Below are positions 1 through 64,000 of a DNA stretch of 64,000 nt, piece after piece. The translations under genes were made by a program, and so were the position numbers. Positions within the stretch are counted from its first letter, which is position 1; each line of letters starts with the position of its first letter. Origin of the DNA: Torpedo marmorata (taxonomy: Eukaryota). The notes under the pieces were generated by a model that searched no databases, was not told the origin of the DNA, and saw nothing but the letters and a program-made list of their open reading frames with translations. The stretch spans positions 50,964,001 to 51,028,000 of the forward strand of contig OZ360228.1 of assembly GCA_977017645.1 (NCBI GenBank), in the 5' to 3' direction.

Positions 1-447
1 AGAAATGATATTTATTACGTAAATTATAAGTAATTTTTTCAAGTGGTATACACGAACGAAGTTCTGCATGCCATCTTTCTAATTCTAAATCTAAAACAGA
101 TTTCCAAGTAATAGCAATGCATTTCTTTGAAACAGCTAAAGCAATTCGCAAAAATTCTATTTGATACATATTTAATTTCATCTTAATACTAAATTTTCTA
201 ATAAATATTCAACAGTTTTGTGTCATTATCTCAAAGAGCATTGGTAAGTTTTAAAATCATGGTTGGTCACAGCCTTCCCCCAGATCCTACCCATTTGAGG
301 TCTTGGGTATAAATTCACAGTGGATGCTCTGGATTAAAGGAGCTGTACTATCTATGGGGTTTGAGTTACAAAAAATCCCTATTTGTTTGCTGCAGATCTT
401 ACCGAATCAGGTCTTTGCTTAAGATGGTTGGAAAAACCCTTAAAGAG

Positions 448-955
448 GATAATGATGAGAGTTTATTGTCATATACTTAAGTACAGTGTATAGAGGCACT
501 AAAATTCTTACTTTCTGCAGCCAAACAGATATATAAGGTACAAACATATACATAAGGTTCACGAACAATACAGTAGTTTAATGTAAACTACCACAATATA
601 CCAAAACAGAAAAAGAGATAAATATAAAAGCATAGATAAATAAATGTTCACAGTAATTAGTGGAAGTAAAAAAGTGATGTCTCAATAGTGCAGACAGATC
701 TTTTGGTAGTCCTGGAGTAGTTTATGGTTAGGGTAGTAAGAGGAGATTCAAGAGCCTGATAGTTGTTGGAAATAAACCGTTCTTGAGCGTAGAGGTGCAG
801 GACTTCAGACTGAATAGAGCAGCGAGAAGAGATTGTGACATCCTTTATGATGTTGGCTGCCCTCTTGAGGCAACATCTCGAGTAAGTGTCTGCAGTGGAC
901 GGGAGGCCGGTGGTGCCCATGATGGACTTGGAAAAGCTAGCCAAGTCCATCACGG
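448..955 (-). mobile_element. Rex1/Babar-type LINE, 3' fragment
   Basis: Minus-strand peptide SIMGTTGLPSTADTYSRCCLKRAANIIKD resembles the C-terminus of the Rex1-type ORFs at 31731 and 57757; ends in GACAATAAA like those copies. Confidence 0.7.
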
Positions 956-1129
956 AAGGTAACGTTTTCTTCAGTTTACCACATCATCTCAAGATGAGGC
1001 TAAAGGGAATAGATTATTTGATTATTTTTGTTACGGTTTATTAAGTAGGAATATAAATTCTATAGGCAAACGGCAGATCATTTTCTGAATTTGTTAACAT
1101 AAAAATGACAAGGAATAAATCTGGAGTGC

Positions 1130-1600
1130 CCCCTTCAGCACCCGGTGCCTCAAACACCATTTTCTGCCCCACATCCATATCTCTTGATTCTATTAATATC
1201 CAGAAATTAGTTGATCTCAGCTTGAATGCAATCAATGACTGATCCTCCATAGCACTCTTGTGTAAACAATTCCCAAGATTCACTGCCTTCTGAGTAAAGA
1301 AATTTAATCTCATTTCAGTCCTTAATGGCCTGTTGATTAGTTTGAGACGATAATCCCTGGTTGTGGAATCATACGTACATTTTAACAAAGTCACATCTCA
1401 TTCTTCGAAACTTTAAAGAATAGAAGTCCATCCAACTGACTCTTATGACAGACCTGCCATTCCAGGAAGCAGGCTAGTAATTCTTTGCTGCATACCCTCT
1501 GTAGCAGGAACAAAACTTTATCGAATACTTCAGGTGTGCTCTCTCCAAGACCTTATATAATTGGGGTAAGACACCCTTCCTCTTGTACTCAAATGTAATA
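1130..1600 (-). mobile_element. Degraded CR1 LINE 3' fragment
   Basis: Peptide RPLRTEMRLNFFTQKAVNLGNCL resembles the CR1 ORF2 C-terminal motif (R-EMR-NFFTQRVV-LWN-L). Confidence 0.7.
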
Positions 1601-1727
1601 TGACACTTTGGCATGCTGTTTCTTTTTCTCTCAAGCAAAAAAAAAAGAAGTTGAATCAGTCCTTTCGGTTTCTTTACATGACCTGTACTACCTCGTCAAA
1701 ATGACAGAAGGTAATCGCATCAGGGTG

Positions 1728-2356
1728 CAATACACAAAAGTTCTGGAGAAACTCAGCAGGTCACGCAGCACCTATAGGAAGCAAAGGCTGACCAATGTTT
1801 CAGGCCTGAGCCCTTTGTGACAGTATGAGCAAAAAGCAGGCAGGTGCCTGAATAAAAAGGTGGGGGGAGAGGAGAGGAGGGAGGAAGTGGTAGGGGGTGG
1901 AGCACATGCCAACAGACAAGAGGTCATAGGTGGATATGGGTGGGAGGGCAGAAGAGAAAAAAGTCTGATAAGTGATAGGGGGAGGGGGTAGCTCTCTGAA
2001 CGGAGAGGGAAACGGTGGGAAGCTGGAGGAAAGGAGACAGAGGGCTAGGGAAAGAGAGGTGAGGGACCTAACAGAAACTGGAGAAGTCGATGTCAATGCC
2101 ATCTGGTTGGAGAGTGCCTAGACGGAATATTAGGTGTTGTTCCTCCAATTTGCGGGTGGCCTCGGTTTGACAGTGCACATGGACAGACATGTTGGTGTAG
2201 GAATGGGTGAGGAATTACAGTGGTTGGCCACTGGGAGGACCTGTTATTACAGTGGACAGAGCGGAGGTGCTCAACAAAACGATCTCCTAGTCTGTGTCCA
2301 GTCCCTGCGATGTAGAGAAGGCCATAACTGGAGCACCGGATGCAGTAGGATGACCT
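1728..2356 (-). mobile_element. Penelope-like element fragment (GIY-YIG endonuclease end plus 3' region)
   Basis: YCIRCSSYGLLYIAGTGHRLGDRFVEHLRSV is a GIY-YIG motif; pyrimidine-rich tract and terminal segment shared with the copies at 40343-40965 and 44858-45120. Confidence 0.85.
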
Positions 2357-2499
2357 GAGGTCACATGAAGGTGCTTGGACATGGGAGAAAGAAGTTAATG
2401 ATGCAGGGCAAAAGAATGCTTTCAGGGGAGAAGCAATCCTTGCAGTTTTCCCATTGGATTGATTCCGAGATGTCAATAAACATGTGACATACTGTCAAC

Positions 2500-2730
2500 A
2501 GGCATACAGAGGAACTTGAAGTAGGATCAGGAGTAGGTCAGACAAGCCCTCTAGGGTGCTGTGCTGTTTGGTGAGATCATGACTGATGTGATCTATGTTC
2601 CTGTTTTTCTGCCTGACTCCTTTAACCCTTGAGTCTGCCGTAACCCAAAATTCTCTTGGTTGTCTTACAAAAATTGACCAGTTCACCCCAAATTGATGCT
2701 TCTTTAACATGAGGAGAACCAACTGTTTTA
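2500..2730 (-). mobile_element. Degraded CR1-like 3' end
   Basis: Resembles the CR1 tail at 60570-60748 (aggagtaggtc...gagatcatgactgat). Confidence 0.5.
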
Positions 2731-4619
2731 GGCTGTCTTGCTAAGTAGGGTACTTGGTTCAGCACCCGACCTGTCCAAACTACAAAGAGAGTTCACGATG
2801 AAAGGTTATTGGAGTTATCGAATGACCTGGACATAACAAATCCAGGAAATTTGGACCACTCACCCTCAATGAGGATAGACATTAGGAAGGTTGTCCTCTC
2901 TGCTCAGTACTTTTAAGTCTTGGTATTCCTAATTTTCCAAGAATGAGCAAAGAAGGCATTGATATCTCTGGTATCTGGATAAATCCATAAGCATTCTGAA
3001 GCATAAATAATATTTGCATAGCATTTTTGCTTAAATTGCATTTAAGTCTATACAGTAGAAAATGCTCCAAAAGTCAATAATTCCAGAACCTTCCTTGAAC
3101 TTCAAACACTTAAATTTCAGTGTAGCAACAAATCAGATCACATTCTATCCTGCATTGGTAAACAAATATAAATTGTGTATGCCACACTTGTAAATTGTAC
3201 TGTTCAAAACATCAAGAGTGTAAGCTTTTCATTCTGTGACAGAAGTTAATAAGCATAGTATGTGCAGGCCGGTTTCCAGTTATCAGCTACACGATTTTAC
3301 AAACCGGTTAATCAACTGGTTTTGGAAGAAGGTTTGTTCAAGGAGAAGTGACTATCTAATTTGGGCTCTGTTCCAGTTAAATAAGGTTTGGTGTAAAGTT
3401 TTCTCATGGCAAGATTGCTAAAAATAAGAGCAAGCTGCCAGGTGTGGTGTTGAGTCAGCGAAGCAGACAACGAACGGGCTGGTATCAGCAAAGGAGATTT
3501 AAATTCAACAAAAGTTGGGCACAGATGCAATGTTAACCCTACATACAGAGGCACCGTGCAGATTTGTGTGTTCTTTTTAATGTTAATGGCAGAGGAACTA
3601 CTTGTGGTGTCGAGATTATGTTGGTGAGTATATTAAACATGAGGGTATGGAAACTTTTCAGGATTATCTATTTGGAAGTTGGTACAGTATTATAATTTTT
3701 GTCTAGTACTTTAAATTGCTCATTTCGCATTTGTAAGACTAGAAACATCTTTAAAATCCCTGCATGTTAATTGAAGCTCTGTTGGTACTAATGTAAACAT
3801 TCTGATGAGTATCCAAAGATATGACCTTTGCATGACCCCTTAACCTTGCCTGTAATTATTTGTTTGAAGACAGTATGAAGTTCCCATGCTGAGAAGGACT
3901 ATAATGGTTTGCAGCTCTGTGTGCAATTGTGTATGAGGGGAGCAAGAGAGACTTTATAATAAGGAGACTACCAGATGTAAATAATAAAAATGGTTGGGGG
4001 TAAAAAGGAAAACCTAGTAATTTAGTCCAGCCCATTACTTGGAGTACGCCAGGGAGAAATGAAGGGGGAAGGGTAAGAGGAGGGTACATTACTCAGTGAT
4101 GTGACATAGGAGCACATGAATCTCTCCTCATCTGGAGTTTTTTTTTGTGTGTCATGTGCACACACCATTAATGGCTCTTGGGAGGAGAGAAAAACAGTCT
4201 TATCTGCCTGGTCTGATAATCTCAATTGGCCATATTCTGATTGATAAAAGGGAGTGTAGCTACAGAGCTCTGAATTAACTCCCAAAGGAAGACAGCACAT
4301 TAGCCTGCCATTGAGTATAGTATGAAAAAGGTTACAATGCTCAAAGTGAGCAAGTATGGACACCAAAAGGTGTGAAGTGCAATTGACGGGATATCTGCAA
4401 CCCTTTGAGTATGGGAATCACCTCTCCTTCCTGCTAAGGAAGTGAACCACGGTTTCTCAAATTTACAGCATAAAGTATAATAATAAAAAAATTGAAGTTC
4501 TTCAGATACAAGAGACCTATTGGATATTACAGCCAAGGTCGAGATTTCAGATAGTCACTTAAGAATGTGCTTTACTTTTTCTACAGTTTCAAATCAAAAA
4601 GTCAGGCATGATCTTCATC

Positions 4620-5860
4620 AATCAATGCAATAACTTGTATTTACATGGCACCTTTTATATGACAATATTTCCAATTCACTTCACAGGAGTGCAATCAAAC
4701 AAATTTTGCAACAAACAACTTAGGGAGATACTAGGGCAGGTGACCACAAGCTTGTTCAAAGAGGAACGTTTCAAGGTGAGTATTCAAAGATAAAAAGATT
4801 TAGAGAAGGGATTCTAAAACTTAGGGCATTGGCAGCAAAAGGCATGGCTAACATTAATGGAGCAATTACATTTGGGAAGGAGTGAGAGGCTAAAATTGGG
4901 GGAGTCCAGATAGGATTACAAGACTGGAGGAGATCACAGACCTGGAGATACACAGGAGACTGCAGATGCTTGAATCTGAAGCTAAACTCAATCTGATGGA
5001 GGAACTCAGCAGGTTGAGCAGCATCAGTGGGAGATAAAAGTGTCAACGTTTTGGGCTAGAACTCTTCATCAAGTTGAGATTACAGACCAAGAGAGGATCA
5101 AAGGCATGGAAGATTTTGAGCATAAGGATGAGAATTTTTACAATCATGCCATTTCACAGCCAGGAGCCCATGCATGAACAGAGACATTGAGCAAGCAGGA
5201 CTTGTGTGTATATAAGTGTGGGGAACAAAACTTTGGACGAGCTAATTCTTGGAGGGTTGAACAAGGAATATGTGACAAGTATTCTGATAACAAAGGTGTG
5301 TAAAAGGGATGCAGCAGGTGAGCTGAGGCAGGGATGGAATCAATCAATGTTAAGAAGGTAGAAACAGGCAGTCTTTGTGATGGCAAAGATGCAGCTTGAA
5401 ACTCATCTTTGGGTCAAAAATGACACCATGTATGCACACAATTGCCAAAGAGATTGATGGAGGTAGTGCCTCAGGTAGAGATTTTCCAGCAGGAGTTAAA
5501 GACAGCCTTTATAATTCCTAAAAATGAGGTGGAGGAGATTTCTCCCCATGCATTTCTGGATATTGGACAAGCACTCTGAAAACTCGGAGACAAGAGGGGG
5601 AGTGCTGAGGTTGTCCTCAGTGAATGAAAGGAAACAGGCACTGTGCTTTCAGATGATGTCAACAGAGGACAATAGGAATATATGTATTTGGGACACAGAA
5701 GTCACAGAACCCATATATAGCTTACAAATAGATTAGAGTGGAATTGGGTGGGTTTTATCCCACCCAGTGAAGGAAAATTGTGTGGTCAGTCAAATCAACC
5801 ATCAAGAAAAAGGAGGAGGGATAGATCACCATTGTCAAGTCACATAGGATATATCGGTAG
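4620..5860 (-). mobile_element. Old degraded LINE (L2-like) with a short Penelope-derived insert at ~4945-5075
   Basis: aacttgtatttacatggcacctttt...ttcacaggag resembles an L2-type 3' end; insert ctgcagatgcttgaatctg...ggaggaactcagcagg matches the Penelope terminal motif elsewhere in the window. Confidence 0.5.
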
Positions 5861-7499
5861 TTAATAACTGTTACTTGAACATTAGACCAGTGTGCAATTA
5901 CATATTGTTCATTTGGGCTCAGTGTGCAAGGAGAGTGTCCTGGTAGCCTTCCTTTGATAACAGGTTTGCATCGTGTGGACAGGTGGTTTTACCTATAATG
6001 ATACAGTATGTGTTGAATAAATCAAAGGGCTGTTTGGTGTCACTGAATATTAATGGGATAGGGTTAATGGCCCTGTTTCTCTCAGCCATACACCCGGAAT
6101 TAACGTCACCAGGAAAACTGAGGAGGGGAAAGGCATTCCAGGGAAAGGAGTTGCATGGAAAACAAAAAAGAGGGAAAACTGCTGTCGTTTACTATCAAGA
6201 GTGATTGAGGATTTTTTTCTTTTAGAAGTCAGTGAAACATGCAGTCCAGGAGGCCAATAAGAGCATCTTGGCCATACAATGATAGACTGATACAATTAGC
6301 TCCATTCCCCTTCTCTTTCCTTGTGTTCCTGCAGTTCTTTCTTTCTTAGGAAATATGTACCTCCTTTGAAAGTCACCACTGAATTTGCACCAACGCCAAT
6401 ATCATAGCCAGTATTACGTGACAATAATGGAACCTTTACCTTTACCTTTTGTGGAGAGCTGGGTGGACAGCCATAACCCAGCTCAATCCTCTTCCTGACA
6501 ACACCCACTCCCAACTCCTGCCCAGAGGTCATGGAGCTCCTGCCCAATGTTTACTCAGTTCTTGCACATGGCTTTGAACGTTGGTCACCGCCTGTCTTCC
6601 GCACTTTAGTCTGTCACAATTTGCAGTTTTTGTAACTGCAGCTTCTCTGATGGTCAAGAGCTCTGAAGAATGAGTTGCGGGCTCCACTGTGGCCATCAGT
6701 GCTGCTCTGTGACTGGTCAAAATTTAGTGGAGTGGTCCTGTTCTCCAGCACTGCTGCCCATATGGTTGTAAAAACCCTGCTTTTAAAAAACACTCCATCT
6801 ACTGGCCTCAGTGAGCATGAACAACCACTTCAACTTCAACCTCACTTAAAGGCAGCAAGCATTCAGACTTAGAACTTTTGGTTGGAAATCCAGCAATCGT
6901 CAATGATTCAATTCCAACCAGGAGGGGGGAAAAAACAGGTGCCTAATCTAAAAATTTGAATTCAAAATTCTAATTGCAAAACTTCCCATAGAATCTGTAC
7001 CTGAAATCTGTAGTGGGTGCATTTTCATTTAGATACGGCTTCAATGTTCATTGATTGAAGTAAAGAAAAATATCTGCAGGTTGCACACAAATTTAATATC
7101 ACTTTGTTCTTTACGATGATTAATTAGTTCAATGGAAAGTGTGAACATGGGGTAAATTAATTCAGTTTGGGATCTTGTAATCATAACTGAATTGCTCTCT
7201 TTCTGCAAAGGGTCACTTTGTGCATTCTGACTGTGGAACAGATGTTTGTTTACTGATGATTTGTTTTTAATGATATCTCCAATGCTTGTTAAAAGACCCT
7301 TGTAGTCGCGCGCCGCCAAAAGTGCGGATGGTTGTGCCGTTCGCAGCGGTCAGCTCCGGGCCTGGAGTTGCGTTGCGCGTGTACATGTTCGAGGACGGGA
7401 GGACGCTGATTTCGGCTCCGGATTCTACTAGGAAACGCCGCCCGGAGTGCCGGTCCCAAATGTGCAGTAGGCAGTCTCGGTGGCCAGCCGTCGTGGCCA

Positions 7500-8179
7500 T
7501 TAGCGATGGCTGGCCCAGGCGTTTCCCGGAAACGCACATGGTGGACGGCAGCGACGTGCGCCCTGGCCCCAACTTTGGTGGTAGAAACACCATAGGTCTG
7601 AACCATCATCTTTGTCCCACGTGGCCTTTGGCGGTTTTGGGGTCGGGGTTTTGGGGGGCGCGATTGCAGCAAGGCCCAGGGAGGTGGCTCTCCATTGCCT
7701 ACTTTGCCAAAGGACATCTGCTTTGGCTGCGACCTTGCGAGGGTCACTGAAATCCTCACTTGTTTGCAGGAGGCGAATGTCCTCGGGCATCTGCTGGAGG
7801 AACAGCTATTCGAATAGAAAACAAGGCTTATGGCCGTCCACGAGTGCCAGCATGTCGTTCATTAGCTCGGACGGTGTGCGATCGTCCGGGCCATCCATCT
7901 GAAGGAGCCACGCGGCCTGTTCGCGGCGAGAGAGGCCTAAAGTTTGGAGCAGGAGCGCCTTGATCTTAATGTACCTGTCCTCTGTAGGGGGTTGATGGAG
8001 GAAGTCAACGATCCGGCCTGCCGTCTCCTGGTCGAGCGCACTGACCACGTAGTAGTACCTCGTGGCATCGGCTGTGATGTCCCTAATGTTGAACTGGGCC
8101 TCGGCCTGCTCGAACCATACGTGGGGCTGAGTGGACCAGAAAGTCGGGAGCTTCAGTGAGACTGCACTGGAACTCATGT
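7500..8179 (-). pseudogene. Gypsy gag, one premature stop at 7806-7808; protease continues in -1 frame to ~7312
   Basis: ORFs 7806..8231 and 7500..7790 are in the same frame; slippery G GGA AAC at 7521-7527 leads into the GKRLGQP...FLVESGAEISVLP frame. Confidence 0.85.
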
Positions 8180-8217
8180 TCGATGCTGCTTCTTTAACTC
8201 CAGATGCCGCCTGGAGT

Positions 8218-8230
8218 GTCGGGGTCACCA
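8218..8230 (-). other. Primer-binding site complementary to tRNA-Trp 3' end
   Basis: Minus strand TGGTGACCCCGAC 1 nt inside the LTR; vertebrate tRNA-Trp ends ...GTCGGGGTCA-CCA. Confidence 0.85.
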
Positions 8231-8231
8231 A

Positions 8232-8439
8232 TGTAGTCGCGCTACGGCGCGCTATCGATTAAAGACGCAGAGACTGTGGAGTTCAATCATGGAGTCTTTA
8301 CTGGATTCAAAACACTGAACTATTCCCGGGGCGGAAGTGACGTCAGCACCCTTTCCGGAAGTCCCTCCCCGAGTGCGTAGTTCCGGACGCCCCGTTGTGT
8401 CCGATGGCGGTTCAAGACCCGCGAGTGCGCGCCGCTACA
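8232..8439 (-). repeat. 5' LTR (208 bp)
   Basis: Starts TGTAGTCGCGC and ends GCGCCGCTACA (short terminal inverted repeat); the first 11 nt recur at 7301-7311. Confidence 0.9.
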
Positions 8440-10009
8440 CCCTCACCATTTCCCTGAAGAACATCTCTTTCTTCAGTTGCTTAGCTAGTTTGAATGCCTG
8501 AAGCAGCCTTTCAACTAGAGCTTAGGCAAGACAAGTAATTGTAGTGGGGTGACATTTTTTGAAAACAAGATAAAATGCAAATTTTTAGAGGGTTCTTCTT
8601 TTCAGTAATCAGTATATAGAGAAAATATTTTATAATGCGCTTGCTAAAACATTGGTAAGATTATTACAATTCAATTAGAAAGGTCCATTGTGATATAAGA
8701 ATGTTTACTTTAGAATAAGAAGCTATTTGGCTGCAACTATTTTGCATCAGAAATCTGTCATGCTTTTCTGGGCTCCTGGTTCATTCTTTTTTTTTCTCCC
8801 CATCCCCCAGTTTCACAGCCATGAGACATTTGTTACATGCCATTCGCATGAGTTGTATTTCTTGCACTAAGTTGGACATAAAAGACAGTGGAGTAGCTTG
8901 GCTCCATGTCAAATGCAAACACTTGGCCCCTGCATAGAGATTGCTAACATTTTAGATAGTAAGAAATATGAGGGCTTTTTTTTAAAGAGGGAAGGGTGGG
9001 CTTTAGAACTTCTAAATTAAAGCCAGATACTGTGATCATTAATTTCAAATAGCTTTTATGAAACAATTTTTATTGGGCTTATTAGGAAGAACAGGAAAAT
9101 GGCAATTTTCTAGTAACATTGACAGACCGTCAAACTGCTTTATAATTTGTCAAATCAGAAACAAAATGAAGGTTGTCGCAATTTTTTCCATAACTGCGGC
9201 ACCGAGGTGGTGCAGTTGGATGCACAGTGATTGTCTGACCATTTTTTTCCTAAGTACCTGCAACTATAGGTTCTTCAGAAAAATATTAATTTTTAAAACC
9301 CTGTATGGGCTAGATTAGTGCCCCATCATTATTTCAAATCTTTATCCTCCTCTTAATTTCCCAGAATGACAAAATATACAAGTGCAGATATATCTTTCAT
9401 CACAAAATCAAAAGTGTATGTTTCGACCTGTGGAAAGAAGTTGTCTGTCGATCTTCACACGTGTCATTCCTGTTGGGCATTTGCCTTTTTTTGTGCCCTG
9501 GGTGTGGAAAACTCAGTTGAAAAGGTCACTGTTGCCAGTCGCTAACCTCTAAATGACCCCTTGACTTTACAGTCTAAAACTGCAGGAGCTGCGAAGGAGC
9601 AGGAGCCTTTCTGTACCAGCACTTATTTGCTGCTGTGGTGATAAAACTTCAGACAGCCCTAATTGATGGGCTTGCTGACATAACAATACCTTGTGAAAGC
9701 AGAGAGTGGCAAAGCCTGGTCTTCATTTATGGACAGCTGGAAGGGGTGTTACAACCCCTTTCAGAAGGAAGCAACCCAGCTGAAGCAATGAACTTTTACC
9801 ATGTTTGTGCCTCTTGCCCAGACAGTCATTCCATCTCAAGAACTTAATATATTTAAAATGGTTGACCAGAAGAGGACTATAAATAAATCAATAACATAGT
9901 GGGCAGCTGATTTTCTTTCTTTCTGTTCTTTCAGCAAATTAAATTGAGGAAAAAGCGACTGTGTTTTAAAATTGAGGAGTAAAATGTACCCTTTTCCTGT
10001 TTGTCTTAG

Positions 10010-10068
10010 GTTCATTAATGCCAGGAGAAGAATAGTACAACCTATGATCGACCAGTCAAATCGAGCAG
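10010..10068 (+). CDS. MEIS2: MEIS2 exon encoding the end of homeodomain helix 3, (W)FINARRRIVQPMIDQSNRA
   Basis: Exact TALE/MEIS motif; acceptor tttgtcttag; donor CAG|GCAAGT (GC-AG intron). Confidence 0.97.
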
Positions 10069-12067
10069 GCAAGTCTCAAGTAGTAACTATATTCAAGTCC
10101 CGCAGGCACAAATCTTCATCAAGTTATTCATCAGGAATTCCTTCACCTGGTAAATAAACCTGGCAGCCAGGCATTCTGGGAGAGCTAACAATCCAGAATT
10201 CTGGTGCAGGGAAATACCTCACTAACTGTTACCAACTGGAATTCACACCCTCACTTTCCCAGAACTGCTTTTATTTCTTAATGATGGTAATTGAGCAAAT
10301 ATCTTCGCACCACAAATAGCTTGTTGAGTGGGTGCTGTTGCTGCAAGATCACTAGTTGTCTCTCAGCTACTGATGCCTTGCCTTACTGTTCACAACTCCT
10401 GGGTTTATGCACTGTTATTAGCAATTGTTGCAGTTTTATTTTACTGTTAACGATAGCTACGAATCCCTTAAAATGATTACTGTTAAAAGTCGACCAAAGC
10501 ACATTACTCCATTTAGTAATTCTAAAGTAAAATGTAGGCTTGAGTATCAAGTAGTGTTGCCTTTCATACGTCCCATTACTCTATTGCCACATCTGACGAG
10601 GAGAAGAAAATTTAGTCGCTAATTTGTTAATCCTTATGATAATGATGTTTAATTTCAGTCTGCTCATTTTCGTTTTAATTTGGCTTATACACAGATTTAA
10701 ATCTGCAAGCACCTTGTGCTGACCATGGAGTTGTGTGCTTCTGCAATGGTTTGCCAGAAGGTTTATTGGTCTTTTATTGTCACTCACACTGCTTTGATTT
10801 GATGTTGATTTGCACCCACTGCTTTACTTCAATATGTAAAGTGCTTTTTATTTCTGTGAATTGTATGACTTGTCAAAGGGGCTTCTCAGTGATCCACAAT
10901 GTGTGAGCAGAATAGGATGGGTCTGAGGTTCTATGACAGCCAGAGAGAAGGGTGCTCTCATTTGTCGGGTTGTTAAGGGTTAACAATGCTGCATGACGGA
11001 ACTCAGTGTAAATTCTCGATAGCGTGAGAAGCTGTTCCACTCTCACTCTGCAGAAGGCACTGACTCTAATTGGGATTTGGATCCACAGGTACCTTCTGAG
11101 TACCTTGCCCAAATGGGTTTCTACATGCGTGAGAGGTATTGCAGCCAAACCCAATGCTTTAATTACCCAAAATCAACACACATATACACTCATTGGAAAG
11201 AAGCTAGGACTGGTAGGCTTGGCTGATGATTTTTTCAATTTCTCCCACGTTCCCAAACTCAGGAAAAGTATTTTCAGTGTTCCTTCCTTGGCTAAGGTGA
11301 CTGAACTCACTACAAGGCACAGCTTTGAAAGGAAAAAAATAAAAACAGTGGGTGGGCAGAATGGCCTTTTTTTGCTGTGAAATTCCCTGATCCTAACAAT
11401 CTGGGCTGTAACTGTTCCATACAGCAGACCCATACAACAGCATGCATTTAATAAGTTAAGGACTTAACGAACTGCCTGTGTAATTCATTTTTAATTATCA
11501 TAAATTGCGTACTATTCATAACACTATTCTTAGTTTTATGTCATTTGATAGTATTGATTGAATAAATCCATTAAATGTTAGGCTGGATGGCTTCATACTT
11601 AGAGTGCAATTAAAGAAGGTGTAGACAATGGTCAGAGTTAATTATCGAGGGACAATCAGGCCACAAAGTCTGACTAAGTCATCTTTAATTTAAGAGACAT
11701 TGACTGCAAAGCAGAGGGAATACCCCATTACCTCATTCTTGGACAAAGTAAATTTCCAGATCTTTTAGACACTGGGGAGAGGAACTGCCATTTGGAGCAC
11801 TCCATTGGTTATGCTTTTGCAATATAAACTTGCACCTTTCATATAAATGAAAGAAAAAGAAAAGAAATGTTTCCAGATGCTGGGATTGTTCAGATCTGGA
11901 GAGGTAGTGGGTTGTGGGGTAGATGGATGATGGCTCAATGTATTTCTTTAATTCCATGTAAGCCTCTTTTGTTCAACAACATACTGTGATTGCTGTTTCA
12001 GGAGTAACTGCTGATTGTTTGGTATGTCTTTTCTTTCTCCTCTGTGTCTACGTTTGACTACAATCAG

Positions 12068-12178
12068 GTTTTCTTCTTGATCCTTCAGTAAGCCAAGGAG
12101 CAGCATACAGTCCTGAGGGCCAACCAATGGGAAGCTTTGTATTGGATGGCCAGCAACATATGGGTATTCGGCCTGCTG
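12068..12178 (+). CDS. MEIS2: MEIS2 exon [37 protein letters not shown]; alternative acceptor starts at 12089
   Basis: MEIS2-diagnostic peptide; acceptors caatcag|G and ccttcag|T 21 nt apart; donor CTG|GTAAGC. Confidence 0.97.
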
Positions 12179-12444
12179 GTAAGCCAAATGCCATTGGTCC
12201 ACATCCTAAATATATCATTATCACCTCTTCTCTCCCTCCCATCCACGTCACCTGTCATGCTCTACCATCACAGGGTTTTCCTCCTTGCCTGCTGCCTGCC
12301 TTGCCTGTCTTCTTTGCACCCAAAGGGAAAAAAATCTTGCAGATAAGAGATTTGTGAGGAATTTGTCCACCCCACGAATCCTAAAATACACAAAAAAAAT
12401 TTAAAAAGGGTCTTTTTTCACTATCTACTAGTCGACCTTGCTGA

Positions 12445-12540
<96 letters not shown>

Positions 12541-14768
12541 CCTTCATCTAGTTAACCAATCGCAAAGCACGGGGGAAGTAAGTACAACCGGGCTGTTTAT
12601 TCTGTCTATTACTGTAGTGCATTTTAAAAAAAATTCCCACCCACCCATTCCTCCAATTTTTTTTTTGCCTTGCCCGTATTTGCATGCTGTTCCAACAAAG
12701 GGCCAGTTGTAATTATTTATCTCATGACATTCGACACCATCCCACAAACTGCAAAAGGTCAGTTATCTGATTTACAGTATACAATGCAAATTTGGTCTGA
12801 AGTCATTCAGTTTAATTATGAAGCCCAGAGAATCAAATTCAAGTAAGGTCTGAACAATCATGACATTTAAGGGTATAGAAACATCTTTGGGGCACCCGAT
12901 TGACTTAAGAGAAATTAACCAAGCTTAATGAAACAATAAAAGCAAGAAGTGGGACTGTCCTTTGAGTGACATACATCTGTCAGGAAATGATTGATGTATG
13001 AATTATCTAATGCAAAGATGAAATGTTGCAGTTTGCAATCTACAGTCTGGATGTATGGCACTGATAATACAACACATTCCTCTTTGGGGGCTTTCCCCCA
13101 TGTGTAGGCATATCTATCAGCCCCCGTGTGAGCCATATAAATAAAGAGACAAGAAATGTAAAAAGAAGCAGTGGCAGATATCAAGAGATGACTGAAAGTA
13201 GAGGAATGGAATTGCCAGCAGAGCTGATTGGCTACTGTCTAAACAATCCATCATTTGGAGTGTGTCCAATGCATGTGATGTTTGAGGAATTCAGATACAG
13301 CAAACACCAATACATCACATTGTTGAAGCATCAGACCATGAGGTTTTATTTAATACTGAAACTCTTTGCGAACATAGAATGCTTACATTTAAAAAGAGCT
13401 GCAGACTTACTTCATTATTAAACCGTCTTCAATCCTCTTGTATCTTCTACTGTCAAAAAAAATTACTTTCCCTGCAGTCACCTGATTGGATTGCTTCAGA
13501 TTATGTAAAATAATGCTTGTAGTTTCATGTGAAATGTTTAAGGGGGTTACCATAATACACCAGTAATGGAGTCAATTTCCTTCCTTCCTTCCTTCTCTCA
13601 TGAATTCAAAAAGAAATGTTAAAAGCAATGTTCCCTAAAACAGTCACTGAGACAATGTCTTCTCACTTGGATAATTCTTAATATAGGCCATATAATTTCT
13701 GGCCTATTTAATTACATAACATATTTTATGCTTCATATCCAATTACATTAATGGCTTAATACAAACAATATTATCCTCCCTTTATTTGATTATGCAGCCA
13801 GACAATATGGTATATTTGGTACTTAATTATCATCATCCGGTGAGCATGCTGCTGTGCTGGAATAAACAGAACTGAGTTGGACTTATTATAAAGTGCAGAC
13901 TGTATTATTGTCTCAGTATGGTTGTACCAATATGGTTACTAATATTCGGCAGAACTACTTAGCACAGTGACAAGCTGACAGGAATTTAGATTACCAGCTA
14001 ATCCAAGATCATATGTGCACAATTCTGTTGGTAAGTTCTAGTAGATGAATAGAGGTAAAGTTGATATCTTATGATTTAGACATTACATTGATAGTTGTTT
14101 TATATTAAAATTAATTCTAGCAAGATGGATGGACTCTGTGAACTGATTGACATTTACTGACAGATCTTTCTCACTATGCCCACATCCCACGCTCTTAGAG
14201 CCACAGGTATGACCCTTTCTCCCAATTTCCTTCTCTGCTTCGAGTCTAGTTCTGTAGTAGAAATCCTATCAAAATGTACGACTCGACACAAAAACTTCAA
14301 AAAGTGCACCGAGAAACAATTTGATCAATTTTTCTGAAAAAACTTTTAAATATTTAGATACACTGTATGTCTGAAAAAGAGATCCTAAGTGCAAGAGATG
14401 CCTTCCTGATCACTTGCCGTTTCTTTTAACTTCTTTTACTCTACTTAATTTTTAGTTTTTTTTATTGTTCCCATATTCCTTCTGCCTGAAACTTGATCCT
14501 TCTTTCGTTCATGAACCTCTGACCCATGAGTAAGATTGAACACATGCCGATTAAATTAATCATTTTGACTTGTCCAGTGTGATTTATTATTATAAAATAC
14601 ACACAATTGTGTAATATATCAATATGTTATACATCAATATTACTGCAATCCAATGTGTATAGAGATGTATGTGTTCTGACCACATAAAAATAACTAGTCA
14701 TAGGATAAGCTTTTGTTGATTTTTAAAAAATGTTAACATGTTGCATTTGTTTATTTTTGTCTTTTCAG

Positions 14769-15055
14769 GTTTACAAGGCATGCCAGGGGACTATGTATCT
14801 CAGGGTGGTCCTATGGGTATGAGTATGGCACAGCCAAGTTACACTCCTCCCCAGATGACCCCACACCCTGCCCAGTTAAGACATGGACCCCCAATGCATT
14901 CCTATCTCCCAAGTCACCCACATCACCCGGCCATGATGATGCATGGAGGACCCCCGCCTCACCCTGGAATGCCAATGTCAGCACAGAGCCCCACCATGTT
15001 AAATCCTGTAGACCCCAGTGTGGGCGGACAGGTTATGGACATCCACGCCCAATAG
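14769..15055 (+). CDS. MEIS2: MEIS2 last exon, long C-terminus GLQGMPGDYVSQGGPMG...GGQVMDIHAQ*
   Basis: Near-identical to the known MEIS2 long C-terminus; acceptor gtcttttcag; TAG at 15053-15055. Confidence 0.98.
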
Positions 15056-16120
15056 TATAAGGGAAAGAAAAAGAGAACCACAAATGTAAGACTTTAACTT
15101 TTGAACTTAATGGAATTCCAGATGAACTGTAATTTTGTTTTCTCTCAACGTCAACAGAGGACCAATGACAGGCCAAGGCTAATGTGAGGCCAAAGGCTTT
15201 CTTCACCTGAACTTTTATCCGATGTAAAGTTCCTCTGGAAAAGACTGAAAGATTTATTACTACTGTAGCATAAATATAGGAACTAAGTTAACTTGTACAT
15301 TTCTGTTGATCACACTATTTCTGTTGCTTCCAATAGTTTTTAGAAAGAAAGTTATCCTTTTTCCACACTATGTGTGTTGTTCCCAAAATGGTTGTCCTCG
15401 TACAGCAAATGGAGTCATGTTTCCGACCGGATTTCCCAAGTCAAGCCATAGAGGAAAGAAGCTGAAGTGAAGATCCATAAGACTTTTTTTGGATGTGGCA
15501 CGAAGTGAAAAGTTTGAAGAATGCACTCAATGACCTGATCGAATAAGGTTTACTCAGTCCAAGCGAAAGGCCTGTGTCTCTGATCGTGTTCCGGACTGAC
15601 CCTTCTTCAAAGAGCTTTTCTGGTGGAACCCTGAAGATGAACGAGCAGCATCCTCCTATGGCTGTGGGTCACAGCTTTGAGAAAAACGTGGTCACACAAA
15701 CTATTCAGAACATTCTTGGGTAGAATTTTCGTAATGAAATATCCTTTAGCTGGTCTTGCACCAAAAGAAACACCTTTTTAAATGAATTCAAACTGCTTGG
15801 AACAAGCAATGGCAACAAAAAAATACTGTAACATACTTGGTACAGAGAGTTCAGTATATTAATTGTTACATGTTAGATATCTATGTGTTTACCTCAATGA
15901 GAAATAACGAATGTTTTGCTAGTATCAAATCTGCTGTGGAATTGGTATTGTATGTCAATGAATTCCTTACTTTTATCAGCACGTGTCACTAGAAGAAAAT
16001 GCTGTTTCCCTTGCGAGCTTTGTCAGATTACATAAATACTTGTATGAGGACTGTGACGTATGTTTAAAAGGTGTTCAGTCACAAATGCCGTAATAAATAT
16101 TTCATTTTTAGATTTTTTTT
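15056..16120 (+). other. MEIS2: MEIS2 3' UTR
   Basis: Repeat-free sequence from the stop codon to AATAAA at 16092 followed by T-rich tracts. Confidence 0.8.
16092..16097 (+). terminator. MEIS2 polyadenylation signal
   Basis: AATAAA with downstream U/GU-rich element (ttttttttctgtttg). Confidence 0.8.
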
Positions 16121-16849
16121 CTGTTTGATAACACACCTGGAATAACTTCAGCTTTCTTGAGACTTTCCAATGGACTCGAGCAGAAGTGGCTGCAGCAACA
16201 GGACTCTTTTTGTTTGTTTATTGTTGGGTTCCTTCAGTCCTGTGTGGTTCACATTGCGTGCTGCTGAACACAGGCAGCTAATGTGAAGTTTTATGTTTGA
16301 TCCCAGAAGCTGGTCATATTTGAAAGATATATTTGTCACTGTTCAGTTCAAAAACAGGAAGAAATTATTTTCTTTCTGTGGTACAGCAACTGGGAAACTT
16401 AGGTTCACTTGAAAGAAATCTGTGGAGTATTTAAGAGGGTTTATATAATATATACAGTATATATAAACAGGGTATCTTCTGTACAACAAAATTTCTAAGT
16501 GTTATACAGCGTTTTGTACACCAACACTCACCAAGAGAAAAAGAATCCCAGTAAATTTATCAATATTTTGGTTACAGGTATGGGGTTTGATCAAAGAGAG
16601 TTCAACAATGGTATCAGATGCCATATCCAACTTTCCAGAAATTTCAGTCTGCCTGTTGCAATGATATCATCTGTCACGAATCCCAGAATTTGCTTTCACT
16701 GGTTAAAGTCAGAGAAGCTCATTTCAAAGAGGCCAATCGCACACCTTCTCCCAGTTCTCACTCTCCCCGTCCACTTCCCAGTGCGAGAATGTGAAGTCTC
16801 AGATGATTTCAAACCTAATCTCTCTCTTTCCTTTTTTCCCCTCTCTCTC

Positions 16850-19800
16850 TTTCTCACCCCACAACCCCCTCCTTCTCCACTTCTTTGGCCGTGAAATGAA
16901 ACGGGCGGAATTATTGCAGAACTTGGTGGCGGGTGGGGTGGGGGGGAGGGGGGTGGTGGTGTGGATAATGGTATTTATGGAAATATGGAAAGATTGATTG
17001 GCCAGAATTTGAAGTGAGTTATATTGTATCTAAAACCCTGGAGGTTTCTCCTTTTGTTTACAGAGCTTCTTAATAAAAGTTTATTTAAAAAAAATTCAGA
17101 GCCTGGGTTGATACCATTAAAATATGTTCTGCACAGGGCAATGGGTGAATGTTTAGACAGTTTACAACGTGCGGAGTCTTTTGAAACGTGGGAACTATGT
17201 TGCAGTGTGGCAATTCGAGTTTGCGAGCGCCAGAGACCAAACCGACCATCTGATTTGCTGAGCCAGAAACACCCTCGTTTGGAACTTCAGTCATAATCAT
17301 TTTATTTCCGGATCCATATTTTTCTTCCGCAGTTCAGGCACAATTCGAAATTTCAGCGGCGTCTCAATTGCAAAGTTGCGGTAAAGACGCTTGCTGAGTT
17401 TGGATTCAGTCTTACGGCTTGTTCTTTCATCTTTGCTGGTCCCTCCCAAGAGTCCCAAGAACGTCCTTCGGCTCTACAATCCGTTTGCAAAGTGGTCAAT
17501 CTTGAGAATAAAGCCACATGTTCGTTTCCCCTCAATAAACCATGCATTTAATTCCATTCTGAATGCTCGCACTGTACTCCTCTCTCTGATGTGCAGCGTG
17601 ACCCGCTGCAAGAGCTCATCCTGAAATAACGGGGCTTGTGCCAATTAGGAAAGATATGTATTCTCTAACTTGCTTGCGACAGACAGATATTTATATAAAA
17701 TATTGTGTGAGTGGGGGCGGGTGGCGACACTTCGCGTTATTCTGTCGTTACACCTGGAACTGGGATTAAATCTGTTCTTTAGCTGCAACAAATGGTTTTA
17801 ACCTGAAGACCAATGTTGAATGGTTTCTCCGTTGTGCATTTGTTAATACGTCTAAACAACAAATTTCTCCTGATTCCTCTGCGGAGTGCAGCCCAACTGA
17901 TAAATGTTTCAACAATATGCTGGTTGGGTTACTAATTTCAATGAATGGTGAAAAACGAACAACTGGATTGACGTTCAAAATTGAAAAGTTTCCTCTACCC
18001 ATTTGTTCTTAACTTTAAAATCACAAAGGATGACGAATAAATCTGGTGAGTTCAGACATTCTGTTGCATCTTCCCGTGCGCTTTAAACCTGCTACCTTGC
18101 TGTTATAATTTTCTCCTGATTAAAAAAAGGTTATTTTGCAATCTTATTGGAGGCTTTGTTTGTTGAAAGTAGAATGTAAACGTGGGAGATTGAAGACTCG
18201 GTTTATGCAAATGAAAAGTTGACATATTTGTCCAGGAAAAATAAAACAAGTCAGAGCACAGGATTTTGTGTTGATGGGAATGACGCTGCTGTCTGGATTG
18301 TGTGGTCGGAGCTGAGCGAGGGGAAAGTTTGATAAAGATTTGGTATCGACCACACAGCGAAATGTATTCTTGGGGAAATTGATTAAAATGAAACAAGCAG
18401 TTCCACCAAAGTAATTTAAGGGAAGAAATCTATAAAAATTAAAGTCCAACAACAATACCATTTACATAATTGACAACTGCAAATGCAAAACTATATTTTT
18501 TTCACAAGAAAAAAAACAAGAAAAGTCATCACGTTTCTTAAAAATTGATTGCCAGACCCAGACACAAATGAATTACTACTGAAATAAATAACTGGACGAT
18601 TGCGTATATTTTTTTTTCTACAGACTCGTTTACACTTAAGAATGAGTTAAAACCAGCGAAGGAAAAAAAATCTGTAAATTTGAATAGCCTGTATAAAGAC
18701 TTTTCTGCATTTTGGAATTTTTAACCAACCGTTTTAGCTGTAAACATGTTACTATGGTGACTCCTTGTATCCCAACCCCTAGAGCCCAGAGTGGGTCAGA
18801 GAAAACGCCGCTATTTCTGGAGATCATTTATCACTGTCACCAGATAATGATTCCCGCAGCAACCTCCTATTGATGTTTATAATTGCATTATCTCATATGG
18901 AATGATCAATGAAAACGGGAGCCAGGCATGGGATAATCGGCAAACGCCTCCCACAAAAAAAAAAACTTCTTTGCTCTTTTCAAAAGATACGAAAAAAAAA
19001 ATCTCTTTACAAACTCAATTCACGTTTGGGCTCAGCCTCAGTTTCAGAATTCCAAGTAGGTTACTATTCCGACGTCTGAAAAGTAGGCAGATAACCAATA
19101 TGAACAGGAGAAAAAGAATCAATTCGGATTGTGTTACCGCCTCTCACGGAAGTTATGACAAATTACCTGTGAACGCTTTCTCGGAGGATACTTAGCTATT
19201 ATCTCAGGGCCCAACTAAATCAATGCAAATAAATGTTCCGACTGCACTTGTGTGACCCTCGCTGTGCGTATGCGCGACTGCCTAAAATACATTTTGTTTT
19301 GCTCTAAAATCTGTCAGTTTTGATTCCAAACTATCAGTATTTATGCGTACTCTAATTATTTTTAAGGAAGGTTTATTTTTCGGCCTCGGGGTACTTTGAT
19401 ACATCTTCACAAAACATTTACCAAATTGAAAACGAATGCGGATATTTTTTTCCAAAATAATTGATACTAATCGACAAGTTTGACTTTGTGACAGGTTACA
19501 CTTGAAAACACATCCTAATTAGAGCGTTAGTCCAAAACTCAGACAAAAGAGTGCATTAATGTTATGTTTTGGGGTATTTTGCTATCTGCGGAATAAAATC
19601 CTCTTGAAAAGAAAACGGTGGTAAATATTTAGTTGAACTTTGATTCTCTATATTGCCATTCAATGTCGCTTTCCTCAAGCGAAATTGATGTCATGCAGAA
19701 AAAAAATACTACCTTCCGCCCTTTTTATAAGTTTTGCATCTGTTGTGCGGTCACATTTAACACTGAACTGCATTCACTCTGAAGCCGTTGGAGCAAGAAT

Positions 19801-22800
19801 TGGCAAATGGAGAGCCGAGGTTTGCATTAAGTTTGTGTCACATCCAAATTTCTGCTTCACTGCTGATGTCCTTTAAAAAAAATCTTTCTATATCCGTCGG
19901 TATGGTAAATTATGATTTCTATTTACCCAAGCTGGTCGGTGTGCATAGTAGTATTTTTTTTTCTCAGTGTAACGAAGCTTATTTAATAGTTTTTGATTGT
20001 TTCCGGAAATGTCAGACCGTCTTTAAGACCAGGTTCAGCTTTGCTTCCAGCTCATTTCTTTCTCAACCTGCACTTTATATATCGGTTACAAAATTAGTCC
20101 ACACCGTATCTCCTTACAAGTTGGACTGTGAACACAATGGGTTATATCCTGCTGCGTGACCATAGGAATAACGCATATCGTTACACTTCAGGTACCACGG
20201 CACAGTTTATAAAGGAGTAAAGGAGAAGGTGCATCTTGAAACTGATAGGATTCGGTTATGATCATAAAATATATCAGTGTAAGTGACGTCAATCTATATT
20301 TGTCTCTATAGGCGTCACACCTTTATGGATACAGAGGCGCGTGTGTAACAACACACCAAATGCCACTGAAAAATATTGAAACCAGTGCAAAAAGACAACT
20401 TATATCATGTAAACCTTTCCACTGAGCCTCACAGGGAATAGATCCGACTTGAGTCACGTTTTTATCTCCTTTATCTAAAAAAAAAGGCTGGATGAGCTTT
20501 TATCCAACGGAACATATATGAAGTAATTTTGCAATACATTACCTTGCAATGTGGATGTAAACAATATGATTCTTGATGTCGGAGTTTGTAATGTTACTGC
20601 CTTATCATAATTGAAACCGTTAGGTTAAAGATAAGAGACAAATGGCAGGAATGCTGAAAGACCCCTGTGTGTGTTCCTGAAGGTATAGTCATTGCTTCAT
20701 CGGTAAATGTGGATTACTTGGCGGCATAAATCAGATTACTGTATCTCCGTTTATTTTGAACAAATTATTTACAAAAATTGCATCAACAGATTATTCCCCA
20801 CAGGAAGCTCCGAAATATTTTGCATAATTATTCCTCGTGTCTAAAAGCCAGCTCTTGTTTGCTTTTGATGACCAAAGCCGGGGGATGGAGGGGAAGGTAA
20901 ATGAAGGAATCCTGGATATCATTGGCAGCATTTTCCATCTTTCCAGGTAGAATTTCTTGTTCTGCCGAGACTCCGAGCTGCAGCAAGCATAGATAAGAAA
21001 TGCAGAGGAACGAATATCATTAAAACACTTCCGTGGCATTGACTCAATAAACACGCTCGTTATTCAAAAGTGTCTCACTACGGGTTTTTTAACCTAAAGT
21101 TGAAAATAATTTTTAATAAAATAAAAAGACGCCTATCATTTCCCCATTAGGAATTTGATTTATAAACTCGCATGACCAATCAAAAATGTATACCGCTTTA
21201 TGTGAAGAATACTCGCTATCAATATTACAAAAAATATTAAAGTCTGCTGTAACAAGCAAAGCGCGAGCTATTAGAAGTACTGATTAATAACTAGCAGGAT
21301 AATGTTCACAGCTTTTTCTGCCCGACTGCCTTTTTGAATTAGAGACGGTTCCACACTCTCCAGTGTGTCTACCTTCCAGAAGAATGAGTGACGGATATTT
21401 TTCCTCGCTCTCCTCGACTTAATGATGTAAATATTCTAATTAGTAAATCACACTTGCTCAAGGCAAGACTGAGAGATCGAATCACCGTTTTGCACAAGAC
21501 GCTTCAGTTTGCCTTTTTGATTTGCTAATGGAAATATTTCTTTTAAAAAAAAATAACAAAAGAAGGAGCAACATATAAAACTCGAGATAAAGTTGAGCCT
21601 GCAGCTTTCGGCTGAGGAATCTTGGCCATTTCCAATCTGCCAAGGTTTAATTAGAAGCCCCGGGCGCGAGGTTTGGATAGATCCTCTTCTTCCTCATTAG
21701 TTTCTCATGACTAATCTTGGGTGTTATGTTGGCTTAAAGGTTGTCAACATTTGACCAATTCAGTGTAAAAAAAAACACACACACACTATAGCTCCGGGAG
21801 TCGCGGTGCACGGCAAATAAATCGTGTTCGAACCAGCGGAACTAACAGGCGCAAAAATGTTGATAATTTATCGTTCCAAATCGTTGTTATTTTCGATCAA
21901 GCATTCAATTTTTCTCCCTTAATGCAAAAAAGGTTATAAATATCCCGCGGGTAGTTCGTGGCTAATGTGGGTATTAATTGCATAAAGATTTCATGATAAC
22001 TGTAAGTAACAATCTTGCATCGAGCTGCGTTTTGCTCGGGAGCTTGACGGGGAATAAAAAAAAGTGGTGGCCGCAGGACAGAGCAGAGAGAGGTGGCAGC
22101 ATCCCAGCGCCCCCTACTGATCAGCTCGGCATCACCGAGCGGAGCCTCGAAACTGACCCGCAGCCCAGCACGTGGAGCGGAGGAGTGGACACCAATCGCT
22201 GCGCTGCCTAATGCTTGTGATCACGACAGCTTTACTCCTCAATTATGGGCACACGCGCGCGCATACAAACACAGCCGATCAGACAATGCATGTTAGAATC
22301 TGTTCAGATGGAGATGCAGGTGTTGCAAACCTACCACTTGTGCCTCAGGAATACTCTTTATAGTTTTCGCATTTGATTTCCCCCCCACTGTTCTCGAGGT
22401 TTTATATGGCAACAGAATTCTAGCGTGGATTGCGACTTATCAAAGTGTAATCGCGACTCTGTTTGCAATCAAATGGAAATTCTCCGATCCGATCCTTTGC
22501 AAGCTTCGGCTTGAGGGAGTGGGGGTGGGGATGGCTGCAAATCGCACGTTCGGGGAAGGACCGGATTACTTCGGTGCAAAACTTACTGGCATTGTACCTG
22601 AAAGCAGCCCGTGCCATCGTAGCTGAAAGTTAATATTCTGGAACATCAGCGAACCATTGTGCCGACGAATCTCCGGGGATGGCGTGTTTACCTGTGCAAT
22701 TAGTCCAAATATAGTTTATCAATAAAATGCATAACTGGCCGTAATGTTTGGGACTATATGCTGCCCTGAAGGGCGATGTCTTTGAAAGGTGACCGCTCAG

Positions 22801-22920
22801 TTTCACAGAAATATAAAAAGCCTGTTATTTGCGAAGTGCGTCAAGCAACAAATCGCACGAAATACGCGTTTGGCTTAAGTAATAGAAACCCACACAGGTC
22901 GACCTCAAATTTAAGTCTTG
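16850..22920. promoter_or_regulatory. CpG-enriched, repeat-free domain 3' of MEIS2 (candidate non-methylated island)
   Basis: By eye, CG dinucleotides are frequent here (e.g. 17160-17740, 21260-22900) and scarce in flanking non-repeat DNA, without high overall GC. Confidence 0.7.
22105..22120 (-). promoter_or_regulatory. CTCF motif
   Basis: Minus strand TCAGTAGGGGGCGCTG closely matches the CTCF core CCASYAGRKGGCRS. Confidence 0.65.
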
Positions 22921-25689
22921 GTTAAAAAGAAAACCCTGCAACATCTGTTTGAATTCAATCTTGATAATGGATTCAAATGTTTAACATACATTCATATTAC
23001 CCATTAAGAAGAGGACAATTATTATTTTCCCAATGTATTGGCAAAAACAAACACCAAGCTGTCTTAAAATATTAAGCCAATAGTTAGGGATATTATCAGC
23101 ATTCTGAATTTAAATATTAGTCCAGACACTTCACGAGGACTATCCTGCTAACAGCATCCTCACTAGGTTAAAACTGGATGAATCATAACACTGCTCATTT
23201 CACATGACGGGTATTTTCTATTGTTAACGTTCACATACCAGTGATTGTTGAGGTTTGTTGGATAACGCAGTATTCAAGAATTAAATCACATTAAACAGGT
23301 TGCATCAAATAACACAATTGATGTGTATTAAACAGTTAAGGTGTAGCATGTTTTATCTTTTGATCGACCAAGGAAATGATTTGTAGCATTATCTCCCTTG
23401 GTCATGGAAAATAAACAAGTTCTAGTAATGTTAAGCATTATTCTGTAAAATACTATGCCAACATTCGATTGCTTCTGAAACGTTACACTAAATTCAATTT
23501 AATTCATTCCCAACAGTTTTTAAAATCCAATTTTGTCACAGCTATTCTAACAAATGTATCAATACATTTCTAAGTTGAGGAAGACCAGAACAAAGCACCT
23601 AAATCAGAAAATAACCAGCCAAAGGAAGAATTTAAAAAAAATTAAAAATTAAAAAAAATGAATGGTTTTGCAGACCGAATAATGCAGCAAAACAGTCAGA
23701 AGAACTGAAATTATTGGACATAAAATGTTTTAGGAGAAAACAGGTAATGTTTAACATGTTATCAAGATACTAATGATATCACTGCAAATAATTATTGCTC
23801 ATGTCACTCATGTTGTAAGCTATTTGTGAAATTGATATCAACCAATTACAAATCACATTTCATTAAAAGTTACATCCAGTGTTCATATAAAAGGATATGC
23901 CCACAATCCAAAAATCTTTATGTGATCCATAATAACTATATTAATAGCTTTGTGTGACTGAATTCCACAGCATCACGATTGTTCTGTTGAAACAAGTTAA
24001 GGAAGCAATTTATAAATTGGATGAAACACATAATCTGGGCAGGGAAATTTTTGAAAATGTGTTCAGAGTCTTGTTGGTCCCTTATCTGCCCAGGCAATAG
24101 AATGAAAGATGAGAGCACTTCATTCACAAAAAAAATCTTGTTTTATTTTAATTATGCAAAATAACCTGCTGTACTTTTGAGTAAAATAATGACTTAAGCA
24201 TTAAATTAAATGCTTAAAGGCAACAATATTTAAACATTTGACTTAATGCTAAAAATAAATGTTTTGAAACAAAAGGTATCAGGTAGCAATATTAAATAAC
24301 AAACGCTGAGTAACAATGACAAGAGATATTAATCCACTGAAAATGGATGCTGGAGAAAGTTTTATCGGGAAGCGACATTTCGCAATGAGGAGACCTAGTT
24401 AGCAGCTGGAAGCATTGGTGCTGAAAAGCAATAGCTGGTGTCAAGAACTTTTTTAAGCTATGAAGACTGCAGCTGACAGCAATATATAGTTTTCTAATAA
24501 CAGTTAGTGGCAGGGGATAGTTTACCCTTCGTGAAAAGAAGCATTGAACATAGTTCCTTCAATTTTGATACTACAGTGAATTAATCTTAACTATTTCGTA
24601 AGAGAATCTCATAATTATTGAGTTGGAAAATAGGCACAGAAGTACATGAAGCCATTCACCCAGATCACCAGCTAAATGAACAAAGGTTCCAAATACAGTA
24701 ATGTATTTCTACCTTTGCAATGACCAAAGTTCACTCATGTAATATCATCTACCAATTCCACTTCACACTTGCTTTCAGACTTTCTCAGACATTTGGGACT
24801 ATTTAATTTATTTGAAAATCATAGGCATCATACTATTCATGTGCACTGAAGCATTGTGTAAATATTGGCCAAGTATTATTCCTAAGAGAGATAAAATGAA
24901 TCAGCATAGAAGTAAAACTTTGAAGATTGCTATGCACTCTCAAATATTTACTGTTAGTTTCAATACCACACCCTTCCAGATGGAAGGAGAGATTGGGCAA
25001 AAGCCACAGTTTCTCCGTAGCTGTTGTGATATGCAAAGTTCAGCCACCACAAAATGGGACTACTGTGGAAAGAGACCAACAGTGCGAATTGTTCTCTAAC
25101 CTGCTCTCTACAACACTAAATGCAAAGGAGGGTCAGAGGAGCAGGGGCCTGCAAAACATGAGTTGACCATTCACTCACTCTTAAGTAGTGCCCATCCTAG
25201 TGACCAGGGGAGAGGAAAAGACCGAGAGAAAAACCATCTGGTGGTCAGGCAGAAAGCAGGCATGAAGTGAGTGACAGGCTGGCTGTGACTTGAACTTTTG
25301 ACTCTCTTTTTGGGAGTAAGATGCCCATCTGCTTGAACAACTGGTTAAACGCTGTCTGTTCCCCTGCACCTACCACCAACCCCCTCCCACAGTGGTCAGT
25401 GATTTGTTCAAATAACTTACCTAATCAGCAAGCGGGGGAAACAAAGAAAACAATCAAATGACTTATCAAAAGGCAGGATAGTTTCACATTCAAAGCTTTC
25501 ATTGAAACTGCTACACCCACATCAACTGCCTTTCACATTATCTGTGGTGAAAGGGTTGATCATACTAGTTGAAGTAAAAACCAGTTCTCTGGGAGGTAAT
25601 CCCCAATCTACTAACCTTCTAACATCACAATGTTATATGCTACCTTCCTGAATGCATATTGCTCTCCCAACAATTGCAGTTCATTATTT

Positions 25690-27110
25690 AGATTTCAGAT
25701 TTCAAATTTATTGTCAGAATACATACATGACATCACCTGAGATTCTATTTCCTGCTGACAAGGCATAATTACCACTCATTGGTAGTGCAAAAAACAACTG
25801 TACACTATGTACACATGTAAACATATAAAGAAATGTAAACAACTGACTGTGCAAAACAGAGAGGAAAATAAACCAATAAAGTGCAAAAGTAAGAGTCCTT
25901 AAATGAGTCCCTGATAGAGTTTGTTGTTGAGAAGTCTGATGGTGGAGGAACCTGGTGGTGAGAGTTTTGTGGCACCTATACCTCTTTCCTGATGGTAGCA
26001 GCGACAACAGAGCGTGTGCTGGGTGGTGTGGATCCTGATGATTGCTGCTGCTCTCTGACGGGAGAGTTCCATGTAGATGTTCTCGATGGTGGGGAGGGTT
26101 TTGCCTGAGATGTCCTGGGCTGTGTCCACTACCTTTTGCAGGGCTTTACATTCGGGAGTATTGGTGTCTCCATACCAGACCGTGATGCAGCCAGTCAGCA
26201 CACTTTCCACCACACATCTGTGGATAGAGGCGGCACGGTTGGCGTAGCGGTTAGTGCAACGCCTTTACAGTGCCAGTGATCAGGACTGGGGTTCGAATCC
26301 TGCGCTGTCTGTAAGGAGTTTGAACGTTCTCCCCGTGTCTGCATGGGTTTTCCCCGGGGTCTCCGGTTTCCTCCCACCATTCGAAACGTACCGGGGTGTA
26401 GGTTAATTGGGTGTAAATTGGGCGGCATGGACTCATGGGCCGAAATGACCTGTTACTGTGCTGTCTGTCTAAAATATATTTAAAAAAATTGGCCAGGGTT
26501 TCTGATGTCATACCAAACCTCCGCAAACTCCTGAGGAAGTAGAGGCACTGACGTGCTTTCATCACGATGCCATTTGTGTGTTGGGTCCAGGAAAGATCTT
26601 CCGAGTTAGTGAGTCCCAAGAACTTAAATTTTCTCACCCTCTCCACCTCTGATCCCTCAATGATCACTGGATCATACACATCTGGTTTTCCCTTCCTGAA
26701 GTCAACAATCAGCTCCTTGCTTTTGGTGACATTGAGTGCGAGTTATTGTTGGTCACCATTCGGCCAAGTTTTCAATCTCCCTCCTGTATGCTGACTCATT
26801 GCCCCTTTTTATACAACCCATATCGTGGTATCGTCAGCGAACTTGTAGATGGTGTTGTTGTCGTACCGAGCCACACAGTCATAGGTGTAAAGCGAGTAGA
26901 GCAGGGGGCTAAGAACGCATCCCTGTGGTGCTCCAGTACTGATGGAGATTGTGGAGGAGATGTTCTTACCAATCCTCACTGATTGTGGTCTGGAGGTGAG
27001 GAAATCAAGGATCCAATTACATAGTGGGGTGTTGAGCCCCAGGTCATGGAGTTTGCTAATCAGTTTTGAGGCGATGATAGTGTTAAATGTCGAACTGTAG
27101 TCAATAAAGT
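25690..27110 (-). mobile_element. Rex1/Babar-type LINE, 5' truncated, interrupted by a SINE
   Basis: RT peptides (KFKFLGLTNSEDLSWTQHT, VESVLTGCITVWYG); tail GACAATAAA then (ATCTGAA)-like repeats. Confidence 0.9.
26228..26488 (+). mobile_element. tRNA-derived SINE (elasmobranch HE1/V-SINE-like) nested in the LINE
   Basis: A box TGGCGTAGCGG, B box GGTTCGAATCC, core ggagtttg..ttctccccgtgtctgc..ggtttcctccca, A/T-rich tail; five copies in the window. Confidence 0.9.
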
Positions 27111-27829
27111 ATTTATGTAGTTAAACGTGTCTCTCAAGAATCCTCTGCCTCATTTTGAGTACCATCTTGTACTGACATGAAGTCTACAGAATACTTAAAC
27201 AGGAATGTTGAAAAACCAGTTCAGACCTTACCTTTTCCCTCAAGGTCACCTGTCAGTCTTTACGTTTCCCATATAAAATCCACAGCCACCAGCTTGATCC
27301 ATGTTGATGAACCTTTCTTGCTCAATGCAACTTACTCGGCTCACAACAGAACTGACGAGTATTCAGGAAGTACGGATATGCTTTCTTCACTCCATTTTCT
27401 AGTTTGGCTCACTGTCATCACTCCAACTTCACTCATCACCTTCCTGTTTGCTTGCTCTTCTCTCCTTGATTCAGCTTTTCTTCTCATCTGAAGGCATATA
27501 ATTAATAATATTACGAATACCTTTTTATACTTCCTTCCAAAAAAAATGATATACGATTTCAATGGAACTATTTGAAATTGTTTCCTCATTCCAATCCATT
27601 AACATTGAGGCGGCGACCAATTTCATATTTAGATGTATTTATCTGAATTAGACCTACCATTGGAAAGAATCAGTACTAGATAATAAAAGCATAGGTTTAT
27701 CTCGTGCACAATACAAATAAAGACAGAAGATATGTGCAAGGAAATTAGAACACTTTTAAAATCCCATTATCAGTTAAATCCTAATTTTCATTCGAGGCCT
27801 TCATTTTGGCAGTTTGCCATTGGCATTCT

Positions 27830-30335
27830 TCTTTTTTCTTTTTAAAATACTTTTATTGAGTTTCAACAAATAAACATGTATACAGAATAACAAATTAAGA
27901 AAAACATTTGAAAAATCATCTTGTATTTAGACATGTATATATATAAAAAAAACAAATAAGTCATCTTAACCAAGTTCTAAATATAAGTTAAAATTCTTAT
28001 TACATTCTAAAAAAAACCAATCCAAAATAAAAAAAACAAGAACAAAAAAAAAGAAAAAACACAAATGACTATTTTAATCTAACCCCTCCCTCTAAACAAG
28101 GTTACCTTTATATTGGAAAAAAAGGGAAAAAATATGGATCCTGGAGCGACCTCCAGGCATCGGACAAAGACTCCTCGGGATAATCAGCTTTATTCCAATC
28201 ATGATAGTATTCAATACCATATCTTTAAAAATTGAAACTTTCTATCTTTAATATTATATCTAATTTTCTCCAAACTCAGATAGGACATTACATCTAGTAA
28301 CCACTATCTATGTGTCGGTGGTGACTCATCTTTCCATTTCAATAAAATTGCTTGTCTTGCTAACAATGTGGAAAAAGCTAAAACTTTTTCCTGTGATGCA
28401 GACAAAGGTATATTTGGTTCATGTGAAAATCCAAACAGAGCAATTCAAGGACATGGTTCTATATTAATCTTAAAAATCAATGATAAAGTTTTAAAAATAT
28501 TGGAGCATTCCCAAAACATATGTATCAGTGAAGCTTCAAAAATTTTACACCTCTCACACAGTGGATCAATGTCAGTGTAAAAACGTGATAGTTTAAGTTT
28601 AGACATATGAATTCTATGTACCACTTTAAATTGTAATAAACAGTGTCTTGCACAAAATGATGAGGCATTAATTAGATTAAGAGTATGATACCAGTTTTCA
28701 TCTGAAAATGTAACATTCAAATCACGTTCCCATTCATTCTTGATCCCCGTCATAGAAGCTACTCTGATTTCCAATAAATCATTATATATACATGATGTTA
28801 ATTCACGTTGGAAAAAGAACCGTAGATTAAAAAGTGAATCAAGAAAATTAGAACTTGGAATTCAAGGAAAATCTGAAAGCTTAGACTGAACAAAATGTCT
28901 AATTTGTAAGTATCTAAAAAAATGTCTATTAGTAAGATTAAATTTATTGACCAATTGTTCAAAAGCGACAAAACTATCTCGAATAAAAAGATAATTAAAA
29001 CTATGAATTCCCAATCTATACCATTCCCTAAATCCTATGTCCATCACAGACGGCTGGAAAAGGTATTTATCTATAATTGGACTAGCCAGAGAAAAACTAT
29101 TAAATCCAAAAAATTTTCTAAACTGTGCCCATATTCTCAACCTATATCTCATTAACGGGTTATGAGTCAATTTAGAAAATGAAAATGATAAAAAGGATCC
29201 TAATATTGCCAACATAGATTTTTTTTTGAAAACTTCAATTCCATTTCCACCCAAGAGGGGCGATTCTCTAACTTATCAAAATGCAATAACAAAAGCAAAT
29301 TATGAATATTAATCGCCCAATAATAAAATCTAAAATCTGGAAGTGATAATCCTCCATTCCTTTTAATTATTTGAAGATGGGATTTATTTATACGTGGTTG
29401 TTTTCCCTGCCATATATATGAAGAAAGAACCGAATCTAATGAAGTAAAAAAAGTTTTAGGAATAAAAATTGGTAAGGATTGGAAAAGATACAGGAATTTA
29501 GGCAAAATATTCATTTTAATCGAATTTATACGGCCCATCATTGTAATAGATAAGGGTGACCAACCCCCTAATTGTAATTTAACCTTGTTGACTAATACCC
29601 AAAAATTTTCTTTCAATAAATTTTTATGGCTTTTTGTAATTGTTATTCCTAAATATTGGAATTGATCATTCACTATTTTAAACGGAAAATTGGGATAACT
29701 AATAAGAGGTCCTCTTAAAGGCAATAGTTCACTCTTGTGTAGATTTAATTTATACCCTGAAAATTAACTAAATTGAGTTAACAAGGTTAATATATTTGGT
29801 ATAGGGACGTCAGGGTTTGAAATAAATAACAGTAAATCGTCTGCATAGAGAGATACTTTACGTTCGATTCTGTTTCTAGTTATACCTTTGAATTCTCTAC
29901 ACTGTCGAAGAGCAACAGCTAAAGGTTCTAATACTATATCAAAAAGCAAAGGACTTAACAGGCAACCCTGACGAGTTCCTCTATTAAGCCAAAACATATT
30001 TGATTGTGGTAAATTAGATTGAACTGAGGCCATTGGGCAAGAATATAATAACTTAATCCATCTAATAAAATCCGAACCAAAATTAAATTTATCTAAAATA
30101 GCAAATAAATATTCCCACTCCACCCGATCAAAAGCCTTTTCAGCATCTAATGAAAGAACACATTCCGTCACTGTAGTAGAGGGTAAATATAAAATATTCA
30201 ACAATCTATTAATGTTATAATAAGAGTAACGATTTTTAATAAACCAGTCTGATCTGAATCGATAATTAAAGGTAGAATATTTTCTCATCTATGTGCTAAT
30301 ACTTCAGACAAAATCTTCATATCCACATTAAGTCT
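27830..30335 (-). mobile_element. L1/Tx1-clade LINE, 5' truncated, disrupted ORF2
   Basis: LSLDAEKAFDRVEW, GTRQGC, SLYADD, YLGI motifs; AATAAA and A-rich tail at ~27830-27857. Confidence 0.92.
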
Positions 30336-30764
30336 AACCTTTAGTTTGTTGACCTTGCCTCCATCTCCAAGGTCAGCATAATTTACACATGGTAATCAAG
30401 CCTCTTAGCGTCAATAATACTTCTCTTTGCATTTAAGAAGAAATTCCACTCTCTGTCATCTACAAAGCATTTATTGATATTAGAGTTACAGGATTATAGA
30501 ACCTTAAGTGCTTCTCAAAATTAGCTATTGTGGAGAAGAATGCACTGGAAAATGAATATCCCTTGTACATGTCCTTTCCTTTGGATTCTTAAATGTTTTA
30601 GTTTCTGACAGGTTTTGTCCATTTACTCTACTGCATGATGCGTTCATGTAATCACTCACCAAACTATCATCCTCTTCCCCACTTTGAGGGGTAGTACAGC
30701 TGAGCGGAGCGGTGGATAGAATCGCCAGCCCCAGTTCATTGTTGTTTTCATTAAATTTCTAATT

Positions 30765-31016
30765 AAAAAAAAAAATAGACATACAGCACGGTAACAGGCC
30801 ATTTCGACCCACGTGTCTGTGCCACCCAATTTACACCCAATTAACCTACACCCCCGGTTTCGAATGGTGGGAGAAAACTGGAACCCCGGGGAAAACCCAC
30901 GCAGACACGTGGAGAACGCACAAACTCCTTACAGACAGCGCGGGATTCGAACCCCGGTCCCGATCGCTGGCACTGTAAAGTCGTTGCGCTAACCGTTATG
31001 CCAACCGTGCCGCCCC
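30765..31016 (-). mobile_element. tRNA-derived SINE
   Basis: Reverse complement of the 26228-26488 element. Confidence 0.9.
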
Positions 31017-31635
31017 AAAAAATCATGTCAGATTTTTCTTGAACCTATTCATGCTCTTGGACCAAACTGTCCAGTGAAGTTTACATCAATGTCAATAAAC
31101 GCCACAGCGAAGAGTCCTCAACAAGATAGCCCCGTAGAACAGATTCACTGTTGATCTTTAGCATGAACAATGATGAATGTCTTCCTTTGTCAACCATTTC
31201 TACGAATAACCAAAGTACACCAATGGACCTCAATTCTTTCCAGTACTTTTTCGTGCAACATTTAGTTGAATACTGCCTTGATTCTGAGAGCAGTTTTTTT
31301 ATCCTTTGTGTCTGGCTTTTATGTCTAAATATTAACCAAATTTCTAAAATCTCCAACCCAAGAGTCAGCGAGTTCATTATTCTAATGGGCTACAAAACAG
31401 TCCAGTTGAGGTGATACTGCAGGTGGAGAAATGGTGGAGCCTGTAGCCCAGTGAGGATTGTCTTGGTCTTGTACTCACATCGCATCTTAGAGAGACTAAT
31501 AGAAAAACTGCACACTGAGAGGAACTAAACACAAATCACATGCACAAGAAGGACGTTTACTTGCATTTAAGTAGAACTGTCTCCAGAGAGGTTTCTTTTT
31601 AGTTGGACTTTGCAATGGACTGATATCTCTGACAG

Positions 31636-32651
31636 TTCTTAGCCCCCTGCTCTACTCACTTTACACCTACGACTGTGTAGCTCGGTATGACAATAACATC
31701 ATCTACAAATTTGCCGACGATACCACGGTAGTGGGTTGTATAAAGGAAGGGGATGAGTCAGCATACAGGAGGGAGATTGAAAACCTGGCTGAATGGTGCA
31801 CCAAAAACAACCTTGCACTCAATGTCACCAAAACTAAGGAGCTGATTGTTGACTTCAGGAAAGGAAAGCCAGAGGTATACAATCCAGTGATCATTGGGGG
31901 ATCAGAGGTGGAGAGGGTGAGCAAATTTAAGTTCTTGGGAGTCACTATCTCGGAGGATCTTTCCTGGACCCAACACACCAATGGCATCAAGAAGAAAGCA
32001 CGTCAGCGCCTCTACTTCCTCAGGAGTTTGCGGAGGTTTGGTATGACACCAGAAACTCTGGCAAAGTTCTACAGAGGTGTGGTGGAAAGTATGCTGACCA
32101 GCTACATCACAGTCTGGTATGGGAACACCATTACCCCTGAGCGTAAAGCCCTCCAAAAGGTAGTGGACACAGCCCAGGACATTACTAGCAAAACTCTCCC
32201 CACTATTGAGTACATCTACAGGGAACGCTGCTGTCGGAGGGCAGCAGCAATCATCAAAGACCCACACCACCCAGCGCACGCTCTGTTCTCACTGCTGCCA
32301 TCAGGAGAGAGGTATAGGTGCCACAAGACTCGCACCACCAGGTTTAGGAACAGCTGCTACCCCTCTACCATCAGAATTCTCAACGACAAAGTCAAATCAG
32401 AGACTCATTTAAGGACTCTTACTCGTGCACTTTATTGATTTTTCTTTGCTCTCTCTGTATTGCACAGTCAGTTTCATTTTCAGTTTCATTCGTTACCTGT
32501 TAGCAGTTCTTTTGATTGTTTACATGTTTACGCTGTGTACAGTTTACTTTTGCATTACCAATTAGTGGTAATTCTGTTGCACCCGCAGGGAAAAAGAATC
32601 TCAGGGTTGTATGTGACGTCATGTATGTACTCTGACAATAAATCTGAAATC
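31636..32651 (+). mobile_element. Rex1/Babar-type LINE, 5' truncated
   Basis: YKFADDTT, open 235-aa RT C-terminus, tail GACAATAAATCTGAAATC; same subfamily as 25690-27110. Confidence 0.92.
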
Positions 32652-34174
32652 AGTGAGAGCTCCAGTCAGTATAGGTGAAGACATATCCTTCAGGATTTGG
32701 CAATATTGGGAGTGCTGCTCCTTATTGACCAGACAGGTACAGAAGTGCATCCATAAGCATCTGTAAAAATACCTCTGACAGTTGACCAGTATGGTTCAGT
32801 AGCAATTAATTCAATGTAATCCTTCTCTTGTCTTTGCTGATTATTGCCCACTACTTCCATTTGTATAACTTTCTCATCTCCCCAAAATTCATTTTGCTCT
32901 CATGTCTTGTAGAGAGACACCTGATTCTTTGTCTTTACAAACTACAAAACATGTGAAGATAATTTTGGTGGATGTGTACTTTATTTTGCCTGAGCATAAC
33001 TTCTATGAAAGCTTGTGAGTTTAAGCTGCGGGGCATGGAAGTAATCTTCTGGAAACCAAGTTTGCGTTTTTTCCTTCTGGGTGGTATATTGTACATTGCT
33101 TCAAAACAAAGGGGTGAGAAAAGTTGCTTAAGCAGTAGATTTACCTGTATTCTGTGCAGTTGGTGGCATATTCATAGCGAGGTAATCCTTTGCAGTCATG
33201 AATGAACAATTATTGTACACAGAAGCACGATGTGCCTTTAGGGTCCCATCAATAACACACTGGACCTTGGGTAACCTTCCTACTTGGCCTTTCATACTGT
33301 TGTCAGTTGTCCATGGGGAAAGTTAAGTGCTACCTCTGGCAAACAATAATGCATCAGTCACCTGCTTTATTGATGTCCCTAGTGGCAGCCTGGATTGAGT
33401 CCGAGACATAAAACACTAGGGCAGAAGTGGACTACAGCATGTCCCAGAGATTGGTTATCATTCAGATTGAAACATATCTATGTCACAGCCTTCCAGGTGA
33501 ATGTAAACCAATGCCTATAGAACTCCTCAGGCAAATCCAGGCTCCTGTTTCCATACATTGGGTTTGGAAGGTAAAAGTGGATGGATGGATTGTAACAACC
33601 ACATGTGTGGTGTCTTTATATACCTCATCCTTTTGGCTTTAAAACAGGAATGTCATTGTGCCACTCGTGTCCAATGCTGTAGTTATCATATGCATTGTAT
33701 CATGGCTAATCACACAAATGATAATTTATCTTCAGGAACTTGAGGTGAAACTATCAGTGCTTGATATTATTGGAGTGATATTGACCACAACTTCCATAGG
33801 ACACATATTTTGCAGCCTTTATCTGCACAAAATGGAAAATCAGTGGTTTTGGTGTTGACAAAGTATTTTGTAGACAACCTTTGAAAATGTTTGGTAATAT
33901 GTATAGGGTATTGATGAGATTTTAATTTATGTTCTAAACCACAGTTACAGTTGGTTAAAATGACAGGTCATAAATTTACATAGCAATTCTCCGATAAACA
34001 TAAAATAAATAAACAATGAAGATTATTGTAAAATGCATTATGATGTTTTATTTCTTCCTTTAGAACTGGGACGTACACAAATGACTATTTTGCTTGCTGG
34101 AGTTTATCAAGAAATATTCACAAATAAATGTACCATGTTTGATGCAAGACCACTTTACTATTGGGTAAACACAT

Positions 34175-34434
34175 TTTAAATTTAAATTTAGACATACAGC
34201 ACGGTAACAGGCCCTTCCAACCCACAAGCCCGTGCCGCCCAATCACATCCAATTGACCTACAACCCCTGGTACGTTTTGGAGGGTGGGAGGAAACCGGAG
34301 CCCCCGGGGAAAACCCACGCAGACACGGGAAGAATGTACAAACTCCTTACAGACAGCGCTGGATTCGAACCCCGGTCCCGATCGCTGGCGCTGTAACAGC
34401 ATTGCGCTAAACGCTATGCTAACCGTGCCACCCC
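34175..34434 (-). mobile_element. tRNA-derived SINE
   Basis: Same family; (TTTAAA)n tail. Confidence 0.9.
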
Positions 34435-36139
34435 TTATTTTCTTCCAATTTCTGATCTTTTCCAATGCTTATCAATTTAACAGTCGTGTTTCTCAGTTCC
34501 ATTACTACTGCTTTAACTTGATGACTTGTTTACCCCCTCATTACCATCAACATTATAAAGACTGCATTGAAGTCCCTGATTTATCTTCCTTCTGGGAGAA
34601 CGTTTAATTATTAGTCTGTGAAGTCTGAAATCCTAGAAATACCTGTAGTCTTTTTTTTCAGCTATGAATAATATCAGAAGTATTAATACACTTGTGAAGG
34701 TGAGTGGTTAAAATGAAACAAATAAATGTTGTGTCAAGTTTAATTCAAGAGATTTTAGGCAGGTGGATGTGGGGCAATGTGACTTTTTTGCCTGTTTGGT
34801 TGAGAGGAGAAATCAAGCAAAATTTGTCATAATTTATTTCCAGCAATTCCTATGGAAGAAAATAGGGATTGATTTGGATGATCCTGGATTTAACTAACCT
34901 ATAGGTGTTCCCGTGAAGCACGCTGGGACTGCATTAATGGTACTATGTAAACATAAGATGCTGCAAGGAAGATGCCCAGGTAATGATCATTTGGAAAAAG
35001 GGACTACAGGTTAGTTGGTGCTGTGGGAGAATATCAGCCACAAGTAATGAAATTCATCAAGATATACAGAATTGGTATAACATACTGTGAAAACTTATTC
35101 TTTCCTAGATTAATGATATTATCAAATAGATTTCCCAACTCACAACAACAGTTAGAAATCTTGCCCACAGACAATAGATTCTGGAGCAAAAACAAACCGA
35201 TGAGGAACTCAGTGGTTCAAGCAGTATCCTCCAAGTGCCTCCAGCAATTTGTTTTTTGCTCTAGATTCCAGCAGCTGTTGTGTCAAGAGACTCTGGAAAC
35301 TGCCCAGGCTTTGGTCCACTGAAACTGGATGTGGTGATAGGCATGACTCCTCATTGTCCTGCAGGAGGTAAACATTGAAATCTGTTCAATTCTCAAAAAA
35401 AAACAACACACCATTTAATTAACAAATAAAGAATCAAGATATATTTTTGTATTGGTTGAGGGAAGTTCTGTTTCAACTTTCTGTTTTGATTGATCTAACT
35501 GCTGGAACCAAATAGACAAGCGTAAATTGATGTCCCTGGTCAAATGTGGCTATGTTCAACAAATAATCCAATTTGCAAATTCTTGGAACAACAATATGAT
35601 AGGCTGAATAGTTTTCTTTGGTGTTAATTTTGTTATCAAGCTATTGATTTGCATCAGCTCACATTCTTTTATACTGTTGTGAGCTTTTAAAGAAGCTAAA
35701 TGGATGGCAGTTATAGAAAACTAGTTGGACTAAAACTGACGTGATTTGTTGTACAATTTAATAAGAATATGTTCACTCACCTTTAGTTACTATTCAAGTT
35801 TAAAGTTTTGATTGTCCCTTCAAAAGAAAGATGTTTTAACTTTTGGGTAATTAAGTCAACATTGCTGTCACTTAACAATGACATTGGTGATATGATGGAA
35901 AAGAATGTCATGGTTTTTCCCAATACATGGAAATGCAGATAGTTTTTTGTTTTATTGGTGACACATTTAACTTTCAAACATTGTCCATGAATACGTTGGG
36001 GAACTGCATTTAGGCCCCACGTAACTCTTACTTCCTCTCAATGTTTTCTCAATTTAATTCTTAGTTTAATGTGGGCATCATGGTGCAGACCTTGTGGGTT
36101 AAAGGCCTTGTTCCTGTGCTGTACCATTCTATGTCGAAG

Positions 36140-36430
36140 ACCTAATGGGTTTGAGCGAAGCAATAACTACTGGAGAGAAGTTGGCATGGATTAAAATAGA
36201 ATTAGATAAGATAGGAGAAAAAATACCAGGATTTTATATATAAATGGGAATCTAAATTAATAACAGGTGAGAGAGAAACCCCTCTGTTGAAACATTTGAT
36301 TAATATGTGGAAAAATATAAACATTGATGATGAAATGAAGGAATCTCTGTTATCAAGAATGTCTTTAATTCAAAATCGACTCATTCCTTTTACAATGGAT
36401 AATCAACTTTTAAATATATGGTCTCGTAAA
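36140..36430 (+). mobile_element. L1/Tx1 ORF2 fragment (left part of a split element)
   Basis: LIQNRLIPFTMDNQLLNIWSRKG aligns by eye with LYQNKLIPFTVDNQLFKIWFQKG of the 51706 ORF. Confidence 0.85.
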
Positions 36431-39400
36431 GGAGTGAGTGGCACAGGGAAGGAGTGGAGCACTGAGGCTTTGGCTCAAGAGGCTTCGGCGCAGAGAGGTT
36501 GAGACACTTTAAAAGAGGTAAGTTTCTTCTTTCTAATTTGTCACTTTGATCAGTTAAAACTACTGTGCACGTTTCAGACATGGCAGGTGAGCTCCAACCC
36601 GTGTCATGTTCCTCCTGTGCCATGTGGAAACTCAGGATGACTGATAGTGTTCCTGAGGTTTACGTGTGCACAAAGTGTGTACAGCTACAACTGCTGATAG
36701 ACCGCATGACGGCACTGGAGCTGCGGATGGACTCACTTTGGAGCATCCGGGATGCGGAGGTGATGGTGGATAGGACATTCAGTGAGTTGGTCACGCCGCA
36801 GTTTAAGAGAGCAGAAGTAGATAAGGACTGGATGACCAGCAGCAAGAGCAGAAACAGAAAGGTAGTGAGGGAGTCTCCTGCAGTCATCACACTCCATAAC
36901 AGATATACCACTTTAGATATGGTTGGGGGAGATGGCCCACCAGGAGAAGGCAGTAGAAGCCAGGATCATGGCTCTGTGAGTGGCTCAGCTATGAAAGAGG
37001 GAAGTAAAAAGACAGGTAGAGCAATAGTTATAGGGGACTCTATAGTGAGAGGAACAGATAGGAGCTTCTGCGGCCGCAAAAAGGACTCCCGGATGGTGTG
37101 CTGCCTCCCGGGTGCAAGGGTCAAGGATGTCTCGGAGCGGCTGCAGGACATTCTGGAAGGGGAGGGTGAACAGCCAGCTGTCGTGGTCCATATTGGTACC
37201 AACGATATAGGAAAAATGTGAGATAAGCTCCTACAAGCTGAATTTAGGGAGCTAGGAAATAGATTAAGGAGTAGGACCTCAAAAGTAATAATCTCAGGAT
37301 TATTACCAGTACCACGAGCTAGTGAGAATACAAATAACAGAATTGTCAGAATGAATATGTGGCTTGAACAATGGTGCTGGAGGGAAGGTTTCAGTTTCTT
37401 GAAGCATTGGAACCGGTTCTGGGGCAGATGGAACCAATACAGGCCAGACGGTTTACATCTGGGCAGGGGCGGGATAAATGTACTTGGGAGTTCTTTTGCT
37501 AGTGCTGTTGGGGAAGGTTTAAACTAGTGGGGCAGGGGAATGGGAACCTACACAGAAAAAATGAGGAAGGTGGTACAGAGACCAAAGAAAGTGATAGGAA
37601 AAAGACAAAGAGAAATAGAGGGCAGAAAAATCAAAATCAAAAGCAAAGCATACAGAAGTCACTAGATTCTAAAAGGTCAATGAGCATAAGGGCACTTTAT
37701 CTGAATGCCCGCAGTATTAGAAACAAGGTTAGTGAACTTGAGGCGCAAATCGGTACCCAGGCATATGATTTAGTGGCCATCACAGAAACATGGCTACAAG
37801 ATGACCATAATTGGGAATGAAACTTTCAAGGGTATCAGGTAGTACAAAAGGATAGACAGGATGGTAAGGGAGGAGGTGTGGCGCTCTTAATCAAGGATGA
37901 GTTCAAGGCAATAGTGAGAGATGATATAAGATCTAAGGAACATAATGTTGAGTCCACCTGGGTGGAGATTAAGAATAACAAAGGGAAAAAAATCACTGGT
38001 GGGTGTTGTCTATCGCCCACCAAATAACAATAATACAGTGGCACAGGCAATAAACAGAGAGATAAGTGAGGCATGTAAGAATGGAACAGCAGTTGTCGTG
38101 GGGGACTTTAACTACCACGTAGATTGAGAAAATCAAGTTGGTCACGGGAGTCTGGAAGAAGACTTCATAGAATGCATCCGTGATAGCTTTCTTGAGCAGC
38201 ATGTTAAGGAACCAACAAGAGTGAATGCTATTTTGGATCTAGTATTGTGCAATGAGATAGGTAGAGTAAATGACGTAATAGTTAGGGACCCTCTTGGAAA
38301 TAGCGATCATAGTATGATTGAATTTCTCATACAGATGGAAGGGGAAATAGTTAGATCTAAAACTAATGTATTATGCTTAAACAGGGGAGACTATCACAGG
38401 ATGAGAGAGGAATTGGTCAGCGTGGACTGGGAGCACAGGCTAGTTGGTAGAACAGTTGAGGAACAGTGGAAGATTTTCAAGGAGATTTTTCACAATGCTC
38501 AACAAAAATATATTCCAGTTAAGAATAAGGGCAGCAAGAGAGGGAAGAGTCAGCCGTGGTTAACTAAGGAAATAAAGGAGAGTATAAAATTAAAAGCTCA
38601 GGTGTACAAAGTTGCAAAGAGTAGTGGGAAACTGGAAGATTGGGAAAACTTTAAAAGACAACAAGTGATAACAAAGCGGGTAATAAGAAAGGGGAGAAAG
38701 AATTATGAAGGTAAATTGGCACAAAATATAAAAACAGATAGCAAAAAATTTTATAAATATATAAAACGGAAGAGGGTGGCTAGAGTTAACATAGGACCCT
38801 TGGAAAATGAGAAGGGGAAATTGATATTGAATAATGAGGAAATGGCCGAGGCCTTGAACAAATATTTTGTGTCAGTCTTCACGGTGGAAGACACGTCCAG
38901 CATGCTAAAGAGTGGAGATAGGGATGCGAATGTTGGTGAAGGCCTTGATAAAATAGTTGTTACAAAGGAGATAGTGATGAAGAAACTAATGGGACTAAAG
39001 CCAGACAAATCCCCTGGTCCTGATGAAATGCATCCCAGGGTTCTGAGGGAAATGGCAGAAGTTATAGTCGATGCATTGGTGGTCATATACCAAAATTCTC
39101 TGGATCCTGGGCAGGTCCCGGCAGATTGGAAGACAGCAAATGTCACGCCACTTTTTAAGAAGGGATGTAGGCAGAAGACTGGGAACTATCGGCCAATTAG
39201 CTTAACGTCTGTAGTTGGGAAAATGCTTGAAGCTGTCATTAAGGATGAAATAGTGAGACATTTAGAATGAAAGGGTTCAATCAGGCAGACGCAGCATGGG
39301 TTTAGGAAGGGCAGATCTTGTTTGACAAACTTGTTAGAGTTCTTTGAGGACATAATGGGTGCGGTAGATAGAGGGGAACAGGTTGATGTTGTATATTTGG

Positions 39401-40312
39401 ATTTACAGAAAGCGTTTGATAAGGTGCCACACAAGAGACTTATCAGTAAGTTACAGGTGAATGGAGTCCAGGGAAGTATATTGGCATGGATTGAGGATTG
39501 GTTGTCTGACAGGAGGCAGAGAGTCGGGATAAATGGGTGTTTTTCTGATTGGCAGACAGTGGTAAGTGGGGTGCCGCAGGGGTCGGTGCTGGGCCCACAA
39601 CTGTTCATCATTTACATTGATGATTTGGAGGAGGGGACAAAATGTGGTGTAGCCAAGTTTGCGGATGATACTAAATTGAGTGAAAGTGCAAATTGTACTG
39701 AGGATGTGGAGAGGCTGCAGAGGGATATAGTTAAGTTAGGTGAGTGGGCAAAGGTCTGGCAGATGGAGTATAATGTTAGTAAGTGCGAGGTTATCCACTT
39801 TGGCAAGAAAAATAAAAGATGATGATGGTGAAAAACTGCAGCATGCTAATGTGCAGAAGGACTTGGGAGTGCTTGTGCACGAATCGCAAAAAGTTGGGTT
39901 GCAGGTGCAGCAGGTTATTAAGAAGGCAAATGGAATGTTGGCCTTCATCGCTAGAGGAATTGAATTCAGGAGCAAGGAGGTAATGTTGCAACTGTACAAG
40001 GTACTGGTGAGACCGCACCTGGAGTACTGTGTGCAGTTCTGGTCTCCATATTTGAGGAAGGATATACTGGCCTTAGAGGCAGTCCAGAGGAGGTTTACTA
40101 GGTTGATCCCTGAGATGAAGGGGTTGACTTATGATGAAAGATTAAATCGTCTGGGATTATACTCGCTCGAGTTCAGACGAATGAGAGGAGATCTTATAGA
40201 AACATATAGAATTATGAAGGGGATGGATAGGATAGAGGTAGGAAGGTTTTTTTCACTGGCGGGTGAGACCAAAACTAGGGGGAGTAGATTTAGGACAGAG
40301 ATGAGGAAAAAC
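36431..40312 (+). mobile_element. Near full-length CR1 LINE: ORF1 (Zn finger, coiled coil, SGNH esterase; ~36580-37527) and ORF2 (APE endonuclease + RT; ~37680-40310), disrupted, 3' end missing
   Basis: CSSC..CTKC, IGDSIVRG, VHIGTND, PDGLHL; YLNARSIRNK, ITETW, GDFN, SDH; YLDLQKAFDKVPH, GVPQGSVLGP, KFADD; premature stops at 37219, 38125, 39268 and frameshifts. Confidence 0.95.
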
Positions 40313-40965
40313 AAAGGGAGCACCAGATGCAGTAAATAAGTTTATTTACTGAATCCGGTGCTCCTTTTTGGCATTCTCTACATCGGAGAGACCGGTCGTA
40401 GATTAGGAGATCGCTTTGCTGAGCACCTCCACTCCGTCCGCAACAACAGCGACCTCCCAGTAGCCAACCATTTCAATTCCGAGTCACACTCCCACACTCA
40501 CATGTCTGTCCATGGCCTTATGTACTATCCCACCCAGACTACCCTCAAATTGGAGGAACAACATCTTATTTTCCGTCTGGGCACTCTCCAGCCAGACGTC
40601 ATTAACATTGACTTTTCTGCTTTCCACTAAACCTGCTTGCCTTTTCCTTCCCCTCCCCCCCCTACCTGTCCTTCCAGTTTTTTCCCACCCACCCAGTCAT
40701 CCCTCCTCCCCCTCTTTGCTGCTGTCCCCTCCCTCCTTTCTCCACCTATCATCTCCTGCCTTTACCACCCCCCCTTCCCCCCCTCACTCTTTTGTTTGGA
40801 CGCCTGCCGGCATTTTCTCATACTTTGATGAAGGGCTCAAGCCCGAAACGTCGGTTATGTATTTCTACCTTTGCTATATAAAAGACACTGTTTGACCTGC
40901 TGAGTTTCTCCAGCAATTGTGTTTTTTACTTCAACCACGGTGTCTAAAGATTTTCGTGATTTACT
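40313..40965 (+). mobile_element. Penelope-like element 3' part with fold-back 5' end
   Basis: GILYIGETGRRLGDRFAEH...LEEQHLIFRLGTLQPDVINIDFS GIY-YIG domain; C/T-rich tract; hammerhead-like motif at 40825-40856. Confidence 0.92.
40825..40861 (+). ncRNA. Minimal type I hammerhead-ribozyme-like motif (degenerate)
   Basis: UUGAUGA-A-GGGC(UCAA)GCCC-GAAA-C(GUCG)GUU; C3 of the core is U and stem I is weak. Confidence 0.55.
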
Positions 40966-41762
40966 TAGGTATAGATTGGTTCAATATAATTTCTTACATC
41001 AATTATATATTACACCACAGAAACTGAAAAGGTTAAAATCAGAGTTATCAGATCAATGTTTTAGATCAGGAAATAGGAACTTTTTTACATTCAACTTGGT
41101 CTTGCCCTAAAGTAAGATCTTTTTGGATAGACTTAAAAACCTTTTGAGAGCAGATTATGAGAACTAAATTTCCACAGGATCCCATGTTGTTTTTATTAGG
41201 TAATATTAAGGGGACAAGACCCAAATTGAAATTAAATATGTATCAAAAAGAATTCTTAAAAATTGCATTAGCAGTAGCAAAAAAATGTATAGCAGTAACT
41301 TGGAAATCAGACTCCCATTTGGGTATGGAACGGTGGAATACAGAAATGCGTAGTTGTATCCCACTTGAGAAGATTACTTACAATTTAAGAAATAAATATG
41401 ATGTACTTTTGAAAATTTGGCGCCCATATTTACAAATTGTAGGAATAAACTTATAGTTTTTTCCCACACCAAGTACCTCATTAATTTCCCCCTGAGAATA
41501 TATGAGAAAAAAAAAGTAACTAATTAAAAACCGTGATGTAGGTGGCAACTTTTTACCATCCAGGTCACTTTATCTTTCTTCATACTTTTCTTTTATTTCT
41601 TTTCCTTTCTTTTCTTTCTTGGGTTTTGGTTTGGGAGGAGGGGGGGGGCTGGGACTTACCCATTGTGTATAAGCAATGTAATAATAATGAATTGACATCT
41701 TGTTATGTATTATACAATTATGCATGTATGGATAAAAATTCTTAAATAAAATATAAAAAAAA
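40966..41762 (+). mobile_element. L1/Tx1 3' end (right part of a split element)
   Basis: RYRLVQYNFLHQLYITP...IPLEKITYNLRNKY; G-rich 3' UTR, AATAAA, poly-A. Confidence 0.9.
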
Positions 41763-43699
41763 CGACTGAGTTGGATTTTCCAATACTTATGTTTGGAGAT
41801 GATATATTGCCACTAAAGTGGGTGGATCCTTAACTATAGGGTGTAATTAAAAGTGAAATTAGCATTTTATATTTGCCTGGCTGCTGCTGGGCTAGGGTTC
41901 AATAATTTTGTGCTTTAAACTTTACCTGTTGAAACTCAATTTAACTGAACCTGAAAAATTTTAAATGTTTTAGATCCATATTGAATCTGTTTTCTGGATT
42001 GTATTAATACATACAAAATTTCCTGTATCTTAATATGGTTACGTTGAAGGATACATTATGATTACGTCACAAATTTGGACACGGCAGATATCCTACTGGT
42101 TGTAAATTTGACCAATGATCTAACAGAACTATTGACATCTTTGGTGGACAAAATTTATAAGATTTCAAGACTCAATTCACAAACACCATCAAAACAAATG
42201 GAACATATGATATGTCTTAATTGTTCAATGCATTTCACTAACATTATCCATGAAATGATCAGTCTTTCTTCCAAACATTTTTTGGAAGTATCTGAAATTA
42301 TTCTGTCTTTTCGACAAACAATATAGGCTGGATTGTGCATGCTTTTCCATTGTATTGGATTATTATTTCTAGCTTTAGAATAATGCTTTTGGATGCGCAG
42401 GACACACCTTATGATGTTATCAGTTGCTCATTGTTATTGAATCAATTGGCCAGCAACTTCCAGGATTCAAACTACATCCAACTAAATGTACAATCAGCAA
42501 GTTAAAATTCCAGAGGAAAATCCTGAGTGTTCATTTCTTTGAGATTCACAAACAGGGAGAAGATTGAAGCACCAGGTATACATAGCTTGTAATTTTACCT
42601 GAAGCAGAGTTAGGCTGAAATCTCTAAATCCTCTATAGCAGAGGAATGACACCCCATTTACTGAGAGCAAATGGTTGAGAATGAGGATTTGTGAAATACT
42701 CCTGCCCCTTTTAAGGGTCTTGGTTAATATTGTGAAAGTATTGACTAATTTGGAAAAGAAATGGTCCAAGTAACAGATCCATAAATGACACATTGACAGA
42801 GGTAAACTTGCCTGACTTCAATGTGAAATGCAACACTTTGCATTGTTATATTGTGTCCTAAACTGAAAAAGGTTCTGCAGCAACTTGGACATTGGCAAAA
42901 TGAGACCCAAGACTGGGTCCAACAGCGAGATGGAAAAGATGAAGAGGCTCAGGCCTGCAGTCCTAATAAGTACGATAGAGTGTGAGAAATTTGATTTTGC
43001 AGAGATGGCAATGTTGCAGCATGCACAAACAAAATCAGCGATTTAAGCTGAGACATGTCTCCAATTCTTTTCATGAGTGAAACTGCCACACGTTTGCACT
43101 TACCCTTTATGAACTGTGCGACTATTCTCCTTGTGGATTTTCTGTGCTCACCAAATATTTGGTGATTAAATCCATAAATTAAAAAACATTATTATTACTG
43201 CTGTACCTACTTTTCATTTTTGACTATTGCTTCTCAAGATTCATAACTGTACGGACAGAAGAAACGAGAGACTGAGGGAGCAAAGTTTAAATCTATTTTG
43301 CTTCCTCCTGCAGAATAATTTACAAATATATCTCAGGATAGAATCCTCAGTGCAGTAAAGAGAAGTCCCATGGTTTTGTAAAACATGATTCCCAGGACTT
43401 AATTAAACCATGTCAAGGAAAGGGTGCACAATCTGTTTAAAAAAAATTAAAGTAACAAAATGAAAAATAGCACTGAGATCTCTTACACAGGGTAAGTTTT
43501 CCATTAGCTACTGTGGCCTAATGTCAAATTACTATCGGATAACAGTTAAAGCATACTGACCATCAACAGATTAGGGGGTCATAAATTGCATGCAATTGGA
43601 AAGTAGTTTGGTACCTTGGAATTTTCTGCATGAGCATATTTATCTAAAGTCATCAGTATTTAACAATTTTCTGCAATTATATTTATTCCCATTTATTTT

Positions 43700-43939
43700 T
43701 TAATTTAAACATACAGCACGGTAACAAGCCCTTTCAGCCCACGAGCCCGTGCCACACAATTACACCCAACTGACCTACCGTACACCCCTGGTACGTTTTG
43801 AATGGTAGTAGGAAAGCGGAGCATCACGCAGACATGGGGAGAACGTATAAACTCCTTACATTCAGCGTGGGATTCACACTCCAGTCCCGAATGCTGGCGC
43901 TGTAACCGCATTGAGCTAACCGCTACATTAACCATGCTG
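43700..43939 (-). mobile_element. tRNA-derived SINE (older copy)
   Basis: Same family with a small internal deletion. Confidence 0.85.
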
Positions 43940-44857
43940 TATTATAAGGGATAATTAGTTATAAAAACTCATAAATGTATGAAAAACTAAGACTGATTTT
44001 ATACTCCGCCTAGTGACAGTTTATAACGTTCCTTGCACTTATTACTGATTTGATCCAACCTTTAATAAGAAATGTCAGGTAATTTTACAAAGTGAATCTC
44101 ACCAATAAGTGTGTTTTATGTTGCGATTTCTATATTCAAACACTTGCTAAAGAAATAAGATACTTACAATTTTTAATCTGTTGTGTATTTCAGCAATGCC
44201 ACATATTCAGTATGTGAGTGACACCTAGGTAAGGAATGATACAAAACTAGTCACCATGCCCCAGTCCTGCAAAAATTAACAGCTGTTAGTTAGCCTGCAG
44301 CTTTAAATTGGGATAATCACGGAACAATTTTGCATGAATATATAGGAATAAAACAGGATGTATAAAATGTGACAGCTCAAAAAAAGGCTTGCTCAGTGAA
44401 ATATTTAGATTTAGGTGATGTTACACAATTATGCATCGAAGGATCTTATATGACCCCATTCTTCCTCTGTGAGGGCAGTCAGGTAAACGTCACTCTATAA
44501 TACCATTTTAATCACGAATGTTGTCTTCTTTCATGCCTTTCCTCCTTCTAAGCCAGCCCAACTAAACAAAATTAAACCTACTGCAACAACACAAAAGTAT
44601 GAAGATAAAGTGGGCTGGAATGGTGGAGAATCACAAAAACATGTCAATGGTAAGAAGTCAAACCATTCACACTGCATTTGTCATGCAAATCTTTCTTAGC
44701 ATGCTGTCACACTGAGTCTACACAATATCCTTTTTCGCAGGAATATTAGCACGATGAAATGGAAAACAACTTCTCTCTGTTGACTCCATTCTGGCAAAAT
44801 AGCAGCAGAGAATTTTGTTGGAATGGGAGATCTCACAGCCTGTTCCATCAGCTGTCC

Positions 44858-45120
44858 GTAGTAAAACACGAAAGTCTGCAGACGCTGTGATTGTGGTAAA
44901 CATACAGAAATGCTGGAGGAACTCAGCAAGTCTCGCAGTGTCCATAGGAGGTAAAGATATATTACTGACGTTACAGGCCTGAGCCCTTCCTCAAGGTATG
45001 AGCAAAAAGCAGGCAAAGGACCTATATTAAAAGGCTGGTGAAAAGGGAAGAATGAGAGGGGGAGGAGTACAGACCAACAGACAAAAGATGTTAATTGGAT
45101 ATAATAAGAGGACAGGAAAG
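44858..45120 (-). mobile_element. Penelope-derived terminal fragment
   Basis: Homologous to 40750-40965 and 1728-1950. Confidence 0.8.
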
Positions 45121-45539
45121 AGGACCATTCTTTTTTTGAGTAAGCAAAAATAATTTGTGACAAATTAGGGCTTATTTTATATTGTAGGTGTCCAATAGAA
45201 ACTGACATGAATCAAAATGAATTTTTTTCAAGACAGAACCCTTCACTTCTGTGCAGGTGAAAAGTTAAAATGCTAATATTGACTTTATTTTCTGGAAAAA
45301 AAAAGTATTCCTCTTTATAATCCTGATATCCCTCACAAAAAAAACATTGAATAATGATTATGGTGAGATATTGAGAGAAGTTAATTAATAACATATGCAA
45401 GCTTTCAAATTTCCAATATCACATTGAATTATTTTGTCTATTGCCACTGTTCTCAAACCATTAATCTTTGTACCACATGGTAATAGCTATTAATTTTTTG
45501 AATACTACGTTTTTTAGCAGTATGCACGCAACTATGAAA

Positions 45540-46620
45540 CTGCAAAGGATTAAGTGAAGGGATAAAACTTTGGCAAATAGATTTCAATAAAGAAAAGTGC
45601 AATGCCATTCACTTTGTGGACCTAAAAGACAGAACAAAGTACTTTCTGTATGAAGAAAAAGTGAAGTGAAGGGAAGGTTGAAACTAATGGAAACGATGAC
45701 CTTGACTCATGCAGCAGGAATGTTAAAATGCATTTGCTGGAAAGATGTACTGACTATCTTTCAAAATGAGATTAAAATTCATATTCTACATTTACTACTG
45801 GAAAGACTGATGAATTGAGGGTAATGGGGAACTGGAGAGGAATTGAGGCCACGATCAGCTTAAGGAGCCAGGTCACCTAGTCCTGCTCTTATATTCTTGC
45901 GTTTTGGTTGCCCTTTTAAAAGCAGAAGAAGACTGCAAAGAAAATCCTAGAGATCCATAAGCATAGCTCATTAAAAGATCTCAGACAAGCATGAAAGATA
46001 ACTAAAATAGCTAATGTAATTCTGGACTCGATATGCACAAGACCAGAATTTAAATTCTACTTTTTAAAATTTAATTTCTAGAGGGTGCACTTTATGTTAC
46101 AGATGAGCAAAGCCCTGTTCGGACCACAACCAGAGTATTGTGTTCAGTTCTAAGTGCAACATGTTAGGAAGGATATAATGGAGCTAGAACAAGTGCACTG
46201 TAGACTTACAAGAATGATGCCTTGTTACCAAGGGCAAAATTGCTAGGAGTAATTACACAAACTACAGTTGCAACTCTGTGAACCCAGAAAATTAGAGACT
46301 AATCAAACTTTTCAAGATACTAAGAGAAACTGATAAAAGAGATAGAGAGAAAATATTTCTGCTGGTTAAGGTTCCTATGACTCAAGAGTTTTGAAAATGT
46401 GAACCAGTCATTTCAGGAATGATGCAAGGAAACAATTTTACATGCAGAATTGTGAGAAGTGGATGCTCAGTCACTGCTGAATTTAAAATCTGCCTCTGAA
46501 GGATTTTGAAATCAATACTGTAATCAAAAGTATTAAGGAATACAGGACAAAATGATATTTGGAACTGTCATGACACTGAATACTAGAAGCAATTCAAGAT
46601 GTTAAATGCCTAGCTCTATT
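45540..46620 (+). mobile_element. Highly degraded CR1 LINE
   Basis: Remnants such as gttcggaccacaaccagagtattgtgttcagttc (VRPHLEYCVQFW) and aggaaggatataatggagctagaa. Confidence 0.7.
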
Positions 46621-47379
46621 CTTGTGTTTTGAATCCCAGAGCTCACTTCCTGTCCAGTTATTCTTCAATAAATGTCACCAACATCTATACAGGTACCATT
46701 TAAACTCACACAAAACAGCCCAAATGCACTGCCCTAATTCTCTTCTTTACTTAATTCATTTGTTAAAACATATCTCTGGTAGGAATGCTGAAAGTAAAAA
46801 TTTGTCAGATTTCATGCACCTTTATCCTCAATTCAAGGGAATAGAGTTTGACATTTAAGATATGTATAATATAAACCACAGAAGAGAAATAAGGAGAAGG
46901 CTGGGCCTAATAGAAATAGGAACCTGAGTTGAGTTTAGAATGTGAAAACACAAACATTTTTTGAAGAGATGCTCAGGATCTATTTCAAAAATAAAATGAG
47001 GTATTCTATATTTGCAACTAGATTTTAGCTATCCTTTCACAATTATGTTGTCCAAGCAAAGGAGAAGATTGCAAAGAAAATGATTTGGAACTCAAGCATT
47101 TAATAGATGGTGCCTTTTGAGATTTAGCTTTCAATTTGCAAAATTTTAGTCATTTCTGGCCACTGAATTTCATATGCTTATTTGTTACTCTTGTTCTGTA
47201 CTCTTTTTTTTTCAAAAACTCCACCAATGTTGTTTATTTAGGGTCCACAATATGATTATCTAATGAGTCAGGCAAAATTGAGGACAGCAGTAGCTTGGAG
47301 GGATGTAGAGGAGGCAGAGATGTGATAAACAGTCTTCAGACTGTAGGATGGTAGTCCGTGTAGTGTTCCCCGTGAAACA

Positions 47380-47830
47380 GTGCCACACACACTTTCATTT
47401 AACATAAATTAATTGCTTGGATATGGGTGTTCAGGAAAATTTAAGAGTATGCAGATTAGTAGCAGTAAACAGAGTAATAGAGGATATAGATAGCAGAATG
47501 GGAGTAGCAGTTAATGGCAGATGAAACTTAATACAGAGAAGTGCACAGTGATGCACTGGGACAGAAAGAACAGATAATATTGGCTATAAATGGGTGCTGG
47601 GTGCATTTAAGCATAAATATTTGAAAATGGCAGAACATACTATTAGAGAAGCTCAGAAAGCATCTGGAGGATTGGGTATAGAAGGATAAGCATTGTGATG
47701 GGTTGTGTTAAAGATCACTGGGCTAAACTAGGCTATAACCACATTCGATAACTGCTTCCAACAACCTGGTGATGCAGCATTCCTTGGTTGGGAGGAATGA
47801 TGGATAGATGCCAATCAGCCATGGTATTCA
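47380..47830 (+). mobile_element. Highly degraded CR1 LINE fragment
   Basis: tggcagatgaaacttaatacagagaagtgcacagtgatgcac (WQM-FN-EKC-VMH remnant). Confidence 0.55.
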
Positions 47831-50219
47831 CTGCTGGGCTCCATCCTAATGACCTCTTGCTGTGAGGTCAAGATTGGGTTTGGCTGTAACAGCGACTATA
47901 TGCAGTTTGACTGCACTATACTGTTGAGACTCAAAGAGGAATAATACACTACACCCTTTAGTCTGATACTGGAAACCATACTCAAGGCCTTCAAAAGAAA
48001 GGGGAATGAGAGTAATCAGAGTCAAGTTAGAAGTAAACAAACTGAGATGATTCATTACAGTGTTAAGTAAGGCCTAATGATCAATTGCTGAAACAGATGA
48101 CCTGAGCTGCTGTTTATATTGAAGCCACATTAAAACAATAGGAGGAAAGGTAGACACCGCATAAGCTGATTTTTTCCCCTTAAAATGTATTTTGTAACAA
48201 TGCATTACCATTTAGTTACTGTTTAGAAAATAATAGAATTACGAGTATTTTTTTATTTGCCAGTTTTATTATTCCTCTCCTCAAGTTTTAAGAAAAACAG
48301 CGACTCTGCACTTGAAAGTGTTAAATCTTCGTGAATTCTGGGCTTGAAATAAACCAGTGTCCAAAGACAAGATAGACAGCTTCTTGTTATCTCATTCACA
48401 TCAAACACTTTCAAAACAAATGCACAAATTCCTTAAATTATGATCTATTTATTCTGTAAGAAAAGTGAAACTAGCAAAAAATATGCCAAGGGAGAGTTGC
48501 CCAGAAACAGAGGCTATAATGCAGATATTTCAAATCTACTCTTTTGAAGCTTTTCTCCTTCATAATGGATAATCATGGGATGGAGGAGAATTTTAAAGTA
48601 AGCCCTTCAATGCATCTGAACTAAGTTTTGGAAGGAAAAAGTAAATTAAGATAGTATCTACTGAATAAACCCCACACATTTCTGTTTCACATTTCTCTTG
48701 ACTGGATATGTCAACACACCATGTAAAACTGAACCGTGCACTTGGTTTTATGCCATTAGCAGTCTCAACATATCCTCTAAACACTAACATGGCTGTAAAC
48801 TCCATGAATGCAACTTTCTGGGGCAAAAACACTTCAGTCACATTTGAGGGGCTCCTTTATAATTGTATACCACTTGTCTTTGCAAAGGAATTGGGGTGCA
48901 CTTCTCTAAGGTTTGGCTATTTTATATTTATCCATTAGTAAGCTTTCAGGCTCTCAATAAACATCACTTGCGCATAGAATTGTGATGATTTGTCAAAGGA
49001 AAAGTCTGGGATAGGCTCAGTCTCAGAAAGTACTGAACATTTAAGTGCATTAACTGCAGTATACAAGACTTACACTTAGCTCTATTTATAAAAGCAGACC
49101 AGTAAAAAGGCACAGCAGAAAGCAAACTTACAAGTATGTAATACTTAGATCTAACAGAACACATCTATAAAAAGCAGTTATGGTGTTCAATAGAACTGCT
49201 AGAATCAATATCTAGAAAGTAAGTCGAGGTTTATTTAAGCACAGTAACTTCAGAATAAATTAAGATCAGAAATCATCGTGGGTTTCAAGATGTTTATTTC
49301 AAAGTCACTTTAAACTCAATGACCACAAGCAGTACAGTTACCATGGCAAATGTTTGATACTGCAGAGCAAGTAAAATGTGTCATTTCTTTCACTTGTTGA
49401 GTTTTGTGGTGAAGAAGGTATGTTTTGTCAGGGATGTAAGGAAAGTGAAGGTGAAGGGATAGAAAATTGAAGATTGAATTATTGAAATATCAGTGTTTCA
49501 CAAGTCTTCTTGTTGCTGCATTAGAAGTGGAGTGGAGACTAATTAGCACTTCTTTTATTTTGGGTACAGAAGATTCAGTGCCGAATATGGGTGGGGGGGA
49601 GAATGAAAAAATAATAGAATAATTATCTGACAAAGAGTGATTATTTTAAAAGTCAGAATTAGTTTGCTTCATGTCAATAAGTAATGAAGTTAACAGTGCA
49701 GTTATTGGGATGATAGCTGACAGTTATAACGCACATTCTGATCACAGCACAATATTTATTTACTCAAGCTCACAGAGAGAACATTACACTGACCCTCAGA
49801 AACTTACATTTAGGAATTCCAAATCTGGATTCATGTTTTTCTCCAATGGATATGGGAACAATAATTAACATGTGCATGCTTATCCGAACAATTTCTCAGT
49901 TTGAAACTCTTGCTGAGTATATGGAACTAATTGATACAAAAAAAGCAGTTTAAAACACTCATTGTTATGCAGTTTCATCATAGAATGTTTGCTCAAATTG
50001 GAAACGCAAGTTACATTCCTGAATTTGGACAGGTGAATCAGCTGCTTGAGGCTTTGCTCCTTCAGTTTTTACATGACCCACTCTAAATCCCAATCTCACC
50101 ATCTATTACTCTGACAAAATTGATATATTAGCTGGCCAATTTAAAAGAAGATAAAGAATTTTCATCCTTTGTAAGATGATACAAGATATCATAACTTTCA
50201 CATTCTTCTACATTTCTTT

Positions 50220-50615
50220 AGGATTGAAGATGACTTTCTTCCACTTTGTTTCTATCAGCTCTTGAGGTGCTCATTGCAGACTTTTTGACAGTTGGGGTAA
50301 ATGGTGCCTGTTGAGGCGGACGGGTAAGAAGTTCGTGAGGTGGTGCATACCTTCTGCTACTTACACTGGCTTTCTGTGAGCTCTTGACACATGGATTCAA
50401 TGATCATAATGCCAACCCAAGTGCTCCTTTTCCACTCTGGGAATCTCACTGACCACTGATTCCCAAAAGTCAGTGGAAAGATGGCATTTCCTCAAGCAGG
50501 CTTTGAGCACATTCTTGAATCTGTTTTTCTGTGATGGTAATCTCTTCCATGACCAAGCTCCAAATAACATATACCAGTTATGACATTCCCCTACAGATGC
50601 AACACACACAAACAG
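50220..50615 (-). mobile_element. RTE-clade LINE 3' fragment
   Basis: KRLPSQKNRFKNVLKACLRKCHLSTDFWESV resembles the RTE C-terminal GGQ-KRFKD-LK-SLK-C-I motif. Confidence 0.65.
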
Positions 50616-50973
50616 AGCAACATTTCTCTTTTTAAATAATTAAACAAAGGTTTAAAATAAAAGATTCCATTCTTCTGCTTAGTACAAATCTAGGAATAGC
50701 ATTTCCAAAGCAATTTTTTTCCCTGCTCTCGAAATGGATAAAGAGATTAAACTATCTCTAAAAGTCTTGACTCAGATGAGGATGCTGATAATGAGAGGTA
50801 GGTGTCTGTCATTCTTGGCTGCTCACAGAAGTGTGTTGCTGAAGTAAAGCAGAAACACTGAATGTGTTTTTCTAAAGAGGTATTATGGTGACCCAGGGCA
50901 GCAGGAGTTCAACTAAAGTTCAGGAGATGTTGCCAGCAGTTAGCGCTGCAGGAAGGCAAAATTACTTCTGGAT

Positions 50974-51127
50974 TCACCTCTTCTTTCCACTGTCAATGCT
51001 GGCTGTGGTGTGGTGAAAGGTTATAATGTCTTCAGGGAAGCAATCTTTCAATAATATTCCACGTTCACGATGACAGTCCAGCTCCTCAATAAATCCGCAC
51101 CAGTAGATCACTAATCCGGGTCCAAAT
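50974..51127 (-). CDS. CDIN1: CDIN1 (C15orf41) last coding exon, (R)[50 protein letters not shown]
   Basis: Matches the known C15orf41 C-terminus ([28 protein letters not shown]); acceptor ctaattttcag; convergent with MEIS2 as in mammals. Confidence 0.93.
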
Positions 51128-51247
51128 CTGAAAATTAGATGCAAAAGATACTTTTTAAGTTGCATTCAGAAAATCTGCTTATGTTAATTTAATTAAACTC
51201 CTCTTGCTATATGATAGTTACAATGTTCACACAGATAACCACACATT

Positions 51248-51603
51248 AGCCCCTTTCACACTGGCACCTTGTCCTAGTAATTGACGGCCGATTTACCGTT
51301 TAAGGGTCCAGTGTGAAAGCGAATTAATCGGCACGCCGGCGTCAAATCACGCCGGGGATGGACGGCCTCGACCCATACTCTCATCCCCGGCATCATCTGA
51401 CGCCTGCGTGCTGATTAGCCCAGTGTGAAAGGGACACTTACTATCCAGGGATTCCGGTAGAAGGTACACTCTCCTATCCCCGGGGATGCCTTGTGGTGAA
51501 TGTGAAAGGACAATAACAGTGGCCCAGTGTGAACAGCAAAAACGGCTTCTTTAACCGGGACACTGAACGGCCAATTTACTGGTTAGCCAATGTGAAAGAG
51601 GCT
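51248..51603. mobile_element. MITE, probably PIF/Harbinger-type
   Basis: 18-bp TIRs AGCCCCTTTCACACTGGC / GCCAATGTGAAAGAGGCT (2 mismatches), 3-bp TSD ATT, internal GTGTGAAAG repeats. Confidence 0.85.
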
Positions 51604-51679
51604 ATTGAAGGTGAAAGCTTGTCAAAGTTAAAATGTACAAATGCAGGTTCGTACCCTGTGATCAAGCATACACTGCACT

Positions 51680-53498
51680 AGATTAATTCGGATAAAAGTG
51701 AAATTATGCCTTTAACACAAGGGGATTATAGTAAATGTAAAGAAATTACACAATTTAAATGGTCAAAGGAAGGAATTAAATATTTGGGAATAAAGATTGA
51801 TAAAAAATTAACTAATCTGTATAAATTAAACTATTTACCATTATTTGTGAATATAAAAAAAGATCTGGAGAGTTGGAAGGATTTACCTATAACTTTAATG
51901 GGAAGAGTAAATTGTATTAAAATGAATGTTTTTCCGAGAATTCAATATCTTTTTCAATCAATTCCTTATGAAACTCCTCAAAAATTTTTCAAAGATTTAA
52001 ATTTAATTATTAGGAAATTCTTGTGGAAAGGAAAGTTGGCTAGAGTAGGTATGGAGAAATTAACTTGGAATTATGAAATGGGTGGTCTACAACCTCCTAA
52101 TTTTCAATATTACTATAAAGCAGCCCAATTAAAGTTTATTAACAAAATGTTTGATTTAGGAAAACTCTCTGCTTGGATTAGAATAGAATTAAATAATATA
52201 GGAGAAGATTTGAAAGAAGAAGTTATTCATAAATGGAATTCTAAATTATTATTGACAAGAGGGAAACATTCTCCTATTTTTAGACATTTGTTAGAAATAT
52301 GGAATAGAGTGGATAGAGAAATAGGAGCGAAAGGGTCAATTTCTCGAAAAATGCCTCTGTATCAAAATAAACTTATCCCATTTACTGTTGATAATCAATT
52401 ATTTAAAATTTGGTTCCAAAAGGGAATTAAGGAAATAAATGATTGTTTTGAAGCTAGTAAATTTATTACGTTTCAAAGAATGAAAGATAAGTTTAATGTA
52501 GCAAATAATACAATCTTTGCTTACTATCAAATCAGAGCATTTTTAGTTGAAAGGTTGGGCCATAGTTTGATTTTACCAAGACAGAGTGAATTGAAATTAT
52601 TAGTTACTAATGGGGGTGTTAATAAATTTATTTCTCAAATGTATAGATTGTTACAGAGGAAAATGCCTAAACCAGGAATTCATAAATCAAGATTAAATTG
52701 GGAAACAGATTTGAACGTAACAATAGATGAAGAACATTGGAAAGAATTATGTAAACAAAGTATGACGAAGATTATTAATGTTAGATATAGATTGGTGCAA
52801 TATAATTTTTTTCATCAATTATATTTAACACCTAAAAATTAAAGAAATTTAATCCGACATTATCCGGCTTATGTTTTAGATGTAATAGAGAGGAAGGTTC
52901 TTTTGTACATTCTACATGGTTTTGTCCAAAGATATATGATTTTTGGTTGAAAGTTAAAAAGTTTTTAGATAAAGTATTAAGAATTACACTCCCAATGGAT
53001 CCTATGTTATTTTTGTTTGGAGATATTAAAAGAATCAGTGTTAAAATGAAATTAAATATGTATCAAACAGAATTTTTACGTATTGCTTTAGCTGTTTCTA
53101 AGAAATGTATTGCTATTACATGGAAATCGGATGTAGATTTAGGGTTAGAAAGATGGCATGCAGAATTGCGTTCATGTATACCACTTGAAAAAATTACTTA
53201 TAATTTACGTAATAAATATCATTTCTTCTTGAAAATATGGAGTCCATATATAAAAACTGTCGGTTTAAGGATTTGAAGATCTCCGGATATTGGATCTGAC
53301 TGGCGAACCTGTGTTCCACAATAAAATTAGTTTATAGTTGTTGTGTTTAGAGTGACATTCTCCTTACTTTATCTTTTTCTTCTTCCTTTCTTTTTTTCGG
53401 GAGGGGAGGGAGGGAGGGTGAAAATGTATCACATGTAATTTGATAATTTAGCATTTTAAACTATGTAATGTGTGATTTAAAAATTTTAAATTAAAAAA
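51680..53498 (+). mobile_element. Young 5'-truncated L1/Tx1 LINE with 16-bp TSD
   Basis: 378-aa and 109-aa ORF2 pieces (KYLGIKI, LMGRVNCIKMNVFPR); poly-A; TSD AAGCATACACTGCACT (51664-51679) / AAGCATGCACTGCACT (53499-53514). Confidence 0.95.
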
Positions 53499-53514
53499 AA
53501 GCATGCACTGCACT

Positions 53515-54110
53515 GAAGATTTCCAGGAGGCATTGACAGGGTGCTGCATCAAATGTTATTGGAGAAAATAAAAGCTCATGGTTTTGCTGGTAAACTATCA
53601 GCATGAATAGAAGATTGGTTGGCTAACAGGAAACAAGGAAAATCATTGTGAGAAAATTGCCCAGACTTCTAACCAAAATGGGTGGGCTGTCTTACGATGA
53701 AAGTTGAACAGGTTAGGCTTGTATCCTTTGAGGTTTAGAAGAATGAAATATGGCTTGATTGAAACATATCATGAGTGAGTTTGACAGAGTGGATACAGAG
53801 AGGATGGTTCCCTTTAAGGCAGAAGCAAGGACTAGGAGCCACCGTTCTAAACTTTTTACTGTCATGGGCTCATGAGACTTGGAACTCGCTTCCTCAGAGG
53901 GTGGTGGGAGCAGAGTTATTGAATAGTTTTAAAGCAGAGTTAGGTTCTTGATAAGTAAGTGGGTGAAAGATTACTGGCTGGTGCGCTTGCAGGTTTGAGA
54001 TTAGTCAGAACAGTTGATTTAAGAGCATGTGAATTTGGAGCAGGAGTCGGCTACTCAGCCCCTCGAACCTGCCTCGCCATTTAATAAGATCATGGCAGCT
54101 CTGATTGTAA
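53515..54110 (+). mobile_element. Degraded CR1 LINE
   Basis: gatttccaggaggcattgacagggtg (DFQ-AFD-V), gaatagaagattggttggctaacagg (IEDWLANR), ctttgaggtttagaagaatga remnants. Confidence 0.75.
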
Positions 54111-57100
54111 TCTGCAAAGCAAACAGGCTCTGGTTCCTGGACGAAAAGCAACAGGGGATTTGTCTATTTTCTCTCTTGCATTTAAAAACAAATTCTTGGA
54201 GGATTTATCTGGGACGTGAATCAGAGTGCTAGATGGCACAATTCCACTCGTGTTGCTGGTTCATCAACAGCAGTGGCAGCTGCTAAATCTGACAAATTAG
54301 GTCAAAAGACATATTTTCCAATGAAAATGAGGAGTTAAAGTGCACACTTACTATTTCAGTGATTTCAGCCAAGATCAACAAACAAAGCTAAATCTCACCC
54401 ATGTTTCACCCTGTGCTTGATGACAGTGGCTGAAATAATATGTCAAGCAGTGCTATTTTGAAGTTGTATTGTCATTGGATAGACTCTGGGTCATTTTGCA
54501 ACCTTAGAATTTTCCTTTTGTTATGTTATAGCACGTTCTTCACACTGAATTTCCTGGAAACATGTTTTCTCCTCTCTCTAATGCGAGTAGTACTCCAAGA
54601 AAATGAACTGTCTCTGCATACTCCTTGCCTGAGGATACAATAATCTGCCTCTGAGGGGCTGTCACTTCCCAACCATTGGGAAACTGTGCCAAAAGGCAAC
54701 AATTACAACCACAGGATTTCTGTGGAGACTGTAAACTAGTATGACAATGTTGTAGCTTCCATGTGAAGGGGGAAGTAAGAAAATAACATAAAAGGTAATG
54801 GGTTGCATATTTACTGTGGACTCCAGCAATAAAATGTACTGAGAGACATTACCAATTGCTGAGGGTATGTTTTACCTTTCCTGGATGCACAAATGATAAT
54901 ACTATTTATTGGTCCACATTAGCATTACACTTTGCAAAGAAAATATATTTTGGGACCAAAATAGCAACAATAAACCAGAATATCTGAATGTTTAAAACTT
55001 ATGGTTTAATTAAAATACAATTTCAATATTTAATAATCCTTTGCTGTTGCACTTGACTGTCAATTTTGTTACTGTACATAAAAATTGACTATACTAATAC
55101 AAAATGAAGGTTAAAAAATTCTAAATCTGGGAACTGCGACCTTGCCTTTAAATGGATATGCTGAGCCCACCAGGCAATCTCAGGAAGTAGCCCTGTTGGA
55201 TAGTTGACCCATCAGGAAGTTAGGACCTTCAGCAAGAGTTCATAAAGATGCAATCACTATCAATCAGAACATGTCACCACTTGGCCTGTACATCAGAATT
55301 AGAGTAGTTTCTTGCAACAAGCATCCAACATGTTGTTGAATTCTCTGTCGATGTTCAAGTCAAATCAGCCAAAATTAAGAAACCATTTGAAATAGCAGGA
55401 AAAAAAAGTTATCAGGTAGAAATGCTCCGTTACTGTTGAATGTTCACACTTCCAATCATCTTCCAATACTGCGCAAAATTACACCGGATAAAGATATAGT
55501 ACCAATCAAGTGCACTCATAACACAGTAAATCTGAAAGGATCATATATTTTCATGTAAATTACATTCTTCAAACAATTTCACAAATTGTTCAATTAAGGA
55601 CTTAAATGGTTTCAGTCAGTTCAACTTGTACAAAATTAAGATGATGAGAAATAATTACTGACATAATCAACTAATGATGTATGTATTTGAAACTCAGAGG
55701 TCAATTATCAATTAATGACAATCAATAACTATATCTTTCAAGTCTTCAAGTCAGCATATTAGAAATAACAGTGTGTAAAACATATATAAACAATTATTTA
55801 TTACATATTAACCAAATGTACAAAGAAAAAAAACTAGAATTAGCATCCAAGTGATAACATGATGTGTCCAATTGTAATCGGCTTGTTACCTATCTCAGGG
55901 TCTGTCTGCCTAGAGCAATTGAACCATCTCTTTAAATGCTGGCTGGATTAGACACAATCTACCATGTAAAAAGAGTATTCCTGTCCGTGTAACTTCCCTG
56001 AAAATCAAATTAACACAACTTAAATCATAGTATAATGGAAAATTACCAAAAAGATCAGAGCAACATTTTAATAGATCTTCTGAATAATACTTCTAAACAT
56101 GGATTTATTGGAAATTATTGTTTTATGTTCCAAATGATTTTGTCAATCAAATGCAAGATTGTTTAAATTTAAGCCAGGGCTCAAAAATTAAATATGAACG
56201 GAGAAATTCCTACTGTGAGTTGAACTATTCTGCCTCAATATACTGATAGTTTTGCCACATCAGCTCTTTAGTTCACTTCTCTTATGATTTTGCTCAAGAC
56301 TGAAAAAATAATTAACTTCTAATTGAAATTAATTTGAATTTTAGTGACACAAAAGTTTCAGATCAATCTTTTTTAGATTAATTTTTAGACCCATACCATC
56401 TTAGCAATTATACACCTGAAATGCAAATTAGAGCCACACAATATCTCAGCAATGGTTATTTTAATATGAACTTTTTGAATAAATGGTAATAAATGGTTTT
56501 GTATTGAAAGGATAATTATACTTTGTGACCTGTGAATGATATATAGAAATTTTTTCTTAATACTTTCCATATCCAGCAAGGTAGTCCAAACCACAGCCGT
56601 CAATATCGCACTTGAATAAGTTGTTTCTGTTTCATCCCAGGCTCACTACAGTACATTTATTAGCTAATCATATATTCACAATACTATTGGCTGCCCAAAT
56701 CTTGCCTCAGGTACTGAATCGTGATGAACATGTAAGTCAATTTCTGGTAATGACTACATTGCTATGCAGCACGGAACACTGTCTATTGTCCGTATTTTAT
56801 TACAGTTTTGGTGCTTCAATGCATTTTTGTTTGAGTTTTTGTAATCTTTTGCATTTTGCAACCATTAATATTCAATTTAGTGAATGAATTTTGTGTAGTT
56901 ATTAGTTACTTTGTGTACACTAAGTTTTGAGTAAAATTTAGCTGGCGATGATTGACTCAAATGTGCCAACTTGTTTACCTTGAATGTGTGTGGTTGGTGT
57001 TGAGTGAAATTATGTGTTAGAGGCTTACCTGTAACTCAAAGTTCTTATTCTATCATTAACTCTATCACCAAAAATCTATATTCCGAACAAATTAATTCAG

Positions 57101-57769
57101 TGTTTGGTTCACATATCTACTTTCTATGCACAATAAAATTTCAAGCTGATTGAGATTCCTCTAAGTTGCAAACATTTGGAGTTTAAGGAGTGTCATTTAA
57201 AAACATTCTGTCAATCCAAACTGAAAATGTCATTGTGGTTTAACAACAATATTGTGGGAAGACGCATATTTGAATGCTGCAATTAAATTGAAATACTTCT
57301 TTCAACATTGCTTTCCCTGGATTGTAACAGCCTGAACTTTTCAGCGTCGAAATGAACAACACATACACATTCAGCTTCACTAGAAGAAAAGCGAGAACAG
57401 GAAATCATTCAGCTTGTTGTTTCTGGGCTAGATCTTCACCAGTGTAAATCAAAATTATTCCCACTCCCCTGCTTCCCCAGCACCCCCACCTCACTTATTC
57501 TTTCCTCAAACCTAGAAGGTAGATTTGCATCCACCTTTACATTCCCCCGCCTTCTCACTCAATCAGGTAAAGAAATTTCTCTTAGACTTACAACAGTTGA
57601 AATGGATGACCCACAATTGTTTCCACAACCAGGGGAAATAAGACTTTTTCGATGCACTTTATGAAAACCCTTCATAATATTTTTACAAAGACTAACCACC
57701 CCCTGTGACTTCATACATCAAATCATTATTATCTCTGTTCTATTCATATAATCCTGGTGAAACTGGATC

Positions 57770-58846
57770 AGGCCATGATTCCCTCAGTGCTGGTCAAGAA
57801 GCTACAAACTCTAGGCCTCTGTACCCCCCTCTGCAACTGGATCCTTGACTTTCTCATCGGAAGACCGCAGTCAGTACGAATTGGAAACAACATCTCCTCC
57901 TCACTGATTATCAACACAGGCGCACCCCAAGAATGCGTGCTTAGCCCTCTGCTCTACTCGTTATACACCCATGACTGTGTGGCCAGGCACAATTCCAATG
58001 CCATCTACAAGTTTGCCGATGACACCACAGTTGTCGGCAGAATCACAAACAGCAATGAGGAAGCGTACAGGAGGGAGATAGATCAGCTCGTTGAATGGTG
58101 TAATGACAACAACCTTGCGCTCAACGTCTGCAAAACCAAGGAGATGATTGTGGACTTCAGGAGGAAGTCATGGGAACACGACCCAGTCCTCATCGAGGGC
58201 TCAGTAGTGGAGAGGGTCAAGAACTTCAAATTCCTGGGTGTCAACATCTCTGAGGATCTGTCCTGGAGCCTCCTCGTTGATGCAATCACAAAGAAGGCTC
58301 GTCAGCGGCTATACTTTGTGAGGTGTCTGAGGAGATTTGGTATGTCACCGAAGACTCTCGTCAACTTCTACAGGTGTACCGTGGAGAGCATTCTGGCTGG
58401 TTGCATCACTGCCTGGTATGGAGGCGCCAACTCTCAGGACAAGAGTAAACTCCAGAGGGTTGTTAACTCGGCCTGTTACATCACAGGCACCAGACTTCAC
58501 TGCATCGAGGACATCTACATGAGGCGGTGTCTTAAAAAAGCAGCCGCTATCCTCAAAGACCCCCACCACCCAGGCCATGCCCTCTTCACTCTGCTACCAT
58601 TGGGAAAAAGGTACAGGAGCCTAAAGACGAGCACTCAACGGCACAAGGACAGCTTCTTCCCCGCTGCCATCAGATTCCTGAATAATCAATGAACCAAAGA
58701 CACTGCCTTACTTTTCGTGCACTATTATTTATATTTTTTTATAGTAATGTCGTAAGATGGTTATAATATGAATGTTTGCACTATGATGCTGCCGCAAAAC
58801 ACCGAATTTCATGACTTGTTCATGACAATAAATTCTGATTCTGATC
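57770..58846 (+). mobile_element. Rex1/Babar-type LINE, 5' truncated with open RT frame
   Basis: 311-aa ORF with [21 protein letters not shown] and YKFADDTT; tail GACAATAAA(TTCTGA)2. Confidence 0.93.
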
Positions 58847-58979
58847 ACTGCTGCTTCCTCTCCTTTCTTGGAGGCTGAAGGTGAGCTTGCTAGAGAAAAC
58901 GTATGTAAGCATATAGCAGATATGAGAAGATATTGTCTTGTAGGATCATAGAAAATTCAACGATCTTCATAGGTATAAA

Positions 58980-59285
58980 CCTTCGGATTCAAGGTCAGTT
59001 TCTTTCCTGCTGTTTTCAGACTCTTAAGTTGACCTCCCATTGGTGAAAGATAATGCTCTTGCACTGTTTTAACTATATTTTTCCTGATTCCTTGTACTTT
59101 GTTTTTGTAACACTATACTCTGCACTCTTTGACTTACTGTTGCACTACACCCGCACTTTTGTTTTATTATTGTACTATCTGCTGTACTTACGTAAGTATG
59201 AGCTGACTTGCCTTGGTATTATGCAAAACAAAGCTTTTCATTGTATCTTTGTACGTGACAATAAACAATTCAATTCAACTCATTA
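58980..59285 (+). mobile_element. Rex1-type LINE extreme 3' fragment
   Basis: ggattcaaggtcagtttctttcctgctg (RFK-SFFPA) and GACAATAAAC(AATTC)n tail. Confidence 0.65.
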
Positions 59286-59299
59286 AAACACAAATCTAA

Positions 59300-59793
59300 G
59301 AAATTAGTAAAGGCTAATAGGCTCCAAAAAAGAAAACTGTGTGTGGAAGCAGATGTTCCTGATGAATATTTTGTGATTATCTTCAGGATAAAAAGGGGAT
59401 GATACTGATGTTGTAGAATTGGGAATATTGTAAAAACTCATACATAGCATAGTGAACGAGGATGTATTAAAGGGTTTTTATGATAATCAAAACATTGACA
59501 AATACCCAGGATTTGATGAAATATATCCCACCCTTTTGAAAGAAGGGAGGAAATTGCAGAGAACCAGTTGGATTACAATTTTTAACCTTGCCTGGCTACA
59601 GAGAGGTGCCAGAGGATTGGTGGACTGCTACTGTTGTATTGTTGTTTAAAAAGGGAGGAAGGGATAAACCACGTAATTACAGGCCAGTTCATTTCACTTC
59701 AGTGGTGGGGAAATTATTGAATCCATTCCAAAGGGCATTGTAACACTTCGGTTTTCAAAGACACAGATTAATCAGAGACAGTTGGCATGGATA
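59300..59793 (+). mobile_element. Degraded CR1 ORF2 fragment (continues ~60750-61160 and ~62966-63330)
   Basis: DKYPGFDEIYPTLLKE, tttaaaaggg...aattacaggccagt remnants. Confidence 0.7.
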
Positions 59794-60566
59794 TTTAAAT
59801 TTAAATTTAGACATACAGCACGGTAACAGGCCCTTCCAGCCCACTAGCCCGTGCCACCCAATTACACCTTCGCGAGCAAAGATCCAGGAAGGATCGTAGA
59901 CGTGGGCATGTCCTTCGAGCCTGCACAATGGATTTTTTTAGGTGGAGTGCAGTGTGTGCAGTACTGGCCCAACCCTTTTCACCCGGGGTTTATCTGCCAC
60001 GGCCTAGCAAGCTAGGACGGTGACAGCCAGGTCCTCGGATCGTAGGTGTTACGTCGGAGTATCCTTCTCCTAGATGGATGGCCTGACAAGGCTAACGAGT
60101 CCCATCTGCCCGGGTTTGAAATCAGAGTTTTCCTTCTCTTAGGCTGGCTGCCAACCAAGGCTAACGAGCCCAGCCTACCCATCCAGTTATACCGCCGGAC
60201 ACTCGGTCACGCCATGACGTAGCAAACTCAGTGAAAACGGGGGACACTATGAGAAGGTGTTGCTTCAGACGCAGTAATGTAGGAGAGGCCATTTGCAGTG
60301 ACCTCCTGCCTGGCAAGCTAGACAGTGGCCACGCGGCGATCACTACAACGAGAAAGGAGAGGCGATGTATTACGTGTGGACTTTGCCTGGGTGAGCGGGA
60401 CATCAGGCCCAGACCTCACCCAGCCCTTCCTAATTGACCTACAACCCATGTATATTTTGATAGGTGGGAGGAAACCGGAGCATCCAGAGGAAACCCACGC
60501 AGACACGGGGAGAACGTACAAACTTCTAACAGACAGCGCTGGATTTAAACCCTGGTCGCTGGCAAT
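59794..60566 (-). mobile_element. tRNA-derived SINE split in two (59794-~59867 and ~60430-60566) by an insert
   Basis: gccacccaattacac and taattgacctacaaccc are contiguous in the other SINE copies. Confidence 0.88.
59868..60430 (-). mobile_element. GC-rich non-coding insert, probably derived from an RTE-type LINE 5' UTR (non-autonomous element)
   Basis: Interrupts a SINE; contains two tandem units with TA(A/G)GAGAAGGA(A/T)A..CTC-GA, a motif I associate with RTE 5' UTRs; family assignment is from recall only. Confidence 0.5.
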
Positions 60567-60569
60567 ATA

Positions 60570-60748
60570 ACATAAGAACATAAGAAATAGGAGCAAGAGT
60601 AGGCCATCTCCGCTATTCAATGAGATCATGGCTGATCTGATGATAGGCTCATTTCCCCTTACCTGCCTTTTCCCCATATCTCTTAATTTCCCTACTTTGT
60701 AAAAATCTATCCAACCTTGTCTTAAATATATTCACCGAGGTAGCCTCC
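60570..60748 (-). mobile_element. CR1 3' end
   Basis: (CATAAGAA)n tail; IFKTRLDRFLQSREIKRYGEKAG peptide. Confidence 0.85.
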
Positions 60749-61163
60749 ACAGTGTAAAAGTGTTGCGCCAACCTTGCCATCCAATTTGATAAGGGACATT
60801 TATGTTTGACCAATTGAATTGTTTGAGGTAACAAGGAAATCAATGAACCAGTGTACTGGATGGATTTTTACATTGCAGTCTGGTCAAAACAGTAAAATCA
60901 AACGGGATCCAAGAAAAAAATTAATCCAACGTCGTTTAAATGGCCTGAAGCAAAGGGTAATGGAGATTTCATGACCAGAGGCCTTCATCATGGGGGTGCC
61001 ACCGTTTTCTCCTCAATTTCTTACTTATTGCAATATGTATTAACGATATGGACCTAAGTGAAGGTGACACAATAACGTTTGCAGATGTAACAAAAACTGA
61101 TCGTGTGATTGATAGTCAGGAATTAGATGGCCTTGCTAATTGGGAAGAAAAATGGCAATATTA

Positions 61164-62963
61164 CCGTATATTTTGGCGTATAAGTCGACTAGCAGATGTC
61201 AACCCCCCCTTTTCAGCCTCATTTTAATGGTTTTATTGTATATCCGGCGTATAAGTCGACCCCCAAAAATCGCGATGATTGAGCTGCTGGGCGTTGACCA
61301 GCGTATAGGTCGACCCACAACGATCGCGCTGATTGAGCTGCTGGCCGTTGTCTGGAGGTGATTGTTATCATGGAGGCTCCATTGAAACGATGAAAGTATG
61401 AGGCGAGTTTTAAATTAAAAGTGATAGAAATGGCCAAGAAAACCAACAACTATGCTGCTGCAAGAAAATTTGATATATATGAGAAGTTGGTAAGAGATTG
61501 GAGGAAGAAAAGAGACTTTAAGAAAAATACCAAAAAGGCAATGTTCGATGAGAAGAGGAATCACTCGTTGGCCAGAGTTGGAAAATCATGTCGCAGCATG
61601 GGTACGTGAACAGAGGCAAGATTGCTACATAGTCACCCGAAATAAAATAAGAACATTTGCACTGAAGTGGGCAAAGTCGCACCCAGAACTCAGTAATGAT
61701 TTTGAAGCTACAGTTGGCTGGTGCAACCGTTTCATGAACGGGAAAAATCTGGTATTACGACAAAAAACAAAAATTGCTCAGAAACTACCAAAAGATCTTG
61801 ATCATAAAATTGTAAGTTTTCACCAGTTTATTTTACGTAACCGGCAGAAACACAAGTTTGCATTGGCAAATATTGGAAACATGGACGAAACCCCCATGAA
61901 TTTTGATATGATAGGCAATAGAACAGTGGAATGGAAAGGTGTGAAAACTGTGCAAACCAGGAGTACAGGCCATGAAAGGACCAGGTTTACTGTGGTGTTA
62001 TCGTGGTTGGCCGACGGGACCAAGTTAAGACCCATGGTAATCTTCAAACATAAATTTAAACCTAAAATAAAATTCCCTGTTGGCATTTTTGTACATTTTC
62101 ATGAAAAAGGATGGATGGATGAAAATGGTGTAAAACTATGGATAGACAATGTGTGGAACAGGCGGCCAGGCGGTTTACGCAAGGAATGGAGTTTGCTGGT
62201 CTGGGATATGTTTCGTAGCCACTTAACTGAGAAGACTAAAAGTAGATTAGCACAACATAATACTTACATGGCGGTTATCCCAGGTGGTTTGACGTCTATA
62301 TTGCAACCTCTCGATGTCTGTTTGAACAAGCCATTCAAAGACCATGTGTGTGAAGAGTGGAATACATGGATGTCGAGTGCAGAAAAATCATTTACAAAAG
62401 GCGGGGCAATGCGTGCTGCATCGCTTGATGTGCTGTGTGACTTCGTGCTCAAGGCATGGGACAAAGTGAAAGTAGAGATTATAATAAAATCGTTTAAAAA
62501 GTGCGGTATCTCTTGTGCAATTGATGGTACAGAAGATGATTTATTGTGGGACACTGACGACGAAGGTGAAGCCGCCTCATCAGATACAGACTGGGACCTG
62601 TATGATGACTGTTTAAACAGTGAGAACCCGGATGTGCTTGCCGAGATCTTTGCCTCAGACGATGATAGTGAAAGTTATTTTTAAGGGTCCTAAATGTCTT
62701 GTTGTTTTCAATAAAAATGTCAATGAAAATTTGTTGCAGTCGGGTTTTTTTTTTGGTTTTTCAAGTGTCAACTTATAGGCCGAATCGGGTTTTCAAGAGT
62801 CGACTTATATGCCAAATCGGGTTTTCAAAGGTCGACTTATACGCCGAATCGGCGTGGAGTGGTTTTTGAACAGATTTTAAGGTCTCAAAAGTATATCTGG
62901 CGTATAAGTCGACCCCCGTTTTTTGAGGGTTTCAAGACTCGTCTTATATGCCGAAATATACGG
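61164..62963 (+). mobile_element. Full-length pogo-superfamily DNA transposon (DD35D, Passer/POGK-like)
   Basis: TA TSDs (61162-61163, 62964-62965); TIRs CCGTATATTTTGGCGTATAAG / CTTATATGCCGAAATATACGG; subterminal CGTATAAGTCGAC repeats. Confidence 0.95.
61370..62684 (+). pseudogene. pogo transposase (Brinker-type DBD, CENP-B HTH, DDE_1) with a stop at 61391-61393 and a frameshift near 61510
   Basis: KYEASFKLKVIEMAK..AAARKF..VRDWRK; WPELE..GWCNRFM; NMDETP, VWDMF, QPLD with 35 residues between the last two Asp; acidic tail. Confidence 0.92.
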
Positions 62964-63401
62964 TAATGAGAAGCAAAGTATTTGAGAAAGTGCCACAAGA
63001 AAAGGGAGAATACTCGCTCCTATTTCTTATGTGGAGTAACTGTTTAAATATAGTAGGACATACCAGTGATGTGGTTAAAAAGGCATTCAGGTTGCTTTCC
63101 TTTATATGTCAAGGAACAGAAAATAGTAATGAGGAAGCTAATGTAGAATTGTGTACAACAACAGGTTCAGAAAAGAGTGTTGTTCTGGAGACATTATTAC
63201 AGGAAAGATGTAATTGCAATGAAGAGAATTAAGAGGAGATTTACAAAGACATTGTTAGGACTGGAAAGACTGTTTATTCTGGAATGGATGGATGAAAATG
63301 AGGTGAGATTTCCTGGAGCTGTATAAAATTAAAATATCTATTTCAGTAAAATTGAAAAAAAAACACTTCCTTTATCAAAGAGATCAAGAATCAGGAGGGA
63401 G

Positions 63402-63969
63402 CTTCTAAACAATCATTTATTTCCTTAATTCCCTTTTGGAACCAAATTTTAAATAATTGATTATCAACAGTAAATGGGATAAGTTTATTTTGATACAGAG
63501 GCATTTTTCGAGAAATTTACCCTTTCGCTCCTATTTCTCTATCCACTCTATTCCATATTTCTAACAAATGGAAATCGGATGTAGATTTAGGGTTAGAAAG
63601 ATGGCATGCAGAATTGCGTTCATGTATACCACTTGAAAAAATTACTTATAATTTACGTAATAAATATCATTTCTTTTTGAAAATATGGAGCCCATATATA
63701 AAAACTGTCGGTTTAAGGATTTGAAGATCTCCAGATATTGGATCTGACTGGCGAACCTGTGTTCCACTATAAAATTAGTTTATAGTAGTTTTGTTTAGAG
63801 TGACATTCTCCTTACTTTATCTTTTTCTTCCTTCTTTCTTTTTTTCGGGAGGGTTAGGGAAGGGGGGGAGGGAGGGAGGGTGAAAATGTATCACATGTAA
63901 TCTGATAATTTTGCATTTTAAACTATGTACTGTGTGATTTAAAATTTTTAAATAAAATATTTTTAAAAA
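63402..63969 (+). mobile_element. Young L1/Tx1 insertion with 5' inversion and perfect 16-bp TSD
   Basis: 63402-63570 is the reverse complement of ~52286-52454; 63568-63969 matches 53120-53498; TSD AAGAATCAGGAGGGAG at 63386-63401 and 63970-63985. Confidence 0.95.
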
Positions 63970-64000
63970 AAGAATCAGGAGGGAGACCACTGGATTACTC

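What the first reader, a model, noticed from the sequence alone, without database searches (positions are those of the whole stretch)
10069..10158. Hidden in-frame extension of the MEIS2 homeodomain exon: GC donor versus a GT donor that overlaps a stop codon and AATAAA
Seen: the canonical donor is non-canonical (CAG|GCAAGT). The frame stays open for 81 more nt (GKSQVVTIFKSRRHKSSSSYSSGIPSP) to CCTG|GTAAAT at 10149/10150, a GT donor in the same phase 1. The next bases GGT AAA TAA are an in-frame stop, and AATAAA (10153-10158) overlaps it. Inference: one 10-nt spot offers three outcomes. These are normal MEIS2, MEIS2 with a basic/Ser-rich 27-aa insert right after the homeodomain, or an intronically polyadenylated protein lacking the C-terminal activation domain (possible dominant negative). 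U1 binding at the GT site would mask the poly(A) signal.
Basis: partly seen in the sequence, partly recalled or inferred. Interest (0 to 1): 0.72.

Follow-up and report, generated by a model that had tools for sequence, protein, structure and literature searches.

The report
Known Meis exon 10′ splice extension
This is an already published, very old optional piece of the Meis developmental genes (exon 10′), intact here in what is likely a shark or ray MEIS2 gene, which would add 27 amino acids after the DNA-binding domain when the second splice site is used; the proposed early-ending third product has no support.

Summary
It is not new. It is Meis exon 10′ (Irimia et al. 2011, PMC3140891), an ancestral coding segment made optional by an upstream, often GC, donor. 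The MEIS1 paralog of this genome keeps the same 81-nt frame (62/81 nt identical, then 20/81 past the donor); its third paralog has lost it. The peptide is conserved in cnidarians, nematodes and hemichordates. One public contig joins the MEIS1 10′ end exactly to MEIS1 exon 11, and automated gene models of several cartilaginous fishes splice MEIS2 10′ to exon 11. The junction was not tested with reads for MEIS2 itself. The poly(A) branch is unsupported: the paralog reads AATAAC, the downstream sequence is poor in U/GU, AATAAA occurs 94 times in the window, and 0 of 129 spliced-homeodomain proteins entering 10′ end at this stop. The scan found this element twice before on other DNA. Still open in print: what 10′ does and how often it is included in cartilaginous fish.

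The parts
10010..10068 (+). MEIS2 exon 10 (numbering of Irimia 2011): end of the homeodomain, FINARRRIVQPMIDQSNRA
   Evidence: matches the C-terminus of solved MEIS homeodomain constructs; contigs X2-6, X2-7, X3-12 begin at this acceptor and end at 10068
10066..10074 (+). Proximal 5′ splice site CAG|GCAAGT (GC donor, 8 of 9 consensus letters); the same letters encode G-K-S of exon 10′
   Evidence: also GC in the MEIS1 paralog and in L003
10069..10149 (+). Exon 10′: 81-nt in-frame alternative extension, 27 aa GKSQVVTIFKSRRHKSSSSYSSGIPSP
   Evidence: described in PMC3140891
10147..10155 (+). Distal 5′ splice site CTG|GTAAAT (7 of 9 consensus letters), phase 1
   Evidence: identical in the MEIS1 paralog and L003; the paralog's site is spliced in contig X1-3
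10153..10158 (+). AATAAA overlapping the donor and the in-frame TAA (10155-10157); likely incidental
   Evidence: paralog AATAAC, L003 AATACA; weak downstream element
12068..12178 (+). Exon 11 with two in-phase acceptors 21 nt apart (GFLLDPS optional; second start 12089)
   Evidence: described in PMC3140891
12482..12540 (+). Coding part of exon 12a ([19 protein letters not shown])
14769..15055 (+). Coding part of exon 12b (ancestral C-terminus)

Best explanation
The 81 nt are Meis exon 10′, an ancestral coding stretch lying between two in-phase splice donors: use of the upstream GC donor likely gives ordinary MEIS2 in most transcripts, and use of the downstream GT donor would add a 27-residue basic, serine-rich linker between the homeodomain and the C-terminal activation region. 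Shown: the two donors, the open frame, conservation of the peptide from cnidarians to vertebrates, and splicing at both donors in the MEIS1 paralog of related organisms. Inferred: the upstream donor arose inside coding sequence at the wobble position of a Gly codon (GGA gives no donor; GGC a weak GC donor; GGT a strong GT donor, after which 10′ decays), and a GC donor is what lets the downstream GT compete. Also inferred: the conserved K-S-R-R-x-K-S core tunes MEIS activity, most likely as a basic nuclear-import or DNA-contact patch next to phosphorylatable serines. The stop and AATAAA are inferred to be by-products of the donor sequence.
For: Paralog: same length, no indel, 62/81 nt, identity falls to 20/81 right after the distal donor. 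pN/pS 0.48 against MEIS1 and 0.60 against L003. All 120 listed protein hits run from NRA/NRT-type exon 10 into a G-K/R-led segment, most of them clearly homologous, including Nematostella, Hydra, Saccoglossus and nematodes; 29 of 120 are vertebrate models with exactly 27 aa joined to exon 11 (P0078 dropped as a false pattern match). MEIS2 models with in-frame 10′: 3 of 15 listed members of cluster 1 and 5 of 9 of cluster 3 (cartilaginous fishes), 4 of 15 of cluster 2 (turtle, birds). Contig X1-3 (140 nt, depth 40.6) ends in the last 19 nt of the MEIS1 10′ joined to the first 11 nt of MEIS1 exon 11, which lies 42 kb away in G000; X2-6 and X3-12 join 10068 to the same exon. Among 63 genomic-type metagenome loci: GA with 10′ kept 6, GC with 10′ kept 1, GC without 1, GT without 55 (loci are redundant, not independent). 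PMC3140891 describes the 10/10′ switch, the GC donor in 46% of studied genes, low inclusion in vertebrates and repeated loss.
Against: No read or contig shows the 10149-to-exon-11 junction for MEIS2 in this species; the laid stretch ended at 11900 and no listed run is on record as RNA. Gene models are automated predictions. pN/pS of about 0.5-0.6 on 27 codons is only moderate constraint, against 0 for exon 10. Synonymous divergence is lower in 10′ than in exon 10 (pS 0.38 versus 0.65, p=0.16; 0.33 versus 0.74, p=0.035), so part of the conservation may act on DNA or RNA. Frameshifted 10′ versions are annotated in two rays (P0018, P0150, P0152, P0154). The function of the peptide was not tested here; the paper calls it an open question.
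Confidence: 0.88

Rival explanations
1. Three-way switch of the first reader: the AATAAA inside the distal donor is a used intronic poly(A) signal, masked by U1, giving a MEIS2 that ends ...PSPGK without the activation domain.
For: Hexamer and stop are present. No difference is listed at 10150-10160 in MEIS2-like contigs X1-2 and X2-9 (11 of the 12 differences of X1-2 are listed elsewhere, 40 table rows not shown). 9 of the 120 hits end at 27 aa + GK, but all lack the spliced upstream homeodomain exon. An earlier scan note reports the hexamer in another shark's MEIS1 (not tested here).
Against: The MEIS1 paralog reads AATAAC and L003 AATACA with no stop. Downstream U/GU content ranks 11th lowest and T content 20th lowest of 93 AATAAA sites; no upstream TGTA. 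The same GTAAATAAA turns up at an unrelated Meis proximal donor (L080; 1 of 38 distinct GT donors). 0 of 129 spliced-homeodomain proteins entering 10′ end at the GK stop. X1-2 and X2-9 run through the site to 10222 and 10488 with no A-rich loose end, though contigs cannot show ends.
Confidence: 0.07
2. Exon 10′ is a decaying vestige in vertebrate MEIS2: rarely included, kept mainly by constraint on splicing signals or an overlapping DNA element, with no useful protein product.
For: PMC3140891 reports very low inclusion in vertebrates and at least six losses in vertebrate genes. Lost in this genome's third paralog (GT donor, TGA after 3 codons). Frameshifted models in two rays. Reduced synonymous divergence.
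Against: Length and frame kept in both paralogs and in shark, ray, sturgeon, turtle, bird and dog models. Spliced paralog contig at depth 40.6. Differences in relatives' MEIS2-like contigs within 10′ that are listed are one synonymous and two I-to-V changes (codons read).
Confidence: 0.25
3. Chance open frame behind a GC donor.
For: 24% of 81-nt intron windows nearby are stop-free.
Against: Paralog and pan-metazoan conservation and a spliced junction.
Confidence: 0.01

Closest known systems
Meis/hth exon 10 + 10′ alternative 5′ splice site (Irimia et al. 2011, PMC3140891; read: abstract, all of Results, Discussion part 1 and section 17, passages; figures and supplements not seen)
   Same: Position directly after the constitutive last homeodomain exon, GC proximal donor, phase-1 distal donor, conserved coding sense shared with non-bilaterians, loss in the Meis3-type paralog, optional 21-nt 5′ extension of exon 11, exons 12a and 12b.
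   Different: The word 'shark' does not occur in that paper's main text and 'polyadenylation' neither. It reports Meis2 10′ lost in zebrafish, Xenopus and mammals and interrupted in chicken; here MEIS2 10′ is intact, and a dog MEIS2 model (P0051) and several bird models keep an open frame.
Intronic polyadenylation suppressed by U1 snRNP (telescripting; recalled, no call)
   Same: A poly(A) hexamer next to a 5′ splice site with an in-frame stop.
   Different: No downstream U/GU-rich element, no upstream TGTA, hexamer absent from the paralog, no 3′-end evidence.
Truncated MEIS isoforms such as MEIS1D (PMC3157405; passages read)
   Same: Alternative processing of Meis genes yields shortened proteins.
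   Different: MEIS1D skips exon 8 and lacks the homeodomain; the proposed product here would keep the homeodomain and lose the C-terminus.

Membership tests
Meis exon 10′ (Irimia 2011) | Contiguous 3′ extension of the constitutive exon 10 of a Meis gene | tested here: met
Meis exon 10′ (Irimia 2011) | Upstream donor often GC | tested here: met
   CAG|GCAAGT here, in the paralog and in L003
Meis exon 10′ (Irimia 2011) | Coding sense conserved with bilaterian and non-bilaterian Meis | tested here: met
   homologous peptide in Nematostella, Hydra, Saccoglossus, nematodes; the paper's own Fig. 1C alignment could not be seen
Meis exon 10′ (Irimia 2011) | Downstream phase-1 donor spliced to exon 11 | tested here: inconclusive
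   Shown for the MEIS1 paralog in contig X1-3 and in automated MEIS2 models of related species; not shown by reads for this MEIS2
Meis exon 10′ (Irimia 2011) | Low inclusion level in vertebrates | not testable with these tools
   only assembled contigs were available
Intronic poly(A) site under U1 control | AAUAAA hexamer | tested here: met
   10153-10158
Intronic poly(A) site under U1 control | Downstream U/GU-rich element and upstream UGUA | tested here: not met
   rank 11 of 93 (GU/UU) and 20 of 93 (T) from the low end; no TGTA within 60 nt upstream
Intronic poly(A) site under U1 control | Hexamer conserved with the donor | tested here: not met
   paralog AATAAC, L003 AATACA; apparently kept in two close MEIS2-like contigs
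Intronic poly(A) site under U1 control | RNA 3′ ends 10-35 nt downstream that rise on U1 inhibition | not testable with these tools
   contigs run through the site but cannot show ends

The most novel reading that the evidence does not exclude
In cartilaginous fishes exon 10′ is still included at substantial, regulated levels in MEIS1 and MEIS2, as in amphioxus, and in MEIS2 the distal donor doubles as a U1-masked poly(A) signal, so that one site chooses between a +27-aa activator and an activation-domain-less MEIS2. The inclusion half alone is about 0.35 likely; the probability given is for the full three-way switch.
Probability: 0.07. Interest if true: 0.55.

Novelty: already known. Interest (0 to 1): 0.15.

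Why it matters
Little is new in the element itself. The residual value: cartilaginous fishes keep exon 10′ intact in both MEIS1 and MEIS2, a lineage the 2011 text does not mention, so they are a good place to measure inclusion and test the function of a peptide conserved since the cnidarian-bilaterian split that the paper left unexplained. A real donor/stop/poly(A) switch would add a new way to make a MEIS without activation domain, but nothing here supports it.

Tried and rejected
No RNA holder listed for this stretch; this is no evidence on expression. MEIS2-like intron contigs in X1 and X2 cover several separate parts of the intron, as pre-mRNA or DNA would, so they were not taken as an alternative 3′ UTR. 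Rfam: 0 matches in 9500-16000. Pfam: no family on the 48-aa exon peptide; PDB matches cover residues 1-19 only, none covers 10′. blastn of the MEIS2 intron against 8.3 kb of the MEIS1 intron and the L003 intron: no hit at E 0.1. The metagenome scan gave 80 loci, only one of them (L003) vertebrate-like, so hexamer conservation across vertebrates is thinly sampled. Literature: searches listed no paper on Meis intronic polyadenylation at this site or on the function of 10′ (listings only, apart from PMC3140891 and PMC3157405); Xiong 2009 (PMC2722232) is not held and the Irimia supplements could not be read; both may bear on inclusion levels. No fold was predicted: a 27-aa low-complexity peptide would not give a useful model.

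Full report
Observation. The sequence is as described. Exon 10010-10068 ends CAG|GCAAGT. The frame stays open for 81 nt to CTG|GTAAAT, with TAA at 10155-10157 and AATAAA at 10153-10158. The downstream exons identify MEIS2: exon 11 with two in-phase acceptors 21 nt apart, exon 12a and exon 12b. The best protein hits are cartilaginous-fish Meis2a at 96% in a 6.2-Gb genome, so the host is likely a shark or ray (inference).

Paralogs in the same genome. A DNA search found a second locus on C11. It carries the same 81-nt open extension, a GC proximal donor and CTG|GTAAATAA; its exon 11 is MEIS1-type. Ungapped identity is 51/59 in exon 10, 62/81 in the extension, 8/8 over donor and stop, then 20/81. 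A third locus on C74, likely MEIS3 (NRTG ending; label recalled), has a GT donor with TGA three codons later and no extension.

Deep conservation. The 48-aa query gave 189 hits, 120 listed. The segment after exon 10 is homologous in Nematostella, Hydra, hemichordates, a tardigrade, molluscs and nematodes. 29 of the 120 are vertebrate models with exactly 27 residues joined to exon 11 (one further row, P0078, dropped as a false pattern match). Cluster look-ups show in-frame 10′ in MEIS2 models of bamboo shark, stingrays, devil ray, sawfish, sawshark, sturgeon, a turtle, birds and a wolf: 3 of 15, 4 of 15, 5 of 9, 2 of 3 and 1 of 1 listed members of five clusters. These are automated models. pN/pS in the extension is 0.48 (against MEIS1) and 0.60 (against L003), against 0 in exon 10. 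Among 80 metagenome loci, 63 are genomic-type: the six coral-like ones have GA at the donor position and run on through the peptide; 55 have GT and no peptide; two have GC, one with and one without. The loci are redundant, so this is a pattern, not a statistic. It fits a donor born at the wobble base of a Gly codon.

Transcript evidence. No listed run is on record as RNA. Four of eight were laid on 9800-11900 at 80% likeness. Contig X1-3 (140 nt, depth 40.6) matches 10044-10130, and its loose end is the last 19 nt of the MEIS1 extension followed by the first 11 nt of MEIS1 exon 11, which is 41,959 nt past the proximal donor in G000. This shows the distal donor spliced in a related organism's MEIS1. 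X2-6 and X3-12 show the GC donor spliced to the same exon. MEIS2-like contigs X1-2 and X2-9 read through the extension into the intron. The MEIS2 junction itself was not tested, and contigs give no inclusion level.

Literature. PMC3140891 (Results and parts of Discussion read) names the constitutive part exon 10 and the optional part 10′. It reports a GC upstream donor in 46% of studied genes, constitutive inclusion in nematodes, substantial inclusion in amphioxus and hemichordates, very low inclusion in vertebrates, at least nine losses overall, and leaves the function open. Its figures and supplements were not seen. The finding is this element. Two earlier scan notes reached the same reading on other genomes; I had stated mine before seeing them, and they are not independent support.

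The poly(A) branch. AATAAA occurs 94 times on the window's + strand and three times in this intron. Four of its six letters here (AAT preceded by the donor's GTA) are fixed by donor and stop; AAT is followed by AAA in 4.7% of cases. The paralog has AATAAC and L003 AATACA with no stop. The downstream 50 nt rank 11th lowest of 93 for GU/UU and 20th lowest for T, and there is no upstream TGTA. The same GTAAATAAA occurs at 1 of 38 distinct unrelated Meis GT donors. None of 129 spliced-homeodomain proteins entering 10′ ends at the GK stop; four end within 35 residues in other ways. Against my reading: the hexamer seems kept in two close MEIS2-like contigs (table cut by 40 rows), and an unchecked note reports it in another shark's MEIS1. 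Without 3′-end data the branch is unlikely (0.07), not excluded.

Mechanism. Two in-phase donors compete. The proximal one matches the consensus at every position except the C; the distal is a GT with 7 of 9 matches. Proximal use, likely the major route by the published vertebrate data, gives ordinary MEIS2. Distal use would insert a basic, serine-rich linker about 12 residues after the Pfam homeodomain. Its best-conserved core, V-F-K-S-R-R-x-K-S, looks like a nuclear-import or DNA-contact patch with kinase sites; this is inference and untested. A vestige reading (0.25) is helped by frameshifted models in two rays and by low synonymous divergence.

Verdict. Observation confirmed, interpretation partly supported, already known, interest 0.15.

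Noticed in passing
G000:C11:123686609-123728567 (L083, L087): The MEIS1 paralog's intron 10 is 41,959 nt, against 1,999 nt in this MEIS2 and 0.1-1.8 kb in the vertebrate genes of Table 1 of PMC3140891.
   Followed up: no
L087:1440-1501: The optional 21-nt 5′ extension of exon 11 is not coding in the MEIS1 paralog: an in-frame TAA lies just before the acceptor.
   Followed up: no
L086 (G000:C74:38158936-38159019, - strand): Third Meis paralog, likely MEIS3, with a GT donor and no exon 10′.
   Followed up: partly
proteins P0018, P0150, P0152, P0154: MEIS2 models of Mobula birostris and Narcine bancroftii carry a frameshifted 10′; in Mobula it is still joined to exon 11, out of frame. Real loss in progress or assembly indels.
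   Followed up: no
protein P0051: A wolf MEIS2 model keeps an open though diverged 10′ spliced to exon 11, although the 2011 paper lists mammalian Meis2 10′ as lost.
   Followed up: no
window 10857-10892: A 36-nt piece of the intron is matched by long unrelated contigs in X3 and X5, likely a fragment of a repeat.
   Followed up: no
window 26254-26742, 29203-30288, 31575-32435, 36550-40336, 51682-52839, 57709-58689, 61494-62681: Long stop-free stretches that read like LINE reverse-transcriptase/endonuclease pieces and one pogo-like transposase (labels recalled, not searched).
   Followed up: no

Follow-up and report, generated by a model that had tools for sequence, protein, structure and literature searches.

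The window (the whole stretch of 64,000 nt of Torpedo marmorata DNA that was analysed) carries a SINE interrupted by a short retroposon, and within the retroposon lies a tandem pair of related units. The features are as follows.

59793..59867, minus strand: host SINE, 3' half.
59868..60426, minus strand: non-autonomous bipartite RTE retroposon, window copy, delimited by copy comparison; family length ~566 nt.
59868..59892, minus strand: 3' part of the window retroposon, derived from the final ~33 nt of its RTE parent.
59913..60039, minus strand: leader segment with two AviRTE PCR primer matches (compared by eye).
60044..60111, minus strand: unit 2, 68 nt, fold as unit 1.
60112..60180, minus strand: unit 1, 69 nt, in the order GGG-Y, P1, internal loop, P2, A, P3, purine loop, A-rich tail.
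60124..60139, minus strand: unit 1 P3 hairpin, 4 bp, conserved AAGG loop.
60141..60176, minus strand: unit 1 long hairpin; P1 of 7 bp (60176-60170/60147-60141) and P2 of 3 bp (60161-60159/60152-60150).
60180..60183, minus strand: 5'-junction hotspot seen in other family copies (family positions 244-247).
60181..60200, minus strand: weak hairpin (-5.9 kcal/mol in copy L266) that abuts unit 1 on its 5' side.
60389..60421, minus strand: putative 5'-terminal hairpin of the element, drawn from its layout.
60427..60557, minus strand: host SINE, 5' half, interrupted by the retroposon.

In the window copy, the final ~7 nt and the tail of the retroposon are missing, and there is no target-site duplication. 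The interrupted SINE, which we take to resemble the V-domain SINE of cartilaginous fish, has further copies in the window at 34377-34175, 30959-30760 and 43874-43691. An RT fragment (PF00078; 57709-58692, plus strand) and a DDE_1 transposase frame (PF03184; 61494-62684, plus strand) flank the region and are unrelated repeats. The 5'-terminal hairpin has a unit-like layout of a G-run, a 7-bp stem and an inner helix.

The retroposon is a dispersed repeat: 1179 first-look candidates were found in the 6.2-Gb genome, and a 27-nt pattern gave 414 exact matches, the first 100 of which supplied the detailed copy statistics. The ends common to 30 copies correspond to window 60426 and about 59861. A flank word of at least 8 nt was common in 42 of 99 copies, against 1 of 99 mismatched pairs, a target-site duplication signal; TAA or TGA followed the 3' end in 81 of 99 copies (microsatellite tail). 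One of the 100 copies, L300, is the full-length parent, with 4.1 kb between duplicated flanks; family positions 2-540 match L300 260-807 and positions 534-566 match L300 4339-4371, so that the short family joins the first ~535 nt of a full-length APE-RT element to its last ~33 nt. Domain searches of L300 returned PF00078 (RT, E 5.8e-12) and PF03372 (APE, E 3.8e-5, just under the cut-off), and both reading frames are broken in that copy. From its leader, tail and domain layout, not from an RT tree, we infer that the parent belongs to the RTE clade. The units occupy positions 247-383 of its 842-nt leader, in mid-leader and upstream of the ORF; the non-coding short family keeps both of them and drops the ~300 nt of leader adjoining the ORF.

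The sequence of the units is already known. Kojima (2018) described a conserved 5'-UTR domain of RTE elements that is present also in R4 and Ingi elements and is kept by four bird SINEs, Pol III SINEs among its carriers, and left as an open question why RTE-mobilised SINEs retain a piece of the 5' leader (PMC5786205). By eye, unit 1 is near-identical to the RTE-4_NV, RTE-3_BF, AviRTE and OegopSINE segments in the supplement of that paper; the mid-leader position is also the same, and AviRTE has two copies. Unlike the present analysis, the text of that paper, in the portion available, has no secondary structure, covariation or junction analysis. The match to an already described motif, which the preliminary description had named as removing novelty, exists at the level of sequence, though not, in that portion, at the level of structure. 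A profile built from the units finds Ceph-SINE copies with E of about 1e-14. The window leader also matches the AviRTE primers at 17/21 and 15/19 bases (by eye), and the primer span is 127 nt here and 126 bp as published; the ~800-nt leader and ~40-nt 3' UTR given for AviRTE (Suh 2016) agree with L300 (PMC4844689). In contrast to the bipartite SINEs of AviRTE, as far as that source describes them, the window derivative has no small-RNA head and retains its parent's own 5' end (PMC4844689).

Within the window, the sequences and coordinates of the two units were as first written. The 13-mer common to them, CTCGTTAGCCTTG, occurs twice in the window compared with 0.13 times expected, and none of 100 shuffles gave two. 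The segments that had been called invariant are so between the two window units, and vary elsewhere among copies and homologues: unit 2 reads CCTCG in 13 of 30 genomic copies (counted by eye), and loop sequence is free to vary across homologues.

We examined the fold in 40 non-redundant complete units, hand-picked after repeats of one family, half units and decayed units were dropped, and aligned by MAFFT without fitting to structure. The stems drawn from the two window units (P1, the inner GCC/GGC, and AGAG/CTCT versus GGAG/CTCC) hold across this set: P1, P2 and P3 together were paired in 95.0% of 559 cells with 9 of 14 pairs compensatory, a level reached by 0/500 shuffles, and slid controls gave 30-40%. 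RNAalifold, unaided, returned the same 14 pairs. Since these helices covary, and since 37 G-U cells are compatible only with the sense strand of the element, a functional RNA fold in a non-LTR leader, as had been suggested, is supported. Helix P1 was the strongest against tree-aware nulls (0/200, even against the best helix anywhere); P2 (1/200) and P3 (0/200) stood out at their own columns only and did not beat the best helix anywhere (45/200 and 161/200). For some of the units the search pattern had itself prescribed P2 and P3, so that their pairing is raised and their variation lowered. The all-pairs test covered 2092 column pairs: helix pairs took 8 of the ten highest ranks, and a single pair passed family-wise significance. 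Single-sequence folding energies were unremarkable compared with shuffles (z -1.29, +0.59, -0.02). The units are thus predicted to form a three-helix RNA module whose base pairs are kept across distant animals.

The kissing loop or pseudoknot proposed between CCUU and AAGG is not supported by this alignment. None of its 4 pairs was compensatory, its two U-A pairs were broken in 7/39 and 12/40 units, and 56/200 tree-aware nulls reached its level; the CC of CCUU covaries instead with the GG of P2, and P3 with its AAGG loop sits behind a different domain in several elements. In loop-tail and loop-loop pairing generally, own partners were no better than swapped ones (174-410/500), a comparison that short or non-canonical pairs would escape. 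Two other candidates, a UC/GA tertiary pair (2 compensatory cells, 48/200 nulls) and a GG/CC closing pair (139/200 nulls), were compatible and unsupported.

Scanning of metagenomes with P1 left free gave at least 121 loci, of which ~24 had no unit context and were taken by eye as chance matches; two scans of viral contigs were without a match. Prokaryote assemblies yielded 25 loci, and 24 of these are Ceph-SINE-like sequence from host contamination; the assemblies labelled Rhodospirillales, Arenicella and Metamycoplasmataceae hold animal SINE/RTE DNA of this origin (L154-L164, L166-L178; L165). Among the matches listed in the profile search were arrays of up to three full units and a half. APE-endonuclease ORFs lie directly downstream of units in L059 and L080, and the spacing between unit and ORF varies, being a few dozen nt in L059 and as much as ~470 nt in L300. 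In L039 (1483-3037), two intact units and an RTE-like leader precede an ORF of RLE type, that is, non-RTE, the full-length relative of which has RT, a zinc knuckle and an RLE-type end and no APE (motifs by eye), suggesting a leader swap between clades. Ceph-SINE copies carry the unit behind another head. Units are kept by the short family, Ceph-SINE and the four bird SINEs alike, so their retention requires no Pol II promoter of the element's own and no translation.

Two unrelated metagenome families begin at the unit, among the matches listed. In family A (L036-L152), 60 listed loci have flank; 46 of them begin at the first or second G, none of the 60 has a unit tail upstream, and the 15 non-TG flanks are mutually unrelated. 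Most of these loci belong to two assemblies, and some may be redundant. Family A is a ~330-nt retroposon with no tRNA-like head visible, inserted mostly into TG repeats (30/45 flanks). Five family B copies among the matches listed start 1-3 nt before the unit. These families led to a junction test in the T. marmorata genome, on 100 copies selected with a pattern that lies at the end of unit 2; unit 1 starts at family position 247. Full-length copies numbered 72 of 100 and keep the 246 nt upstream of unit 1. Among 28 internally truncated copies, 7 start at 244-247, i.e., 0-3 nt before unit 1, where 0.32 were expected and 0/200,000 simulations on a uniform null, itself crude, reached this; one more starts at -2 of unit 2. 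Among 30 copies selected on their 3' part, 6 were internally truncated, and 2 of these, from other contigs, started at 245-246. Smaller start clusters at 37 and 283-284 sit at 3' feet of strong stems, as RT stalling would give. Simple stalling at a strong upstream helix fits these two and is a poor fit for the main hotspot, since the helix before it is weak (rank 190 of 376), although a stable tertiary fold upstream is possible. Hairpins similar to this weak one precede units in several homologues (by eye).

The new 5' ends at the unit edge are seen as DNA junctions, which other mechanisms can explain as well; the hotspot is predicted alike by the explanation we favour and by rivals to it. Of the functions first considered, a protein-binding module is the best reading as predicted from sequence, and our tentative preference, held at a little short of even confidence, is that the unit is an RNA module that acts in cis on the template, is bound by protein and also marks 5' junctions. 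On this reading the two units, tandem copies of the conserved RTE 5'-leader domain with the three-helix fold predicted from covariation, would give the template RNA a handle for protein binding, in cis, and so aid its reverse transcription and integration. P1/P2 and P3 may present the conserved unpaired purines to the protein, which could be the RT-endonuclease of the element or a host factor, the latter being considered because the module is portable between clades. Once reverse transcription had passed the module, the 5' junction would often be completed there, giving both the hotspot and the families starting at the unit; a tandem pair would bind with more avidity or withstand 5' truncation. 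Any explanation must make the unit useful to non-coding RNAs with other promoters, portable between clades, active as RNA and able to form a partial boundary, and a protein-bound module fits most of these demands. Given the RLE-type ORF behind the units of L039 and the domain in R4 and Ingi, recognition by an RTE protein alone cannot be the whole story. Counting against the module is the absence of any unit within 1.5 kb of 20 other RTE-type ORF loci of the genome, which may include 5'-truncated copies.

The R2 protein of B. mori provides a precedent: it binds a 5' RNA motif that is folded and has a link to second-strand cleavage, and that is reportedly not conserved beyond the silk moth (PMC12503042). 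The proposed principle of folded 5' RNA plus protein, tied to the completion of integration, is alike; as far as that source goes, the sequence, fold and protein class are unrelated, and protein binding by the unit is a prediction. No solved RTE structure was among the PDB hits.

It is rather unlikely, though deserving of weight, that the unit generates 5' ends by itself, as a device that needs no protein, and is either an exoribonuclease-blocking RNA or a new class of small ribozyme. In the former case it would be the first such RNA in a retrotransposon; in either case it would have been swapped among RTE, R4 and Ingi elements, and it would be enough to found promoter-less SINE families. As an exoribonuclease-resistant RNA, the first unit would stop 5'-3' decay of read-through or decapped transcripts, and the trimmed RNA would be retrotransposed. 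This would account for starts just before units 1 and 2, for families A and B with their unrelated flanks, for the arrays and portability across clades, and for a hotspot with so weak a hairpin upstream. The viral tandem xrRNAs, in the accounts available, are likewise compact folds in tandem, with new RNA ends at their 5' edge. We consider this possibility unlikely: unlike those RNAs, the units lie in a leader and not a 3' UTR, have no Rfam xrRNA hit and no pseudoknot signal between any loop and the tail, and Ceph-SINE copies have no hotspot (1/27 without the upstream part).

The unit could also be an internal Pol II promoter monomer, possibly dual in DNA and RNA like Pr77, with transcription starting at the first G. 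Family A has no other visible head, whole leaders appear to have been swapped into RLE elements, and full-length copies bear variable 5' G-runs (1-13 nt, mode 5, n=62) that are presumably due to cap copying. Kojima speculated that a regulator binds the domain, and the Pol III SINEs that retain it, as that paper reports, argue the other way (PMC5786205). With compensatory changes and G-U pairs that indicate single-stranded RNA, and hotspot copies that are mostly without an extra G (by eye), a promoter seems to us quite improbable.

A ribozyme was among the functions first suggested, and efficient self-cleavage is argued against because 72/100 family copies and 26/27 Ceph-SINE units retain upstream sequence, on the head side in the latter. 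A slow or regulated ribozyme of a new class, cutting at the 5' edge, would suit the precise starts there and the many conserved unpaired bases. We regard it as improbable, since those same copies, and the three-unit arrays with upstream units kept (among the matches listed), speak against it, as does the lack of any known ribozyme core. Rfam gave no match in window 58000-62000 (E<=10) and none on any unit of 20 homologous loci (E<=5), where the matches lay in the L165 simple repeat or outside units; the twister, twister-sister, pistol and hatchet models had no match in either set. The HDV L3 motif with P1.1 pairing, the hammerhead CUGANGA core and the twister loop motif were each found in 0/40 units. 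HDV-like ribozymes have an invariant catalytic C in the 3' joining strand; in the units, C-N-A-A stands in the tail of 31/40, and column 66 is C in 24/40. Use of 5' ribozymes by RTE elements has been reported (PMC5786205, PMC6765202), and the HDV-like ribozymes of R2, L1Tc and RTE, so far as PMC6765202 describes them, are similarly compact structured RNAs of non-LTR leaders, with 7-bp and 3-bp helices and a tie to 5' ends; they differ from the unit, which has neither the P1.1/L3 motif nor a covarying P2 of the HDV kind, is internal and tandem, and mostly keeps its upstream sequence. Least probable of these is ribosome recruitment, IRES-like in the parent (12 upstream ATGs in the leader of a decayed copy) and bringing SINE RNA to nascent RT as Alu does via SRP9/14, which the portability between clades and host-facing conservation would suit: the varying ORF distance speaks against it, it leaves the hotspot unexplained, and the IRES that had been suggested is unlikely as a sole role because non-coding derivatives keep the units without the leader next to the ORF.

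New observations are the arrays, which reach three full units, the intact units ahead of an ORF of RLE type, the junction hotspot at the edge of unit 1 and an unrelated family beginning at the unit. The fold, the arrays, the hotspot and the unit-headed families appear to have no published description in the literature searched, portions of which were available; Repbase, Dfam and patents lay outside that search, and an earlier description of the fold is possible. A 69-nt, covariation-backed fold with a hotspot at its edge makes the question of leader retention testable, and for Rfam the unit represents a eukaryotic RNA family yet to be catalogued. According to the available part of PMC13708176, RNA-only gene-writing tools based on RTE elements are under development, with templates that carry both UTRs, and a defined 5' module could matter for template design if those elements carry the unit.

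In L059 (~1200-1340), L042 (~990-1136), L096 and L146, a larger 5'-terminal domain, with no Rfam hit, ends in the unit P3 and tail (by eye); its closing stem changes in step between families, and an H-type pseudoknot is possible (by eye). The Bov-A2 and MAR1 segments in the supplement of PMC5786205 have an initial GGAG-AAGG and a possible P3-like hairpin with a longer loop, and wider homology of this stretch is possible. A second family in the T. marmorata genome (L032, L179-L182, L184, L186-L191) has a single unit with the inner helix ACC/GGU.
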